Source: an uncultured Phycisphaerales bacterium (lineage in GTDB: Bacteria > Planctomycetota > Phycisphaerae > Tepidisphaerales > Tepidisphaeraceae). Taken from it: a stretch of DNA of 64,000 bases. Both the position numbers and the translations under genes were made by a program. The stretch is from positions 4,128,001 through 4,192,000 of the forward strand of contig CAVWLP010000002.1 of assembly GCA_963755915.1 (NCBI GenBank), written 5' to 3'. The notes below the pieces were generated by a model. That model was not told where the DNA came from, made no database searches, and saw only the letters and a program-made list of their open reading frames with translations. This document shows positions 1 to 64,000 of this stretch, one piece after another (positions within the stretch are counted from its first letter, which is position 1; the number at the start of each line of letters is the position of its first letter).

Positions 1-376
1 TCCCCAGTACATGCGCAATTACCACCGCGTCGATTTCTGCCTCGACACCCACCCCTATCCCGGCCACACCACCACCTGCGACGCTCTCTGGATGGGCGTC
101 CCGACGGTCACCCTCCGCGGCCAAACCGCCGTCGCCCGCGGCGGAGCAAGTATTCTCACGAACGTCGGTCTGACTGAATGGATCGCGAGTTCGCCTCGTC
201 AATACGTTGAGATTGCCACCGCCATGGCCGCCGACCCCAACCGCCTCGCGCGCCTGCGCTCCGAATTGCGCCATCGGCTCCGCAATTCTCCGCTGATGAA
301 CTGGAAACAATTCGCCGCCGATCTCGAGTCGGCCTATCGCCAAATGTGGCAAACCTGGATCGCCCATGCCCATTGA
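1..376 (+). CDS. O-GlcNAc transferase (SPINDLY/GT41 family) protein, C-terminal part; gene starts before the window
   Basis: LDTHPYPGHTTTCDALWMGVPTVTL motif typical of the GT41 C-terminal domain. Confidence 0.85.
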   Translation, partial: PQYMRNYHRVDFCLDTHPYPGHTTTCDALWMGVPTVTLRGQTAVARGGASILTNVGLTEWIASSPRQYVEIATAMAADPNRLARLRSELRHRLRNSPLMNWKQFAADLESAYRQMWQTWIAHAH

Positions 377-1256
377 CCTGGAAATCGACCGCTACTGTAT
401 CGGCTGCGGCTACAACATCCGCGGCCTCACCAGCGATCGCTGCCCGGAATGCGGTCTCCAAACCGCCGCCGGAGAAGGATCGGCCATCCCCTGGGAGGGG
501 CGGAAAGACCTTGGCCTGCGACGGGCCTTCGAGCGCACGGCCTGGATAGGCGCGTTTCGAGCAAAGAGATTGGCGGATGCCAGGGCTTTTCCCGTCGATG
601 CCAAATCCGCCTTTCGGTTTCGATTGCTCGTCGCCACTCTGGCGGCGCTTCCCCCTGCGATTTTGCTCTGGATCGCAATCGCAGTTCAGGGAGGAACGGG
701 GTTTCTAAGCGTCTGGACGGTAGGGCAGCCAGGCAGGCCTCTCCCGCTCGCGCTCTACGCTGGGGCCTGGGAAGCTCCGGTCCTCTGGTCGGCAGGAGCA
801 ACCCGGCTCGTGGTCTTGCCGATCGGATTGTTTTTGACCATCTATCTGATAACAGCAGCCCCGCGGCTCTGGTTTGGGTCGGGAAATGATGCCTCCCTGC
901 GGAAGCGCGCCGCCGATTTGAGTGCATATCTATTCTCCCCGCTGATCGCCCTGATCATTCCGACCCTGGCCGCGGCCCTGGCTTGGCAGACAAACGATCC
1001 GACTTCTTCCAGATATTGGCCGATTCAGTCCACGGCGATTCTCGTCGTCTGGGTGGGCACTTGGCTGATCGTCTTGCTTTGCCTCGTAAATTCCGCGCGA
1101 TTCGTGGCGGCCGTATGCCACTGCGGATCGGCTGGCGCGATTTGGCGAGGCGCCGGAATAGCGCTCGTGTGGTTACTGGCCGTGGCAATCGGGCTGGGAT
1201 TATTTCCGATGCTCGCGGGGTTGATCTGGTTGATGTTCGACAGTCTGCGCTGGTGA
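366..1256 (+). CDS. Multi-pass membrane protein with N-terminal zinc-ribbon
   Basis: CxxCGYxxRGL...RCPECG followed by several hydrophobic helices. Confidence 0.7.
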   Translation: MPIDLEIDRYCIGCGYNIRGLTSDRCPECGLQTAAGEGSAIPWEGRKDLGLRRAFERTAWIGAFRAKRLADARAFPVDAKSAFRFRLLVATLAALPPAILLWIAIAVQGGTGFLSVWTVGQPGRPLPLALYAGAWEAPVLWSAGATRLVVLPIGLFLTIYLITAAPRLWFGSGNDASLRKRAADLSAYLFSPLIALIIPTLAAALAWQTNDPTSSRYWPIQSTAILVVWVGTWLIVLLCLVNSARFVAAVCHCGSAGAIWRGAGIALVWLLAVAIGLGLFPMLAGLIWLMFDSLRW

Positions 1257-2642
1257 GGGCGCGGGCCGGAGCCACCAGTCGGAAATATCTCTCCACTGCC
1301 GAGTGCTCCTGGGGCGCACGGGTTGCCAGCCGAAGCATGGAGTTGCCGGCGCGGTATCGCTAGTTGCGAAGCCGCTGGTTTCGGAGAATAAGAGCGGACG
1401 CTCGACCCCGCCGGGCAATGTAAGCAGCAGATAGCCCATCGGCCGATGGTTCGGACAAAAAGGATCCTCCGGAACACCGGCGAGATACACGGCTACCAGC
1501 GCCTGCAGATTGGGCGGCCAATGGCCATGGTCAAGTCGATAGAGATTGGCAGCGAGGGCAACGGCCGCAACCCGTCGTTCGTAGCTGATCTTGTATTCGA
1601 TCTCCAGATAGCGCGGCGTTGCCCCCATGAATATGCCTGGAAATCGTGAAAACCGCACCGGGTTGGGATCGGCCCCGGTCGAATTGGATTGCACCAGGGC
1701 AATTGAGGAAATCATCGCCTGGGCGTCATAAAAATTAGGATTCTCCGCCGCGCGAAGCACAACGGTGTAATCGTTCAGGTAATGGACCGTCGCCAATTCC
1801 GCCATGGGGCGCAATACGGTGCTCCGAGCGTAAAGATTTCTGGCACTATCCAAAGTGGCCACCCGCTCGGCGAGGAGCGTTTCGTGAGTCCTTTGAATTT
1901 CCTGCGAATCGTCGAGCAGCCGGCGTATCAGGTTCATCACGTCCGCCCGGTTGACGCCAACGCTTGCCCTCGCCTGGCCTTTCAAGTGCAAATCAATCGC
2001 CATTACGTCGATCCGATCGAAGGCCAAGGCTTCGATTCCAATGTCCACCAGGCGGCCGATGAGTAACCCCCGCTTTTGAACGCAGTCCGCCAGATGCAAA
2101 AGGTCGAAAATCCTCTCATAGGCTTCCGCGTCATCGTTGTGAAAATGCGCCGCTAGCGCGCCATCCGCCAGAAGATTCGCCAGGTTGCGGGCCGGGCTCA
2201 AATAGTTCAGTTGAAACCCCGCGTTCCCCCAATCCGTCCGATCGAAGGCCCGCGCCTGTCGCGCAAGCGCCAGGGCCGGCCCGTCGGCGGCCACGGCCTG
2301 GTCCGCCATCTGATGCCATATCGTCGGATAGGGGGGATAACCCGCATAAGAGAGATTGGAAGCCGAGGGGCAAACCGCCGTGCCTGAAATCAGCGGGAAC
2401 GCCAGCTTGTAATAATGCGCGGCGTTCTCCGCATCCGGGGTGGCCGGAACATTTAGATCGCCGGAATAAACCGGCTCATGAGCGGCCGAAATCGAATCAA
2501 GTTCCGCCTCCAGCCGCTGATGGGCAACGTAAGCCCAGAGAATCCAGCAGAGGATCAGCGTCGCGCCGCAAGCCGTGCTCAATTTGAGCCATGTGTTGCG
2601 GGTCGTCGATAACGTAGTGGCGCTGGGAAGCACAGGCGGCAT
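1200..2642 (-). CDS. Membrane-anchored hypothetical protein with a GspG/pseudopilin-like C-terminal motif
   Basis: N-terminal TM helix; ALAANLYRLDHGHWPPNLQALV..YL..VPEDPF motif; start uncertain (2642 or 2699). Confidence 0.6.
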   Translation of the reverse strand: MPPVLPSATTLSTTRNTWLKLSTACGATLILCWILWAYVAHQRLEAELDSISAAHEPVYSGDLNVPATPDAENAAHYYKLAFPLISGTAVCPSASNLSYAGYPPYPTIWHQMADQAVAADGPALALARQARAFDRTDWGNAGFQLNYLSPARNLANLLADGALAAHFHNDDAEAYERIFDLLHLADCVQKRGLLIGRLVDIGIEALAFDRIDVMAIDLHLKGQARASVGVNRADVMNLIRRLLDDSQEIQRTHETLLAERVATLDSARNLYARSTVLRPMAELATVHYLNDYTVVLRAAENPNFYDAQAMISSIALVQSNSTGADPNPVRFSRFPGIFMGATPRYLEIEYKISYERRVAAVALAANLYRLDHGHWPPNLQALVAVYLAGVPEDPFCPNHRPMGYLLLTLPGGVERPLLFSETSGFATSDTAPATPCFGWQPVRPRSTRQWRDISDWWLRPAPSPAQTVEHQPDQPREHRK

Positions 2643-2761
2643 GTATCTTAATGACGGATTCGACCTTGACGACTTCTGCCCTGACCCCGGTAAAGACAAA
2701 CCTCCTTCTCTTTCCTAAGATTACCCGCCGTTGTAAATAAAGCTGACTGGAGAATTTCGAG

Positions 2762-4585
2762 ATGCCCGCTGAAATCACCATGCCGCAGTTGTCCGACACC
2801 ATGACCGAGGGAACCGTTGTCAAATGGCACAAAAAGGTCGGCGACAGCGTCAAAAGCGGCGAAGAGATCGCCGATGTCGAGACCGACAAGGCCACCATGC
2901 CCATGGAATCGTTTGACGCCGGCACCCTCGCCGTGATCCTCGTCGCCGAGGGGCAGAAGGTGAAGGTCGGCCAGCCGATCGGCGTGGTGGCGATCGGGTC
3001 GGAGAATATCGACGATGTAAAGAAGAAATATGCCGCCGGCACCGCCAAAGCCCGAAACGGCCCAAAAAGCTCCGTCGGCACCCCCACGTCGTCACCAGCA
3101 TCGTCGCCCGCTCCCGCATCCTCCAAGCCTGCCCCCGCAAAATCCACTCCGCCAAAACCCGCGAATTATCAATACGACATCGTAGTCATCGGCGGCGGCC
3201 CCGCCGGCTACGCCGCCGCCATCCGCGCCGCCCAGCTCAAGCAGCGCGTCCTCTGCATCGAAAAAGAATCCCTCGGCGGCACCTGCCTCAACTGGGGCTG
3301 CATTCCCACCAAAGCCCTGCTCGACGACGGCGCATTCATCCGCAAGCTTCGCGTCCACGCCGCCGAACATGGCGTGACGTACAAAGATCTGACCATCGAT
3401 TTCAACAAGCTCGTCAGCCGCAGCCGCGGCATCGCCGACAAGCTGAGCAAAGGCATCGAGCATCTCTTCCGCAAATACGAAGTGAAGCGCGAATCCGGCG
3501 TCGGCCAGATTCTCGCCCAGCATCGCGTCAAAATCACCTCCCCGCAGGGAACGAAGGAAATCACCGCCCGGGAAATCATCATCGCCACCGGTTCCCGCGC
3601 GACTCCACTGCCTGGCCTCGCCTTTGACGGCAAAAAAGTCATCACCTCCCGCGAAGCCATGACGCTCCCGACTCAACCAAAGAAAATCGCCATCATCGGC
3701 GCCGGCGCCATCGGCTGCGAATTCGCCGATTTCTTCAACGCCGTCGGCACCGAAGTCGTCATCGTCGAGATGCTCGACCACCTCCTTCCCAACGAGGATG
3801 AAGACGTCTCCATCCTCCTCGAGCGCGTCATGGCCAAGCGCGAAATCGACGTCCGCGTGAAGACCAAAACCGACAAAGTTGAACTCACCCCGACAGGCGT
3901 CAAGCTGACCCTCTCCGGCGCCAAACCCGGCGTCGTCGAAGCGGATGTGGTGCTCGTCGCCATCGGCGTGCGCGGAAACACCGAGGGCCTTCTCGCCCCC
4001 GGCGTCAATCTCGACCTGCTCAAAGGCCGCGTTCGCGTGAATACGCAATATCAGACCAACCTCGAGCACATCTGGGCCGTCGGCGACGTCCTCACCGTCA
4101 GCAACAGCGAACAACCCGAAGGCGAGCGCCACCCCGATCTCGCCCACGTCGCCCATCACGAAGCCATCATGTGCGTCGAGCGCATCGTCGGCTTTTCCGA
4201 GCATGAGGTCGATTACAAGTCGATCCCCGCCTGCACCTACACCCATCCCCAGGTGGCAAGCATGGGACTCACCGAGAAAAAAGCCCGCGCCCTTCACCGC
4301 AAACTTAAAATCGGCAAATTCCCCTTCACCGCCAGCGGCCGCGCCCTTGCCGCCGGTGAACCGGATGGCTTCGTAAAGCTCATCTTCGACGAAACCGACG
4401 GCGAACTCCTCGGCGTCCACATGATCGGCGAAACCGTCACCGAAATGCTTGCCGAGCTCGTCATGGCCAAGAAACTCGAAGCCACCGAGGCTGAGATTAT
4501 CGAAGCCATGCACCCGCATCCCACGTTCAGCGAAGCCGTCATGGAAGCGGCAGGCGTGGCCGACAACCGGGCGATCCATTGGTAA
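2762..4585 (+). CDS. lpdA: Dihydrolipoyl dehydrogenase with N-terminal lipoyl domain
   Basis: ETDKA lipoyl motif, Pro/Ala/Ser linker, GGGPAG, GGTCLNWGCIP, HPHPTFSE. Confidence 0.95.
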   Translation: MPAEITMPQLSDTMTEGTVVKWHKKVGDSVKSGEEIADVETDKATMPMESFDAGTLAVILVAEGQKVKVGQPIGVVAIGSENIDDVKKKYAAGTAKARNGPKSSVGTPTSSPASSPAPASSKPAPAKSTPPKPANYQYDIVVIGGGPAGYAAAIRAAQLKQRVLCIEKESLGGTCLNWGCIPTKALLDDGAFIRKLRVHAAEHGVTYKDLTIDFNKLVSRSRGIADKLSKGIEHLFRKYEVKRESGVGQILAQHRVKITSPQGTKEITAREIIIATGSRATPLPGLAFDGKKVITSREAMTLPTQPKKIAIIGAGAIGCEFADFFNAVGTEVVIVEMLDHLLPNEDEDVSILLERVMAKREIDVRVKTKTDKVELTPTGVKLTLSGAKPGVVEADVVLVAIGVRGNTEGLLAPGVNLDLLKGRVRVNTQYQTNLEHIWAVGDVLTVSNSEQPEGERHPDLAHVAHHEAIMCVERIVGFSEHEVDYKSIPACTYTHPQVASMGLTEKKARALHRKLKIGKFPFTASGRALAAGEPDGFVKLIFDETDGELLGVHMIGETVTEMLAELVMAKKLEATEAEIIEAMHPHPTFSEAVMEAAGVADNRAIHW

Positions 4586-4602
4586 TTTTGTTGGGAGAAC
4601 CC

Positions 4603-4878
4603 ATGCGAAAAGCTTTTGCCATCTTCATCCTCGCCGTCGCCGCGGCGTGCGCGTCCAATCAGCAGTCGGACCAGAAGACTTTAACCGGCGACGGGAAAAT
4701 CCCCTCCGACGTGCAGGCGGCATTTTTCTCCGAGCATCCCTACGCCAAAATCGACGACGCCAGCCAGCAAAGCAGCCAGCAGGATGGCACCCTCTATACC
4801 GTTGATTACACCCGCACGGACGGCAGCAAAGGCGTCGCTGTCTTTACCTCCATGGGCGTTCTTCGCAGTGATAATTAA
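4603..4878 (+). CDS. Small lipoprotein (PepSY/BLIP-like)
   Basis: MRKAFAIFILAVAAAC lipobox-like signal, GGAGA RBS; IPSDVQAAFFSEHPYAKI. Confidence 0.6.
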   Translation: MRKAFAIFILAVAAACASNQQSDQKTLTGDGKIPSDVQAAFFSEHPYAKIDDASQQSSQQDGTLYTVDYTRTDGSKGVAVFTSMGVLRSDN

Positions 4879-4887
4879 GGAGTATTC

Positions 4888-5541
4888 GTGAATCGCAAAG
4901 CACTAATCGTCTGGGGTGGTTGGGACGGTCACCAGCCGCGTGAAGTGGCAGAAATATTCCGCGGCTTACTCGCCAAGGAAGATTTCACCGTCGAAGTCTC
5001 CGACACGCTTGACGCCTTCAAAAACACCGACCTGAATTCGCTGGCCCTCATCGTCCCCGTCTGGACGATGGGCAAGATCGCAAACGAACAGGCAAAACCC
5101 GTCCTCGATGCCGTCGAATCCGGCGTCGGCATCGCCGGCTGTCACGGCGGAATGTGCGATTCGTTCCGCGAAAACACCGAATGGCAGTTCATGACCGGCG
5201 GCCAATGGGTCGCCCATCCGGGCAACGACGGCGTCAAATATCGCGTAAAAATCGGCCCCCACAAAAGCCCCATCACCGAAGGCATAACCGATTTCGACGT
5301 CGCCAGCGAGCAGTATTACATGCACGTCGATCCGGCCGTGAAGGTGTTGGCCACAACCCGCTTCCCCACCGCCCCCGGCCCCCACGAGGGCAACGGACCC
5401 GTCGATATGCCCGTCGTCTGGACCAAAGTCTTCGGCAAAGGCAGGGTCTTCTACAATTCTTTAGGACACCAGGCAAACATCGTAAACATGCCCCCGGTCC
5501 TGGAACTCATGCGGCGCGGGTTCCTATGGGCCGCAAAATAA
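4888..5541 (+). CDS. ThuA domain-containing protein
   Basis: ALIVWGGWDGHQP, G.G..GCHGG, SEQYY, GKGRVFYNSLGH; AAGGAG RBS. Confidence 0.9.
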   Translation: MNRKALIVWGGWDGHQPREVAEIFRGLLAKEDFTVEVSDTLDAFKNTDLNSLALIVPVWTMGKIANEQAKPVLDAVESGVGIAGCHGGMCDSFRENTEWQFMTGGQWVAHPGNDGVKYRVKIGPHKSPITEGITDFDVASEQYYMHVDPAVKVLATTRFPTAPGPHEGNGPVDMPVVWTKVFGKGRVFYNSLGHQANIVNMPPVLELMRRGFLWAAK

Positions 5542-5628
5542 ACCGGCCGGCCTGCCTCCGGCATGCCGACCGGCTTGAGCCTGCGAATCCTTTCGCATCC
5601 TTCCGTGATTCGCTACGTCAGACCCACT

Positions 5629-6488
5629 CTAATTTGTCGTCGCGGAATTCACCGCGATCGCTTCCACCAGCTCCTCCAGAAAAACCGCCAGCCCATCATC
5701 GCGGTTATGCCCGATAATTTTGGCCGCACAATTGCGCACTTCTTCGCACCCATTGCCCATCGCGATTCCCAGCCCCGCATTGCGAATCATCATCACATCG
5801 TTGATGTCGTCACCCACGGCAACGATTTCCTGCGGCTTAATATTCCGCAGCCGCGCCACCTGAAGAATCCCCTGCCACTTATTCACCGATGGATCAAACG
5901 CCTCGACAACCAAAATATCACCCGGCGGGCGAAAGCAGTGATCTACGATCCGGGAGCCAAATTTGCTCCGCATTTCCTTATAAATCGGCTCAGCCCGCAG
6001 CCGCGCCGCGACGATGCTCACCCGCAGCGTATGATCGTGCGGGTCTGCCGCCAGTTCGTTCGTTCGTTGAACGCTGGCTCGCGTCGTTTTGCACCACAAC
6101 TTCGTCGCCGGATTCAGCTCGAAATCGTTGGATATCAGATAATCCACACCAGCCGTACTGACATCCTGAAGCGCCAGCGCCGCATGCCCATGCGATTCAA
6201 AAATGCACAGAGCTCGCGCGCAAGCTGCGGGTCCATCAGCGTCCGCTGGATCGTGCTGCGCTTACCCGTATCGACGATCAGCGCCCCGCCCACAAAAATG
6301 GCGGCGTCGTAATAGCCCACGGAATCAATCACGGCCCGACTCTCGGTAAAACTGCGCCCGGTTGCAAAACAAACCACCAGCCCCGCGCTGGCCGCTCGAT
6401 GGATCGCCGCCTTCGTCCTCGGGGTCACCACGCTGCTCGGCGAGAGCAGCGTCCCATCGAGATCGATAGCAATCATTTTGTACTTCAC
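5629..6488 (-). CDS. Cof-type HAD hydrolase (frameshift near 6150-6190)
   Basis: IAIDLDGTLL, ATGR in ORF 6135-6533; NKWQG, VGDDINDVMMI..AGLGIAMGN in ORF 5629-6147. Confidence 0.85.
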
Positions 6489-6625
6489 GCCACCAACTTC
6501 ACCGATTTCCCGCACCCTAACAACTTGCACCAAGGACGCAAGCCAAAATCAAGTTTTCGACGGGTTATCCACAAGGGATGGTAGGGGGGATATGACAAGT
6601 TGGCAATTAGTGGGGGGGTCGTGAC

Positions 6626-6706
6626 AATGCCAAATGCCGAATGCCAAATGCCAAATTGATACGCGGCTCTTTCCCATTCGGCATTTGGCATTCGTCATTC
6701 GGCATT
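6626..6706. repeat. Inverted pair of 7-bp tandem repeat arrays
   Basis: (AATGCCR)x4 at 6626-6653 and (CATTYGK)x4 at 6675-6706, reverse complements of each other. Confidence 0.85.
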
Positions 6707-6756
6707 CCCCCCTCCCCCCTTCCCCTTCCCCCCGCCCGCGCGATACAACCCATCCA

Positions 6757-8124
6757 ATGACCCGTGAACGCCTGGCGTGGCTCATCAGCATTATCCTCCT
6801 CGCCATCCTCGCGTTTCAGCTCCCCGGAACCCTCGCCGAGCGCGACGACGAATATTCCTGGGTCCGGACCATCGTCGAGATCCATCGCCAGGTCGTCGAA
6901 AACTATGTCGACCCCGTCAACGACAACGACCTCAAAGAAGGCGCCATCAAGGGAATGCTCGACGAACTCGGCGACCCCTACACCATCTACGTCCCGCCCA
7001 CCGAGCAGGAGGAATTCGACAAGGAGCTCGGAGGATCCTTCAGCGGCGTCGGTATCTCCCTCCGCGCCGTAAACGGCAAAATGGTCGTCATCTCCCCCAT
7101 CGAAGGCGGCCCCGCCGACCAGGCCGGCATCGACGGCAACGACATCATCGTAAAAGTCGACGGCAAACCCATCGCCGGAATGGAAATCGACGACGTCGTA
7201 AAACTCGTCTCCGGCCCCCTCGGCTCGCCCGTCACCCTCACCATCGACCGTGAAGGCAAGCTGATGGACTTCGTCCTTCACCGCCAGCAGATCGTCGTCC
7301 CCACCGTCCTCGGATACCAGCGCAATGCCCAGCAGAAGTGGAACTATTTCGTCTCCCAGAGCCCCAAAATCGCTTACATCCGCGTCACCCAGTTCGACGA
7401 CGGCACCTTCGACGAAATGAAAGACATCCTCGTCGGTGCCGATGGCAACGCCGGCCTCCTGTCCCAGGGCATGCAGGGCCTCGTCATGGACCTCCGCTTC
7501 AACCCCGGCGGCCAGCTTCAGCAGGCCATCAAAATAATCAACCTCTTCATCAAGGATGGCGTCATCGTCAGCACCCACGGCCGAAACTCCCCCGAAGAAA
7601 TCGACCGCGCCAGCCCCGATGCCCTCACCCTCCCCTATTTCCCAATGATCGTGCTGGTCAACGATCACTCCGCCAGCGCCTCCGAAATCGTTGCCGGAAG
7701 TCTCAAGGACAACCACCGTGCCCTGGTCGTAGGCCAGCGAACCTTCGGCAAAGGATCCGTCCAGCGGGTGATTCAACTCGGCCAGGACGATGGAACCCTC
7801 AAGATGACCGTCGCCCACTGGTATCTCCCCAGCGGCCGACTGGTGAGCCGCACCAAAGATTCCAAGGACTGGGGCGTCGATCCTCAGATCGTCGTAACAA
7901 CTGATGAAGCCGGCGAAGACGCCATCGAGGACTTGATGGACCGCCAGGAGGCGATCCGTTTCCATCCCCTCTCCACAACCATGCCGTCGAAGGAACCGAC
8001 CACCCAGCCCATCGATCCGCAATTCCAGCAGGCGATGACGACCATGACCGGATTGATCATCCTCGAAACGAACAAGCACGCATCAACAACAATGCCCGCA
8101 CCCAACGCTATCCCGGCGCAATAG
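6757..8124 (+). CDS. S41 family C-terminal processing peptidase
   Basis: Signal peptide, PDZ (FSGVGI), DLRFNPGG, SASASEIVAG, TFGKGSVQ. Confidence 0.95.
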   Translation: MTRERLAWLISIILLAILAFQLPGTLAERDDEYSWVRTIVEIHRQVVENYVDPVNDNDLKEGAIKGMLDELGDPYTIYVPPTEQEEFDKELGGSFSGVGISLRAVNGKMVVISPIEGGPADQAGIDGNDIIVKVDGKPIAGMEIDDVVKLVSGPLGSPVTLTIDREGKLMDFVLHRQQIVVPTVLGYQRNAQQKWNYFVSQSPKIAYIRVTQFDDGTFDEMKDILVGADGNAGLLSQGMQGLVMDLRFNPGGQLQQAIKIINLFIKDGVIVSTHGRNSPEEIDRASPDALTLPYFPMIVLVNDHSASASEIVAGSLKDNHRALVVGQRTFGKGSVQRVIQLGQDDGTLKMTVAHWYLPSGRLVSRTKDSKDWGVDPQIVVTTDEAGEDAIEDLMDRQEAIRFHPLSTTMPSKEPTTQPIDPQFQQAMTTMTGLIILETNKHASTTMPAPNAIPAQ

Positions 8125-8132
8125 AATCCCCC

Positions 8133-9163
8133 ATGAAGATTCTGGGAATCGAATCAACCTGCGACGAGACCGGCGCGGCGGTCGTGGAAAACGACGTGCG
8201 CATCCTCAGCGACGTCGTCTCCAGCCAGGTCGCGCTCCACGCAAAATATCGTGGCGTCGTGCCCGAGATTGCCAGCCGCGCCCACATCGAGAACATTTTG
8301 CCGGTGGTAGGGGAGGCGCTGAAAGACGCGCACATTGAATTGAAAGATATCGATGCGGTAGCCGTCGCCCATCGACCGGGCTTGATCGGATCCCTCCTAA
8401 TTGGCGTGACCGCGGCCAAAACCTTGGCTTGGTCCCTGGGCAAACCCCTCATAGGGGTCGACCACGTCCATGCTCATCTATACAGCGTCCGTTTGACCGA
8501 TGGCCAACCAAGCCCAGAACCACCAATGCCCGCCGTCGGCCTGGTTTGCAGCGGCGGCCACACCGCCCTCTACCAGGTCAATGATTTCCTGAACATCGAA
8601 ATGATCGGCACCACCCTCGACGACGCGGTAGGGGAGGCGTATGACAAAGTCGCCGCGATCCTCGGCCTGGGATACCCCGGCGGCCCCGAAATCGACCGCC
8701 TCGCGCCGAAGGCAATCCTACTGCGATACGTTTTCCCCGCAGCCGCCTCAATCGCCAATCCCTCGATTTTTCCTTCAGCGGCATCAAAACCGCCGTCCTC
8801 TATCACGTCCGCGGTTTTCAGGGCCGCCAGCGCGAAACAAATTTGTCTCCCCAGGAGCTGCGCGACATCGCCGCCTCCTTCCAGGCCGCCTGCATCGACG
8901 TCCTCGTCGAAAAAGTAAAACGTGCCGCCAAACGAATCCGCGCCAAAACCGTCATCATCGGCGGCGGAGTCTCCGCAAACACCGGCCTTCGCGCCGCCAT
9001 GGCAAAATTAGCCATTCCCGTATTCTTCCCGCCGATGCAATATTGCACCGACAATGCCGCCATGACCGCCGGCTTGGCGCATTGGGTCCTCCAGTCCGGA
9101 AAACAAAGCGAGCTCGATTTGGACGCCATCACCAGCAGCCAATTTGCCGATGCCGCGAATTAA
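8133..9163 (+). CDS. tsaD: tRNA threonylcarbamoyltransferase TsaD (frameshifted near 8705-8740)
   Basis: LGIESTCDET, GVVPEIASRAH, HVHAH, SGGHT, DDAVGEAYDK; GGVSAN and CTDNAAM in second frame. Confidence 0.93.
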
Positions 9164-9989
9164 CCGACCACCCTCCCTCCCGCCGCGACCCGTCGATGGC
9201 CACAAGGGCCTCTTCGGCCGCGTCCTGATCGTCGGCGGAAGCGACGAAATGATCGGCGCCCCCGTCCTCGCCGGCGAAGCCGCCCTCCGCACCGGCAGCG
9301 GCCTCGTCCAAGTCGCCATGCCGCGCGAAGTCCTCGCCGCGGGCCTGTCGGTCGTTCCGGAACTGGTAGGGATGTCGCTGGACGAAACCAACGCCTCCAC
9401 CCAAAAACTTCTCGAAGCCGCCGAAAAAGCGGATGTTATTGCCGTCGGCCCCGGTTTGGGCCAGTCCCCATCACTCGGCCCGCGCTTGGACGCTCTCTTT
9501 CGAATCAAAAAGCCCATGGTCGTCGACGCCGACGCCCTGAATTATCTCTCTTCTCTCGGCTCCTGGCCAAAATTCTTTGCCGCGCAAGCAGTCCTCACCC
9601 CGCATCCCGGCGAAATGAAACGCCTCGCAAAACTCTTCGGCCAGGACGAAGTCCCCTCAGACGAGAAAGGCCGCATCGAGATCGCTCTCAAGGCCGCGAA
9701 AACTTTTGGCCAGATCATCCTCCTCAAAGGCCACCGCACCATCGTCACCGATGGCAAAAAACTATACATCAACAAAACCGGCGACAGCTCCCTCTCAAAA
9801 GCCGGCGCCGGAGATGTATTAAGCGGAATCCTCGCCTCCCTGATCGGTCAAAAAATGCCGCCCTTCGACGCCGCCTGCGCCGCCGCACACCTGCACGGAA
9901 AAGCCGGCGAGCTCGCCGGCAAACGCCTCGGACGCCGCAGCGTTCTCGCCCGCGACGTCATCGACGCGATTCCAGACGCGATCGCCTGA
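9150..9989 (+). CDS. nnrD: NAD(P)H-hydrate dehydratase
   Basis: HKGLFGRVLIVGGS, GPGLG, VDADAL, LTPHPGE, AGAGDVLSG. Confidence 0.92.
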   Translation: MPRINRPPSLPPRPVDGHKGLFGRVLIVGGSDEMIGAPVLAGEAALRTGSGLVQVAMPREVLAAGLSVVPELVGMSLDETNASTQKLLEAAEKADVIAVGPGLGQSPSLGPRLDALFRIKKPMVVDADALNYLSSLGSWPKFFAAQAVLTPHPGEMKRLAKLFGQDEVPSDEKGRIEIALKAAKTFGQIILLKGHRTIVTDGKKLYINKTGDSSLSKAGAGDVLSGILASLIGQKMPPFDAACAAAHLHGKAGELAGKRLGRRSVLARDVIDAIPDAIA

Positions 9990-10306
9990 AGCAACCTGCA
10001 ACATCACACCCGTATTTCCCCCTCCCCCCGTAGGCCGCACGTATGTGATGATCGGCCGAGCAACCCACAGGCGAATACTCGGCATTTTCCCCCTCTCCTG
10101 GTACCCAGCTTGCCATTACCACATTTATCTGGCAGACCAACCGCCCCCCCGCAAAAAGGGCCAAACAGTGCGCCCTCATCCCGCCGTGTTTCGCCACAAA
10201 TGCCACGAATTGAAAGTATCCACTAGGGAGGTCGGACTAGGCGGGCTGTGAAGGACGGTTGAGGTCGAGCCTGTGCTCGAAACTCCTTAGCGCCCTGCCG
10301 CCGCAG

Positions 10307-10450
10307 GCGGCGACTCCTTGCCCAACACCTCAAGGCCGCCTTGAACGTCACCGGGGCAGCCGTGTGCCATCGCCGCGGAACCGCCTGTTACATTCGAGCC
10401 GCCGCATTTTCTCGGCACCAAAAACGTAACCGATAATAGTCTTTCTCTTC
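10307..10450. repeat. Dispersed ~140-bp intergenic repeat, copy A
   Basis: Aligns by eye to 53868-54012 (shared ACACCTCAAGGCCGC, GAACGTCACC, TCGCCGCGGAACCG, TTTTCTCG, CGTAACCGA). Confidence 0.85.
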
Positions 10451-10607
10451 TATTCGCCTGAAATTACCCGGCTTCCCCACAAAAATGTGAGTAATGACAA
10501 GTGGTACTCCGGGGGAGGGTTGGGATGGGGGGTTCTGCGGATGCATCCTTGCACAAGTCCCAAGCACCTCCACCAGCCAAAAAACAAAATCCGGTTACAA
10601 TCCCCCC

Positions 10608-11228
10608 ATGCGTCTCCTGATCACCGCCGGCCCCACTCGCGAGCCGATCGACCCCGTGCGCTATATCGGCAATCGCAGCAGCGGCAAAATGGGCGCCGCC
10701 CTCGCACACGCCGCGCTAAAATCCGGCCACCAAACAACGGTAATTCTCGGCCCAATCTCCGTCCCATTCCCCAACGGCGCCCGCAGGATCGACGTAGAAA
10801 CCGCAGCCCAGATGCTCGACGCTGTGCTCAAAGAATTCCCCAACCACGATCTCCTCATCATGGCCGCCGCCGTCGCCGACTATCGCTCCAAAGCCCAAAG
10901 CGCCGCCAAGCTCTCCCGCGAAGGCTCGCGCATCCTCGAATTAGAGCCCACCGAAGACGTTATCGCCGCCGCCGGCCGGATCAAGCGCCCCGACCAGCGC
11001 ACCATCGGCTTCAGCCTCGAAACCACCCCCGACCTCAGTCGCGTCTCCGGCAAGATGCGGCAAAAAAACCTCGACCTCATTATTTACAACCCCGTCGCCA
11101 CCATCGGTGCCGAATCCATCGAACCCTCCCTTCTCTACCCCGATGGCCGCATAGAAAAGGCACCTTACGGCTCCAAAGCCCACTTCGCCGATATGCTCCT
11201 TCAGAGGGCCCATGAACTATTCAAATAA
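10608..11228 (+). CDS. coaB: Phosphopantothenate--cysteine ligase (stand-alone CoaB domain)
   Basis: LITAGPTREPIDPVRYIGNRSSGKMG, AAAVADY, IGFSLET. Confidence 0.9.
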   Translation: MRLLITAGPTREPIDPVRYIGNRSSGKMGAALAHAALKSGHQTTVILGPISVPFPNGARRIDVETAAQMLDAVLKEFPNHDLLIMAAAVADYRSKAQSAAKLSREGSRILELEPTEDVIAAAGRIKRPDQRTIGFSLETTPDLSRVSGKMRQKNLDLIIYNPVATIGAESIEPSLLYPDGRIEKAPYGSKAHFADMLLQRAHELFK

Positions 11229-11255
11229 GTTCATGCGTCTTCTGGAGTTCAATGC

Positions 11256-11708
11256 GTGGCTCGTCCGATAACACTAAAGGTGAAACGTCTCGCCCACGGC
11301 CAAGGTCTGCCCCTGCCGACTCGTATGACCGAGCATTCGGCCGGGTTCGACGTCTGCGCCGCCGTCGAGGGCGCGACGAAGATCAAGCCCGGCGAAATCC
11401 GCCTGGTCCCCACGGGATTCGCACTGGCGATCCCCGCCGGTTACGAGGCCCAGATTCGCCCCCGCAGCGGCCTCGCGACGCGCCATGGCATTACCATGAT
11501 CAACACCCCAGGAACCATCGACGCCGACTATCGTGGCGAGCTCCAGGTCCCCCTGATCAATCTCGGAAAATCCGCTTTCACAATCACCCGCGGCATGCGC
11601 ATCGCCCAGATGCTCATCGCGCCTCTGCCGGCCGTCAAACTGATCGAAGTAAAGGAATTGGATGACACCGCCCGCGGAAAGGGCGGCTTCGGGCATACAG
11701 GACACTAA
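11256..11708 (+). CDS. dut: dUTP diphosphatase
   Basis: SAGFD, RPRSGLA, GTIDADYRGE, RIAQ, RGKGGFGHTG. Confidence 0.97.
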   Translation: MARPITLKVKRLAHGQGLPLPTRMTEHSAGFDVCAAVEGATKIKPGEIRLVPTGFALAIPAGYEAQIRPRSGLATRHGITMINTPGTIDADYRGELQVPLINLGKSAFTITRGMRIAQMLIAPLPAVKLIEVKELDDTARGKGGFGHTGH

Positions 11709-14154
11709 TGGCCAAACGACCCGTCTGGAAATTCGAAATGTTGCAACGAATGCATATCCTCCGGCCGTTGATCCTGTTCGTGCTGACGGCAGTCTGGCTC
11801 TTCCTATTTTTCGCCATCGGAAGCTTTCATCCCACCGACTGGCCCAGCCACGCCGTCTTTCCCTATCCCCCCATCCAAAACGTCTGCGGCCCCGTCGGCG
11901 CATTCATCTCCTACTGGTGCTTCCTCGCCATCGGGCAGGGCGTCTTTCCGCTAATCTTCTTCAGCGGGGTTTGCATCGCTCTGACGTTTTATCACGCCAA
12001 GCTGAGCGATCCCTGGCTGAGAGTCGTCGGCCTGCTGATGATCGCCACTGCCTTCGCCGCCCTCGTGCATCACATCATGCCCGGCTCCGCCTCCGGATTC
12101 CCCGAAGGCCACGGCGGAGTGATCGGAATCGCCACCGCCGCGTTTCTCCAGGAACGCTTTCATTCCGTCGGAACAACCTTGATCCTCCTGGCCGGCATTC
12201 TGATAGGCCTGCTCCTCGCCGCCGATGATCTTGTCCTGCGCACGCCAGGATTCGCCGCCCAGGCATGCACGACCGTCGCAGGGGCCACGCCCAAGGTCAA
12301 ATTCACCTTTCCATCCTTCAATGACATCTTTCGGCGCAAGTCTGTGAAAGCCATCAAGCCGGCGGCATCCCGGTCGTCCTCGCCTCCGAAGTTCGACGAC
12401 GATGACGACGAAGACCTCAAGCCCCCTGTGCTTTTGAAGCCCGACCCCGCAGAAACCAAAGGCGCCAAGGCCGCCCAATTGCAGGCCCTGGATGTCGACG
12501 ACGATGAAACGGAGGAATCGGCGCAGGAAGCGTCCGTTGCCCCGCCGCCGCCCCCGCGTGCCGACATCATCGTCAAGCTCCCCAACATGGTGAAGCCGCG
12601 GCAAACCAGCCCACCGCCGCCACCGCCCAAGGAACTGGGCGAATATCACCTTCCTCAGTGGACGGTCTTGGCTGACGCCGAGCACGGGTTCGCCGAAAGC
12701 CAGGAAAAGTTCGTCCGCGAGAAAGCCGCCATGCTCGAGCAGGCGATGAGGGAATTCAACATCGACGCCCGCGTCGTCGAGATCGACACCGGCCCGGTCA
12801 TCACCATGTATGAGCTCGAGCTGGCGCCCGGAATCAAAGTCTCAGCCATCACCGCCCTCTCAAACGACATCATGCGCGCCTCCGCGCCGAGAGCGTGCGC
12901 ATCGTGGCGCCGGTACCAGGCAAAAATACCGTCGGCATCGAAGCCCCCAACGCCCAAAAGGAAAAAGTCCGCCTGAAGGAATTGATGCAGACCGCCCCGG
13001 ACGCCGCGTCGAAGATGGGCATTCCCCTCTTTCTCGGCAAAGACGCCAGCGGCGAGCCGCTCATCACCGACCTGACTGCCATGCCCCACTGTCTCATCGC
13101 CGGCACCACCGGATCCGGCAAATCGGTTTGCATCAATTCGATCATCATGTCGATTCTCTATCGCCAGCGGCCCGATTACGTGAAGCTGATTCTCGTCGAT
13201 CCGAAAGTCGTGGAAATGGCCCCCTTCAAGGACGTCCCGCACCTCATGTGTCCGATCATCAACGAAGCCGGCCGCGCCACCAGCGTGCTGGAATGGGCCT
13301 GCGAAAAAATGGACGAGCGCTACGAAATCCTAGCCGAAGCCGGCGTGCGGAATCTAAAGGGATACAATGCCCTGACCCGCGAAGAGCTCATCGACCGCTT
13401 CAAACCCGCCTCGCAGGAAGAAGAAGCCAAAATCCCCAAGCACCTGCCCTACATCGTCATCATCATCGACGAGCTGGCCGACCTGATGATGACCAGCGGC
13501 AAGGAAGTGGAAGCATTTATCGTCCGCCTCGCCCAAAAATCGCGCACGGTAGGAATCCACCTGGTCGTCGCAACCCAGCGTCCCCAGGCGAACGTGGTAA
13601 CTGGCCTGATCAAGAGCAACATGCCCAGCCGCATCGCCTTCCGCGTCGCCAGCAAGATGGACAGCCGCATCGTCCTAGATCAAAACGGCGCCGATTTGCT
13701 GCTAGGCCAGGGCGACATGCTATTTTTGCCCCCAGGCAACGGCAAACCAATCCGCGGCCAGGGCACCTTCATCGACGACAAAGAAATGAAGGAGAGCGTG
13801 AAACTGGTCCGCACGCTGGCCGAGGCCCAGTACGAGCCCGAGCTGATGCAAATCCGCGCCGGCACGACAGTGGACGAAGAAGCCGCGAAAGATGACCTCT
13901 TCGATTCAGCGGTCCGCGTAGTCCTGGAAACCAAGCGCGGCAGCGTAAGCCTCCTCCAGCGCCGCCTGACCATAGGCTACAGCCGCGCCAGCCGCCTCAT
14001 CGAAGCGATGGCCGCGTCCGGAATCGTCGGAACCTACAAAGGCAGCCAGGCCCGCGAAGCCCTGATCACGGTAGAAGAATGGGACGCCATGATGGCCGCG
14101 CAAGACGGACGAAGCAACCGGAATGACCGTCTAACCAACCCCCCAATTGTTTAG
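11708..14154 (+). CDS. ftsK: DNA translocase FtsK (frameshift near 12880)
   Basis: N-terminal 4TM domain, linker, GPVITMYEL; AGTTGSGKS, IIDELADLMM, ATQRP, gamma domain SLLQRRLTIGYSRA. Confidence 0.95.
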
Positions 14155-14375
14155 CCGCGACGGCTCGACTGAGCTCGCCGAAGTCCCGCAGGGAAGCGCT
14201 CTTAGACTTTCCCAACCTCTCACTTCCCATGACCAAGAATGAGCCGGGCCGTCCCCGGCTCGAACGATTTCCGGGCGCGCGAAGCACTGATCACGGCCGA
14301 AGAGAGCGGGATTAACGTTTAACAATTAATTGTGACAGAGTGTCGACCTCGGTATAGTCCATTGCGCTTTACCGC

Positions 14376-14981
14376 GTGGACATGGAAACGACACTAAGAT
14401 CATTGACGCCGGCCGACGTCCAAAAGCGAGTTGACGAGTTTGAGCAGAGCCAAGCCGATTCCGATGCCGACAGAGTCGTCGGCGCAATCTTCATACAGTG
14501 GCCGGCCAATACAAACCTCTGCGAAATTCTCGCCAAGGTTGTCATTCTTAATCAATTCTACAATACCAACATTCGTAATCCCCTCGCCGTCGCAAAGCAC
14601 ATCTTGGATCTGAAGATCGATCATCAGCTGGAAGAAGGCGAGCCCACGTTGGTTGACGCGGTTGCCCGAGTCAAGTTCAGTGATAAGACACGTCTGTTGT
14701 TTTCATTCGCGACAAAATATTGTGCTTGGCATCAACCCGACAAATTTCAAATCTTCGACCGTTACGTGGCCCGTGTATTGTGGACTTATCGACAGGCACT
14801 CGGCGAATTTCGCCGCGAAGATTTGCGCACCTACACCAAGTTTGCCGAGGTCGTGACGAACTTCTGTAAGTCCTTCAAACTCGAAAGTTGCTCGCGCAAG
14901 AATCTCGATAAATTCCTATGGATTGAAGGCAAGAGCCTCGAAGCAGCGGACGGCTCGACCTATGCTGGCTCCGATGAATGA
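14376..14981 (+). CDS. Conserved hypothetical protein (possibly HhH/glycosylase-like)
   Basis: LNQFYNTNI, FSFATKYCAWH...IFDRYV, LDKFLW; lower GC than neighbours. Confidence 0.55.
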   Translation: MDMETTLRSLTPADVQKRVDEFEQSQADSDADRVVGAIFIQWPANTNLCEILAKVVILNQFYNTNIRNPLAVAKHILDLKIDHQLEEGEPTLVDAVARVKFSDKTRLLFSFATKYCAWHQPDKFQIFDRYVARVLWTYRQALGEFRREDLRTYTKFAEVVTNFCKSFKLESCSRKNLDKFLWIEGKSLEAADGSTYAGSDE

Positions 14982-15340
14982 ACATCCTGAGCAACGGCGT
15001 CCCAAAGTCCTGAGAACCTGTCCTTAACGTAAGCATCAAGGGGTTCACCGAATTCTTTCGGCAACTTTAGTGCTCGAATCAATTCCTGCACATCAGCCAA
15101 ATCCATCAGCCGCCCGGGATTACTCATGCCAGAGGCGAGTTTCAATTCGATCAGTTTTTCGAGTTGCAGATAGCGGACGCCGTCGATCTCGACGGTTGAA
15201 GCCAAGGGGTCGGGAAGGCCACGGGCTTCGGTTTGCCGTCCCCGGGAAATTCCCCGGAGATGAGAAATCTGACCCGCACCCCAGTTTCGGTATGGCGGAA
15301 AGCGCGGCTCGGAGAAGCTATAGGGCAGTATTCCCACAGC
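14960..15340 (-). pseudogene. 5'-truncated, frameshifted nucleotidyltransferase-like gene
   Basis: FRHTETGVRVRFLISGEFPGDGKPKPVAFP / IDGVRYLQLEKLIELKLASGMSNPGRLMDLADV split over two frames; no clear N-terminus. Confidence 0.55.
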
Positions 15341-15446
15341 TTCATCGAGGCAAAAGCAGCCTCAAACTCCACCCATCTTACCCCCTCCCCGCCGACCGCG
15401 ACATCCGAGCAGAAGTTAGCAGACACTATCCAAAATCCCAAAAGTG

Positions 15447-16969
15447 CAATATTGTCCGGGACTTCCGCGTCTTAGAGCTGGGATTTTTCGGGTTTTCACT
15501 CGAAAGGCTGCGTTGCCTCGATGGGCAACGGCGTGGAAGGTTCAGCGCTGCTCCTGCAGCGCATGCCGCGGCGTTCACCGGCGGCCGGACAACAAAAACC
15601 CCCGGTGACTTACTTGACGATTTTTTCAGCCTTCTTCCGTGCCACACGCTGACGCTGCAGCTCGCATTCCCGTTCTCGGCGCTGCAGGATGGGAATAATC
15701 TCTTGCAACGTGGCCCCTCCCGCGGCGACCAGGCTCAGCATCGCGTAGGCATATTTGCTCACCGGACGCTGCGTGTGCAGATAGATCAACAGCACCCCGA
15801 TGACCGCGATGTAGAACCCGGTGGTGACGCCGTTTTTGCTGTGGCTGGTGAGATGGCGGAAGTGGGCGTGCACTTTCAGCCAGCGGAAAAACAGCTCGAT
15901 CTTCCATCGCCAGCGGTAGAGCAGACCGATGACATGGGCGGGAATGTTAAGAAGATTGGTCAGCAGCCGCAGGGGCCTGTCGGGTTTGTCCGGGTCGAAG
16001 ATCGTCACTTCCCGAAGCCATTTTCCCGCCGGAGGAGCAAAGCGTGGCCCTTCTGAGCCCAGGTATCCGATCCGGTCGCTGAGAATGCCGGCAGCGCGGT
16101 CTTCATCGCTCAGCGGCAGGGACTTGGGGGTCAAGTCATTGTTTTCGATGGGAATGAAATAGTTGTTTGACTTGAGCCGGAGCACAAAATCGCTGCAGGC
16201 ATGTACGATCCGCTCCAGCAGCTCAAAACAGACGTAGCCGCGGTCCATGACGTAAATCTGTCCCGGCTCCAGGGACTGCATCAGCGCCTGCGCCTCGGAG
16301 CATCCCGCGCCGCTGATCGTCACTCCCTCGGGAACCCCCACGCCCGCCGCCCATTGAAGATTCAGGCGAATCGTGTCCATGGGCTTTCCGTTGGGTCGAC
16401 TTTGATGCAGCGCCCAGGCCACGTCGGCGGCAACGGTGAACAGCGACCCATCCACCACCCGTACCCGCTCGGTCAACTCCGCCAGCTTCGGATCGCCGTG
16501 ACGCAGGTGCGGCAGCCGCGCCCGCAACTCCTCGATGATCGGCTCCAGCAGCGTCGGATCGAACAGGGCGTTGGCATCGGAAAGCGTGGAACGCGGCAGG
16601 CGATCGACCGAAAGCTGCTCCTGCATCTGCTCGGTCTGGCTGAAATCCTCCATCGTCCGCAGGCTGCGAATCGCCGGCGTGAAAAACGCCAGCAGATAGG
16701 CAAGGGTCACATCGTCATAAAAAAGCGTGCGATTGGGGTGGGGATGCGCCGCCCGCAGGCGGGCCAGATGATCCTGCAAAATACCGACGTACTTGCCGCC
16801 GAACAAATCCTCCCCCCGCACCGCCGGCCGCGGCTTTCGTCCCGGCTTGGCGGGCAATCCAGAAGCTGGGCAAAGGTCCGCGTGCACGTGGCGGCAGTGA
16901 ACCACAAAACGCTGCTTCGCGCAAGCGCAAGATTGTGTTATTTGTGAGCCTGCGTTCCGGACACTATTG
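15447..16969 (-). mobile_element. IS4-family insertion sequence, 1523 bp
   Basis: IRs CAATATTGTCCGGGAC (15447-15462) and CAATAGTGTCCGGAAC (rc of 16954-16969); 9-bp direct repeat CCAAAAGTG at 15438-15446 and 16970-16978. Confidence 0.93.
15610..16905 (-). CDS. IS4-family DDE transposase
   Basis: VVDGS, YVMDRGY, LLTNL, YRWRWKIELFFRWLK (YREK motif); start uncertain. Confidence 0.92.
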   Translation of the reverse strand: MVHCRHVHADLCPASGLPAKPGRKPRPAVRGEDLFGGKYVGILQDHLARLRAAHPHPNRTLFYDDVTLAYLLAFFTPAIRSLRTMEDFSQTEQMQEQLSVDRLPRSTLSDANALFDPTLLEPIIEELRARLPHLRHGDPKLAELTERVRVVDGSLFTVAADVAWALHQSRPNGKPMDTIRLNLQWAAGVGVPEGVTISGAGCSEAQALMQSLEPGQIYVMDRGYVCFELLERIVHACSDFVLRLKSNNYFIPIENNDLTPKSLPLSDEDRAAGILSDRIGYLGSEGPRFAPPAGKWLREVTIFDPDKPDRPLRLLTNLLNIPAHVIGLLYRWRWKIELFFRWLKVHAHFRHLTSHSKNGVTTGFYIAVIGVLLIYLHTQRPVSKYAYAMLSLVAAGGATLQEIIPILQRRERECELQRQRVARKKAEKIVK

Positions 16970-17063
16970 CCAAAAGTGTCAGATTTTGTCAGATTCTGTC
17001 AGATCCGCCCCCAAAATGAACCCCCAAATGACGAATTCACCCCATCCCATTACAATTCCCCTC

Positions 17064-18143
17064 ATGCCCTCCGTCCCCGTCCAGCTTTCCAGCGGCTCGT
17101 ACCGCATCACCATTGAACCAGGCCTTCTGGCCCGCCTGGGCCAGGAATTGCGAGTCCTCAGCAAATCACCCAAAGCCTGCATCATCACCGAATCCCACGT
17201 CGCCGAATTGCACCTTGGGGGGATGGAACGATCCCTCCAATCCGCCGGTTTCGAGACAATCTCCGCGACCCTGCCCGCTGGCGAGCAGCACAAGACCCTT
17301 CCGATGCTCCTCCCGGTCTACGATCGCTTCCTCTCAGCCAAGATCGAGCGATCGACCCCAATCGTCGCCTTCGGTGGGGGGGTCGTTGGCGACATGGCAG
17401 GCTTTCTCGCGGCCACGATTCTGCGCGGCGTGCCGTTCGTCCAGGCCCCCACGACCCTGCTCGCAATGGTCGACGCCAGCGTCGGCGGGAAGACGGGGGT
17501 GGATCATGCCATGGGGAAAAATCTCATCGGCGCCTTTCATCAGCCGATCGCCGTGCTGGCCGATCCGGAGCTTCTGCGGACGCTGCCCAAAAAGGAACTG
17601 CAGGGCGGACTCGCCGAATGCATCAAGCATGATCTGATCCGTGACGCGGCGGCCGTCGAGAAACTGCCCGAGATGATCGACAAGGCCCTGAAGCTCGAAA
17701 TGTCGGCGCTGACGGAACTGGTCGCCCACAACGTCGCCATCAAGGCCCGCATCGTCGAAGCCGATCCATTCGAAAAGGGAGAGCGAGCGCATTTGAATTT
17801 CGGCCACACCTTCGGCCACGCGATCGAATCGGTTTCCGGCTTCGCCTATTCCCACGGCCAGTCCGTCGCCCTGGGAATGTGCGCCGCCTCGTTCGTCTCC
17901 CACAAGCTCGGGAATATCTCGGAAAACGACTACCGGCGCATCGTTTCAACAATCGCCGCCGCGGGATTGCCGACAGGTGGAATGACCCTGGACGCGCAGA
18001 AAGTATTTGATGCAATGGCATTCGATAAAAAGGTCAAAGAGGGTCGCATCTGGCTCGTGCTTCTTGAGCGCATTGGCAGGGCGATGGTGCGGGACGACGT
18101 GAAATCCGAAATGATCCTCGAAGCGATCAACACTCTGCGCTGA
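17064..18143 (+). CDS. aroB: 3-dehydroquinate synthase
   Basis: GGGVVGDMAGF, PTTLLAMVDASVGGKTG, LNFGHTFGHAIE, HGQSVALG. Confidence 0.96.
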   Translation: MPSVPVQLSSGSYRITIEPGLLARLGQELRVLSKSPKACIITESHVAELHLGGMERSLQSAGFETISATLPAGEQHKTLPMLLPVYDRFLSAKIERSTPIVAFGGGVVGDMAGFLAATILRGVPFVQAPTTLLAMVDASVGGKTGVDHAMGKNLIGAFHQPIAVLADPELLRTLPKKELQGGLAECIKHDLIRDAAAVEKLPEMIDKALKLEMSALTELVAHNVAIKARIVEADPFEKGERAHLNFGHTFGHAIESVSGFAYSHGQSVALGMCAASFVSHKLGNISENDYRRIVSTIAAAGLPTGGMTLDAQKVFDAMAFDKKVKEGRIWLVLLERIGRAMVRDDVKSEMILEAINTLR

Positions 18144-18276
18144 CATGTCTGAGGCAACCGCGACGACAATATCCAATGTAAAACCCCGGCGATGGCGGCT
18201 TCGCCGATGGGTGGGCTTGGTGCGAATCTGCTCCGGTTGGAATAGCCCATGTACGTGATTTAAATATCTTTCGAGG

Positions 18277-18316
18277 CCCTCACCCCAACCCTCTCCCGGA
18301 ATACCGGGAGAGGGGG
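18277..18316 (+). repeat. REP-like palindromic element
   Basis: CCCTCACCCCAACCCTCTCCCGGAATACCGGGAGAGGGGG; relatives at 10503-10531, 19252-19293, 28454-28494. Confidence 0.75.
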
Positions 18317-18342
18317 TAAAAGGGCTGCAGAGGAAAAGTCTT

Positions 18343-19506
18343 GTGGCGCTGAAACATTGGCTTCAACTCGCCCTCACCGACGGCATCGGACCGATCCTCA
18401 CTTCGCGGCTAGTTGCGCTTGCAGGCAGCGCCGAGGCCGCATGCGGCGCGGACCTCGCCATGCTTCGCGCGGTCGATGGCATCGACTCAAAGTCGCAGAA
18501 GATTCTCGAATCCCTGCGCCACGCGGCAGGTGAAGTTGACGCCGAACTCCAGCGAGCGAAAGAAGCCGGCGTTTCGCTGATATCGTTGGATGACGAAAAC
18601 TATCCGATCATTTTGAAGGCGATTTCCGACCCGCCGACTGTGCTCTGGGTGCGCGGCAATTTCGAGCCCCGGGATTTGAACGGCGTCGCGATCGTCGGCA
18701 GCCGCCGGTGCTCGCATTATGGAAGGGAGCAGGCCGAACGCTTCGGCGGGCTGCTCGCGCAAGCAGGATTCACCATCGTCAGCGGCGGCGCCAGAGGGAT
18801 CGATTCGGCCGCGCATCGCGGCGCGCTGGCATTGCCCACTGGCCGAACGATCGCGGTGCTAGGATGCGGGGTCGATGTCGCCTATCCGCCGGAAAATGAC
18901 GCGCTCTTTGGCCAGATCGCCGGAAGGGGGGCGGTGGTCAGCGAGTTTCCGCTTTCCACGCCGCCGGCGCGCGAAAATTTTCCGCGCAGGAACCGGATCA
19001 TCAGCGGATTGTCGCGCGGCGTTTTGGTCGTGGAGGCCGATGTGGCCAGCGGAGCGCTGATTACCGCGCGGCTGGCGTGCGATTCGCATAATCGCCCGGT
19101 GATGGCCATTCCGGGGCGCATCGACAATGCGATGTCAGCGGGGCCGCATGCGCTGATTCGCGATGGGGCGGTGCTTGTGAGCGGGATTACCGATGTGGTG
19201 GAGAATTTGGGGCCGCTGCCGGAGGGAGTAGCGGCGCCAATCGAGATTCTACCCCTTCCCCAGCCCTCCCCCGGATTACCAGGGGCGGCGGGAGATACCG
19301 GAAATACCGCACTGGGCGAGCGTCAGCGGCGCATTCTTGAGGGGATTGGGGATGAGCCAACCGCATTGGACGTGATTATCGAGCGATGCGATTTGCCGGC
19401 GGAGCTCGTCATGCAGGAATTGACCATGCTGAGTCTTCGCGGCCTGGTGAAGCGCCTGGAAGGCCAGGTGTATGTATGCAGCGGAGGCGCAAAAACTCGT
19501 GTATAA
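18343..19506 (+). CDS. dprA: DNA-processing protein DprA
   Basis: AIVGSRRCS.YG, IVSGGARGID, FPRRNRIISGLS, SGALITA, C-terminal winged helix. Confidence 0.95.
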   Translation: MALKHWLQLALTDGIGPILTSRLVALAGSAEAACGADLAMLRAVDGIDSKSQKILESLRHAAGEVDAELQRAKEAGVSLISLDDENYPIILKAISDPPTVLWVRGNFEPRDLNGVAIVGSRRCSHYGREQAERFGGLLAQAGFTIVSGGARGIDSAAHRGALALPTGRTIAVLGCGVDVAYPPENDALFGQIAGRGAVVSEFPLSTPPARENFPRRNRIISGLSRGVLVVEADVASGALITARLACDSHNRPVMAIPGRIDNAMSAGPHALIRDGAVLVSGITDVVENLGPLPEGVAAPIEILPLPQPSPGLPGAAGDTGNTALGERQRRILEGIGDEPTALDVIIERCDLPAELVMQELTMLSLRGLVKRLEGQVYVCSGGAKTRV

Positions 19507-19515
19507 TCCGCGGCC

Positions 19516-20661
19516 ATGAACAGCCCGGTGCGGTTGTCCCGGAGGACGGGGGCATCACAAAAAAAGGGAAAAGCGAAAGTCAGATCCGAACGCAACGGGG
19601 AGGCCGGTTCGATGCGCGCGGTAGATCCGCTGCGCGTCGGCTTGTGTGGAATCGGGCGAGCGGGATTGGGAATGGTCCATCGCGATTTTTTGCGGATGCC
19701 CTATGTGAAGGTGGTCGCCGCGTATGACCTGCTGGGGGAGCGCCGCCAGGAACTTTCGCATTTATGCGGTTCGAAATGTTGCGAAAGTTTTGCGCAGTTA
19801 TTGAGAGAACGGGACGTGGAACTCGTGATCGTCGCAACGCGGTCGAGCGAGCACGTCGCGATGGCAATTGAGGCGATGAAGGCCGGCAAGGACGTCCTGA
19901 TCGAGAAGCCGATGGCCATCGATCTGCGGGGCGCGGACCAGTTGATCTCGGCGGCCAAGAAATTGAAACGGCGGCTATACGTCCGGCAAAACCGTCGCTT
20001 CGATCTACCCTTTCTCCAAGCCATGGAAATCGTCGCCAGCGGAAAACTGGGACAACTTTTCGCGGTCCAGCTTCGCCAGGGGAATTATCAACGCCGGGCG
20101 GATTGGCAAACCCTCAAAAAATTCGGCGGCGGACAACTGCTGAACTGGGGCCCGCATCTCGTGGACTGGGCGATGCAACTGGTCGGCGGAAAGGCGCAGG
20201 ATGTATGGGCGGAGCTAAATCGCATCACCTCAGCCGGGGATGCTGAAGATTACGTGAAGTTGATGATCCGCGGTGCCGGCGGCATCGTGGCCGATATTGA
20301 GATATGCGGGGCCGCCAGTATCTCTCAGCCGGCGTGGATTCTGATGGGAACCCAGGGAACGCTGGTTATCGATCGCCAAAACCAGTGTCACCTGAGGTAT
20401 TTCGATTCCCGGAAGTTGCGGAAGATTCAGGCCAGCGACCGGACCCCAAGCGGGTCAAACCGGATGCGATACACGGTAAGCGATGAAATCGAGTGGATCG
20501 ACGAAAAATTTCTCGCCGCCCCGGCGCAGCCCCGCAACTTCTGGCAGGAATTGCACGCGTCGGTTCGGCGGGGGAAGGCGTTTGAGGTAACGCTGGAGCA
20601 GGTTCGCGAGAATATGCGGGTGATCGACTTGGCAAAGAAACAGTCGGGATTTTATAGTTGA
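19516..20661 (+). CDS. Gfo/Idh/MocA family oxidoreductase
   Basis: VGLCGIGRAG, VLIEKPMA, QNRRFD, GGGQLLNWGPHLVD; alternative start 19612. Confidence 0.9.
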   Translation: MNSPVRLSRRTGASQKKGKAKVRSERNGEAGSMRAVDPLRVGLCGIGRAGLGMVHRDFLRMPYVKVVAAYDLLGERRQELSHLCGSKCCESFAQLLRERDVELVIVATRSSEHVAMAIEAMKAGKDVLIEKPMAIDLRGADQLISAAKKLKRRLYVRQNRRFDLPFLQAMEIVASGKLGQLFAVQLRQGNYQRRADWQTLKKFGGGQLLNWGPHLVDWAMQLVGGKAQDVWAELNRITSAGDAEDYVKLMIRGAGGIVADIEICGAASISQPAWILMGTQGTLVIDRQNQCHLRYFDSRKLRKIQASDRTPSGSNRMRYTVSDEIEWIDEKFLAAPAQPRNFWQELHASVRRGKAFEVTLEQVRENMRVIDLAKKQSGFYS

Positions 20662-20797
20662 GCCTGCATAAATCGACAAAAGGTAAGGATTTTTGTGCTA
20701 ACCAAATCGGTTTGAGTGGAACTAATATTGATGGGGACGCCCCTGGGGGGCTGGTTCCCGAGGCTCCTTTTCAGGTTGCGTGTTTTGGAGTGTGAAT

Positions 20798-21379
20798 ATG
20801 ATTCGAATACTTGGCGTGCTGGTTGGGGCGTTTTGCCTGATGGGGGTGATCGGGTGCTCGCAATATGTGGATGGGTATGAGTACACCCCGCGGCCGGCAC
20901 TGGCGCAAATCCCCGCGACCCAGCCCAACCAGAGTCCGCCGGTAACGGCCAACGTCTATGTCGCGGGGGTAAGGTACGAGGATCAGGACAACCAGATTCC
21001 CCCATCGATCGAGATTCGGATGAGCGTCGATAACACCGGGTCCGATCCGGTTTGGCTCAATCCGCAGGATTTGAATCTGACCAATGCGCAGATGCTCCAG
21101 TTCATGCCCGCGATTGTCCGCCCGCCGACGACCATCACTGTTGGCCCCATGCAGTCGGCCTACATCACGGCCTACTTTCCGTTTCCGCCCGGCGCATCAT
21201 GGGACAACACCGACCTGAGCACACTAAGGCTTCGCTGGCGGATGCAGATCGGATCCCGCCCAGTGGCGCAAATCGTGTATTTCAATCGGGTTCCAACCGC
21301 TTATTACGATCCATACTGGTATGCACCCGGCCCGCCCTGGGGGTATTATGGCGGGGTTGTGATCGTACACCGCTGGTAA
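20798..21379 (+). CDS. Putative lipoprotein
   Basis: MIRILGVLVGAFCLMGVIGC lipobox, GGAG RBS, aromatic/Gly-rich tail. Confidence 0.65.
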   Translation: MIRILGVLVGAFCLMGVIGCSQYVDGYEYTPRPALAQIPATQPNQSPPVTANVYVAGVRYEDQDNQIPPSIEIRMSVDNTGSDPVWLNPQDLNLTNAQMLQFMPAIVRPPTTITVGPMQSAYITAYFPFPPGASWDNTDLSTLRLRWRMQIGSRPVAQIVYFNRVPTAYYDPYWYAPGPPWGYYGGVVIVHRW

Positions 21380-21550
21380 ACCCGGATTGCAGCATTTCAA
21401 AATCCTGTCGCAGGTCAGCGGGCAATCTTTGCGCCTTTTGTAGCATGGATGCGCTATCCACCCCGACTTTTCGTCCCTTCTTTACACAACATTTACGTGA
21501 ACATCTCTGTTTGCGAGCGCGATCTTAAGGTGGCATGGTTAAATTTTGTA

Positions 21551-21562
21551 TGAAAGCGCTGA
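21551..21562. promoter_or_regulatory. Possible LacI-type operator
   Basis: TGAAAGCGCTGA resembles the reverse complement of CAAGCGCTTTCTGA; upstream of the prepilin-like gene. Confidence 0.4.
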
Positions 21563-21772
21563 TGTTGGTGCATGTGGTTTGATTTCGAGATAGCTGGATT
21601 TATTGAATCCTTAGTGGTTCTTCAGGTCAAACCCTAGCGCTCAGCGACGAAACTGTTCAAGTCTTGATGCTTTACCGCAGGCGATTCAGGGAACGCCTGT
21701 GGCAATAGTAAGGCTCTGTAAATCAATAGCGGCCAGTTTTGGGCCGAATGGGTGCGTACAGAAGGAGCAGAC

Positions 21773-22894
21773 ATGCACCGGATGCGGTTGAAAGGTTTCA
21801 CACTCGTCGAACTTCTTGTTGTAATTGGGATTATAGCAGTTTTGATTGGCATTTTGCTGCCGGCGCTTCAGAGGGCGCGGGAGTCAGCCAATCAAGTCAA
21901 ATGCATGAGCAACCTGCGGTCGATCGGGCAGGGGCTGGCTCAGTATCTGGATGATTACAACCAGTTTTACCCCTTGTCCTATGACTATAACCGCCCACAG
22001 GGTCTGCCCAACACGTCATTGAATATCACGGCCGGGATCGAACAGCCAGCTTACGCACAGTACGGGTATGTGAATTGGTCCAGCTTCGTTTACGGCCGGA
22101 AGGACCTGGGAAATAATTATCCGCAGATGTACTACAGCACGATTGGATGGGAGGCGTTCCAATGTCCCTCCATCAACAATGGAGGGCTGCCTGCGGATGA
22201 TCCGAGCCCTGGGAATCAGGAACCAGACCAGACGAACGGAGATGAAGGGCCGGTTCCCATGGTTCCGCCCGCATACGTCGACTATCAAGCACCACGTATG
22301 GCGTATACAGCGAACGAAGCCATCATGGGCCGGAACAAGTTCGTTCTCGATTTTCAGGGCAATGCGCGTACGTATCAGTGGGTCAGGGCGACGATGATTC
22401 AGCACTCGGCCAATACGATTTTGGTTACGGAATTCAACCAGGATTGGCATGTAGTAAATGATGTCCCCGATAATGGTTCAGGGCCTCCTGTCTGCAAAAG
22501 CCATCGTCCGGTGAACGCCTATGAAGCGATCGTAGGTTTCGGGGCCGCGGGAGCCTATAAGCTGGATCTATACGGTCCGACTGGCTCGGGAGCGCCGGCA
22601 CTAATCCGCGTCGCACCGGAAGATATGATCCCGTATCCGCGCATAAACTCCCCCGCCATGGGTCAGACGGTGACCTCGCTGGATTGGGTGGGGAGAAATC
22701 ACGGCAGCTTCAAGCTTGGAACAGTCAAAGCGCCGGATGGGACAGTGATCCAAGGCTGGGACTTGCGCACGACAAATTTTCTCTACTGCGACGGCCACGT
22801 GGAGAATAAGAACATTATCGATACGTTCTCACCCTGGCAGTGGGGCGATTACATGTACAGCCTGGTGCCAGGGAAAGACATAAAAATTCAGTGA
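21773..22894 (+). CDS. Prepilin-type N-terminal cleavage/methylation protein (DUF1559-like, H-X9-DG-type C-terminus)
   Basis: [55 protein letters not shown]. Confidence 0.9.
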   Translation: MHRMRLKGFTLVELLVVIGIIAVLIGILLPALQRARESANQVKCMSNLRSIGQGLAQYLDDYNQFYPLSYDYNRPQGLPNTSLNITAGIEQPAYAQYGYVNWSSFVYGRKDLGNNYPQMYYSTIGWEAFQCPSINNGGLPADDPSPGNQEPDQTNGDEGPVPMVPPAYVDYQAPRMAYTANEAIMGRNKFVLDFQGNARTYQWVRATMIQHSANTILVTEFNQDWHVVNDVPDNGSGPPVCKSHRPVNAYEAIVGFGAAGAYKLDLYGPTGSGAPALIRVAPEDMIPYPRINSPAMGQTVTSLDWVGRNHGSFKLGTVKAPDGTVIQGWDLRTTNFLYCDGHVENKNIIDTFSPWQWGDYMYSLVPGKDIKIQ

Positions 22895-23035
22895 TCGATG
22901 TTGATCAGTGGGAGTGATTCGTCGGAGGCGCACGCCTCCGCGGACAGGGATCGTCTTGCCTTAAAAAACGCCATGAGGCGGCACGATCAGGCACAGTTCC
23001 CCACAAACCGGGGACATACCAGAGAGGAGAAAGCA

Positions 23036-26000
23036 ATGCGTTCAAATCGTTCGAAGACAATTCGTTGCCAAATGATGGCTGCCGCGGCGGTGGCAGGATT
23101 GAGCGTCGTTTCCAGCGCTTTGGCCCAGTCGGATGTCGGGTCTAACCAGGTGGTCATATCTGTCGCCGGATCGACTGCCCTCAAAAATTGGCTGGTCTCC
23201 AAGACCACCACTTTCACAGACGTTCAACCAGGCAGCACGCTATCGATCGATGGCACCACCTATCCCCCGGGGGGACGAGCTACTGGACGAATGGCGTGGG
23301 ATACCAGCTTGCGCCTTCCAACAACGCCAGCAATTCCTCCACCGTGTTTGGAGCCACCAATCAGCTTCAATTCATCTATCATGAATCCGGATCGGTCGAA
23401 GGAATTCTGGAATTGGCCAACGACCAGATTTACACGAACTCCGATTATGCGGCTTCAAACGCCAACGGCTCGACCGACATTCCCTCGACCTCGGTTCCGT
23501 ATGTAACTGCAAACGTTGACCGAAATCCCGACAGCGGCAATGCGGTTTGGCTCAACTACAACCAGATCGGCAACAGCGGCACGACGGGAGGAACGGCATG
23601 GACCCCCTCGGGTGGGGCGACGGTCGGCTCGACCGGTTTGACTCTGGGGAACTTTTACGGCAGCGGCATAGGCCAGGGCTCCGGGTGGACCGCGGGAAAC
23701 GCCAATAATCCGACCCCCACTTTTAACCAGCAGGGCGTAAACGCGAACGGTGGCCAGAATGCTGTCCAGGTTGCGATGTCCGACGCCATACCGCAGCAGG
23801 TGTTTGCGAATAACTATGGGAATACTTCCAATACTTACACCCCCGCGGGCAGCAGCAGCGCGGTCACGGTGAACGGTACTGCCGATTCGTCGTGGAACGC
23901 GAATCCGCTCGACCTTGGATATGGTTCGGGAAATTCAGCCCTGGCGAGCGGATCGCTGGGAACGGCGGGATCCAAGGCGGTTTACCAATCGCCCAGTTAT
24001 CTTAACATGCCCGCGAACGCCCAAAATCCGCGAGCAGCTGCGGGGACAACCTTTGGCGTTGGGGCGTGGAACAACGCAACGAATGGCGGCTTGGGAAATC
24101 TGAACAGCCAGTTGACTGCGGTCACCGCGACGGCGTTCGTCTCCAATCCCGGTACCGGGCTTGCAGAGCTGAATCGCACCGACTCCGATTGGCTGGAAAT
24201 GAACGGCCGGCTTTCCAACGGCGCTACATTTAATATGACGACGCGCGATGTGAACTCCGGCACCCGCGACGTTTCGGCGCTGGACACCGGCGTCGATCCA
24301 ACCTGGGCGTCGGGTAAGGATGACAACGGCAACGGCAACCTCGCCAACGGTGCAACGAACACCGGATTCAGCCAGACCTCAATCGGTCCGGATATGCGGT
24401 TCTCGAACAAGACCGCCGGTGGCGCCCAGTTGCGTCCGACCGTGCAGGACAACCGCATGGCCGTGGGAACGCTGTCGATCAATGACGCGGGCGGCAATGA
24501 CTTGCAGACCAAGGCGAATGCCCTCCAGGTGCTGTCGTACGCGGACACCGCTTCGGGCTATTCGAATGCTGTCAGCCCCAACTACCAGACGATCAGCAAC
24601 GGCACTTACGTCATTTACCAGAACGAGCAGGTGGTGACCCTCAAAACGCCCGGCGCGGATTATGGAAGCGAGGGTGTGACCACCAACAGCAACGGTGCCG
24701 AGATCCTTAATGGCCCGGTCCAGGGCGATGATGCCGATGGAGATGTGGTCGCTCTGCTCAACAACACGTCGGAATCGGTGGCGTCGGGAACAAATCCGAC
24801 CTCTCCCGCCGATCCCGCGGATGGCCTGGAACAGCAGGGCTATCTGGTTCCAACGCTCATGGCGGTCGAAAAGAACTTCAACGGCCAGGGATTGATTCAG
24901 GAAAATGGAGCGGTCGATCAGGGAAATATCGTCAGCCAGACGAATCCCAGCTACAACGCCGCTGCTTTCGCCGCGTATTCCCAGGCCGGGGGTTATGGGC
25001 AGACTGCACTGCCCGTGCTTGGAACGGTGACCACCGGTACCGGCAGCACCTACGGCGGCGCCGGAAGCAGCCAGGCTTTGGGCGCGGGTGTCATCAATGG
25101 CGACACCAACAGCAGCTCGACCGGGATTGGCATCGACTCGACCAACTACATCTTCGGCAACTTCAATCAGAACGGCATCCGTGACTTCTCCGCGGTCAAA
25201 TCCGCGGTGGCCGCGGATCAGGCGCTGATCGGGGCTGACATCACCGCCGGCGCCACCGTGCCCGGCAGCGAGTTCACCGCCACCGCCGATGGCGACGCCA
25301 GCGGAACCAGCGGCCTGGTCAACTCCACGCTGATCGCCTACACCTCCCAGGACGGTCCGCAGAGCCTGCAAAAGGGCGATCTCATCGTCATGGGCGACTA
25401 CAACGGCGACGGGCACTTCGACGGCGCCGATCTCGTCGCCATGGCCGAAGGCGTTGCCCTTTCCGACAACTCCTCCGTCGCCACGCTGACAAACAGCGCA
25501 ACCATGTATCAGACCGGCGTTCTGGATAAGAACCAGGCGTTTGATTACGTGAATTCGACCATCGGAGACATCACGCCGGCCGATCAGTACATCCGTAAAA
25601 CCGGCGCTGCCGTACTTGAGGGGACTGCGATCCCCGCCGGCGCCACGCCCGTCTACGTTCCCGGCAGCTCGTCAGTCGTGCAGACAGATCCGATCGCGAC
25701 GGCCGAGCAGGGAACGAACGTCTATGAATACAGCTACGATCCGACCGGCGTGAATACATTCAACAAGAGCGACGTGAACCGCGACGGCACCATCGACTTC
25801 AACGACGCCGTCATCGTCGATAACGACAACGGCCAGGATTATACCAGCCTCGCGGACCAGACTGCGGCGACCATCCAGTCGCCCGTGACAGGAACGCCCG
25901 AGCCGTTCAACCTGGTCATGGCCAAGCAGAGCGACGGTTCGTCGGTGATCGGCGCCAGCGACGTTTCGGTGGTCAACACCCAACTCACCGGCACCGGAAC

Positions 26001-26886
26001 CACGAACTGGTATGGCTATAACCTCCAGAAGAATGGCCCGAGCACGATTACCTGGGAACGCACCGGTGGCCAGGTTAACGTCTATCCCAACGCCAGCTTC
26101 GAAATTTCCAGCGGAACGGTCCAGGTCGGCAGTCCATCGGTTTCGGGCACGATCGATCCCTTCAGCGGGACCGGGCCGACGGCGGGGAATCACGTCTCTG
26201 TGACGCTCGATCATGGCGGGCAGTTGGTGCTGGCTTCCGATCCGGTCACCTACACCGTCGGCGGCTTGTCCATCGATCCGACGACCGGCAGTGCCATGGA
26301 CCTCGGCGACAACACCGTCATCGTCAACAGCGCGTCGATCTCCACGATCCGGGGATATCTCATCGCCGGATACAACGGCGGAAGCTGGAACGGCCCGGGA
26401 ATCTTCTCCTCCGCGGTCGCTTCCCAAAATGCTTTGGGCGGCTTCCAGTACGGCATCGGCTGGGCAAGCGGTAGCGACGGGACAAACGCCGTCTCCACCC
26501 TCTCCAGCGGTCAGGTTGAATTGAGGTACACGCTGCTTGGCGATGCCAATCTCGACGGTACCGTCAACGGCTCCGACTTCAGCATCCTCGCCGCGAATTT
26601 CGGCCTCGGCGTCACCAACTGGGACCAGGGAAATTTCCTCTATGGCTCGTCGGTCAACGGCTCCGACTTCAGCGCCCTCGCCGCCAACTTCGGGCAGGGC
26701 GACAGCTATCCCGGCGTTGCCGGGAGTTCATCGGAGGTAACTCCGGCGGATATTGCCGCACTGGACGCATTCGCGGCAGCGAATGGTTTGACCATACCGA
26801 CGGTCGCGGCGGTTCCGGAACCGGCCACGATTTCAGTCGTAGCGCTGGCGGGAGCAGGTCTGCTCGCGCGGCGGCGACGCAGGTAG
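23036..26886 (+). CDS. Large PEP-CTERM surface protein with PstS/PBP-like N-terminal region and dockerin-like modules (frameshift at C5/G6 run ~23264-23274)
   Basis: Signal peptide, ISVAGSTAL, GDYNGDGHFDGADL, GDANLDGTVNGSDF, VPEPAT-TM-RRRR. Confidence 0.85.
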
Positions 26887-26914
26887 GGGAGATCGCATAG
26901 CCGCCAAGACCGCC

Positions 26915-26950
26915 AGAAGCCCTCGGCGCCATGCCGGGGGCTTCTTTCTT
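26915..26950. terminator. Intrinsic terminator between convergent genes
   Basis: AGAAGCCCTCGGC-loop-GCCGGGGGCTTCT followed by TTCTT. Confidence 0.7.
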
Positions 26951-26973
26951 GAAAGAAAAGGGCGGGGTCGAAA

Positions 26974-29265
26974 TCAGTTCCCGTCAATTGCGTCGCCATA
27001 GACGATGCCTCGGCCATTGGTGCCGAGGTAAACTCGGCCGAAGATTCTGGGGTCGCCGGTAATGGAGTGGGGCCAGCCGTAGCCGTGGGCGTCGTCGTTG
27101 ATGCGAACCCAGGATTTGCCCGAATCGGTGGAACGGAAGACGCCGTAGATGCTCTGGATTTCGCCGCTGAGATAGATCGTCGGGTTGGTCTGGTTCGGGG
27201 CGGGGGCGCCAAAGCCGACGGCGTTAGCTTGCTGGATTTGCGGCCAGAGGACGAAATGATGGCCGGTGTCGGTGGAATAGAGGAGGCCTTCGTCTTCAGC
27301 GGGGAGAAAGATAATATCTCCAGACGGCAAGACGGGCAGAACGCGCAGCCGGCTGACGGGGTGCGGAAGATTGTTGGCCGTTTGGGTGAAAGATTTGCCG
27401 GCATCGGTGCTGACGAAGAACCGGCCGCCGGCTTGTTCGATGGCGTAGAAACGGGTCGCGTCCGCCCGATCGGAGACGATCATGACGTTTTCCGGCAGGC
27501 CGCGACAAATCTTCCAGGTTTTACCGCCGTCGGTCGTGAGATAGGCGGTCGATTGATCGGGGGCCCAGAGGATGGTGGAAGCATCCGCGGAGATAGCAAC
27601 GTCGCCGCCGCGGGAGTCGGGCGCGGGGAGCGACGCGAATGGGGTCCAGGTGGCCCCGATGTCCGTGGAGATCGCGCCGGTGGGAGTTGCATGAGATGTG
27701 TCGGCATACCCGACGCGGACGAAAACATTCGGCTTCTTTGCGGCTTCGTCAATTCCCGTGGTGGTGCTGAAGATAGGGTTGGAGAACATTCCAGCCGGCG
27801 GGGAAACGTTCAAATCGTCGTGCCGGAACCCGCCGAGATCGCCCAGGGCGCTGATGAGACGCGGACCGGTGGGGGGGCTGATCAGATCGATCACGGCAGT
27901 TTGCTCAATCCCGCGCGCGGCGACCGACCATCGCACAACTGGCTGCGGCTTATCCGAAGCGGAATCCATCGCGGCAATGTCGTCGGTGCCCCAGACGGTT
28001 GCGCCGGTCACGTAAAGGACGTGGTTGGAATCAAACGGGTCGATTTCGACGCTACCGATCCACCAGCCGAACCGTGGCTGCGGGTTGCCCCATTTGAGGA
28101 ACGGAGAGAGGGACGGATCGAGCGTTGACCAGGCGCTGACCGATTTCCAGCTTCGGCCGCCGTCGGTGGAACGGAAAATGTCGTCGCCGGGCATCCAGCG
28201 GTCGAGGGTGCCGACCATGACCGTGCGCGGGTGCTGCGCATCGACACAAAGGCCGGCGTAGCCAAAGGCTTCGGCGGACGTCGGTTTTTCCGGCGTAATG
28301 TCGGTCCAGGTTTCGGCCGCGGGGTCATAGCGGTAGACCGCGCCGTTTTTGACGTTGTTGGGGCCGGGGGCGTTGGAGTAGCTGATATAGATCTGGCCAT
28401 CGGGGGCGAGGACGATGTGCTGGGGCATCAGGCGATTTTCTCCCACGCTTTTTCCTCCCGCCCCCGGTACTCCGGGGGAGGGCAGGGGAGGGGGTTGGCC
28501 CGCCAAGGACGTCCACGTTTTCCCCCCATCCCCGCTACGATAAATGCAGTGCGGCCCATCCTCCACGGCCGCATAAATCCCCGGTGTGGGTTTACCAGCT
28601 CTTCCGCTTCGCGCATCAAACAGAACTTCGCCAATACCAATCCCGCCCGGCGATCCGCGCACCGGAAAGCTGACGACCTGCGACCAACTCGCCCCGCGAT
28701 CGCGGCTGCTCCACAGCCCGTTGTGACGTGACCCGAAGAAGAGAATTCTTCCGTCGTGCGGATCGACGGCAAGACGTTCGCCCATCGAGCGACCGTCCTC
28801 GTTGCCCCCCATCTTGAACGGCATGTCCACGGATTTCCAGGTCCGGCCCTGATCGCTGGACCGAAGCATCCGGCTCCCGCTCGACCATTGGTTGGTGTAG
28901 GTTCCGGCGGCAAGATAGACGCGATTGAAATCGGAGGGATCGACCGCAAGGCTTTCAATCCCGTAGTTGTTCCAGTCCGCGATGCCGGAAAAATCGAGCA
29001 GCGGGATCCAGATCTTTTGACTGGCATCCCAGCGATAGGCGCCGCCCATGTCCGCCCGGGCGTAGGCCAGCCCGGCCTTTGCGGGATCGAATTCGATTCC
29101 CGGCATGAACCCCCCGGCGACGATGGCGACGCTCCGCCAGGCGTAAGGCTGGGATGACGCGGGAGGAGACGGCGCGTCGGCGCAAGCGCGATTGGCGCGG
29201 AATGGAAAGACCGCTGCCAAAAGCGCAATTATGCCAGAGAAAATCAGGGCTGATCGGGTTCGCAT
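26974..29265 (-). CDS. GH74 xyloglucanase-like glycoside hydrolase, secreted
   Basis: Signal peptide; YARADMGGAYRW and SALGDLGGF catalytic Asp motifs; GGNEDGRSMGERLAVDP; GRVYLGTNGRGIVYGD. Confidence 0.92.
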   Translation of the reverse strand: MRTRSALIFSGIIALLAAVFPFRANRACADAPSPPASSQPYAWRSVAIVAGGFMPGIEFDPAKAGLAYARADMGGAYRWDASQKIWIPLLDFSGIADWNNYGIESLAVDPSDFNRVYLAAGTYTNQWSSGSRMLRSSDQGRTWKSVDMPFKMGGNEDGRSMGERLAVDPHDGRILFFGSRHNGLWSSRDRGASWSQVVSFPVRGSPGGIGIGEVLFDARSGRAGKPTPGIYAAVEDGPHCIYRSGDGGKTWTSLAGQPPPLPSPGVPGAGGKSVGENRLMPQHIVLAPDGQIYISYSNAPGPNNVKNGAVYRYDPAAETWTDITPEKPTSAEAFGYAGLCVDAQHPRTVMVGTLDRWMPGDDIFRSTDGGRSWKSVSAWSTLDPSLSPFLKWGNPQPRFGWWIGSVEIDPFDSNHVLYVTGATVWGTDDIAAMDSASDKPQPVVRWSVAARGIEQTAVIDLISPPTGPRLISALGDLGGFRHDDLNVSPPAGMFSNPIFSTTTGIDEAAKKPNVFVRVGYADTSHATPTGAISTDIGATWTPFASLPAPDSRGGDVAISADASTILWAPDQSTAYLTTDGGKTWKICRGLPENVMIVSDRADATRFYAIEQAGGRFFVSTDAGKSFTQTANNLPHPVSRLRVLPVLPSGDIIFLPAEDEGLLYSTDTGHHFVLWPQIQQANAVGFGAPAPNQTNPTIYLSGEIQSIYGVFRSTDSGKSWVRINDDAHGYGWPHSITGDPRIFGRVYLGTNGRGIVYGDAIDGN

Positions 29266-29406
29266 CGTTGTTGAATCCGCTCGATCAGCTCATTCCGCAA
29301 TGACCAGATCCGAGCGGAATTGAAATGACCCGGTTGCTGCAACCGAAAGCGGATGTCCCAGTGCAGTAAACCGGCAAAGCCATCGAGATTCAGTCTCCAT
29401 GAATGA

Positions 29407-30888
29407 TTATATCCCCCGGAATGTCGCCAATGCCTCGCGCACCGAAGCGGCACGGTCCGCCCGACCGGCGATCTGCCGCTTGTGCTCTCGCCAGCGATGC
29501 CACTCCTCATCGCTCGGCTGATACACCCGCTCATAGGGAACCGCCATCCCAACAAGCAAGGCCAGATGTCCGTCCAACCCAAACAGATTGTTCTCCCTCA
29601 ACATTACGCCCCGCGGCAGGCGGCTCGGACCGTGCACCCGATAGAAATCCACCAGCTCTGTCACCCCATGCAGGGGAACATTCGCGCGGCAATGGTTCCA
29701 AAACGGCGTCTCGACGCGCGCATTGAAGCGGTAGTGCATCGCCAAAAAATTCCGCGTGTCGTCCCAGTTCTCCGTCATGAACCGGTTGTGCAGCCCGCGC
29801 ATCGATTCGGTCATCATCAGTTCACAGTCGATAAGGTTTTGCACCATCGCCCGGCACTGCACCGCCAGGAGCATCAGCGCTGTCGCCTCCAGCGGCTCCA
29901 CGAATCCCCCGGCGTTGCCAAGTGCGACCACGTTTCCCACCCATAGACGCCTCCGGCGCCCCGTCCGAAAGCGCACCAGGAAGGATTCGCCCATCGTCTT
30001 GTTTTTTCTTCGGAATTCCGCTTCTGCTTCGTCATCCGAGACAAAACGCGAGCAATACACGTAGCCTCGATTGCTGCGATCATCGTGGTCGATTCGCCAG
30101 CACCACCCGTTGTCGTACGTTTCAGCCGTTGTGAACGGATCGATCGTTTCCCCCGCTTCGTAGCCGCGTGACGCAACCACTGCGCGGTCGCAAAGCAATG
30201 CATCGGAATAGTCGATAAACGGCTCATGAAGCGCCCGGCCGATCAATTCCCCCGCGAACCCAGACGCGTCCACATACAAATCGGCGGACATCCGCTTGCC
30301 CGACTTGAGGTCGATGTGAGAAATGGTCTCGCCGTTTGACGCCGCACATTCCAGCGTGTCGTCGATCAATTCAATACCCAACTCAGTCGCCTGCCATTCC
30401 AGGAATTCTACCAGCTTCACATTTTCGATGTGGTATGCAGGCACAAGGGCGTCCGTGCGCATCCGTCCGCTGGCGTCTATCGGGAAGATCTTTCGGCGCG
30501 ACATCATCGCCGATGTCAGATTGACGTCGTCGAAATCTTCCCCGCAGTAATATCCATTCGATCGAGCCAGGTCCGGCCATTGCCTGTCGACCTGCGTCGC
30601 GAACGTATAATTGAATTCACTTCTTCGCCCCCACAAAAACCGGATCCCCAGCTTCCATGTCGGTCTCACCCGCTCAAAAAAAATCTGCTGCGAAAGCCCC
30701 AGAACCTGGTGCAAAAACCACGGAAGGGTCGGCGTGGTGCTCTCCCCCACTCGAATCACCCCAATTTGCCGGCTCCGTACTACCTTCACCTCCGAGGCCG
30801 CAAACCCCTGCTTCAGCGAAATCGCCGCCAGCAGGCCTGCCGTCCCACCGCCCAGCACCAGGCTTTTGAATGTTTGCGGATTAAGCAT
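29407..30888 (-). CDS. Flavin-dependent (tryptophan halogenase family) halogenase
   Basis: GGGTAG, VGESTTP, TWKLGIRF (catalytic Lys), GWCWRI, GFVEPLEAT. Confidence 0.9.
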   Translation of the reverse strand: MLNPQTFKSLVLGGGTAGLLAAISLKQGFAASEVKVVRSRQIGVIRVGESTTPTLPWFLHQVLGLSQQIFFERVRPTWKLGIRFLWGRRSEFNYTFATQVDRQWPDLARSNGYYCGEDFDDVNLTSAMMSRRKIFPIDASGRMRTDALVPAYHIENVKLVEFLEWQATELGIELIDDTLECAASNGETISHIDLKSGKRMSADLYVDASGFAGELIGRALHEPFIDYSDALLCDRAVVASRGYEAGETIDPFTTAETYDNGWCWRIDHDDRSNRGYVYCSRFVSDDEAEAEFRRKNKTMGESFLVRFRTGRRRRLWVGNVVALGNAGGFVEPLEATALMLLAVQCRAMVQNLIDCELMMTESMRGLHNRFMTENWDDTRNFLAMHYRFNARVETPFWNHCRANVPLHGVTELVDFYRVHGPSRLPRGVMLRENNLFGLDGHLALLVGMAVPYERVYQPSDEEWHRWREHKRQIAGRADRAASVREALATFRGI

Positions 30889-30993
30889 ACATCCTCCGCG
30901 CCTCAGCCTCGCAACCGCCCCACGTCATCGGCGTGTTCCCGATTGAAAAAACGGCCTTTCGCGCGCCGAAATGGGTTGGGCGGAGCCACAAGA

Positions 30994-31518
30994 TCAATCC
31001 GGAATGACCAAATCTGACGAACTGTCGGCATGGGCGGAGATGCCCGTATTCATGATTTGAGCGCCATCCTGTGAGTCTTGCAACGCCCACTTATTGCCTG
31101 GGCCGGGAAGCTTTACCTCGACGCCGTTGGAGTTCAAGTCGCGATCCGAAAACAAGGCGACGGTTCCAGGGCTCTTGCCCTGTCGGCCTGCGTCGGCGAT
31201 GGCGTCGTCCAGGCGTTTTTTGGCTGAATCCGTGTACCGCATCAAGTATGCACAGTAGGTCTGATTCCCCTGGTCGTAGGAATAGATGATAGCGCGTACC
31301 GCCGTGGCGCCGTTTTCATCAAAAGGCGGCGTGCTGTAAACGGAGTCCATAAACCACGTCTTGCCATCATCGGTGGTGAAAAAAGTCTTGTCGCCTTTGA
31401 TCTTGTGTTGCGGCAACTGGGTGTAAACCAGTATCGCCACGGCCAAAGCCAGGAAGGCAATTCCGATTCCAATCCCAATGGATTTTTTGGGGGCGTTGAG
31501 GGCTTCGCGAACCGACAT
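30994..31518 (-). CDS. Single-TM hypothetical protein
   Basis: N-terminal TM; FFTTDDGKTWF..PPFD..G..AVRA; directly downstream of the prepilin-like gene. Confidence 0.7.
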   Translation of the reverse strand: MSVREALNAPKKSIGIGIGIAFLALAVAILVYTQLPQHKIKGDKTFFTTDDGKTWFMDSVYSTPPFDENGATAVRAIIYSYDQGNQTYCAYLMRYTDSAKKRLDDAIADAGRQGKSPGTVALFSDRDLNSNGVEVKLPGPGNKWALQDSQDGAQIMNTGISAHADSSSDLVIPD

Positions 31519-31588
31519 TAGAACCGCTCCCAGGGAGAATTGTGCGAAGCCGGCGATACTTCTCGGCCAGTTTCAAGGTCGAAATTCG

Positions 31589-32635
31589 TCAGTCGGTCCC
31601 ATCAGGGTAGTGGACGTAGGCACAAAGCATCTTCGCCGTGACTTGGCCGATCGCGTAAGGCGTGACATGGCCATCCATGAACAGGATATTGCATGTAGTG
31701 TTATTCAAATGTCTGAACCGCATTTCGCATTGATACTGTCCGCCACCATCCGACGTGCCCCAGGTGGGGTTAGTGAAATCGACGTTGTCGTATTTTTCTC
31801 CCGCGAGTGTTGCTCCGTTTGGAATCAAACTGCTGGTAATGGAGCCATCGGTCGGATTCCCTCCACCAAGCAGGATGCGTCGTCCGTAGCCAGTGTAGAG
31901 GTGGAACCAGGGCGTAGGATATGAAAAACCTGACGAGGTGCTCTGAGGATAGTCGTTTGTCCAATCTTCCATTGATAAATTCAGCGGATAGAGGTTGGCG
32001 CCGATCACGCCGCCTTGCTGGAGATTCACGGCGTTGTCCCAAGCCATCGCCACTTCACTGGATCGCTTGATGGTTGGGGCGCTGTGCGGGGCAGCAAAGG
32101 TGTCCTTATAGTTTGGCAGCGGGTTCGCTGGGGGATTGGTCGGTGCAAGCCAGTTATATACCATGGCGTTATCCGCGAAGATTCGGCTGTTGGCGATGTA
32201 GTCGCAGGAGTGGAGCATGCGAGAACCCAATGCACTGACCTCAGGGTCCCATAGTGCGTGCGAGGTATCGGTGACCTGATAAATATCGCTGCCCGCGGCA
32301 GTATTAAGGGATTGCCCCGCCATCTGACTGAACGTGTCAACCCACTCGTAATAGTAATACGCGGCTGTTTTCCCGCCGGGCTGCACCTCGTTTGTTCCCA
32401 GCGGCAGGATACCGTTGTTCTCGGCTACGTATTCGTTCACCCACTGCCCGATGTTGCGCAGGTTGGAGGCGCAGGCAATCAGATTCGCCTGTTGGCGAGC
32501 CTTTTGCAGTGCGGGCAGGAGGATGGAGATGAGCAGGGCGATGATCCCGATCACCACCAGCAACTCGACGAGCGTAAATCCGCAGCGAGATTGCCGAGGC
32601 CCCGTCTCGCGTGAGTTTCGAATTTGTTGAAACAT
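31589..32635 (-). CDS. Prepilin-type N-terminal cleavage/methylation protein (DUF1559-like, H-X9-DG)
   Basis: [60 protein letters not shown]. Confidence 0.92.
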
Positions 32636-32662
32636 GCCGCTATTGACCTCCCAATCGGTTCG

Positions 32663-35212
32663 CTAGACTTTCGTACCTCTGCGGCGACGTGCCAACGCCG
32701 CGATGCTCGAGCCTAAGACGATTGACATGGTCGCCGGCTCGGGAACCGCCGCGATGACAGGCGCCGGCAACCCGTTGGCCGCCGCAAACGCATCAAGCGC
32801 GGCGATGTCGGCGGGCGTAACCAGGCCGTCCGCGCCGCTGTCTCCCTGACCGAAATTCGCCGCCAGGGCGCTGAAATCCGAGCCATTCACAGACGAGCCG
32901 TACAGGAAGTTCCCTTGGTCCCAGTTGGTGACGCCCAGGCCGAAGTTGGCGGCGAGGATCGAGAAGTCAGTCCCATTGACGGTGCCGTCGAGGTTGGCGT
33001 CGCCAACCAGCGTGTACTTCAGGAGGATTTCTCCGGTCGTCAGCAGGGTGTTGCCGACGTTGTGCACGCCGTCGTCGCCATCCGCCCAGCCAACGCCGTA
33101 GGACAAGCCATTGGTCTTCGTCTGGGCAAAGCTGGAAATGATGCCGTTTGTGCCGTTCCAGCCGCCGTTGTTGTAACCGCTCTTGAGGTAGCCGAGGATC
33201 GTGGAAACCGGATCGGTCCCGCTTCCATAGACGACGTACATATGATTGTTGGTGATGTCCAGAACTCCGCCGCCGCTGATCGCAAGGCTGGAGACCTTTT
33301 CACCTGTCGCATTCTGTGCCAGTTGCAGGAGTCCACCGGAAATATTGACACTGCTGTTGGTCGGCAGCGCGGCGCCCGTGGCGATGACGACCGTGCCGGC
33401 CGTCACATCGGTGCCGCCGCTGTAAGAGTTGCTGCCCCCCAGTACCAGCACGCCGGCGTCAGTCTTTTGCAGCGTATTGGTGCCGCTGATTTGGCCCGTC
33501 AGAGTCAGCGTGTTTCCCGAGCTCACATCCACGGTCGTGATGCCGTTGACCAAACCCTCGGTATCTTCGATGGTGATGTTCTGCGGCAGTGACGTCGTGC
33601 CGATGGCCATGAGAGTGCCGGAATCCAGCGTGATCGTGTTGGACGGACTGCCGTTGCCAAGGCTCGCGCCGGCGCCGACCTCAAGGGTACTCGTCCAGGC
33701 GGCGTCAATCGAGCCGCTGAAGTTGGGGCTGCTGGTTCCGAGGAATTCACCGATATAACCCGTGAGGCTCGAGGTATACGCGGTGTCGCTTCCCAGGTTC
33801 AGGGAGCCAGTGCCGCTTAAAGAGCCATTATACGTGAAGCCGTTGTATTCAGCCGTGGTCAGTGTCGTGCCTGAACCGAGGATAATGGTTCCGGGACCGT
33901 CGATGGAGTTGTTGTCGTAGGTGTTGCCCGTGCCCAGGTTGATCGTATCGGCCGCGGTCGCGAGGTTAATATCGTAAAGGAATGAGCCGCTCGGAATCGC
34001 CCCGGTAATGTCGACCGTCGTATTACCGGACACATCCAGATTCCCCTGCGGATCTGTAATTGTGCCAATGTTTACTATGCCACCGCCGGTGAACGTCATC
34101 CCGCTATATTGGGTGTGGGTGAGGCTGGTGATGTTAAGGACAGAGCCGGCGCTGGCGCTGACGGTCGCGGTGTTCATGCTCAGGCTGGCTATCGTGTTGG
34201 TGCCGGCGAGCGAGTTGACTTCGCCGGTTACGTTGACGGCTGAACCCGCCAGAACATAACCATTGGAACTATTGAAGGTGAGACTATTGACCTGCTCGCC
34301 GCTGGTTAGCGTAACAGTGGGCGTGGACGTGATCGTTCCGCCGTCGGTGTCAAAGGTCGCGTTCGATTGAGAAGTTGCGGGGGGGTTGGAGCCCACCCAG
34401 TCGGAAGGCGTGCTCCAGTTACCGTTGCCGTTAAATCCCCAGGTGGAGTTGCTGTTCGCGATCACCGTCAGGCTGCCATTGATGAAATACGTGTAATCGA
34501 CCCCCTGCACGTTATTAAGGGTCGGACTTGATCCATTATCAAGACCCACGGCCGAAACACCGGCCTGCGGATCGGCATTGCTTCCCTTCGCCAAACCGTA
34601 CCAGGCTTGGCCGCCGCCACTAGTGGTATTGGTTGAATTGTCCGACGTGATGGCGAAAAAGTAATCGGTATCAGCAGTCAGCGCGAGCTGATTCTGCAAC
34701 GTGAACATGTCGTAGTTCGTGGTGTTGCCATTGGCCACGTCGTTGGCGATAGGAGTTCCCACTGCGGTTTCCTGATCCAGGATCGTGACGCCCGCGCCCC
34801 AGCCCGGACTGTTGCCATTGACCGTCCCAATCGTGATGGTCCAGTTGCCTGCGAGGTTGTAGGGGGAGTTGGCGCCGGCACTCCCGGCGCCCTTGATGGT
34901 GATCGAATCGAGCGTGAAATTGGTCGTCGGATAGAAAACCTGGCCGGGGCCTCCGCTGTAGCCGCTGCTGCTGGAGTCGTTGTTGGTGTAGTCCTCCCAG
35001 CCAACGAGATTGGTATTGGAGAAATCCGGCTGAGAGATCGTCGCGCCGGAGACTCCTCCGTTTGAGGTGGTGATCGTCGCGGTGCCGCTGAGCTGAGCGG
35101 CGGCAAAGCTGCATGGAAGCAAAGCACTGCAGACCGCGGCGCCAAGGATCAACCTTCGCTGTTGTCGCAATCGAAGATTGCCGGATTTCCGAGTGCCTCG
35201 ATCGTTCTTCAT
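32663..35212 (-). CDS. PEP-CTERM surface protein with autotransporter-associated beta-strand repeats and dockerin-like module
   Basis: LQKTDAGVLVLGGSNSYSGGTDVTAGTV repeat, GDANLDGTVNGTDF, VPEPAT-TM-RRRR. Confidence 0.9.
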   Translation of the reverse strand: MKNDRGTRKSGNLRLRQQRRLILGAAVCSALLPCSFAAAQLSGTATITTSNGGVSGATISQPDFSNTNLVGWEDYTNNDSSSSGYSGGPGQVFYPTTNFTLDSITIKGAGSAGANSPYNLAGNWTITIGTVNGNSPGWGAGVTILDQETAVGTPIANDVANGNTTNYDMFTLQNQLALTADTDYFFAITSDNSTNTTSGGGQAWYGLAKGSNADPQAGVSAVGLDNGSSPTLNNVQGVDYTYFINGSLTVIANSNSTWGFNGNGNWSTPSDWVGSNPPATSQSNATFDTDGGTITSTPTVTLTSGEQVNSLTFNSSNGYVLAGSAVNVTGEVNSLAGTNTIASLSMNTATVSASAGSVLNITSLTHTQYSGMTFTGGGIVNIGTITDPQGNLDVSGNTTVDITGAIPSGSFLYDINLATAADTINLGTGNTYDNNSIDGPGTIILGSGTTLTTAEYNGFTYNGSLSGTGSLNLGSDTAYTSSLTGYIGEFLGTSSPNFSGSIDAAWTSTLEVGAGASLGNGSPSNTITLDSGTLMAIGTTSLPQNITIEDTEGLVNGITTVDVSSGNTLTLTGQISGTNTLQKTDAGVLVLGGSNSYSGGTDVTAGTVVIATGAALPTNSSVNISGGLLQLAQNATGEKVSSLAISGGGVLDITNNHMYVVYGSGTDPVSTILGYLKSGYNNGGWNGTNGIISSFAQTKTNGLSYGVGWADGDDGVHNVGNTLLTTGEILLKYTLVGDANLDGTVNGTDFSILAANFGLGVTNWDQGNFLYGSSVNGSDFSALAANFGQGDSGADGLVTPADIAALDAFAAANGLPAPVIAAVPEPATMSIVLGSSIAALARRRRGTKV

Positions 35213-35420
35213 CTCCACTTCGCCAATCGTTTTCTGAAATGCAGACATCTTAAAACCCTCCGCAATGAGATTACGCATGATGCGCACAATTGGATGGACG
35301 CCAAAATCCGCGCATCATTTTTTGGTACTCCGCGACTCTACCTCTGACGCACCGGGCGATTTGAATGTCCTTCTACTGAGGTTCGACGACATAAACTATA
35401 ATCGTGTCGTCCGCTGAATG

Positions 35421-35434
35421 CAAGCGCTTTCTGA
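35421..35434. promoter_or_regulatory. Putative LacI-family operator
   Basis: CAAGCGCTTTCTGA, identical to 44339-44352; AAxCGxTT core; upstream of the PEP-CTERM/prepilin/halogenase/GH74 run. Confidence 0.65.
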
Positions 35435-35545
35435 ACGGTAAAAACTATTTTCTGCACCTTAAACCTCTGTGTGTCGCGCCGACGGTCTTCGACGGATGTT
35501 CGCCGAAATCTTCTTCCAGCTCCCACCCGATTGTGGCATCCTGAG

Positions 35546-36589
35546 TTACGTCAAAAGCCTCGGAGCTGAAGTGGACTCGCGAACGATCAACTCCTCGTCT
35601 AATCGTCGGCAACGCACCTCTACCGGGCCGTCGTTGCCCATTTCCCGTAAAAGCATCTCGGCGGCCACCTCGCCCATGGCTGCGGAGGGGAGACCCACCG
35701 CCGTCAGGGAAGGGATCGCCAGCGCCAGCATTGGTTCGTTGTTGAAGCAGACCAGGCTGAAATCACGTGGGACGGCCAGGCCGATGTCGTGGGCGCGGCG
35801 CATCAGCGACAGTGCCCCGTAGTGGGAATACGCCAGCACCGCGGTCGCGCCGCCTTCGATAACCATTCGCTTGAGGAACGGCTCGTAATACTGATCCCAC
35901 TCCACGCCAATCGGCAGTTTGGGGACGTCTTCGCTTGGAATTTCAAATCCCAGTTCCTCGCCCGCCTCTTCATAGGCCTGCCGGCGCGTGGCAACGCTGA
36001 TGTGAGAAGCACCGATGGTTGGATTATCGAGATAGGCGATACGCCTGTGGCCAAGGCCCACCAGATGCTCCAGGGCCTTTCGCGCTCCGCCGGCGTCATC
36101 GGAAATGACCTGCATTCCGCCGGGGCCGGCGATCCCGTCGAGGCTGACGTAGGGGACGCTGAGGTTCTGCAAGGCCGAAAGGTCCTCGGGATTGGTGGGG
36201 CCGACCGCCACCACCCCGTCAACCCGAAGGCCCGGCAGCTCGAAGGGGCGATGCCGCTGGCTCATGAACTGGACACAAATTTCGTAACCGGCCGTATCAA
36301 GGGCGGTGTTGAGCGCGCCAACCGCTTCTTCCAGCGGACCGACATGGTCGGAGGCAAGGCCGGCAAGGCCCAGGACAGCCACCAAATTGGTTTTGCTCAC
36401 GGTAAGGTTTCGGGCGGCAATGCTGGGGCGGTAATTCAGTTCGTTGGCAACCTTGAGGATCTTGCTACGGACAGCATCCGAGACGGAGAAGCGGCCATGC
36501 TTGGAATTGTTAAGCACCCGGCTGACGGTCGATTGGCTGACCGAACAGCGCTTTGCGACTTCCATGAGATTGCTGCCGGCCCTGGCCAT
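35546..36589 (-). CDS. LacI family transcriptional regulator
   Basis: LMEVAKRCSVSQSTVSRVLN HTH, YRPSIAARNL hinge, LGHRRIAY, LIVREST. Confidence 0.95.
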   Translation of the reverse strand: MARAGSNLMEVAKRCSVSQSTVSRVLNNSKHGRFSVSDAVRSKILKVANELNYRPSIAARNLTVSKTNLVAVLGLAGLASDHVGPLEEAVGALNTALDTAGYEICVQFMSQRHRPFELPGLRVDGVVAVGPTNPEDLSALQNLSVPYVSLDGIAGPGGMQVISDDAGGARKALEHLVGLGHRRIAYLDNPTIGASHISVATRRQAYEEAGEELGFEIPSEDVPKLPIGVEWDQYYEPFLKRMVIEGGATAVLAYSHYGALSLMRRAHDIGLAVPRDFSLVCFNNEPMLALAIPSLTAVGLPSAAMGEVAAEMLLREMGNDGPVEVRCRRLDEELIVRESTSAPRLLT

Positions 36590-36612
36590 TGATCGGATTC
36601 GCCTTTCTTCGG

Positions 36613-36626
36613 CAAGCGGTTGCTGA
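36613..36626. promoter_or_regulatory. Putative LacI autoregulatory operator
   Basis: CAAGCGGTTGCTGA, 12/14 match to the shared motif, 24 bp upstream of the LacI start. Confidence 0.5.
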
Positions 36627-36672
36627 ACCCATTATAAGCAAATGGACGCGTTCATTGCAAGATGATTCGGAT

Positions 36673-39600
36673 TCAGAAAAGCCATAATTCACGCATCCCG
36701 GCGCGAGTATTGGCCGGAACGGCGGTGATGACAACCCGCACAGATCTGACCCCACCCGCCGACAATTGTAACCGATGACGGCCTGTCAGGTAGGAATTTT
36801 TGGTTTCGTCGCAAACTTGCTTCCAATCGGTCCCGTTCTTGGAGATTTGGACGGTATATCCGTAACCGGCCTTTTCTTCCCCCCATAATATTTCGATTCC
36901 GGAGAGATCCTGGGGTTTATCGAAATCGAACTGCCACCACTGGGGAAGTGACTGGTCGGCGGCGTTCCACTGCGTATATTCGTTGCCATCCGCGGCCTGG
37001 GAGGGCTTAAAGTTCTGCCACCCGGGGTCGAACGACGAGGCGGTCGCTTTGCCGAGCATTGGGATGTGTGACATCAGCAGTTCCTGAAGCTGGTCGGGGG
37101 CAATGGAGGCGGTAGGGGAGAAATCCGGCGAAGCCACGTATTGCAAAAGTGAGTGAAGCAATTGCCGCGCGGCAGGATCGGATTGCATGGAGAGAAGATC
37201 GGAGGCGCAGACAAGCAGTTTTCCAGGACCGACGCGAAGACCGAAGACCAGGCCAAGCCGATCGACGCGCTCCATGTTGTCGATGACTTCAACCTCCGGG
37301 CGAAAGTCTGGCGGCAGGTCGTTGAGGACGACCGGCTGAGAGTGAAGGGCGATGTCGAACCACTGCCAGTTGGAGTGGAACTCGGTGGGGAAATCTTTCA
37401 AGGCGGGATTGGACGGATCGCAGAGCAGGCCCATGGTGCCGGGCTTGTTGTGAAACATGGGCCAGCACCAGAAGTCGGAGGCGAAACCTCCGCCAACGGA
37501 GTGGACCAGAGGGCGCAAGCCGTCGGCGATGAGCAAGACATTTCCGCCGGCGGCGAGAGATGAGAACGCGGCATGTGTGAGGGACCGCGCGATCATTACA
37601 TTCGCCGGGGGCGTGAGATCGACGGCTGGCGCATAGACCCAGAGGGGATAGCTGGTTTGGATCGCACTGTTTTCGAGGGAGAGGTTCAAGTTAAATTGCG
37701 CGGGGGCGGGGAGAGAGGAAAGGGGAATCGTGAGGGAGCCGACATCGCGAAGTCCGCCTTGCGGGAGATCAATCGGCGGGAGTTTGCCGGAGGAGATCGT
37801 CGCGCCGGATTCGGCGGTGATTTGCCAGTCAAGGACCGCGCTGGTCAAGTCGTGTTCGCCATAATGGGCGAGCTGGATTTCAGCGGAGAAAGATTCATCG
37901 GTCGTCCAGACGTATTTCTTGAACCGGCCAAGAAGGACGATGGGGGAGCAGAATTGCCGCCATCGCTGCGGCGTAACGATTCCCTTTGAATCCATGAAAG
38001 CGTCAAGGATTCCGACAAGGGCCGTGCCCTGGCCGGGGAAATCCTGCAGGTCCAGGAGCTGGAATCCGCCGAAGTTTGGCGTGCGCAGCGCCGATTCGAT
38101 CTCCTCGCGGTAGCAGATTTCGGCTAGCGCGCCCGAGGCACGGAAGAAATCGTCCGCCTGGTCGAACATGGGCGTCGACTTGAGGCGGTCGCGAAAATGC
38201 TCCAGGTTCATGGCCCGGGTGACGCCGGTATATTTGGGGATTTCGCGGAAATCGGGATAGACCGTGTACTGGCCAACCTCATGGCCGACGACGGGGCGGG
38301 CAATGGCCGCGATGGAGGCGGAGTAGTCGGTCATGGTGTTGGGCGGGCCGTACTGGACGTGTCCATCGCGGGCGTCGAGGTCGGCAAAACTGCCGCGCAC
38401 GGGGAGCGACGGGGCCGATTCATTGGCCTTGGCCCGCGCGGAGATAAGGAAATCGTCGCCGGGAGGAAGGATGGGGTCCCAGAGAAATGCGTTGGAGCCT
38501 TGCGCGTAAAGATGGCGGGGGTCTGCGGAGCGCAGTTCGTCGACCAGCGATGCAAGCACCGCGCGGCTGCCGCGATTCTCGTTCCCCATCGTGAACATCA
38601 CGAACGAAGGATGGTTGCCGTAACATTTGAGAATGCGAATGGCCTCAGGCTCAAGGGCCTTTTTGACGCCGTCATCGAAATCGCCCCAGAAGGGAAGCTC
38701 GGGCTGCATATACATTCCGAGCTGGTCCGCGGCGGTGAAGGCCGCATCAGGCGGAACGAACGTGTGGCAGCGGATCTGGTTGATCCCGTAATCCTGGCAG
38801 GTACGGAGATATTTGACCCAGCCGGCGACGTCCATAGGCGGATATCCGGTCAGGGGAAAGACGCAGGCGTTGTGCTTGCCGCGGAGAAAAGTAGTGCGGC
38901 CGTTGATGGTGAACTGTTTTCCGGAGGAGGAGAAATCGCGCAAGCCGAACGTGATCGTGCGGGCACCCGAATAATCCCCGGCGTGGAGATCGGCGGTAAG
39001 CGTGATGAGATTGGGATGGAATTCGTCCCAGGTGACGGCGGTGGCAAGCGGAAGATTAAGCTCGGGGGAACTGGGAGTGGAGGAGAAGGATATGGAAGCG
39101 TCGTAAGGTGTCATGCCGGGAGCGGCGACGTGAATACTGACCGTGCCGGCGGCGGATCGTTCGCCCTCAATTTTCAGTTTGACGAGAACCGAATGTTTGG
39201 CTGCGCTGGGATAGACCTGGAGGTCATCGATCCAGACCGCGTCGGTGGCCTGCAGCTCGATCCGCCCGATGATGCCGTTCCAGTTGGTTTGCGTGTTGTC
39301 CGACCACTGGTGGGCTTCGGATTGCACAGGCAGCCGGGTGTTATCGACGGCAATGGTAAGCTGATGCCGGCCGGGCGTAAGATGCCCAAGCGAAAATTCC
39401 TGCGGTGTGCAGAAGATCGTCCCCTGCCCCATCGATTTTCCGTCGAGCCAGAGCTGAGTGTACTTGGTGCGCTCCAGAAAAAGGTTGATGCGCTTGTTTC
39501 GCCAGGCGTCAGGGATGTCAATGTCGTGCTGATACCAGGCGGTTCCATCGAAGCGGTAAATGCGGGTGAGCTGGCCGTTCCATCCGGGGCCTTGGATTGA

Positions 39601-39805
39601 CCCTTTTTGCTGCGATTCGGTGGTGCCGGGGAGATTGATCGTGTCGTTGAGATTCAGCGTCGGCAGCGCGCCGGTGTGTCGGCGGTGGGGGGGCCGTCTA
39701 ACTGGAATCGCCATGTGCCGGCGAGGGAGATCACGTCTTGGGCGCCGCGCGCATTGCAATGACAAAAATGGTGATGCAAATCAGCGCGGCGCGGAGGCGA
39801 GGCAT
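36673..39805 (-). CDS. GH2 family beta-glycosidase with C-terminal F5/8 (discoidin/CBM32-like) domain; frameshifts near the 5' end
   Basis: DVISLAGTWRFQLD in an alternative frame, FGLRDF, NHPSFVMFTMGNE, VGHEVGQY; ATG overlaps upstream TGA (TGATG). Confidence 0.88.
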
Positions 39806-42800
39806 CAACGTCTGTCTCCATGGCGCGGCTTTTTCTTCAGCACGGGCTGGACAGGGTCGAGGATTTGGGAAGGGGGGCTGGACGGCGTCGATGTGGACGA
39901 CGTGCTCGTCGGAGTAGTTGGGGTTGTCGCGGCAGTTGTCGTCGTCGTTGTCACGACAGGGGCTGTCGGGGCTTCGACGAGTGCAACGGCGGGCAGGGTC
40001 ATGCCCTGACCAAAGTTCGCTGAAAGGGCGGAGAAATCCGACCCGTTGACGGACGAGCCGAAGAGGAAATTCCCCTGGTCCCAGTTGGTATACCCGAGCC
40101 CGAAATTGGCGGAGAGGATGCTGAAGTCCGACCCGTTCACCGTGCCGTCGAGATTCGCGTCGCCCAGGAGCGTGTACCTGATTTCGATTTGGCCGGAAGA
40201 GAGTCCGCTGACGATTCCGTCTATTCCATCCGAAAATCCCAGGCCGTAGTTGAGGCCATTGGTCGGTGTGTGCGCGGAGGTGGAGATGATCCCAGGACCG
40301 TTCCAGTTGCCGTTGTTGTACCCGGATTGGAGGTAGCTGTAGATGACAGACATCGGGTCGGAGCCGCTGCCGTAGGTGATGAACATTTCGTTGTCGCTAA
40401 GATCGAGGGTTCCGCCGGAAATGGAAATCCCGCTGACGAGGAGCTGGGTTTGGGTAGGGGAATTGACCGGAACCGCCGCCAGCCCCGTCGAATTGATGTT
40501 AAGAACGCCCAGCGCGATCGTAGAAGCGCCGGCGAAATTGAGTGTGCCAGTGACAACGTCGAGCGTGGAAGTGCCGGCGCCGGTGAAGCTAAATGGGCTG
40601 GTGATTCCGCCGAGGTAAGTAAGTGTATCGCCGCCGGAGCCCGAATCGGTGACGCTGATAGCGGAGACGCCGGTGAAGCTGGCCTGGAACCCGTTTTCGC
40701 TGGCGGTGATCGTTCCGCCCGAGCCCTCAATGGCGACTGGGCCGGCGCCGTTGAGGGTGATGTCCAGGGTAGAGCCGGACTGACTCGCGAAGGCGGCATC
40801 GACGATGACCTGAACTGAACTCGTTGTGGTCAGCGAAAGAGAATCGGCGATGGTGACGGTGAAGTTGTACGTTCCGGTCTGGGTGAAATCGGCGGTGATA
40901 TTTTGCGCAGCGTTCGTTCCGTTGGTGTTGCCGGTATAGGTGACGCCGGTTGGGCCGGTGTAGGCCCAGGTGTAGGTGAGCCCCGAGCCTGAGCCGTTTT
41001 CGGTGGCGGCGGCGCTCAGGGCGGTGGCAGCGGCCGTATCGAAGGGATCGACGGGGTTTGGATTCGCCGCCGCGGCCTGCGTGACGGTGGGGCCTGTGGA
41101 AACGACAAGGTTGGTGAATGTGGCGCTGGTGAGCTGTGCGTTGTAATCCGCGGTGGCGGCGAGGCCGACATTGGCAGTTGCCGACATGGCAGCGATGGTT
41201 ATCGTTGAACCGATCTGCGTCCACGAGCTTCCGTTGGAACTGTAATAGGCACTGAACCCGCTGCCGAGGCGTGCGAGCTCGACGTATTCGGAACCGACCG
41301 GAATGCCGGTAATCGTCTGTGTCGAGACGGTTCCACCGGCGGTGGTGCGGTATTCAAGCAAAAGGCTGCTTGCCGATGTTTGGACGAGGGCGATAAAGGG
41401 GTCGGTGTCCCCCGTGGCGGCACGGAACATGACGCCGGCCTCGGGCGTGCCGTTGCCGTCATCGGCGTCGGTGAGGCTGAGAAGCTCGACGGAAATCGCG
41501 ACGTTGCCGCTCATCGGTTCATAGGCAAAATTGAATTGGTCGTTGGTGGCGGCGGTGATGGTTCCGGTGGCGGTCAGGGATGTGGCGGTCGCCGAGCCGG
41601 GGACATCCATGTAGGTGAAGGTGGTGGAATTGACGATTCCCGAAACCTGAAAAGTTCCGTCGAAACCCGAGGGGCTGGCGCCGGCGATGGTTACTGTGTC
41701 GCCAACCGCAAGGCCATTGGTTCCGGACGTGACCGCCGTGACATGGAAAACTCCGGTGGACGTCGATCGGGTGTAGACCAGCGACGTGATTGAAAAGGTG
41801 TTTCCGGTGAGTTCCTCGCCGCCGCCGTTGAGAATCCAATCGGTTACGGTCGTGCCGTTGGAAAGCGTCGTGGAGCTGGTTGCCCAGCCGGGGTTGCCGG
41901 GCGTATTGATGTCTGTATCGGCCCAATTCGTGGGCAGGCTGGTGGCGGGATTGCCCATGATGATGCCACGGCCATTGATGCCGAGGTAGACGCGGCCGAA
42001 GACATTCGGATCGGCGGCCATGGTTTCAATCAAACCGCCCCATTGCTCGCTGGTGGTGTTGAGCTGGAGCCAGGTGTTTCCGCCGTCATCGGAGCGATAG
42101 ATGCCGAGAAAACCGCTGATGGTGCCGAAGACGTAAATGGCCGGAATGGTCTGCCCGGGAGCGGGTGCGCCCAAGGCGATGACGCTGTTGGTGGAGGTTA
42201 GAGCGGAACTTACTTTCGTGACGGTTGCGCCGAAATTTGACGAGTGATAGAGTCCCCCGGAGACGGCGATCCAGAGATCGCCGGTTACAAAGGGATTAAC
42301 GACCATATCGCCGCCGCGCGGCGCGGCTGATGTCTCAAGGGTGAAGGAGACGCCGCCGTTGCTGCTGAAATAGATGTCCGTGCCGACATGATAATAGAAA
42401 TCGCTGGCGTTGAGACCGTCGGCAATGATTTGGCCATTGTCGGCCATTCCGCCGGTGGAGGCGGCCCAGGTGGTGCCGTCGTTGGTGGTGTAATAAGGAA
42501 CGAGTCCCGACTGCGCCCAGACGATGGTTGCGCCGTTGGCGGAGACGGCGACCGTGTCGGTGCCGTAGCTGTCGCCCGTGCCCGGGGCGGTGGGAAAGTC
42601 TTCGAACGTCGAGCCGTCGTTGGTGGAATAGACGCCGTAGTAGGTTCCGCTGCTGGAATCCGGACTTCCGACGATGGCGATCACGTTGTCCCCCACGGCG
42701 ACATTATTGGCGCTGCCGTAGGGAGCCGCGGCGCCTTGGGCAGGAGAGGAGGTGAGCGTGGTGTGCGCGAATCCGAAAATGTCCCCCATCGCGCTGAAGA

Positions 42801-44217
42801 GAGCAACGCCCTGACCGGCAGTGGCGACGCCACCGACCGCGGTGAATTCAATTCCGTCGTTGGGGAAGTACCAGCTATTGGCGGCAGTCAGTTGAGTGTT
42901 GGCGCCGTTGTTGCTCGCGTTATTGGTGGCAAAGATACCCTCCCCGGTGCCGTACATGAGCTGATTGGAATTGAAAGGGTCGATGGCAACCGTGGCGGCC
43001 CAGTTGTTGATGCCGTCCCCAGAGAGTTCCGCGTAGGGAGAAGTCGATGTATTTCGGGTGGTGTTGTATCCTCCAAAACCGTTATTGTCCTGCACGTTGT
43101 TGGAGTCGTCGAAGAGCGTGGTCCAGGTGGGGGTGGCGGCGTTGGCGTTGACCGTGCGCCAGATTTCATCGGGGCCGCTGTAATAATCGATCGACGTGAC
43201 GACGACGGTGTTGGGATTTTCGGGATCGGCGGCGACGGCATCGTAGCCGAATTTTCCACTGGTGGCTACGGGCGAGATATTGGCCCAGGTGCCCGTGCTC
43301 AGCTGATATCTATAGACGCCTCCATTGGTGATGCTTCCATTCGGGGCCTCGGCGTTGGCATAGCCGAGATAAAGATACCCGTTGGAAAGGACGGCGTGGC
43401 CGGGGAGATAGCCGGTGGGCAAAGAGCCGGCGCCGGTGATCTCAGTCCAGGAGGTTCCCCCGGTGGTTGTTTCGTAGAGGTTGGTGCCGCTGGAAGTCGA
43501 GTCGACGCCCACGAAAAACGTCTGGCTGGGACTTCCCGCTGTTCCCGCGGGATCAAAAAGGACAAAGGTTGTGCTGTCATTTGAGCCGGTAAAGGTGCTG
43601 GTGGCGATCTGCGTGAAGGAATGTCCGGCGTTGGTGCTTTCCCACAATCCGTTGGCGTTGGTTCCGAGAAATAAGATATTGCTGTCGTTGGGATCGACGG
43701 CGATTTGCTCGCCGTCGCCGCGCCCGTTCGAATTGCCTCCAACGTAAAAGCTGAGATTGTCGATGCTCCAGGTTTGGCCCGCGTTGGTGGAATAGAAGAC
43801 CGCGCCGTCGGTTCCGGAATATTCGCCCACGTCGGCGTAAATGTTGTTGGAATTTTCGGGGTCGATGGCGAAGGAGAGGACGCCGATTTCCTGGGATTGT
43901 GTCCCATTTTGCGAGCCGCTGGTGTTGTTGCCAACGAAATCAAGGAGCTGGCTCCAATTGGTCCCGTCGTTGGTAGATTTGTAGAGGCCGCCGATGTCGG
44001 TGCGGGCATAGATGGTGTTGGCGTTTTTGGGATCGTAGAAGATTCCATCCACGAAACCGCCCGCGCCAATGTTGACGTTCTGAAACGTGTAGGGGACGGT
44101 GGTCAGCAATAGACGGTCTTCAAGCACCTCGATAAGGCGTGATCGCCGAACCGCCTGCTGGAGCCTGGATTTGGATACAGAATTACCACCCTGGGAGAAC
44201 CTCCGCCTGGCACGCAT
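39805..44217 (-). CDS. Multidomain GH74-like hydrolase with planctomycete LEDRLLL leader, beta-sandwich/PKD domains and dockerin-like module
   Basis: IEVLEDRLLLT; YARTDIGGLY and SAMGDIFGF; GRVYLGINGRGI; GDANLDGTVNGSDF; Thr-rich tail. Confidence 0.88.
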   Translation of the reverse strand: MRARRRFSQGGNSVSKSRLQQAVRRSRLIEVLEDRLLLTTVPYTFQNVNIGAGGFVDGIFYDPKNANTIYARTDIGGLYKSTNDGTNWSQLLDFVGNNTSGSQNGTQSQEIGVLSFAIDPENSNNIYADVGEYSGTDGAVFYSTNAGQTWSIDNLSFYVGGNSNGRGDGEQIAVDPNDSNILFLGTNANGLWESTNAGHSFTQIATSTFTGSNDSTTFVLFDPAGTAGSPSQTFFVGVDSTSSGTNLYETTTGGTSWTEITGAGSLPTGYLPGHAVLSNGYLYLGYANAEAPNGSITNGGVYRYQLSTGTWANISPVATSGKFGYDAVAADPENPNTVVVTSIDYYSGPDEIWRTVNANAATPTWTTLFDDSNNVQDNNGFGGYNTTRNTSTSPYAELSGDGINNWAATVAIDPFNSNQLMYGTGEGIFATNNASNNGANTQLTAANSWYFPNDGIEFTAVGGVATAGQGVALFSAMGDIFGFAHTTLTSSPAQGAAAPYGSANNVAVGDNVIAIVGSPDSSSGTYYGVYSTNDGSTFEDFPTAPGTGDSYGTDTVAVSANGATIVWAQSGLVPYYTTNDGTTWAASTGGMADNGQIIADGLNASDFYYHVGTDIYFSSNGGVSFTLETSAAPRGGDMVVNPFVTGDLWIAVSGGLYHSSNFGATVTKVSSALTSTNSVIALGAPAPGQTIPAIYVFGTISGFLGIYRSDDGGNTWLQLNTTSEQWGGLIETMAADPNVFGRVYLGINGRGIIMGNPATSLPTNWADTDINTPGNPGWATSSTTLSNGTTVTDWILNGGGEELTGNTFSITSLVYTRSTSTGVFHVTAVTSGTNGLAVGDTVTIAGASPSGFDGTFQVSGIVNSTTFTYMDVPGSATATSLTATGTITAATNDQFNFAYEPMSGNVAISVELLSLTDADDGNGTPEAGVMFRAATGDTDPFIALVQTSASSLLLEYRTTAGGTVSTQTITGIPVGSEYVELARLGSGFSAYYSSNGSSWTQIGSTITIAAMSATANVGLAATADYNAQLTSATFTNLVVSTGPTVTQAAAANPNPVDPFDTAAATALSAAATENGSGSGLTYTWAYTGPTGVTYTGNTNGTNAAQNITADFTQTGTYNFTVTIADSLSLTTTSSVQVIVDAAFASQSGSTLDITLNGAGPVAIEGSGGTITASENGFQASFTGVSAISVTDSGSGGDTLTYLGGITSPFSFTGAGTSTLDVVTGTLNFAGASTIALGVLNINSTGLAAVPVNSPTQTQLLVSGISISGGTLDLSDNEMFITYGSGSDPMSVIYSYLQSGYNNGNWNGPGIISTSAHTPTNGLNYGLGFSDGIDGIVSGLSSGQIEIRYTLLGDANLDGTVNGSDFSILSANFGLGYTNWDQGNFLFGSSVNGSDFSALSANFGQGMTLPAVALVEAPTAPVVTTTTTTAATTPTTPTSTSSTSTPSSPPSQILDPVQPVLKKKPRHGDRR

Positions 44218-44338
44218 TGACGCCTCCGTTACACACCCCGCGTTTGAGACCCTCGGAACGTACCACTTCCAGCCACAAAAACGCGCCAGCATTTCTAGCA
44301 CGGCGCGGCCATCACAATACCATGCTTTTGCGTTGCAT

Positions 44339-44352
44339 CAAGCGCTTTCTGA
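44339..44352. promoter_or_regulatory. Putative LacI-family operator in the divergent GH74/GH31 promoter
   Basis: CAAGCGCTTTCTGA, identical to 35421-35434. Confidence 0.65.
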
Positions 44353-44398
44353 CGATATTATCACCTTTGGTTAAAAGCCGGAGATAAACCGGCAGCGG

Positions 44399-47257
44399 AT
44401 GGAGGCTCTCTTGGGCGGTCAGCGGATTTTTAGTAACTTTGTTCGGGCTGCGGGTTTACTGTTTGCGGCTCTGGTCGCCTGCGGGCCGCAAATGGCCCAT
44501 GATTCGAGCAACGTCATGCCTGAAAAATTTGCCTGGGAAGACAACGCGGTCGTCATTGCCCAGGACGACGGCTGGCTGAGAATCCAGGCAATTTCTGACG
44601 ACATTATCCGCGTTTCCTTTTGCGCGATCAGGGACTTCTTCAGACCTCAAGCCTTTCGGTTTTGCCGCAGGCGGGGCTGCGGCCAACCGTTAAGGAGGAT
44701 TCCACCACCGTAAGTATTTCCACCGCAAAGGTTACCGCGCGGGTCGATTTGAACACCGGGAATGTGACCTTCCTGGATCCGGCCGGAAAAGTCCTCCTCG
44801 CCGAGAAGGCCCGGAATCTCGAACCGGCGGATGTGCAGGGCCAAAAGACGTTTCACGTCCGCCAGCAGTGGGGCGGGGCACAGGACGAATCGCTCTACGG
44901 CCTGGGCGAAAATCAACTCGGCCTGACCGACATCAAGGGATATGACCTGGACCTCTGGCAGCACAACGGAACGATCGTCATCCCGCTTCTGGTTTCCAGC
45001 CGGGGGTATGGGATTTTCTGGGATAATCCGTCCTTCACCCGATTCGGGGATTTACGGCCATTTGCGGCCATGCCCGCCGCGACACTCCTCGATGCCTCGG
45101 GCGCAGGGGGGATTGACAGCTTCCTATTTCTCCGATTCCGAGTTTTCGGATCTGATTACCCAGCAGCGGGATGAGCGGGTTTCAATTGAGAGGCATCGAA
45201 GCCGAGACATCATTGCCTCCGATCCGCAGTCCCCTCTGGGGGATCTACCTGCTTCCGAGGGAAGCGTCAGGTGGGAGGGGTCTATCGCTGCCCCCACGAC
45301 CGGCGACTATCAGTTCCAGGCCTTCTCCGATGGGCAAATCAATCTCTGGATCGACGGGAAAATGGTGATGGACCAGTGGCGGCAAAGCTGGCTCCCCTGG
45401 AAGGACATCGCCAAGGTTCGCATGGAGGCCGGCAAGAAATATCCGATCAAAGTCGAGTGGTCCCGGCAGGGGGGATCGACGATTCAGCTTTTGTGGAAGC
45501 CTCCAGCATCCGATTCGGATTCGAAAAATATTTCCCTTTGGTCGGAAGTCGGTGGGGGGGTGGAATATTATTTCTTGAATGGCTCCCGCATCGATGACGT
45601 GATCGCGGGCTATCGCAAGCTCACCGGCCAGGCGCCCATGATGCCGATCTGGGCGCTGGGGCTCTGGCAGTCCCGGCAGAGATACGAAACCGCCCAGCAG
45701 AGCCTGGACGTTGTGGAGGGGTATCGCAGCCGGGGGATCCCGCTGGATAATATCGTCCAGGACTGGCGATATTGGCCCGAGGGGCAGTGGGGCTCGCACG
45801 CGTTCGATCCGGAGCGCTTTCCCGATCCGGCCGGATGGATTCAGAAAATTCACCAGGATCACGCCCGGCTCATGATCTCCGTGTGGGGAAAATTCTATCC
45901 GGGAACGAAGAATTTCGACCAGATGAAGAAGGGCGGATTCCTTTATCCGCGAACCCTCACGGAAGAAACCACCGATTGGCTGGGATTCAACTATGCATTC
46001 TTTGACGCCTTCAATGCCGGGGCGCGAAAACTTTTCTGGGAACAGATCAAGCCGGCTTTGTTCGCCAAAGGCGTCGACGCGTGGTGGCTGGACGCCACCG
46101 AACCGGACCTAATGCCGCGGCCCACGCTCGATGGCCAGCGCTCAAGTATGAATCCAACCGCGCTGGGACCGGGGTCGGCCGTCCTCAACGCCTATTCGCT
46201 CATGGAATGCGAGGCAATTTACGATGGGCAGCGGCAGGCCGCACCGGATAAGCGCGCCTTTATCCTCACCCGCTCGGGATATGCGGGCCAGCAGCGCTAT
46301 GCCGCCGCCAGTTGGTCGGGAGACACCAGCTCAACCTGGCAGGCGATGCACAAGCAGATCGCCGCGGGGATCGGATTTTGCATGTCCGGCGTGCCCTACT
46401 GGACCATGGACGTCGGTGGGTTTTCCGTCCCGCAGCGGTTTAGCAAGTCGGACGCAGACCCCGCCGATGTGCAGGAGTGGCGCGAGCTTATCACCCGCTG
46501 GTTCGAGTTCTGCACCTTCTGCCCGCTGCTTCGCGTGCACGGAGAGTTTCCCCATCGCGAGATGTGGGAATTCGGCGGCGACACCAGCGAGGCCTATCAG
46601 GCCCAGTTGAAGTTTGACCGCCTGCGCTATCGGCTTCTGCCGTATATCTATTCCCTCGCCGGATGGGTGACGCAACGCGATTACACGATTATGCGCGGAC
46701 TGGCAATGGATTTTCCCCAGGACCGCGCAGCGCGCGAATCAACGGATCAATTCATGCTCGGTCCCGCGTTTCTGGTGAATCCGATGACGGAATACCGCGC
46801 GCAGCCGGGAGGTCTATCTGCCGGCGGGAACGCGCTGGTATGACTTCTGGACGGGCAAAATGTTAGAGGGAGCCCAGACGATTTCAGCCCCTGCCGGCAT
46901 GGATTCCATTCCAATTTATGTGGCGCGGGATCGATCATTCCGTTTGGACCGGACCTGCAATATACCGGCGAGAAACCCGCAGATCCGATCGAGCTGCGCG
47001 TCTATACCGGCGCCGATGCACAATTCGATTTGTACGAGGACGACGGCGTGAGCAACGCCTACGAGAAAGGGGAGTTTTCGATCATTCCCATCCGCTGGGA
47101 TGAGAAGACGAGCACGCTGACAATTGGGAAGCGGCAGGGGGGATATCCGGGAATGCTGGATCAGCGGATGTTCAGCCTGGTGCTTGTATCAGAAAGAGGT
47201 GCTGGGGAGCCACGGAGCTTGAAATATGGGGGGAATGCGATTGAACTGCCGCAGTAG
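44399..47257 (+). CDS. GH31 alpha-xylosidase-like enzyme with PA14 insert (several frameshifts)
   Basis: DESLYGLGENQ, PA14 (SVRWEGSI.APTTGDYQF), IVQDWRYW, WWLDATEP, WSGDT, LYEDDGVS..YEKG across ORFs 44399, 44620, 44942, 47030. Confidence 0.9.
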
Positions 47258-47262
47258 GCGAT

Positions 47263-48183
47263 TCACTCCGCGCTGTCCGCCGGTGGCGCCGGCAAAACAC
47301 TGTCGATATCCCCCGCGTCGTCCGCCCCTTCAAAATCCATCAGGAAATGAATGTTCTTCGACTTCTTCTCCCCAAGCTGCCGGCGCAAAAGCTTTTGGGC
47401 CCGCCGAACCCCCGTGCGCCGGGAGACGTGAATCAAAACAATGTCGCGATTTTTCAGCTTGTCGATCGCGTCGATAAAGTGGTCGAGATGCAGATGACGC
47501 CCCGCCTTGGCCTTTGATTTATGATCGGCGTCGAAGAACGTAACCTCGGTAATGAGCACCTCGGCGTTCTGCACATCCGGATGGTCGAACACCTCCCCCA
47601 TTGTCGTATCGCCCAGGTAAGCCACGAGCGGAACCTCGACTCGGTATTGAATCTGCACCCCCTTTTTCTTCAGCGCGACAAGCTCATTCGACGTAGCCCC
47701 GATATATTCCTGCTTGAGCTTTTCCCGCACCGACACCAGCGAATATCCCAGGCTCGGCCCGCCATGATGCGTCGCGAAGCAGCGGATGGAAAAATCCCGG
47801 CGGACTTCGTGCACCTCCCCGGGCGACATGCCGACCAGCTCATACGGCGTCGCCTGCCGTTCAATGTCGCGCCAGCATCTCAGCAGCGTCTCCACCGGCC
47901 GCTGAAGCTCGCGCGGCAGCAAAATTGTCCCCGGCTTCATCCCCTGAAATGAGCGCTGCGAAAGGTAGTAGGGGAGCCCCGCGATGTGGTCCATATGCCC
48001 ATGCGTGATGCAGACAATATCGCTGGTCAACGCAAAGTAGGGGCTGCGGCCGATATCAAAGCAGACGTTCAGCTCAGGCACCTGCACCAGCGTCTCCTCG
48101 CCCGCCACGCTGTACCCGATCACGTGAATGTTCCCCAGCAAAAGCTTGGCGAACCGCTGAACCAGGAATGATTTTTCCGACAT
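47263..48183 (-). CDS. MBL-fold metallo-hydrolase (RNase Z-like)
   Basis: SVAGEET, FDIG, THGHMDH, YLGDT, EVTF, H.S.R. Confidence 0.85.
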   Translation of the reverse strand: MSEKSFLVQRFAKLLLGNIHVIGYSVAGEETLVQVPELNVCFDIGRSPYFALTSDIVCITHGHMDHIAGLPYYLSQRSFQGMKPGTILLPRELQRPVETLLRCWRDIERQATPYELVGMSPGEVHEVRRDFSIRCFATHHGGPSLGYSLVSVREKLKQEYIGATSNELVALKKKGVQIQYRVEVPLVAYLGDTTMGEVFDHPDVQNAEVLITEVTFFDADHKSKAKAGRHLHLDHFIDAIDKLKNRDIVLIHVSRRTGVRRAQKLLRRQLGEKKSKNIHFLMDFEGADDAGDIDSVLPAPPADSAE

Positions 48184-48206
48184 TGTTCTCTGCAAAAAAA
48201 GTGCGA

Positions 48207-48767
48207 TCAGAACCGGATGTGACGATCCTTGATCTGGCGCTGCTCGAGCAGGCGCGCCAGCAGGGCAATATATCCGATCGAGATCAGCCCGGCATCCTGC
48301 AGCCCCAGCGTCTGTCGGACCGCGGCGATCTCCTGCTCGGATTTTCCCTCGATTTCAACAAATTTGCCCAGCAGCGGCAGCTCGTCCAGATCGATCTCGC
48401 TGTCCCCCATTTTCCAAGTTTCCCGCCGTTTTTCGAAGGAAAGAGTGGCGGCATACCCCAGGTATTCAAACATTTCCCGCACCGCCTCGGCGTCATCCGC
48501 CACAAACTGGATCTCCTCCCGCGCCTTGAACTGCGACTTTTGCAGCGGACCCTTCATCGTCACCGTGCACTTTTTATGCCCCCCCTCATCCACCGCCACG
48601 CGAATCCGCAAACCCTTGTCCGCCGATCGCAGAACATTGCCCGGCGTGTCGAAAAACGTATTCGTCTCCAGCTCAGATTTGATCCGCGCCGCCCCCGCCG
48701 ATTTGAGCTTCCCGCGCACTGGCTCCAGATCGGCGACCTGCATCTTGGCTTCGAGTTCCGTCGGCAT
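48207..48767 (-). CDS. Class IV adenylate cyclase / CYTH domain protein
   Basis: ELEAK, LRIR, KGP, REEIQF, EKRRETW, LDELPLLGKFVEIE. Confidence 0.9.
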   Translation of the reverse strand: MPTELEAKMQVADLEPVRGKLKSAGAARIKSELETNTFFDTPGNVLRSADKGLRIRVAVDEGGHKKCTVTMKGPLQKSQFKAREEIQFVADDAEAVREMFEYLGYAATLSFEKRRETWKMGDSEIDLDELPLLGKFVEIEGKSEQEIAAVRQTLGLQDAGLISIGYIALLARLLEQRQIKDRHIRF

Positions 48768-48768
48768 C

Positions 48769-51694
48769 TTATTTCACTACCAGACTGACAAGCTTCTTCG
48801 TCGCGTAAATCTGTTTGACCACCGTTTTGTTCGCCAGCCACGATTTAACCGATTCCGCGTCCCGCGCCGCGGTAAATATTTCTTCTTCCGAAGCCTCCGC
48901 GGCAACCGTAATCGTCCCCCGGAGCTTCCCATTCACCTGCACTGCAAGCTCCATGGTCGATTCAGCAAGCTTCGCCGGGTCAAATTTTGGCCAGGGATAG
49001 CGCGCCAGCGACGGCTGATGCCCAAGCCGCGTCCATATCTCCTCCGCCAGGTGCGGCGCGAACGGCGCCAGAAGCAAAACGAATTTCTCCGCCAGCTCCC
49101 TAGGAACTCCGCCGCTTAATCGCCCAATCTCGTTGTTCAGCTTGATCAGCTCGGCAATCGCCGTGTTAAACCGCAAACCCTCGATGTCCTCACCCACTTT
49201 TTTAATCGTCCGCTGAAGCTGGCGATCCAGGGCCTCAGGAATTCTCTCGGCAGTAATCGTCGCAATCTTATTCGCCTCCTCATCGCCGACGAGATTCCGG
49301 TAAACCGCGCTGAGAAACCGCGACATCCCCACAATATCCCGCGTATTCCACGGCTTCTGCGCCTCCAGCGGCCCCATATACATCTCATAAAGCCGAAACG
49401 TGTCCGCGCCGTAGTCCCCCACGATTTGGTCGGGGTTCACGATGTTCCCCCGGCTTTTGCTCATCTTGAAGCTCCGGGCCTCAAGGACGATGTTGGGGTC
49501 CGATTTAAGCACATACCGCTCCCCGCGCTTTTCGACGAGCTCCGCCTCGATGCGGTTCGCAACGAATTTCTGCCCGCTTGTTTTATTCGTCCCGACCAGT
49601 CGTGGCCCCTCCGCGACAGCTTCTTCCACAATATCCTCAAGCCCCGCAGCGCTGACGTTCTTCCCGTCGGCTGTCGTGAAGAGATGAAACTCCATCTCCC
49701 CCAAAATCGTCCCCTGATTCACCAGCTTGGCAAACGGTTCCGGCGTGGAAACATGCCCCAGATCAAAAAGCACCTTGTGCCAGAACCGCGCGTAAAGCAG
49801 ATGCAGCACGGCATGCTCGGCCCCGCCGACATAAAGATCGATCGGCATCCAATATTTCTCTTTTTTCGGATCGACGAAGCGCTCGGAATTCTTCGGATCG
49901 ATGAATCGAAGATAATACCAGCAGCTTCCTGCCCACTGCGGCATCGTGTTCGTCTCGCGCACCGCCGGCTGCCCGTCGAAGGTAACCCTGGCCCAATCCC
50001 TCGCCTTGCTCAGCGGCGGCTCCAGCGTGCCCGTAGGCCGGAAGTCGTCGATCTCCGGCAGCTTCACCGGAAGCTCGCTCTCAGGCACCGGCCACGGATT
50101 ATTCTCACCATCGAGGATGATCGGAAACGGCTCCCCCCAATACCGCTGCCGGCTGAAAATCCAATCCCGCAGCTTATATTTCACCGACCGCTTCCCAACC
50201 TCCTCGTCATCGAGAATCTCCGGGATTTTCTCCTTCGCCTCCTGCGTCGTCAGCCCGTTGATAGGGGGGCTGTTTACGGCGATTCCTTCCTCCTCAAACG
50301 CTTTGCCGGCAGGGGGGCTCGATTTATCCGCCGGCGCCACCACCGTCCGCATCGGCAGCTTGAATTTCGTGGCAAAGTCAAAATCCCGCTGATCATGCGC
50401 CGGCACCGCCATGATCGCCCCAGTCCCATACCCCATCAAAACATAGTCCGCGATCCAAATCGGAATCTTTTCATTGTTGACCGGGTTGACGCAAAAGCCC
50501 CGGTGAATACGCCGGTCTTATCCTTCGTTTCCGCCACCCGATCGCGCTCGGATTTCGCCGCGACCGCCTGCGCGATACGCCTCAACCGCCGACTTCTGCG
50601 CGGAGGATGTAATCCGCTCCACCAACGGATGCTCCGGCGAAAGAACCATATACGTCGCCCCAAACAGCGTATCCGGCCGCGTCGTATAAACCGTCACAAA
50701 CGGCGGATCATTTTCCTCCGCCCCGGCGGGGGGGTTGCCGGGGAGATTGCCGCCGGAGATGCTGGCGGCATCAATCTCAAAATCCACCTCCGCCCCCACG
50801 CTCCTCCCGATCCAGTTCCGCTGCATTTCCTTCAGCGATTCGGGCCAGTTCAGCTTCTCCAGATCTTCTAGCAGCCGCTCGGCAATACGCCGTGATCCGC
50901 AGCACCCATTGCCGCATCGGCTGCCGCACCACCGGGAAACCGCCCACTTCGCTCTTCCCATCGATCACCTCTTCATTCGCCAGCACCGTCCCCAGCCCCG
51001 GGCACCAGTTAACCGGAATTTCATCCATGTACGCCAGCCGCTGATCGTCCACGATCTCCCGCCGCTCCCCCTCATCGAGTTCGCGCCAAAGCCGCCCAAG
51101 CCGATTGTCCCCCAGGATCGGCTCCAGGCTCGGATCGGTCGGATTGAGATGAATCGACCCATCCGGCCCGCAAATGTAATTGTCGTTCTGCAAGCTCGTT
51201 GATCAGGTGCGAGATCGGCTTCGCCTTCTGGTCCACCGGATCGAAATAGCTGTTAAACAGCTGCAAAAAAATCCACTGCGTCCACCGGTAATAGCCCGGA
51301 TCGGTCGTATCGACTTCCCGTTCCCAGTCGTAGCTGAGCCCCAGCATCTGGATCTGCTTGCGGAAGTTGGCGATGTTCTGCTCGGTCGTGATCCGCGGGT
51401 GCACATTCTGCTTGATGGCATACTGCTCCGCCGGCAGCCCAAACGCGTCCCACCCCATCGGATGCAGCACGTTAAATCCCTTCATCCGCAGATAGCGCGC
51501 AAAGATATCGGTCGCCGTATACCCCTCCGGATGCCCCACATGCAGCCCCGCCCCGCTCGGATAAGGAAACATATCCAGCACATACGCCTTGGGCATGTTC
51601 GCCGCCTCATTCGGCTCCAGCGCTGCGAAACGACCGGTTCTGCAAGCCAATACTGCTGCCATTTCTTCTCGATGGCGGTGAAGTTGTAACCCAT
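48769..51694 (-). CDS. leuS: Leucine--tRNA ligase (several frameshifts)
   Basis: [59 protein letters not shown]. Confidence 0.96.
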
Positions 51695-51940
51695 GCCCGC
51701 CCAATATATGCGAAATTCCCAAATTGCCCCATGGCGAACCCGCAGCCGGAGGCGAGGAGCGGTACTCCGCATTGGCCGGATGCCGTCGGGCTGGAGGCCC
51801 CACTATCAGCCGAGGGGCAAACCCTCTTCACCCCGTTTAGCCGCGCCCCGCAGGGAAGCGCTTTTCAGTGCGGAAAAAGGGGGTTCCGAGCATTAACTCG
51901 CAACTCACAACTCATAACTCGCAACCCTTCCCATTTTCCC

Positions 51941-51968
51941 TCAACTCCCGAGCCCCACGTTCCGATAA
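51941..51968 (+). promoter_or_regulatory. Possible sigma-28 (FliA)-type promoter
   Basis: TCAAC-N15-TCCGATAA upstream of the PilZ gene. Confidence 0.4.
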
Positions 51969-52003
51969 CTACCAATGCTGAAAGTTCGAACGGAGGTACC
52001 CCT

Positions 52004-52408
52004 ATGTTGACCCTCACGCAACGCGACACAACCGCGAACGACACAACCGCCCTCCCCGACGATTCCGCAGACAGCGGCATCGAACGCCGCCGCGGCCTGA
52101 GAATCCAGCAGAACCGCCCGATCAAAGTCTTCGAGCACACCGCCGCCCGATACTTCGGCGGGCAGACCCAGGACGTCAGCTCCACCGGCCTGCGCCTCGA
52201 ATTGCCCCGCTCCATGCCCGTCCGCCCCGGCAAACTCCTCAGCATTCACGTCGGCATCGGCGCCGCCGGCCAACCGCTGGCAAATCGCAGAAACATGATC
52301 CCCGCCCGCGTCGTCTGGGTGAATCCCCCAGTCCAGCCCGAAGCCCGCACCCAGGCGGTAGGGGTGGAATTCATGGCCAGCATCGCCTCACAACTCGACG
52401 CCGCCTGA
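52004..52408 (+). CDS. PilZ domain protein (c-di-GMP receptor)
   Basis: ERRRGLR (RxxxR), DVSSTG (DxSxxG), ARVVWV, VGVEF; GGAGG RBS. Confidence 0.88.
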   Translation: MLTLTQRDTTANDTTALPDDSADSGIERRRGLRIQQNRPIKVFEHTAARYFGGQTQDVSSTGLRLELPRSMPVRPGKLLSIHVGIGAAGQPLANRRNMIPARVVWVNPPVQPEARTQAVGVEFMASIASQLDAA

Positions 52409-52436
52409 CCAAAAAAGAAATTCTGGAGTGGGAGCG

Positions 52437-52462
52437 GAGCCCGGCAACGGGCTCTTTTTTTT
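52437..52462 (+). terminator. Rho-independent terminator
   Basis: GAGCCCG-GCAA-CGGGCTC followed by T8. Confidence 0.9.
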
Positions 52463-52850
52463 GCGCATGCGGCGGTGGGGCGGCAATTCACACAGGGCAC
52501 ATCCCCACACGCCTGTACAACCGAATAGCCCCCGAAGGGTTGTTCTCCCGCACTTTAAGAGTGACCGCCGCCGCGCCCCGTTGTCGGAACGTCGCGAAAG
52601 CATGCAGCAGAAGTGCTTCGCCCAACCCGCGTCGCCGCCAATCTGGATGAACCACGAGATCCTTCACAAAAGCATTCGTCCAGCATTGCGCCACACCCAC
52701 CACAGGACCTTCGGCACACCGCGCAACGAAACAGACCGCAGGATCGAATTCCACATCCGACACGAGAGCGTCGCGCCAATGCGAAAAATCACCAACCTCC
52801 CCGCCCCCCTTGGCGTACCCGATGGTTAATAATTCATGGATTTCCGCTAA

Positions 52851-53738
52851 GAGGCTATTTCAAAACCCGTGTTAGTTTATGAATTCGTCGGAAACAAATC
52901 ATGCATGCGGCCAACTCGTTGTAGGCCTGCCAATGGGTCGCGGTCTTTTCGTAGCAGCTTCGCAATCGACGCCAGTTGCCGAACCATGCCATCGTGCGTT
53001 CCACGACGTAACGCACTTTTCCCAAACCGCTGCCATGCTCGCTGCCGCGCGGAGCCAGCAGGCTTTTGATCTTCAAGGCGACGACGGCGGCGATGATCCA
53101 GGGGAAGCCATATCCGCGATCGCCAACCAAAGCATCGGGTTTGCTGCGGGGACGACCTCGTGGCCCTTGAATCGGCGGAAGATTCTGGACCATTTCGAGC
53201 ACCGGCTGCTCATCGCGGATGTTGGCGGGTGTGGTGTGAACCAACAGCGGCAAGCCTTGTGCCTCCGTGATGACGTGACGTTTGCACCCGTTTTTCCTGC
53301 GATCTACGGGACTCGGCCCCGTGTGCGCCCCCAAAAATGGCGCGAACCGATTCGGAATCGACCACGGCTCGCCGCAGGTCGATCTCGCCGAGACGACCGA
53401 GCCCATTGAGCAGCAGCTGGTGCAATCGCAGCCAAACGCCGGCACGAGTCCAATCGCGGAATCGTCGCCAGACGGTCACGCCGCTGACTCCGAAAACCTC
53501 GGCTGGTAACAGGTTGTACGGCATGCCGCTCCAGAGAATGAAGATCAACGCGCGCAGACACAACCGATCGTCGGCCGGCGGACGTCCTCCTTTTTTCGAG
53601 ACGTGGTGCGGCGGCAACAATGGCTGTACTTCGTTCCAAAGTTCGTCGGGAAGCAGTTCCACTGCCATGACATCGCCTCCTTGCGATAGAATGGTCGGAG
53701 TTCATTTTACGGAAAAACACCGGTTTTGAAACAGCTTC
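52851..53738 (-). mobile_element. IS5-family insertion sequence (two-ORF type), 888 bp
   Basis: 23-bp IRs GAGGCTATTTCAAAACCCGTGTT / GAAGCTGTTTCAAAACCGGTGTT; TAA duplication at 52848-52850 and 53739-53741. Confidence 0.93.
52855..53668 (-). CDS. IS5-family transposase, OrfA (53210-53668) + OrfB joined by a frameshift near 53330
   Basis: LPDELWNEVQPLLP..GGRPP.DDR; VVDSESVRA; GDRGY; RYVVERTMAWF; TTTTTGGGGG at the junction. Confidence 0.9.
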
Positions 53739-53867
53739 TAAATCCCCCTCCCTGAAATCCACCAGGCCCACACCAGCCGGCCAAATCGGCGCAGCAACAG
53801 GATCGCGAAGATTGCGTCGCATAAGCAGCACCGTCGGAGGAATGGCATCCATGTAGGAAATCGTCCC

Positions 53868-54012
53868 GCGGCAACTCCTTGTCCCACACCTCAAGGCCGC
53901 ACCGAACGTCACCCGGCCAGCCATGTGCCCTCGCCGCGGAACCGAATCACCTTATACGAGATACCGACTTTTCTCGTCACCAACACCGTAACCGAAAAGA
54001 CTCTTTCCTCTC
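53868..54012. repeat. Dispersed ~140-bp intergenic repeat, copy B
   Basis: Similar to 10307-10450, same orientation. Confidence 0.85.
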
Positions 54013-54062
54013 TTTTCGCTGCTTTTTTGAAATTCAACGCGATTGGAAATCAACCCCCTACT

Positions 54063-54090
54063 ACGTCCTATAATGTATGTTATGTTAAGT
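54063..54090 (+). other. dif: XerCD recombination site (dif-like)
   Basis: ACGTCCTATAA-TGTATG-TTATGTTAAGT: 11-6-11 structure; compare E. coli GGTGCGCATAA-TGTATA-TTATGTTAAAT (XerD arm 10/11). Confidence 0.88.
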
Positions 54091-54105
54091 TTCGTGGCAC
54101 TGGTA

Positions 54106-54930
54106 TCATTTGAGTAATCCAATCAAATCCTCCAGTTCCCACAGCCTATTTATCAATCCCGCTTCCATCGCTGGCGTCTGTTTAATGGTCGAGTGAATCC
54201 GGCACCAGTTGTAATAGGTCCAGAAAATCGCCGTCATCGCAACGTGATTCTCGAATTTCTTGCTGTGGGCGTTCGTCAGCCGCGTGTACCGCCGCACGCT
54301 CATCCGGGCGGTGAGATTCGACCGCTCAACAAAGCTGGTGGAGATATGCTTCGGATCGGGATTGCCGATGCGCGGCGTAACTTTGATGCCGATGCACTCC
54401 GGCGGGGAGTATTTGCCTTCCGCGTCTTTATCCGGGCCGTACAACTTCACCAGTTGGGCGAAATCAACCTCGCAATTGAATTGGTTAATCATCGCGCTCC
54501 AATAGGCGTGGAAGCCGTCTGTGGTGACCTGTACGCGATTCTTTAACCGCCATGCGACATCGGCGGTGATTACGTTCGCTACGCTGCCATCGCGGCCCCC
54601 TACCAGCCAAGCAACCATCAGCTTTGAATCGCTGTCGATGCAGGTCCAGGTCCAAGCATCGCCAATTCCGGCGGTGCCGCGAAGCTCCGGACGCACGTTC
54701 TTTTCTTTGCAATGAACGAAGTCCCAAAGCTCGTCAAACTGGAGACGCTTTGAATTGAGGTTGCAAACCTTGTCGTCATGGAACTGCTGGCAGGCTTCCC
54801 CAAGGTCGCGGATAAGGCGAAGGATGGTCGTTTTGGCGATACCCGTCATTCGGACGGTGCTATTGATGCTGCATCCCTCAACCAAGGCCATAATCACCCG
54901 GGACTGCTCTTGAATGCTTAACTTATTCAT
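54106..54930 (-). CDS. IS1-like DDE transposase, 274 aa, single ORF
   Basis: N-terminal HTH (LVEGCSINSTVRMTGIAKTTILR), QFDELWDFV, VTTDGFHAY, ISTSFVERSNLTAR, RYTRLTNAHSKK; stop codon lies inside the IR. Confidence 0.88.
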   Translation of the reverse strand: MNKLSIQEQSRVIMALVEGCSINSTVRMTGIAKTTILRLIRDLGEACQQFHDDKVCNLNSKRLQFDELWDFVHCKEKNVRPELRGTAGIGDAWTWTCIDSDSKLMVAWLVGGRDGSVANVITADVAWRLKNRVQVTTDGFHAYWSAMINQFNCEVDFAQLVKLYGPDKDAEGKYSPPECIGIKVTPRIGNPDPKHISTSFVERSNLTARMSVRRYTRLTNAHSKKFENHVAMTAIFWTYYNWCRIHSTIKQTPAMEAGLINRLWELEDLIGLLK

Positions 54931-54937
54931 GGAAATC

Positions 54938-55007
54938 GGTGTAGGTACAAATTGTGGGCTTGTCAAGAATAAAACCTCTTGACTTGACCACAATTTGTCC
55001 GTACCAT
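54938..55007. promoter_or_regulatory. Back-to-back sigma70 promoters with palindromic operator
   Basis: + strand TTGACT-N17-TACCAT-N6-ATG; - strand TTGACA-N17-TACACC-N7-ATG; inverted 11-mers ACAAATTGTGG (54947-54957) / CCACAATTTGT (54988-54998), one in each spacer. Confidence 0.75.
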
Positions 55008-55013
55008 GCCGCC

Positions 55014-55241
55014 ATGAAACCGAAAAAGATGGGACGCCCAAGGAAGAAATCGGATGCCGTGAAAAGCTCTTGGTTAGAGGTTCGGTGCGAGGAATCAGAA
55101 CGCGAGGCGTTCCGGGCAGCGGCGGAAGCCCAAGGGCTGGGGATGAGTGCGTGGATTCGCCAATGCCTGCGCCGTGCGGCCCGTAAAGAACTTGAGGATT
55201 TAAATCTGCCGGTTGCATTTTTGGATCGTCTATCGGCTTAA
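55014..55241 (+). CDS. Ribbon-helix-helix (CopG/MobC-like) regulator, 75 aa
   Basis: MGRPRKK...LEVRCEESEREAFRAAAEAQGLGMSAWIR. Confidence 0.75.
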   Translation: MKPKKMGRPRKKSDAVKSSWLEVRCEESEREAFRAAAEAQGLGMSAWIRQCLRRAARKELEDLNLPVAFLDRLSA

Positions 55242-55319
55242 CCGAATGTTCCAAGCCATGAAAAGAATCCCAAGCAAAAATCCAACGACAAAAGCAATCG
55301 CAATTACTCCAGCGATCAA

Positions 55320-56633
55320 TTGAGATTGGGGCCAACCTTGCCTTTTGATATTCATCGCTTTTCCTCAGAAACCCTTTGGGGCGTGATCGTTTTCGGGCTT
55401 ATTCTCCTCTTTGCTGGTCTCGCATTGGTGGGAATGAGGCCGTGGTGGGCTGGCTATATTACTGTGATACTGATCGTAGACCTCGGCATCTTCGTTTTGT
55501 TTGCATATTTGGACCCCAAGGCCCATGCGCCCAGCGTCACGCCTATATCGTTTTCTGCCACGGCCAAATCGGTGACTCTCCCGCCCCCGGAAGCGGGCTG
55601 GAGATTCATTCGGTACTCTTACGTCGATTTGGACTCTGTAGGAGCCAAAAGGCGACACTTTGTCTCCGCTGCACTTTACCTGAATGTTGTGAATATTGGA
55701 ACGTCGCCCCTTACGATCCAAAATTATTGGATTGAACTCCGACCGAAAAATGGTAGTCACCAACTGCTTGATTCCGTTCCGATTGAATCTAAAAATGTTG
55801 ATCTTTATAGAGACGTGACCCCGGAGGAGATTGCGTCGATCAAGGCGAACAATCCGGACTTCGCATACATTCCGAACGCCCAACGTAAGGTGACGTTGAC
55901 CGATAAGCCGTTTAATACCGCGATAAATAATCAACCGATTGGTCCGGGCGATACGGCCAGTGGTTGGGTCTTCCTTGTTCTTAACGGGCCCACACAACCC
56001 CTCTGGGACTTTTGGTTGTGTATCCAGCCGACTGACGGAGAAGAGGTCGATGAACCGATTGCGCTTCCCAATCCACAGGAGAATCGCCCATTGTCTCCGC
56101 AGCTTGAGGTCACCGCGACTTTTCCAATTGAAGACTTGCGACAGATTCCGGTCGTAAACCAACTCGACATTTACGATGTTCCGAGGACGCTCGGAAATCA
56201 TCGCGCCGAACTTATTTCCGCGATAAATTTGCCGGAATTTCGAGGCCAGAAGATCTCGATTGGTTCTGCTCCTAATTCGGAGTGCCAGAATTTTGCATCG
56301 GAGCTTCTCGCTGCACTTAAAGACGGAGGATGGGATGCCACCAATCAGAGCTTTGTGGTGCCACCAGGTCGCGTTGGCGTAAATCTCTGGATTAGCGCTG
56401 CGGTCATCAATATGCCGATAGCTCCAAGCGCCACTGCCTTCCAAACCTTTTTGTACAAATATGGATACACGCAGGATACGACCCAAATTAATGGGTATGC
56501 TGGCATTCCTGCCGCAGAACTCAGGCTTTATGTTTATCCCGTGCTGCCCCAACTTCAACCCGCGCACCCAAACGCCGCCCGTAACAACGCCGTAGTACCG
56601 AGGTCAGTGATTCGTCTTCGTCCCATCGCTTAG
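55320..56633 (+). CDS. Cargo 1: membrane-anchored hypothetical protein
   Basis: 437-aa ORF, two N-terminal TM helices, visibly lower GC; start uncertain. Confidence 0.7.
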   Translation: MRLGPTLPFDIHRFSSETLWGVIVFGLILLFAGLALVGMRPWWAGYITVILIVDLGIFVLFAYLDPKAHAPSVTPISFSATAKSVTLPPPEAGWRFIRYSYVDLDSVGAKRRHFVSAALYLNVVNIGTSPLTIQNYWIELRPKNGSHQLLDSVPIESKNVDLYRDVTPEEIASIKANNPDFAYIPNAQRKVTLTDKPFNTAINNQPIGPGDTASGWVFLVLNGPTQPLWDFWLCIQPTDGEEVDEPIALPNPQENRPLSPQLEVTATFPIEDLRQIPVVNQLDIYDVPRTLGNHRAELISAINLPEFRGQKISIGSAPNSECQNFASELLAALKDGGWDATNQSFVVPPGRVGVNLWISAAVINMPIAPSATAFQTFLYKYGYTQDTTQINGYAGIPAAELRLYVYPVLPQLQPAHPNAARNNAVVPRSVIRLRPIA

Positions 56634-56771
56634 CTTGCCACCGATGATCCTCTCCACCATCGCCAGTGATTGCTGGGCGAAGTCCGGCGTCTCGCGACGG
56701 CGCTTGGGTTTGGGTTTGGGTTTGGACTTCTTCTTTGACTTGGCTTTCGATTTCCGTACTTTCGCTGGCAT
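56604..56771 (-). CDS. Small Lys-rich protein, 55 aa (absent from the ORF track)
   Basis: MPAKVRKSKAKSKKKSKPKPKPKRRRETPDFAQQSLAMVERIIGGKLSDGTKTNH; TTGACA -35 at 56802-56807; C-terminal half conserved at 57947-58030. Confidence 0.7.
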   Translation of the reverse strand: MPAKVRKSKAKSKKKSKPKPKPKRRRETPDFAQQSLAMVERIIGGKLSDGTKTNH

Positions 56772-57216
56772 ACGGAGAATCTTTGCAGGTAATCCCCCTC
56801 ATGTCAATGTCCCTCCAAAATGTGGACACCGCAAACGATACCAGTACCAGTTTCGTGGTACTGGTATCATTTGAGTAAATCGAAATGCGCAAAGAGCTTG
56901 AGGATTTGAATCTGCCGGTGGCGTTTCTGGAAAGGTTATCGGCGTAACCGCGCAAAGCCATTCCAAGGCGAAACTAATGCGGGCAAGCCCGAAATCCCAT
57001 AGGCTCAGAACGAAGGATCGTTCCAGTAACGAAGTAAAACGCATCCTTCGCGATCCTCGCGTGACGCTGGCAGTGGAAGCAGTGCGGGGCCTAAATGTTT
57101 TTCGGTGGCTGGTGGGAATCTGTGAGGCCATCGGCTTAACGCTTCCCCAAATATTTCCCGACCCTAAATGCGAAGATCATCGAAAAGAGCCACGTGTTGA
57201 TAACGACCATTTCGCG

Positions 57217-57972
57217 ATGCCCGATACCTCGGAAGATCGGAAAATCGAGCGTGGAGATAGGCAAATCTACTGGCTCAAGCGAGGCAGCCATGCGACATTC
57301 GCTGTGGCGATAGTGTGCAATATCTATGGTCCGCTTAATCCCGACATAAACACAAGCGCATCGGTCATTGAGGGCATCTTCCTCGGTGTGTGCCTTATCT
57401 TCGAAATACTGGCAGCGTGGCGTGAGAAACAAATTAGTCGGCTTCGCGAACAGCGCCAAAACAAAAAAGATCAAGCACACGCAGCCGAGACGAAGTCGCT
57501 GCGTAGCGAGATCGCCGCAACTTCTAAGACGCTTGAAGAATCGAAGGCCGGACGATACGTGGACCTGGAAATGCGAAAAAAAATCAAAGAAGTGCTTTCT
57601 AAGTACATCGCGCAAAAGCAGGACTATATTGTTCGCGTTTACGTAAAAGACGCGGAGGCTCTGGGTTTTGCCGCCGACATAGATGAGACTCTTAGAGACT
57701 GCGGCTGGGAAGGCGAATCCGATCCGACGTTCAACAATCCGGATTTCGACAGAGGGGTTTCTATGTCCTAACAATTGGCCGACATGATAACTGCCGGGCC
57801 GGGCGGCAGGCCGATATATAGCCCTCCCGGTTACGCTCTGAAAGAGGCATTTGAAAAAGTTGGAATAAAGGTGTCCGCAATGCCAGTCTGGCGCGACGAA
57901 AGCGTCCCCTCGCACCACGTTGCGATCAACGTGGCGCAAAGCCCTACTAACGGCGTCTGGTCCCGTTGCTGA
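57217..57972 (+). pseudogene. Cargo 2: membrane protein split by an in-frame TAA (57769-57771)
   Basis: ORFs 56977-57771 and 57775-57972 are in the same frame; two TM segments, coiled coil, DAEALGFAADIDETLRDCGW domain. Confidence 0.65.
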
Positions 57973-58030
57973 GTTTCCCCCCGATAACCCTCTCCACCAT
58001 CGCCAGCGATTGCTGGGCGAAGTCCGGCGC
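57947..58030 (-). pseudogene. Remnant of the small basic protein gene
   Basis: PDFAQQSLAMVERVIGGKLSNGT; 5' half replaced by a TTCGTCATTCGGGCATTCGG-type repeat. Confidence 0.7.
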
Positions 58031-58459
58031 GGGACACCCTTCGTCATTCGGGCATTCGGATTTGACCTGTCCTCGGCGCTGGGATTCGTCATTAAAGATT
58101 GAAACCACGGCCTCTGGCCGTGGACGCGAATAGGCTCTGCCGTTCCGGCGTGAACAACGTCTGCAAGTGAAAATGGTCCTCCGACCTTGAAGCCGGTTGG
58201 CCTTGGAAGGAGAGCCATATGCACGAATTCGAAGAGGTTTTCGATGCGCACACCCAAGCGGCCGAACACTGACCGTCTCTGGCACGGGAGTCGATGATGC
58301 CGTCGTTTGACCATCATGGCAAGGTGCGCTCAACGCCCCCCTTGGGGGGCATCCTGATACCACCCCCTATGGGGGTGGAGACTCATTCTGGTTTCGGAAT
58401 TCGGGTTTCCAGAGACCCTGGTTTCGGAATTCGGATTCCCCCCTGTTATATTTCCCCCC

Positions 58460-59542
58460 GTGACCATCACCGCCTATATCCCCTGCCACAACAACGAAAA
58501 AACCGTCAACGAAACCGCCGCCGCATTACGCAACCAAACCCGCCCGGCCGATCAATATCTCTTCATCAACGACCGCTGCACCGATCACAGTCCCCAGATC
58601 GCCCAGGAAAACGGATTTCAAGTCCTCGACCTAACCGGCTCGATGGGCCTCGGCGCCGGCCGTAACCTGGCCCTGCGAACCTGCACCAGCGAAATCCTCC
58701 TCGGCCTAGACGCCGACGTTGTCCCCGCCCAGGACTATATCGAAAAAATGCACGATGCCTTCGCCCGCAACCCCGACAAGGCCGCCATTGGCGGCCGCCT
58801 CGACGAAAAATATACCGACTCCCTCCCCGACCTCTGGCGAAGCATCCACATGCCCCAGCATCACGGCGACGCCGAGCAAATCGACCCGCGCCTGCTCTAC
58901 GGCGCCACCATGGCCTGCCGGGTCGATCCCGTCCGCCGCATCGGCGGCTGGGACATACGCTGCATCGCCAGCTTCGACGACCTCAACCTCTGCAACCGCC
59001 TCCGCCAGGCCGGCTTTCATCTCTTGTACACGCCCACCTGCCGCGCCTGGCACATTCGCCGCGACACGCTCGATTCCGTCCTACGCAGTTTCCACAACTG
59101 GCAGAGTTTCGAATACGAGCCCCCACCCCCGGACCTCATCCCTTGGCTGCACGACCGCATTTCGAAAATCTGGCGGGCCTATCGCTTTATGCGCGTCCGC
59201 GAGATCGATCACCCCGCCCTATCGGCAATCACCCTGCTGATGCCCTGGTCCTGCATGATTCGCGACATATTCGCCCTGCGGAAATCGGCACGATTCTTTG
59301 CCGACCCCACACCCCTGATTCACCTGGCCGGCGAAGTTTTCACGCGCTATGGAGCCCCGCAAAAGCTCGTCGCCGCCATTCAGACCTGGTTGTCCAGGCT
59401 TATTGCCACCCTGGAGCAAAACCCCGGCTGGCCGGCCCTGAATTCCGCAATCACCGACATCGCCCGCCATTACGCCTTCGAATCGATCCCCGACGCAGCC
59501 TATTGGCGCAACTGCGAAAGCGGCTCCCACCTGTTTGATTGA
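58460..59542 (+). CDS. Glycosyltransferase family 2
   Basis: YIPCHNNE, INDRCTD.S, GRNLAL, LDAD, IGGWD. Confidence 0.88.
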   Translation: MTITAYIPCHNNEKTVNETAAALRNQTRPADQYLFINDRCTDHSPQIAQENGFQVLDLTGSMGLGAGRNLALRTCTSEILLGLDADVVPAQDYIEKMHDAFARNPDKAAIGGRLDEKYTDSLPDLWRSIHMPQHHGDAEQIDPRLLYGATMACRVDPVRRIGGWDIRCIASFDDLNLCNRLRQAGFHLLYTPTCRAWHIRRDTLDSVLRSFHNWQSFEYEPPPPDLIPWLHDRISKIWRAYRFMRVREIDHPALSAITLLMPWSCMIRDIFALRKSARFFADPTPLIHLAGEVFTRYGAPQKLVAAIQTWLSRLIATLEQNPGWPALNSAITDIARHYAFESIPDAAYWRNCESGSHLFD

Positions 59543-60111
59543 TCCAGCATCGCCCCTGTCAGATTCTTTGCATTCTGCTCAATCGCGAAAATAAAATCCC
59601 CGGATTTTTGCAAAAATAGGTACAAAACGTGCACTTCCGGACCTGTATATAGAGGCGTAATGTTTCTTCTGCCGGAGGGTCTATGCCCGCTCGCGTTAAA
59701 TCTGAAATCTCAAATTTCAAATCCCCACCCCCCTGCCCAAAAATTGGGGAATCGTGCGGAATCGACTGAAATCGTTTCCCATGTCCCATTCTCGCGAAAA
59801 GTGAGATAATGTGAGATAAAGTGGGAGCTCAAAAATGGGTGCTGGGTTTCCTCCCCGAACGCCCACGGCGCCGCCGTGGGGAATTCGTATTTCGAGACGC
59901 AACCTAACCGCAAACTCTTCAGCGCCCTGCCCCGATCCCCAAATTCTCCCCGTGTAGCTGCCATGCTTGACTTCGGTGAGCTATGTCGAACCGCACGGCG
60001 CTTTGCGACCGCCCTGAAGAACGATCGCCCCTTCTGACATTTCACCTTTTAGCCCCCCACCGTTTGCGATTATACTTAAATCGACATTCCAAAAACCCCC
60101 AGGAGCCCCAA

Positions 60112-60522
60112 ATGGAAATCCAACCCTACCTCTTCCTCGACGGCCGCTGTGAAGAGGCCATCGAATTTTATCGCTCCGCCATCGGCGCCAAAAACATCCG
60201 CCTCGTCCGCTTCAAGGACAACCCCGAACCCAACCCGGGCATGACCCCTCCAGGCTCCGAAAACAAAATCATGCACGCCGCCATCGAAATCGGAAAATCC
60301 ACCCTCCTCCTTTCCGATGGCCGCTGCACCGGAAAACCAAAACTCGACGGCTTCGCCCTTTCACTCTCCGCCGACACCGAAGCAGATGCCGACCGCCTCT
60401 TCAACGCCCTCGCTCAGGGCGGAAAAATCCAGATGCCCCTCGGCAAAACATTCTTTTCCCCCCGCTTCGGCATGGTCGCCGACCAGTTCGGCGTAATGTG
60501 GATGGTCATCGTCCAGCGTTGA
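60112..60522 (+). CDS. VOC family protein (PhnB-like)
   Basis: IQPYLFLDGRCEEAIEFY, KIMHA, RFGMVADQFGVMWMV; AGGAG RBS. Confidence 0.9.
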   Translation: MEIQPYLFLDGRCEEAIEFYRSAIGAKNIRLVRFKDNPEPNPGMTPPGSENKIMHAAIEIGKSTLLLSDGRCTGKPKLDGFALSLSADTEADADRLFNALAQGGKIQMPLGKTFFSPRFGMVADQFGVMWMVIVQR

Positions 60523-60543
60523 ACAATTTCCCGGGAGCCTTTC

Positions 60544-61659
60544 ATGAGCCGCGTCCGCGTTCTGGTCGGAACTCGCAAGGGGGCCTTCATCCTCACCGCC
60601 GACGGCAAGCGCGATCGCTGGGACGTCGCCGGCCCCTTCTTCGGCGGCTGGCAGATCTATCACCTCAAGGGCTCCCCCGCCGACCCAAATCGAATTTACG
60701 CCTCCCAGTCAAACGACTGGTTCGGCCAGCAGATGCAGCGCTCCGACGACGGCGGCAAAACCTGGCAACCCGTGGGAAACAAATTCGCCTACGACGGCTC
60801 CGCCGGCACCCACCAGTGGTACGACGGCACCCCCCGCCCCTGGGAATTCAAACGCGTCTGGCACCTCGAGCCTTCCCTCAGCCACCCGGACATCGTTTAC
60901 GCCGGTGTAGAAGACGCCGCCATCTTCCGCTCCACCGACGCCGGAAAATCCTGGCACGAACTCCCCGGCCTTCGTCAGCACGGCACCGGCCCCAAATGGC
61001 AGCCCGGCGCGGGTGGAATGTGTCTGCACACCATTCTCATCGACCCGATCAATCCCAACCGCCTCTTCATCGCCATCTCAGCCGCAGGCGCTTTCCGATC
61101 CGAAGATGCCGGCCAAACCTGGCAGCCCATCAATCAGGGCCTCCACTCCGAATACATTCCTAATCCCACCGCCGAAGTCGGCCACTGCGTCCACCGCATC
61201 GCGTTTCACCCCTCCCGGCCCGACGTCCTCTTCATGCAGAAGCACTGGGACGTCATGCGCAGCAACAATGCCGGCGATCTCTGGACCGAGATCAGCGGAA
61301 ACCTCCCCACCGATTTTGGCTTCGTCATCGACGTCCACGCCCACGAGCCCGAAACGGTTTACGTCGTCCCGATCAAGAGCGACGCCGAGCATTATCCGCC
61401 GGACGGACAACTGCGCGTCTACCGCAGCCGCAAGGGCGGCAACGAGTGGGAAGCCCTGACCAACGGCCTCCCCCAGCGCGACTGCTACGTCAACGTCCTC
61501 CGCGACGCCATGGCCGTCGACACTCTCGATCCCTGCGGCGTCTATTTCGGCACCACCGGCGGCCAAGTCTACGTCTCCCCCACCGCCGGCGACGATTGGA
61601 TCCCCATCGTCCGCGATCTTCCCTCCGTCGTTTCCGTGGAAGTGCAGACACTCTCATGA
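60544..61659 (+). CDS. BNR/Asp-box beta-propeller protein (exo-alpha-sialidase-like), no signal peptide
   Basis: [10 protein letters not shown], repeated RSxDxGxxW boxes, [10 protein letters not shown]. Confidence 0.85.
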
Positions 61660-61957
61660 TCCGCGTCATCCTCCCCGCCCACCTCCGCGCCCTGGCGCAG
61701 ACCGACCGGGAAGTAACCATCGAAGTACCCGCGCCATTGACGCAGCGCACACTGTTGAATGCACTGGAATCAAAATACCCCATGCTCCGCGGCGCATCCG
61801 CGACCACGCCACCCAGAAGCGCCGCCCCATGCTCCGCTTCTTCGCCTGCGAAAACGACCTCTCCCACGACCCCCCCGACGCCCCCCTGCCCGACCAGGTC
61901 GCCGCCGGCAAAGAACCCTTCTATATCATCGGCGCCATCGCCGGCGGCCTCCCCTGA
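61656..61957 (+). CDS. MoaD/ThiS ubiquitin-like protein (frameshift ~61790)
   Basis: [14 protein letters not shown]...[10 protein letters not shown] / IRDH...[12 protein letters not shown]...[14 protein letters not shown] overlap with the upstream gene. Confidence 0.8.
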
Positions 61958-62008
61958 GGCAATTACCTTTCACACTTTCACACCTTCTCACTTTCACACC
62001 ATCCCACG

Positions 62009-64000
62009 TCACAGCATCGCCACCGGATCCACATCGACCGCCACGGCTTCCGCTTTGCCGAATCCCCCCGCCGCCCGGACGGCCGCCAGGACCGCCTGCA
62101 GCGGCTCGGGACGCTGGCTTTGCAGCAAAATCTGATGACGATAAAACCCGGCAATCCGTCCGATCACGCACGGATTTGGACCGCGCATCGTGACCGCGGA
62201 ATTTTGCGCAATCGCAGCGGTAATCTTCTCGGCCAGCTCCTGCCCGATCTTGTGCAGCTCATTAACGTCCTGATGCCGCAGGATTATCCGCGCCATCCGC
62301 GAATGGGGCGGCAAACCGACCTCCTTGCGGCCCGCAAGTTCATCGCGCGCAAAAGCCGCGTAATCCTGCCGAAGCGCCGTTCGGATCGTCGGATCGTCCG
62401 GCAGAAATGTCTGCACGACCACCCGCCCCGCCGCATCTCCCCTGCCGGCCCGGCCGGCCACCTGCGTGATGAGCTGAAACGTCCGCTCCGCCGCACGGAA
62501 ATCCGGCAGCGCCAGCGCCGTGTCCCCGCTGATCACGCCTACCAGCGTCACGTTCGGAAAATCCAGCCCCTTGGCGATCATCTGCGTCCCCAAAATCACG
62601 TTCAGCTCGCCGCGCGCGAATCGGCTCAGCGTGGCTTCGTAATCCTTGAACGTCCGCATCGAATCGCTGTCCACCCGCGCGAATTTGATCTCCGGCATCT
62701 TCCGCGCCAGCTCCTCTTCCACCCGCTGCGTCCCCAGCCCAAATAAGCTCAGCTTTTTCCCGCAAATCGGACACTGATCCGGCAGCACCTGCGTCGCCAG
62801 GCAGTAGTGGCACAGCATCTGCCCCGTGTGAACCGCCTTCGCGCTCGCGGCCGAGCCAACGTGCTGGTCGACCGAGCGGTGATACGTCATCGTCGTGTCG
62901 CAATATTTGCACTTGATCGGCTCCCCGCACGAGGAGCAGAAGACGAAATTCGAATACCCCCGGCGATTCAGCAGCAAAATCGCCTGCCGCCCGGCGGAGA
63001 TGGTCGTCTGCAGCAGATGTTCCAGCCGCTGCGAAATCAGGTGTACGCCCCGGCGCATTTTGCGCTCGCGGTGCATGTCCACTAACTCCGTCGCCGCCAG
63101 GGCCAGCCCGCGCACCCGGTTCGGCAACGAAAGATAATGATTTCGACCGCCCACGGCTTCGTGCTCCCCACGATTCTCCCCATGACAAAGCCGGTAAATC
63201 TCCAGCGACGGCGTAGCGCTGCCCAGCACAATTGGCACATTTTCAATCTGCGCCGCTTGATCGCCACGTCGCGCGCGTGATAGCGCGGCGCGAGCTCCTG
63301 CTTATAGCTTGAATCATGCTCCTCATCGACAACGATCACGCCGAGCTTTTGCATCGGGGCAAACACCGCCGACCGCGCCCCCACCACCACATCCGCCCCG
63401 CCGTCGCTGATCTGCTGCCAATATCGATGCCGCTCCGTCGCCGTCAGCCCGCTGTGCAGCACCGCCACGTGCTTGAACCTCGCCTTAAACCGCAAAACCG
63501 TCTGCGGCGTCAGCGCGATCTCCGGAACCAGCACCAGGGCCCGCCTGCCCGATTTAATCACCTCGGCGATGAGCTGAAGATAAACCTCAGTCTTCCCGCT
63601 TCCCGTCACCCCATGCAGCAGATTAACGCTGAACCCCCCCGCCGCCACGCGCGGCGAAAGCTCTTCGAAAACCTTCCGCTGATCCTCGTTCAGCTCGATT
63701 TGCTTCTCATCCGCCGCCCCTTCGGCAATGCCGCCGGTCATCTTCGGCAAATCGATTTCCGACTTGATCGTTACGATCCCCAGCCCCACCAGTTTCCGCA
63801 CCGTCGGCGCTTTCACGCCCGCTTCCCCGGCCAGGCGATTCAGCTCGATCCCCTTCCCCTTTTCCACCTGCAGCATCCGCGCCATCACCGCCCGCCGCTT
63901 GCGTGATCGCGTCTTCTCCAAAATCTCCTGGATCTTCTCCGGCTCCTGCGCCAGCCGGACGATCGAGCTGTATCCGATGCCGATCTTCTTCTTCACCGCC
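62009..64000 (-). CDS. priA: Primosomal protein N' (frameshift ~63250; 5' part outside window)
   Basis: GVTGSGKTEVY, PEIALTPQ, VDEEH, LGSATPS, LNRRGY, Cys clusters, GTQMIAKGLDFP, QVAGRAGR. Confidence 0.95.

Follow-up and report, generated by a model that had tools for sequence, protein, structure and literature searches.

DDE insertion sequences of the ISAjo2/ISAba32 subgroup of the IS1202 family are located exactly 5 bp from an arm of dif or pdif sites, and the available text of the two reports that describe them indicates that the site is left intact, that several insertions per site are possible, and that a safe-haven rationale has been proposed (PMC10132070; bioRxiv 10.1101/2022.12.17.520857). 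To our knowledge, dif targeting by a transposase has previously been described only for this IS1202/ISAjo2 family, and our full-text literature searches found no description of it for IS1-type elements. We analyzed a window of 64,000 nucleotides from the chromosome of an uncultured Phycisphaerales bacterium, in which an IS1-related element with cargo genes has very probably entered next to dif by a dif-directed DDE transposition that restores dif and stacks successive insertions by age.

The 28-bp site ending at position 54090, which a first-pass annotation had called dif-like, is the genuine chromosomal dif, being unique, conserved, and close to the convergence of a KOPS-like skew. It occupies positions 54063 to 54090 of the plus strand, with a XerC-type arm (54063-54073), a 6-bp centre (54074-54079), and the XerD-type arm TTATGTTAAGT (54080-54090). 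This 28-mer has no other match in the 6.6-Mb genome in a search at up to 7 mismatches of 28. Of 41 related genomes, 15 contain exactly one copy each, and the control gave 0 matches; across those 15 the arms are conserved and the centre is variable. The left flank of dif is syntenic, a right flank likewise in most of the genus, and the genome encodes a XerD gene and a XerC-like gene. The skew of KOPS-like motifs converges within about 0.1 Mb of dif: for GGTGGGG, GGNGGGG[GC], and GGGNAGGG, the cumulative curve reaches its maximum in the bin whose end is 4.1 Mb, whereas dif is at 4.18 Mb. The GC skew is irregular, with the global maximum of the contig at 2.75 Mb, away from dif, and only a local maximum at 4.08 Mb. 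The source genome is a metagenome assembly with a completeness of 81% and an estimated contamination of 8%. The flank adjacent to dif differs in every species of the genus, with a length of 547 to 4445 bp, and an unrelated IS5-like element (52855-53668) lies directly to the left of dif in the window.

The element adjacent to dif (element 1; 54096-56848) begins 5 bp past the XerD arm, and its start, its length of 2753 bp, and its perfect 8-bp target site duplication (TSD), all claimed in the first-pass annotation, are read directly in the sequence. The dif-proximal terminal inverted repeat (IR; 54096-54121, plus strand) lies at the C-terminal end of the transposase, and the dif-distal one occupies 56823-56848 (minus strand); the two repeats are imperfect, agreeing at 20 of 26 positions. 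The first TSD copy, AGTTTCGT (54088-54095), consists of the last 3 bp of the XerD arm and the 5-bp spacer; the second is found at 56849-56856, and the 8-mer occurs only at these two places in the 9.9 kb downstream of dif.

These features bear on whether integration took place by XerCD recombination instead of transposition, as in the IMEX (the CTX, VGJ, and TLC phages and the gonococcal genetic island), in which XerCD recombine an element-borne dif-like site with dif. Both have dif as an attachment point, and the genome encodes Xer recombinases. However, 8-bp direct duplications, IRs of the IS1 type at the termini, and a DDE transposase characterize the elements; Xer exchanges strands in the central region of dif, outside which the junction falls; and we found neither an element-borne dif-like site nor a hybrid dif at both ends, the single dif-like site in 6.6 Mb being dif itself. 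Integration by XerCD is thus extremely improbable, and we do not assign the elements to the IMEX, as their IRs and TSDs mark transposition and there is no second dif at up to 7 mismatches.

Element 1 carries a 274-aa DDE transposase (54106-54930, minus strand) that resembles the IS1 family. The match to the NCBIfam IS1 model NF033558 (E=1e-14) scores 55 bits against a curated cut-off of 100 bits and covers only residues 5-147; there is no Pfam match. D66, D138, and E202 are kept in 79-80 of 80 relatives, and plasmid-borne relatives with 44-50% identity are annotated by NCBI as 'IS1 family transposase'. The protein is encoded by a single open reading frame, with no InsA/InsB' frameshift arrangement. 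The following region (54931-55013), in which an 11-bp inverted repeat (ACAAATTGTGG ... CCACAATTTGT) flanks two TTGAC boxes, may serve as a divergent promoter/operator. Next comes a 75-aa ribbon-helix-helix protein (55014-55241, plus strand; Pfam NikA-like, E=9e-7, and RHH_1), which is probably the regulator of the element and has a counterpart with 90% identity in the element of another species of the genus (G011). The cargo gene (cargo 1; 55320-56633, plus strand; start codon uncertain) encodes a 437-aa membrane-anchored protein that has no family match in Pfam, NCBIfam, or PADLOC and whose C-terminus bears a weak likeness to the cargo of G007, of G011, and of a second element described below. 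Finally, a 55-aa basic protein (56604-56771, minus strand) appears to be a weak, shortened counterpart of the small core protein S of the family: together with its counterparts in G011 and G010 it forms the top three of 1386 open reading frames compared with the S profile, each at only E~0.3, and it is placed just inside the IR, as is S in about 75 loci. Element 1 is an intact and probably active member of a family of small IS1-related cargo transposons.

Directly after the second AGTTTCGT begins a related, older, and decayed element (element 2; 56857-58029), whose IR (56857-56882) equals the first IR at 21 of 22 positions. It retains a regulator tail (56888-56947), the remainder of the regulator and the transposase having been deleted, a cargo gene (cargo 2; 56977-57972) that a single in-frame stop (57769-57771) interrupts, and the tail of the small protein (57956-58027, minus strand). 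As the first-pass annotation had proposed, both elements are diverged relatives: the regulator tails agree at 18 of 19 amino acids and at only 82.5% of nucleotides, and the homologous parts differ by 13-18%. From this divergence and the position of the IR, we infer that element 2 was inserted independently. Its homology to element 1 ends at 58029, with neither a distal IR at up to 4 mismatches in 18 nor a TSD. The right boundary originally given as 58367 is not demonstrable as an element end, since homology has stopped by then and the IR candidate at 58350-58367 agrees with the IR at only 9 of 17 positions. The remaining DNA (58030-58417) is missing from the sister genome (G001), in which homology to the window begins again at 58418 and 17 nt at 58386-58402 also match; the genome-specific DNA relative to this sister, which is the dif-adjacent variable region, therefore has its outer limit at about 58386-58417.

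That the tandem arose in assembly, from a repeat that was collapsed or chimeric, deserves consideration in a metagenome assembly with the estimated contamination given above, and short-read contigs do break at the IRs. Nevertheless, short-read contigs of public runs span both junctions: one (X1 record 2) covers 53760-56448, from dif into element 1, and an independent one (X4 record 29) covers 56629-57091, bridging the IR-TSD-IR junction with 0 differences. All four runs come from a single study, and the source sample may be among them; the runs contain no joints and no empty-site reads, that is, no read-level sign of movement. The divergence between the two elements means that they are not a collapsed repeat, and the same architecture is found again in other genomes. 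We give an assembly artefact almost no credence.

The proposed empty site is found in the sister genome G001, whose flanks are 92-94% identical to those of the window genome and which lacks element 1: it reads dif+TTCGT and then unrelated DNA. Independent events were found in three other species of the genus. The first (G011) has a complete 1729-bp element at dif+5, beginning with the same IR 22-mer as element 1; it is flanked by two copies of the TSD AGTTGTGC and is followed by no IR. The second (G005) has an IR remnant at dif+5 with the spacer TATGT, different from the 5-bp spacer of the first. In the third (G009), a fossil IR-AGTTCTAT-IR junction lies at a distance of 564-595 bp from dif, and the first three letters of its 8-mer are AGT. 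The IR 22-mer of the window lineage (up to 3 mismatches) has three matches in 141 genomes of the family, all of them at dif or behind a dif-proximal element and none elsewhere. Another lineage of the element family in the same genome is inserted at non-dif sites, with TSDs CGGCGATT and CAATATTA; targeting is therefore a property of the lineage and not of the region. The window lineage is rare, with one closer transposase (68% identity) in metagenomes, on a contig that ends before the IR.

A wider sample comprised 107 loci with transposases of ~50% identity from other phyla. A dif-like 28-mer is present at 18 of them (14 distinct sites after collapsing duplicates), and at every one of these 18 the distance from the XerD arm to the start of an IS1-like IR is exactly 5 bp. 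Perfect 8-bp TSDs flank 48 of the 56 complete elements of the family; at one locus (L095) the IRs are perfect and the TSD CCTTGTGG takes in the final 3 bp of the arm. The acidobacterial dif-like motif belongs to the host: 4 of the 5 genomes that we checked have it at one place only, it is present in 87 of 151 genomes of one order, the composite of dif, 5 bp, and IR being found in 4 of those 151, and most of the 30 motif flanks that we inspected have no relation to the element. Elements of the larger acidobacterial clade lie at dif in both orientations, so targeting is not directional there. The window transposase falls outside this clade, which implies two origins or frequent loss of the trait; for the window, the wider sample is evidence by analogy. 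Within the dif-targeting clade, one complete element (L138) sits at a non-dif site.

The empty site, the three events within the genus, the invariant spacing, and the dif-only distribution of the IR 22-mer support the specific targeting of dif that the first-pass annotation had advanced. If there were no specific recognition, and the terminus or the AT-rich DNA by dif were only a tolerant dumping ground for insertion sequences, the neighbouring IS5-like element and the variable flank would be expected, but such tolerance cannot explain why about 19 insertions that occurred independently, in hosts of different phyla and with different spacers, share one phosphodiester, nor does it agree with other family lineages in the same genome inserting elsewhere; we regard it as very improbable. 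Slightly more credible, yet likewise very improbable, is that insertion is aimed at the outer end of a relative already in place, by reuse of the IR end or the TSD, and that proximity to dif is secondary. Element 1 does abut the IR of element 2, and IR-8bp-IR junctions are frequent in the family, also without a visible dif (L032, L038, L148, L113, L163); since the first three are stacks in non-dif lineages, some end- or site-reuse takes place without dif. However, the first element of any stack still needed to find dif, and three single elements at dif+5 (G011, L117, L123) have no IR-like sequence behind them. The exact spacing from the XerD arm and a duplication that always starts with the last 3 bp of the arm also argue for dif itself as the target. 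The order with the newest element next to dif, also claimed at first pass, agrees with the decay gradient in the window and with four further loci (L024, L095, L125, L134). In two stacks, the 8-mer between the IRs and the one on the dif side are reverse complements of each other, completely so in L026 and at 7 of 8 positions for L023, which simple repeated insertion does not predict.

We propose that dif-directed transposition would proceed as follows. A family member has terminal IRs that start GGYASTGG, encodes a DDE transposase of ~275 aa along with a small basic protein, carries accessory genes over 1-4 kb, and is flanked by the 8-bp TSD. Its transpososome would make an 8-bp staggered cut covering the last 3 bp of the XerD arm and the next 5 bp. 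Because the TSD covers the end of the arm, the 28-bp dif is regenerated intact and the IR always lies 5 bp outside the arm; because insertion restores the site, dif is reusable. Each newcomer would insert between dif and the resident copy, moving one copy of the 8-mer outward, and repetition would give an age-ordered stack, here the intact element 1 followed by element 2, in which the transposase, the distal IR, and the cargo reading frame are lost.

As to what recognizes the site, we lean slightly towards an element protein, most likely the transposase, that would read the conserved inner XerD half-site as DNA and measure a fixed distance; beside this preference, we note that the cut falls 3 bp inside the XerD arm and that acidobacterial-clade elements occur in either orientation. 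Capture of XerD while it occupies the arm, as proposed for ISAjo2 and XerC, is the main alternative and seems to us the less probable of the two, though by no means negligible. The benefit of dif is likely that of a safe harbour, a site present once per genome in nearly every host, with a flank that can be interrupted harmlessly. The suggestion of a gene-capture array stands only in part: the term is overstated for the window lineage, whose cargo proteins are divergent members of one family and not unrelated captured genes. A broader generalization, which we consider evenly balanced, is that the XerD half of dif serves two or more clades of IS1-related cargo transposons, with hosts in different phyla, as a universal attachment site; an element-encoded protein would read it, the cut would fall at a fixed ruler distance, 3 bp inside the arm, and age-ordered islands of accessory and defence genes would form at the terminus with dimer resolution undamaged.

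Elements that target dif account for the hypervariable DNA beside it (547-4445 bp in one genus), and dif flanks are places to look for accumulating accessory and defence genes; a PD-Lambda-2-type gene is present in one relative. The signature of an IR plus 5 bp aids the location of dif in poorly studied phyla. A 275-aa transposase that behaves like a site-specific integrase is a possible useful tool; if it is itself the reader, few self-contained systems for site-specific DDE integration would be smaller, and the target would be a sequence that most bacterial chromosomes contain once.

Among other known systems, Tn7 combines a TnsABC core with a dedicated selector, TnsD/TniQ, and homes to attTn7. 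Tn7-like elements share with ours a single conserved harmless site, a fixed distance from the recognized sequence, and cargo that often consists of defence genes; membership is excluded, as no TnsA/B/C or TnsD/TniQ families are found among the open reading frames of an element with about 3 small genes. The IS1 family has terminal IRs starting GGT..TG and TSDs of 8-9 bp. The window IRs GGCACTGG and GGTACTGG, like GGTAGTGG in most relatives, have this start, and the window TSD is 8 bp long, which together with a DDE transposase whose N-terminal HTH matches the IS1 model, though below the cut-off, makes up the likeness. In classical IS1, InsA and InsB' are joined by a programmed frameshift, whereas our elements have a single transposase frame with a below-cut-off score, a separate small basic protein, a ribbon-helix-helix regulator, and cargo. 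The single frame excludes only the classical type; single-ORF IS1 subgroups exist (ISfinder), and single-ORF and ISMhu11-type members may carry passenger genes.

The closest parallel is the ISAjo2 subgroup, with which the window elements have in common the 5-bp spacing, the intact site, the repeated insertion, and the safe-haven idea. As far as the available text of the two reports goes, the differences are many. The IS1202 transposase is a TnsB-like protein of 441-457 aa (PMC10132070), compared with 274 aa and an IS1-like type in the window; the IS1202 ends are TGT...ACA, compared with GGYASTGG. ISAjo2 elements lie on the XerC side, with the left IR 5 bp away, ours on the XerD side; their TSD is 5 bp long and outside the arm, ours 8 bp with 3 bp overlapping it. 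Their orientation is fixed, whereas either is used in the acidobacterial clade; they have no cargo, whereas the IS1-like family carries 1-4 kb; and their hosts are mainly Acinetobacter plasmids, whereas ours are chromosomes of soil bacteria. By the same text, the 274-aa transposase, the GG ends, the 8-bp TSD, and the XerD side rule out membership in the IS1202 family. The window elements and their relatives add the opposite arm, a duplication reaching into the arm, and hosts that are uncultured soil bacteria from more than one phylum, and they provide a second independent system for studying how transposases find Xer sites. The equal 5-bp spacing in an unrelated and much smaller transposase represents a convergence on dif as a safe harbour.

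The 28-mer at positions 54063-54090 has the canonical layout of dif, the Xer dimer-resolution site, when its sequence is read: an 11-bp left arm that ends in ATAA, then a centre of 6 bp, with TTATGTTAAGT as the right arm. According to PMC2731167, the XerD-side 11-mer of E. coli dif is TTATGTTAAAT, and the XerD side is the better conserved one. Several lines of evidence agree that the 28-mer is the real dif. It is single in the 6.6-Mb assembly, even with up to 7/28 mismatches allowed, and a search of 41 genomes (the window's own and 40 relatives) at no more than 3 mismatches found it exactly once in 15, with conserved arms and a variable central 6 bp. The reversed control pattern gave 0 matches across the same 41 genomes, and one of the 40 relatives, G014, gave no match to dif. 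The window's genome has a XerD gene scoring above the curated cut-off and another Xer gene, for which XerC gives the better score. The latter, at C2:3827107-3828010 (C2 and C3 are contigs of this genome), is split over three reading frames in the assembly, either as a frameshifted pseudogene or through long-read indel errors.

GC skew was rejected as a terminus marker because of its irregular course (it peaks globally at 2.75 Mb and locally at 4.08 Mb), and only oligomer skew was informative. For G-rich polar motifs, among them the E. coli KOPS consensus, cumulative strand skew is highest on the contig in the bin that ends at 4.1 Mb; dif, at 4.18 Mb, is about 0.1 Mb away. The strand preference of GGNGGGGG-type G-rich octamers and of the E. 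coli KOPS consensus flips near 4.1 Mb and 0.4 Mb on contig C2, and these motifs are candidates for the FtsK-orienting polar sequences of this organism.

The intact cargo element next to this site, element 1, begins with its terminal inverted repeat (IR) at 54096, 5 bases past the right arm of dif, and its partner IR ends at 56848, giving a length of 2753 bp. The two IRs agree at 20/26 positions, and AGTTTCGT flanks the element as a target-site duplication (TSD) at 54088-54095 and 56849-56856. The transposase ORF, at 54106-54930 on the minus strand, encodes 274 aa; divergent from it is the gene of a 75-aa ribbon-helix-helix protein, followed by that of a 437-aa membrane protein of no known family (cargo 1) and, just inside the distal IR, that of a 55-aa basic protein, whose match to the family's small basic protein S (E~0.3 only) is suggestive of homology. 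A Pfam search of the transposase gave no match, while the NCBIfam IS1 model aligns to residues 5-147 with E=1e-14, below the model's cut-off, and plasmid-borne relatives with 44-50% identity carry the annotation "IS1 family transposase". D66, D138 and E202 are kept in 79-80 rows of an alignment of 80 transposase relatives, a conservation that fits an intact DDE site in the window's enzyme.

Directly behind, the decayed element 2 starts at 56857 with an IR that agrees with that of element 1 at 21/22 positions. Besides this IR, it retains the regulator's last 19 codons, the small protein's tail and a different cargo gene, which a single in-frame stop interrupts; it is without transposase and distal IR. 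The regulator tails are identical at 18/19 aa but only at 82.5% at the nucleotide level, and the small-protein tails match at 87% of nucleotides. Elements 1 and 2 differ in sequence and gene content and are therefore diverged relatives, not a local duplication, as the first-pass annotation had proposed; its description of dif, the IR 5 bp on, the TSDs and the second IR was also accurate. The right end that it gave to element 2, 58367, is not upheld, being based on a mere 9/17 IR match; a search at up to 4/18 mismatches found no right-end IR, and no further AGTTTCGT occurs within 9.9 kb downstream of dif. Left of dif, an IS5/IS4-type element (52855-53668, minus strand; two ORFs, DUF4096 and DDE_Tnp_1) is missing from the sister genome, G001, and has a second copy with an identical start at C2:4776922.

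That the tandem might be an assembly artefact was checked with short-read contigs covering the region, which come from four runs of one soil study, the source sample possibly among them. One contig runs from dif into element 1, and another crosses the IR-TSD-IR junction with zero differences, so that both junctions are bridged. The contigs from the four runs, which are blind to rare forms, contain no empty-site or circle joints.

The flanks in G001 are 92-94% identical to the window, and this genome shows the empty site at the left junction (dif+TTCGT) that the first-pass annotation had suggested seeking in relatives: dif and TTCGT are followed by unrelated DNA, and homology to the window picks up again at 58418. 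Three other relatives have insertions or their traces. In G011, the IR of a 1729-bp relative starts 5 bp past the arm, with AGTTGTGC flanking both sides and no IR-like sequence behind the element; in G005, an IR remnant occupies the same dif+5 position, with the spacer TATGT. G009 has an IR-AGTTCTAT-IR junction 564-595 bp from dif, whose 8-mer opens with AGT, the arm's last three bases, the footprint expected of an older element that was once 5 bp from dif, with a later one landing between. The lineage's IR 22-mer (at most 3 mismatches) has three occurrences in 141 family genomes, all at these dif-associated places, and element orientation is identical in the three readable cases of the genus. 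Throughout the genus, synteny holds for dif's left flank and for one right-flank gene, and the variable stretch between dif and the syntenic flanks, 547 to 4445 bp, contains patchy remnants of regulator, cargo and small protein.

The cargo proteins of elements 1 and 2 and of the G011 element match no Pfam, NCBIfam or PADLOC family, and a protein atlas search with the cargo returned only sub-threshold matches of 0.78. The cargo proteins of the window, G011 and a further relative, G007, have in common a C-terminal domain of weak similarity (E values from 2e-21 to 0.003) and, judged by it, are a fast-evolving family and not unrelated captured genes; the initial label of gene capture is an overstatement for this lineage. 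Passengers in other clades include a proteasome-like hydrolase and a PD-Lambda-2_B defence homologue (E=1e-38).

Transposase scans gave 107 loci, 27 from genomes and 80 from metagenomes, in Acidobacteriota, Pseudomonadota, Bacteroidota, Planctomycetota and other hosts. Most are about 50% identical to the window's transposase; the closest metagenome relative, on a 1196-bp contig ending within the gene, is 68% identical, and all others are at about 50%. Both IRs could be located in 56 loci, with perfect 8-bp duplications in 48 of them and sizes of 1.9 to 4.8 kb. These IS1-like elements form a family of small cargo-carrying elements. The search for ATAA-N6-TTATG covered all 107 loci (750 kb) and gave 24 rows, of which 19, in 18 loci, are dif-type 28-mers and the remaining five, from three loci, are palindromes located where the transposase begins. 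The distance from IR to XerD motif, which the earlier annotation had put forward as the quantity to survey among homologues, is constant: in 18/18 dif-holding loci, which collapse to 14 distinct sites with differing spacers once duplicates are merged, an IR of the form GGTA[GC]TGG begins exactly 5 bp past the XerD-type arm. In L095, the element is 4760 bp long and its IRs are perfect; its duplication, CCTTGTGG, opens with the three bases that end the arm.

The acidobacterial dif-type motif is the host's, not the element's. It occurs at one place only in 4/5 genomes tested and is present in 87/151 genomes of one order, the composite of dif, 5 bp and IR being found in 4/151 of the same genomes, and most of the 30 motif flanks examined are unrelated to the element. 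In L025 (4263-4313), the dif-like site is partly duplicated in tandem, as two overlapping copies 23 bp apart, and the element is placed 5 bp after the second copy. The L098/L101 and L030/L118 elements are 5 bp from an XerD-arm-like sequence (TTATGTCAAGT; ATATGTCAACA) with no recognisable XerC arm beside it; if these half-sites are real, the XerD arm alone may suffice as target. A short sequence, GGTA..AA.AT.TACTTGAC, recurs exactly at the expected IR start, at dif+6 in L215 and L230 and behind the distal duplication in L095, L125 and L132, and is either a fossil IR, truncated and with its promoter box, or the terminus of a different kind of element.

A quick maximum-likelihood tree built from 80 transposases places the acidobacterial elements associated with dif in one 24-row clade. 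Of its rows, 15 are at dif, and for most of the remainder the contig is too short to decide; L138, within this clade, occupies an ordinary site. The window's transposase belongs to a separate 9-row clade, so the trait either had more than one origin or was frequently lost. In the acidobacterial clade, the small-protein end faces dif in L025, L117, L125, L134 and L143 and points away in others, and L104 and L143 have almost identical transposases in opposite orientation at dif; targeting there is thus position-exact, not directional.

Insertion away from dif also occurs. Two identical copies of another lineage occupy ordinary sites in the window's genome, with duplications CGGCGATT and CAATATTA, and IR-8bp-IR junctions are present too in lineages not seen at dif. 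Non-dif lineages prefer 8-bp targets that are rich in A and T and partly palindromic, among them GGAATTTC, CAAATTTG, AACATTTG and GAAATTTC, examples being L022, L130, L138, L148 and own-genome copies such as C2:2031973 and C2:3543398. The flanks of the non-dif alphaproteobacterial elements L032, L036 and L042 contain GAAC-N7-GAAC or GTTC-N7-GTTC, which resembles the alphaproteobacterial LexA box. L036 and L042 belong to different genomes and have nearly the same flank; for this lineage, the target may be another protein-bound site. At three loci of the window's genome, L171-L173 (C2:3541458-3553832, C2:3506053-3509690 and C3:1339431-1340853), short transposase C-terminal fragments (the last ~50 aa) are clustered at intervals of ~700 bp, and behind each fragment is a small gene whose start resembles a signal peptide; full IS1-like copies and tyrosine recombinase genes are nearby. 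These clusters look like decayed stacks at non-dif sites. Stacks carry direct 8-mers except in two loci: there, the 8-mer between the abutted IRs is the reverse complement of the one on the dif side, at 8/8 positions in L026 (4572-4579 versus 7609-7616) and at 7/8 in L023 (4322-4329 versus 6713-6720). The spacer may have flipped within the IR-8bp-IR palindrome.

According to the data, the cut falls at a constant position with respect to the XerD arm, the regenerated site is used again, and the elements are older the farther they lie from dif. Both dif-associated clades share the transposase and the small basic protein, the latter weakly supported in the window's lineage and present in ~75 loci, at dif or not. 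The site could be recognised through capture of arm-bound XerD; we favour instead that the transposase would read the half-site DNA directly, because the duplication overlaps the arm by 3 bp and elements insert in both orientations. Prediction of a complex of the genome's XerD with the transposase, from alignments of 19 rows (XerD) and 32 rows (transposase), scored 0.00 against a mark of 0.32, which speaks neither for nor against contact. Resemblance of the IR interior to the XerD arm was dropped as a basis of targeting, the window's IR having no such likeness; the acidobacterial IR interior is loosely like the arm (AGTTTG versus AGTTTA).

The already known case of dif-associated insertion is the ISAjo2/ISAba32 group of the IS1202 family. 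These elements are described as inserting 5 bp from the XerC arm with a 5-bp duplication, multiple insertions being possible at one site (PMC10132070; bioRxiv 10.1101/2022.12.17.520857), and as encoding a TnsB-like transposase of 441-457 aa (PMC10132070). Full-text searches of the literature gave no report of IS1-type elements at dif; further dif-associated IS are listed in the supplementary tables of these two IS1202 papers and could in principle include non-IS1202 cases. Compared with ISAjo2/ISAba32, the present elements behave alike, yet they have none of the features that define membership of the IS1202 family.

Follow-up and report, generated by a model that had tools for sequence, protein, structure and literature searches.

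Positions 54096–56848 of the window (the whole stretch of DNA analysed, 64,000 nucleotides from an uncultured Phycisphaerales bacterium) are an intact, single-copy transporter insertion sequence (tIS) of a divergent IS1-family subgroup, abutting the left end of a decayed relative. The backbone of this family is two co-oriented genes at opposite ends, one for a small, very basic protein predicted to have three helices and one for a single-ORF DDE transposase, each lying by an inverted repeat. The slot between them is mostly on the opposite strand to the backbone and its content is freely replaced between close relatives, while the whole unit transposes and gives 8-bp target duplications. In the lineage of the window the slot is a two-gene module, made up of a ribbon-helix-helix (RHH) gene, with a mirror-symmetric promoter that abuts the transposase start, and a fast-evolving membrane protein. 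The account as a whole, from the IS1-like tIS with its two-gene backbone, swappable slot and RHH module to the mechanism proposed below, is in our judgement probably correct.

Structure of the intact element

The features of the intact element, element 1, are given here with their positions in the window.

54088–54095: target-site duplication AGTTTCGT, left copy, 8 bp, read from the sequence and identical to 56849–56856
54096–54121: IRL (transposase side), begins GGCACTGGTATC; inverted repeat of 27 nt, 78% complementary with 56823–56849
54106–54930, minus strand: IS1-family DDE transposase, 274 aa (P0001), one intact ORF, assigned from NCBIfam/Pfam and homologues
54941–55004: putative mirror-symmetric divergent promoter/operator region; inverted repeat, 82% complementary
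55014–55241, plus strand: RHH protein, 75 aa (P0003); Pfam NikA-like, E 9.2e-07, 29.4 bits, cut-off 27
55338–56633, plus strand: cargo 1, membrane protein ORF; the longest version runs from TTG 55320, and TTG 55338 fits the N-termini of homologues
56604–56771, minus strand: small basic protein, 55 aa (P0002), a short form of the family small protein with the N-terminal motif only
56823–56848: IRR (small-gene side), partner arm of IRL; ends ...GATACCAGTACC, with the duplication directly after
56849–56856: target-site duplication AGTTTCGT, right copy, 8 bp, read from the sequence

The element is 2,753 bp long, has imperfect terminal inverted repeats with the end sequences GGCACTG and GGTACTG, and has the gene order IRL, transposase (minus), RHH (plus), membrane-protein cargo (plus), 55-aa basic gene (minus), IRR. 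It is intact in its inverted repeats, exact 8-bp duplication and full-length transposase, and is present once in the genome; tblastn likewise found a single copy of the transposase at this locus. The IRL includes the transposase stop codon and can be aligned to the family end consensus GGTAGTGGGTCAGTTTGA. Independent short-read contigs span both junctions (X1 record 2 for 53760–56448 and X4 record 30 for 56629–57091), and the arrangement is therefore not an assembly artefact. No resolvase ORF was found within 54096–58029, where the sole transposase is IS1-like.

The transposase has 7,989 homologues, many of which carry the name 'IS1 family transposase', including plasmid homologues of 44–50% identity labelled so by PGAP. 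The closest non-self homologue has 72% identity over 99% coverage. The NCBIfam IS1 model NF033558 matches the window protein with an E of 1e-14 and 55 bits, under the equivalog cut-off of 100, and Pfam DDE_Tnp_IS1 (PF03400) matches it with an E of 0.029, under the curated cut-off; precomputed PF03400 matches are present on many homologues of 54–70% identity. Judged from these sequence matches, the transposase belongs to a divergent IS1 subgroup and is not a close IS1 equivalog.

The decayed second copy and the two cargo genes

Directly beyond element 1 lie the parts of a second copy (56857 to about 58029).

56857–56878: remnant IRL copy, GGTACTGGTATCATTTGAGTAA, 22 nt, 1 mismatch against 54096–54117
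56885–56947, plus strand: remnant RHH gene tail, 20 codons; 83% identity to 55182–55244; tblastn 94.7%, RHH residues 57–75
56977–57972, plus strand: cargo 2, pseudogene; ORFs 56977–57771 and 57775–57972 in one frame, split by TAA 57769–57771
57947–58029, minus strand: remnant small-gene tail; 87% identity to 56620–56689; tblastn 87.5% over residues 29–52

This copy is without a transposase and a right repeat, and no IRR-like sequence follows its small-gene tail. What is left is 22 nt from the left repeat, the final 20 codons of the RHH gene, a stop-broken cargo and the tail of the small gene. Missing relative to element 1 are the transposase and the first 56 RHH codons, and about 70 nt of the small gene are left, its basic N-terminal half having been lost. 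The remnant IRL, which is the genome's only other copy of the left end of element 1, starts at the base directly after the right duplication copy. The 6 nt between it and the RHH tail (56879–56884) are unrelated to element 1, and the ATG of the remnant RHH-tail ORF, its first 3 nt, is not part of the stretch that resembles element 1.

The copies resemble each other in two stretches only, 55182–55244 against 56888–56950 (83% over 63 nt), which stops 3 nt past the RHH stop, and 56620–56689 against 57960–58029 (87% over 70 nt), in the small-gene tail. By blastn against the whole 6.6-Mb genome these have E values of 3.6e-10 and 1e-16, far past chance. An earlier note on this DNA had described similarity that ends after the regulator stop codon and resumes in the tail of the small gene, and these two stretches bear it out; the convergent overlaps that it gave for cargo and small gene, 56604–56633 and 57947–57972, are present as ORF coordinates. 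Its four-part order for both copies is right for element 1 and not for the second copy, which has no transposase.

Cargo 1 starts with a TM hairpin, continues with a beta-sandwich domain in the middle and ends in an alpha/beta domain (AF2 model, pLDDT 67). Just 10 matches to it were found in 1.84 billion proteins, and they are similar module by module. The matches from fold searches were to helical hairpins and beta-sandwiches of a generic kind only. Cargo 1 has no family in Pfam, NCBIfam, PADLOC or PHROGs, whether of TA, defence, phage or other type, and neither cargo 2 nor a 282-aa paralogue has a family in these collections. Cargo 2 contains TM segments, a coiled coil and a C-terminal domain in common with cargo 1. 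An HMM of this domain built without cargo 1 matches the cargo 2 read-through (X at the stop) with an E of 3.9e-10, and with cargo 1 included the match crosses the stop (residues 185–317). The two cargos share this domain, so the slot in this pair holds diverged, domain-shuffled relatives.

Are the two units simply a local tandem duplication that later diverged and decayed, so that the cargos differ by divergence and not by exchange? They adjoin in the same orientation, have common flanks of 83–87% identity and share the C-terminal domain, and at the syntenic site of a sister species (G520) there are likewise two IRL-like ends that point the same way. However, the exact 8-bp repeat brackets element 1 alone and the remnant IRL follows right after, which fits insertion and not unequal crossing-over. 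In addition, the N-terminal and middle parts of the two cargos are unrelated, the N-terminal hairpin of cargo 1 is found elsewhere joined to other C-termini, and exchange has been established independently at family scale. We regard tandem duplication as unlikely and retain the reading of an inserted element 1 beside a decayed relative. The G520 site has a transposase-less unit with a cargo-1-like N-terminus and its second IRL-like end 1.6 kb further, so the tandem may be old rather than a recent insertion.

Family survey and turnover of the slot

Relatives were confirmed in genomes in 578 cases, of which the best 80 were taken together with 80 metagenome loci; these are the best-scoring 160 of many thousands and include near-duplicates from related samples. 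In the 166 related loci, which come from many phyla, the backbone is in general two genes and not four parts. Both ends could be defined in 29 elements of 1,336–4,913 bp, giving the consensus cited above, and exact 8-bp target duplications are present in 26 of the 28 testable elements, from which it follows that the whole unit moves. Passenger genes lie inside the repeats and duplication in the window element (RHH, cargo and small gene) and in 27 foreign elements. There is also a weak symmetric CAA/TTG signal 16–18 bp from the ends of family elements; the window element is without it.

Between the small gene and the transposase there are 107 distinct slots of 75–3,549 bp, whose contents are unrelated among elements with 80–88% identical transposase genes. 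The transposase genes of L145 and L155 are 88% identical in nucleotides, and their slots, of 374 and 585 nt, can be aligned over 34 nt. No stretch is alignable between the slots of L061 and L110 (transposase 84%) or of L125 and L135 (83%), and 57 nt are alignable between those of L045 and L086 (84%).

Slot ORFs have a Pfam family in 23 of 103 cases in one set and 41 of 144 in another; the remainder, about three quarters, may include some spurious ORFs. The families include HTH with Peptidase_M78 (XRE-M78), PemK/MazF, PIN, Gp49, HigB, Panacea and DUF4258, as well as Fic, AAA_21, N6_Mtase/MmeI, P63C and SDH protease. AbiEii-like ATPases, methylases and many proteins without assignment are found as well. 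By these family matches many slot cargos are of toxin-antitoxin or defence type, and the element group is widespread in bacteria.

The small basic gene

The small gene is present at one end in 126 of the 166 loci, with the transposase at the other. In 120 it precedes the transposase on the same strand, as in the window, and in 6 it is on the other strand. Of the loci without it, 32 offer under 3 kb of sequence upstream, and the other 8 gave no match in upstream sequence of sufficient length; 4 of these 8 are this genome's own RHH-lineage copies, with the N-terminal motif only. In five loci it lies 73–109 bp from the transposase, with no cargo. The family protein has no cysteines, ten invariant columns in 61 sequences (44–71% identity) and a model of three helices (pLDDT 79). 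On a Mesorhizobium loti plasmid with the same architecture it is annotated 'histone H1'. The window protein aligns with positions 8–33 of the small-protein HMM (13 seeds), weakly, at 7.4 bits, a score reached by 2 of 500 shuffles, and is without the conserved C-terminal two helices. DNA binding is proposed from charge and position only, since neither sequence nor Foldseek gave a PDB match.

The ORF might instead be no functional gene of the element: it could be an antisense or fortuitous reading frame, or else belong to the host, as a nucleoid-protein gene beside which these elements tend to insert. In favour are the size of the window version, just 55 aa, its low complexity and its 30-nt overlap with the cargo 3' end; in addition, Pfam, PDB and PADLOC gave no match to the small protein, and one record labels it 'histone H1'. 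Against this, the gene lies inside inverted repeats and target duplications in elements of many phyla, keeps to one end and, with few exceptions, to the strand of the transposase, and has ten residues that are invariant across the 61 sequences. We therefore consider it very improbable that this is not an element gene, and treat it as part of the backbone.

The RHH gene and its putative mirror-symmetric promoter

Besides its NikA-like match, the RHH protein has weaker Pfam matches to DUF6290, TacA1 (0.0018) and RHH_1 and weak NCBIfam matches to MobA and RelB antitoxin (0.0025). The gene ends 96 nt before the cargo start at 55338, with no clear terminator between the two, and it is plausible from the sequence that the cargo is expressed from the RHH promoter. 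The region 54941–55004 has 28-nt arms, back-to-back TTGACA/TTGACT boxes at its centre and an ACAA(A/T)TTGT palindrome in each arm, and a promoter-like site, TTGACT-17-TACCAT, lies at 54979–55007. The promoter is called from position only, because the scan gave 2 sites where 3.0 are expected from shuffled sequence. Corresponding palindromes that differ in sequence are present in L113, L013, L014 and L198, and palindromes from ATG to ATG, again differing in sequence, in the window's own locus, L113, p3 and p6.

Does the RHH gene belong to the backbone or to the cargo? The same four-part order is found with other cargos in this genome, namely a split Eco57I/MmeI-like methylase with a 226-aa ORF (p3) and a 408-aa protein (p6 and p7). 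The HMM of the cargo C-terminal domain has only three matches genome-wide, each after an RHH gene. One pair, an RHH of 61% identity and a cargo with this C-terminal domain, lies beside an IS5-like SWIM+DDE_Tnp_1 transposase and has the same palindrome centre. Among the 160 foreign loci just 1 has an RHH gene, which is thus lineage-specific. With its own mirror promoter, and its presence also beside an IS5-like transposase, the RHH gene is a portable module that travels with its cargo and is not backbone.

The earlier note had counted the regulator in the backbone, and that part of its proposal has to be given up. Its fixed backbone with an exchangeable slot stands at family scale, with unrelated contents and 8-bp duplications around the whole unit, and fails for the pair from which it was drawn, which is one intact element and one transposase-less remnant whose cargos share a domain. 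Most relatives keep the small gene and almost none have the regulator, their cargos vary as it anticipated, and the catalogue against TA and defence families that it called for gave many matches.

Another reading is that RHH gene and membrane protein are an ordinary TA or abortive-infection module, with the RHH as antitoxin and autorepressor only, neither gene being backbone or having a role in transposition. This agrees with the weak matches to antitoxin-type families (TacA1, RelB, DUF6290, FitA-like), the antitoxin-first gene order, the lack of RHH from 159 of the 160 foreign loci, the occurrence of the pair three times in the genome, once by a different transposase family, and the abundance of TA pairs in the slots of relatives. 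It agrees less well with a cargo for which no toxin or defence family was matched. The palindrome reaches the transposase start codon in five loci, the IS5-like locus among them, which puts the transposase promoter inside the presumed operator. We give the ordinary module a chance only a little short of even; it overlaps the preferred account and does not exclude it.

Proposed mechanism

The transposase would cut at the GGnACTG ends and insert the entire 2.75-kb unit. RHH dimers may bind the two ACAA(A/T)TTGT palindromes, between the -35 and -10 boxes of both promoters, and so jointly repress the transposase and the RHH-cargo operon; this is modelled on type II antitoxin autoregulation and on the proposal for toxin-antitoxin pairs in Tn3 transposition modules. 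The small basic protein would bind DNA at or near the adjacent repeat as a transposition accessory factor or regulator, a possible positional analogue of IS1 InsA. Cargo would be swapped by recombination in the short conserved flanks, that is, the transposase-upstream region (or RHH 3' end) and the 3' end of the small gene. In the least certain step, the membrane cargo may be an addiction- or defence-type effector restrained by the RHH.

More tentatively, and as something we think possible rather than probable, the family may be an unrecognised and very widespread IS1-derived 'cassette carrier'. Its backbone would be the transposase and an accessory protein, small and basic, of a new type, and the hot-swappable slot between the two would carry toxin-antitoxin, defence and unknown membrane genes singly from host to host across at least 10 bacterial phyla. 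The RHH and its mirror promoter would then be a plug-in controlling the transposase at which it is docked, IS1-like or IS5-like, and transposase expression would be coupled to the state of the cargo. A literature search, with ISfinder and TnPedia outside its scope, found no paper describing this IS1 subgroup, its small gene or its slot.

Comparison with known systems

The terminal inverted repeats of IS1-family elements begin GGnnnTG in the ISfinder consensus. The ends of the window element and its relatives are of this type, their 8-bp target duplications lie within the family's 8–9 bp, and the DDE transposase is significantly similar to the IS1 model, its homologues being named as IS1 family. 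In classical IS1, of about 0.77 kb, the transposase arises through a programmed -1 frameshift joining insA and insB', whereas here there is a single 274-aa ORF in a 2,753-bp element (1.3–4.9 kb in relatives) and the second backbone gene, at the far end, encodes a basic protein that is unrelated and without cysteines. Single-ORF and long IS1 subgroups are also to be found in ISfinder.

InsA of IS1 binds the IR and represses. The family small protein resembles it in being small, basic, upstream of and co-oriented with the transposase and next to one inverted repeat, and in minimal members the two genes are 73–109 bp apart. It differs in that no sequence similarity was detected and in having no zinc-finger cysteines and three predicted helices. 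In comparison with type II toxin-antitoxin systems, an RHH fold family is supported upstream of the cargo, with a 96-nt gap between the genes, and the cargo is without a toxin-family match.

By the published definition, a tIS has passenger genes between its terminal inverted repeats and is mobile with its transposase as a unit (PMC7986276); the RHH, cargo and small gene of the window element lie inside the repeats and duplication in this way. In Tn3-family transposons, toxin-antitoxin pairs are embedded in the transposition module, and it has been suggested that they may have a regulatory part in transposition (Lima-Mendez et al. 2020, PMC7157771). Here too TA- or regulator-type genes lie between the element's own genes at a divergent promoter, rather than in a distal passenger region, and PIN, PIN_3 and Gp49 are types common to both. 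Tn3 elements transpose replicatively and have TnpA, a resolvase and a res site, whereas the carrier here is IS1-like, 2–4 kb and without a resolvase; genes other than TA are found in its slot too, and a conserved gene for a small basic protein marks the slot's edge. The Tn3-family TA transposons thus serve as an analogy only.

One intact element and a decayed relative

The window contains one intact element abutting one decayed element. A single complete element, at 54096–56848 (element 1), was identified by listing ORFs, searching for repeats and reading the sequence directly; its ends were assigned by hand from the last two. Its features, and the start of the remnant that adjoins it, are listed here.

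Features of element 1 and the adjoining end of the remnant (window coordinates)
54088–54095 and 56849–56856: octamer AGTTTCGT, identical, immediately outside both ends of element 1
54095–54121 and 56823–56849: imperfect inverted repeats, 27 nt, 78% complementary, starting GGCACTGGTATC and GGTACTGGTATC
54106–54930, minus strand: transposase gene, 274 aa, stop codon inside the terminal repeat
54941–55004: mirror-symmetric intergenic region, 64 bp, between the transposase and RHH genes
55014–55241, window orientation: ribbon-helix-helix (RHH) gene, 75 aa
3' end at 56633: cargo 1, the membrane-protein gene of element 1
56604–56771, minus strand: small gene, very basic protein of 55 aa, overlapping the 3' end of cargo 1 by 30 nt
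From 56857, the base directly after the duplication: remnant copy of the transposase-side repeat (IRL), 22 nt, 1 mismatch

Because the same octamer abuts both ends, it is read as a target-site duplication. A hydrophobic ORF of 41 aa (55230–55355, minus strand) lies antisense in the gap between the RHH gene and cargo 1 and overlaps the start of the latter. One membrane helix was predicted in it by eye, and it is absent from a relative in the sister species G520, where a deletion has removed the corresponding stretch. The ORF most likely arose by chance.

The earlier note described two elements, both with the order inverted repeat, transposase, RHH gene, cargo and small gene. This is wrong for the second, the remnant (56857 to about 58029). 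It has no right repeat, its small gene has lost the basic N-terminal half, and it lacks a transposase, of which tblastn finds a single copy in the region. The note correctly placed the breaks in similarity between the copies. Similarity to element 1 restarts 9 bases past the IRL copy, at RHH codon 57; remnant positions 56888–56950 match 55182–55244 at 83%, ending 3 nt past the RHH stop codon, and 57960–58029, in the 3' end of the small gene, match 56620–56689 at 87%. It was also right that the cargo and small-gene ORFs overlap convergently. The slot gene of the remnant, cargo 2, consists of two same-frame ORFs divided by a TAA at 57769–57771. Both junctions are spanned by short-read contigs (four soil runs, one study). 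No joints of empty-site or excision forms were present in contigs of four soil DNA runs from one study.

Other repeats lie nearby. Just upstream, a further insertion sequence (52850–53739) has 24-nt inverted repeats (52850–52873 and 53716–53739, 88% complementary) and two overlapping minus-strand ORFs, 53210–53668 (152 aa) and 52855–53445 (196 aa), which by their motifs look like a frameshifted IS5-type transposase. A short dispersed repeat, 58037–58093, is situated exactly where the likeness of the remnant to element 1 stops, and matches at least five other sites in the genome at 83–97% over 29–48 nt. Two tandem-like copies of CTGGTTTCGGAATTCGG(G/A)TT are found at 58383–58440, just 5' of a glycosyltransferase-like ORF (58460–59542).

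The transposase family and its spread

Against the NCBIfam IS1 model the transposase scores E 1e-14, under the naming cut-off, and its match to Pfam DDE_Tnp_IS1 is weak. In a word-indexed search 7,989 homologues were scored; many bear the name 'IS1 family transposase', and the top non-self one has 72% identity. Thousands of copies occur among soil and sediment bacteria. The window's own genome contains about seven more paralogues, at 49–54% identity. Of 401 genomes from the phylum of the window, the own genome counted, 12 have a match at E<=1e-60, and the 400 others contain no relative above 54% identity.

Relatives were sought in one genome per species with a five-paralogue alignment as query, and the best 80 of 578 confirmed relatives were retained. 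By record title these 80 come from Acidobacteriota, Planctomycetota, Bacteroidota, Ignavibacteriota, Zixibacteria, Binatia, Nitrospirae, Gemmatimonadaceae, Chloroflexota and several proteobacterial classes. A metagenome scan supplied 80 loci more, at no more than 54% identity except for L113, a 1.2-kb contig at 68%.

A small basic protein is the second backbone gene

In elements with both ends defined, the ORF adjoining the far repeat, on the transposase strand, encodes a small basic protein with the N-terminal motif (K/R)n-RDxNQLAxxIVxxATGE and the C-terminal motif KNPAAVALGRLGGLKGGKARAxxLSxxxRxxIAxKAAxARW. An HMM from 13 seeds was matched in 120 of 166 loci by a gene 5' of the transposase and co-oriented with it, with gaps of 73–3,550 bp, and in six by a gene on the opposite strand. 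Among the loci without a match, the upstream DNA is shorter than 3 kb in 32 and long enough in eight. Four of these eight are the own genome's copies of the RHH lineage, whose small proteins carry the N-terminal motif only; they align at the same HMM positions, with scores attained by 0–2 of 500 shuffles. At five loci the small gene is 73–109 bp from the transposase with nothing between, a layout resembling insA-insB of IS1.

The small protein has no Pfam or PADLOC match, and a PDB sequence search gave nothing better than E 0.17. Three helices are predicted (pLDDT 79, pTM 0.34), with no Foldseek match. One PHROGs family, of unknown function, matches the C-terminal motif only, and ESM Atlas clusters containing the protein are labelled 'hypothetical' or 'histone H1 family'. 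On plasmid p_1 of Mesorhizobium loti 582 the genes of the same architecture bear the annotations 'histone H1', hypothetical, HTH protein and IS1 family transposase, and a plasmid of Acidiphilium multivorum JZ-6 also has this architecture.

The elements transpose as units

A per-locus search found a significant inverted copy of the transposase-side end at 27 of 86 loci. With a consensus-guided pass and the hand-set window ends, both ends are defined for 29 elements of 1,336–4,913 bp; the end consensus is GGTAGTGGGTCAGTTTGA, and an indel relative to it is why blastn-short overlooked the window's own inverted repeats. Of the 28 elements with both flanks present, 26 are surrounded by exact 8-bp direct repeats (the exceptions are L047 and L048; L076, with one flank missing, was left out). 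All that lies between the inverted repeats thus moves as a single piece.

A weak symmetric target signal was seen, CAA at -18 to -16 and TTG at +16 to +18 from the element ends (0.3–0.4 bit per position, n=26), and is absent at the window element's own site. Promoter targeting of insertions was looked for, and just this signal was found.

Slot contents and turnover

From 115 loci with a small gene and a complete transposase we obtained 107 distinct slots of 75–3,549 bp. Non-nested ORFs of 50 aa or more occupy 90 kb of the opposite strand to the transposase, versus 31 kb of its own strand. Is the slot really exchangeable, as the earlier note proposed? Between elements with transposase genes 80–88% identical, slots are unalignable, or align over only 34–57 nt adjoining the transposase or about 200 nt adjoining the small gene; the clearest pairs are L145/L155, L061/L110, L045/L086 and L125/L135. 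An exchangeable slot in a fixed backbone is thus supported on the family scale, but the backbone is of two genes, transposase and small gene, and the RHH gene is not part of it. Relatives do not always carry the same cargo. The small gene is present in 126 of 166 loci and the RHH gene in 1 of 160 foreign loci.

Pfam families were assigned to 23 of 103 slot ORFs in 27 foreign elements with defined ends and to 41 of 144 in 80 further loci. Some three quarters of the slot ORFs fall in no family, and part of these may not be genes.

Families found in slots, with numbers of loci
HTH_3 fused to Peptidase_M78: 12, each with an unknown partner ORF
PemK/MazF: 2; PIN or PIN_3: 3; Gp49 with HTH; HigB with HTH
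SocA/Panacea; DUF4258: 2; Fic: 2
AAA_21 AbiEii-like ATPases: 2; 830-aa N6_Mtase/MmeI-like enzyme; NYN
P63C: 5; ClpP-like SDH protease: 6; several DUFs

Cataloguing cargos against toxin-antitoxin (TA) and defence families, as had been suggested, did return such types, for example PemK/MazF, PIN, HigB, Fic and AbiEii-like ATPases. At L037 the 830-aa enzyme is intact and adjoins a PIN gene. The N-termini of P63C cargos (for example L047:5810-6901:-, L064:5812-6906:- and L076:5890-6921:-) bear GGxARAxxLxxxxRxxIAxKAAxARW, as in the C-terminal half of the small protein, which points to a separable module common to backbone and cargo.

The RHH gene and its divergent promoter

An HMM of the RHH protein built from four own-genome copies matches the window element, the paralogous copies p3 and p6, and L113 alone among 160 foreign loci, so the regulator does not belong to the backbone as had been claimed. 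L113 also has the closest transposase among loci with context (68%). In these four elements the space between the transposase and RHH start codons is an imperfect palindrome with arms of 28–38 nt, varying in sequence by element, with central back-to-back TTGAC boxes. A promoter scan put a promoter-like TTGACT-17-TACCAT at 54979–55007, ending 7 nt ahead of the RHH ATG. From the geometry of the palindrome, the RHH protein would regulate both divergent promoters.

Elsewhere in the own genome, L198 (contig 2, 157000–162500; about 160 kb) has at 3011–4728 the same palindrome centre, a 61%-identical RHH gene and a 282-aa membrane protein. Its divergent partner is an IS5-like transposase (SWIM and DDE_Tnp_1, two ORFs); no terminal repeats were found around this pair. 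RHH gene, mirror promoter and cargo thus make up a portable module, which docks at the 5' ends of IS1-like and IS5-like transposases alike.

Cargos of the RHH lineage

Cargo 1 is almost an orphan: HMMER, run exhaustively over 1.84 billion representatives, gave 10 matches, cargo 1 itself included. One spans residues 70–419 at 34% identity, five cover only the N-terminal two-helix membrane hairpin (residues 7–80) and three only the C-terminal domain (residues 275–420). One hairpin-only relative, P0127, is at the syntenic site in G520 (L204, 5695–7420), where the order is conserved flank, 16-nt IRL, RHH gene truncated at both ends, P0127 and small-gene tail, with no transposase; 1.6 kb further along, at 7400, there is a second IRL-like end. 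As in the window remnant, the deletion begins just inside the repeat, so the transposase has been lost twice, independently, with left breakpoints that are similar.

Direct BLASTP between cargos 1 and 2 is marginal (E 0.01), and the domain that they share is clear by profile only. A C-terminal-domain HMM built without cargo 1 scores as follows.

C-terminal-domain HMM scores
Cargo 1: E 5e-27
Cargo 2 read-through (X at the stop): E 3.9e-10
282-aa paralogue (L198): E 8.9e-08

These three, each behind an RHH gene, are the sole matches at E<=1e-3 in the six-frame genome (140,014 segments). The cargos of element 1 and the remnant are thus domain-shuffled relatives and not unrelated genes.

Cargo 1 belongs to no Pfam, NCBIfam, PADLOC or PHROGs family. 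Its AF2 model (13-sequence alignment, pLDDT 67) has a TM hairpin, a beta-sandwich and an alpha/beta domain. Fold searches with the whole-protein model were uninformative: Foldseek gave a best query-normalised TM-score of about 0.2 (archaellins and Kir channels), and a wide VIA search gave mostly generic helical hairpins, with a beta-sandwich match to YjhA (3cfu_B, Z 6.9, 111 aligned, rmsd 3.1). The best ESM Atlas score, 0.78, is a lead only.

Other own-genome copies carry other cargos. The full four-part order is present in p3 (L207, contig 2, 132001–140000; 1196–5901), with three cargo ORFs: an Eco57I/MmeI-like N6 methylase, akin to the 830-aa enzyme of L037 but split as 392 aa and 469 aa, and an ORF of 226 aa. 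In p6 and p7, also four-part copies, the cargo is a 408-aa protein without a family. An extra remnant, at 3.854 Mb, has kept the small-gene tail and a protein of 370 aa containing a tRNA_anti-like domain.

Comparison with known systems

Insertion sequences are generally regarded as carrying a transposase and nothing else. The elements described here are a vehicle of IS size, 1.3–4.9 kb, with a defined cargo bay, and would give TA and defence genes a simple, frequent route of spread. With about three quarters of its ORFs outside any family, the slot would also offer a wealth of unannotated candidates. As a new accessory factor of transposition, the conserved small protein is a candidate that can be tested, and the copies on plasmids of cultured M. 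loti and A. multivorum make experiments possible. For annotation, 'histone H1' or hypothetical genes beside IS1-family transposases are best taken as parts of one mobile unit. Mechanistic roles for the RHH protein, the small protein and the membrane cargo are ones that we infer.

The observation in the earlier note is confirmed in part, and its interpretation, supported in part, can be put more precisely. In the literature searched, which did not extend to ISfinder and TnPedia, we found no description for an IS1-like group of a near-universal small basic gene, of a slot between two backbone genes, or of slot turnover and a bias to TA and defence genes; nor was this subgroup described in literature on IS1-family passenger genes, tIS and ISMhu11. 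In Tn3-family transposons, TA pairs are embedded in the transposition module and a regulatory role has been proposed for them, according to PMC7157771. Passenger-carrying insertion sequences ('tIS') are a recognised kind, as PMC7986276 sets out, and the present elements are a tIS lineage of the IS1 family whose backbone has two genes and whose slot is exchangeable.
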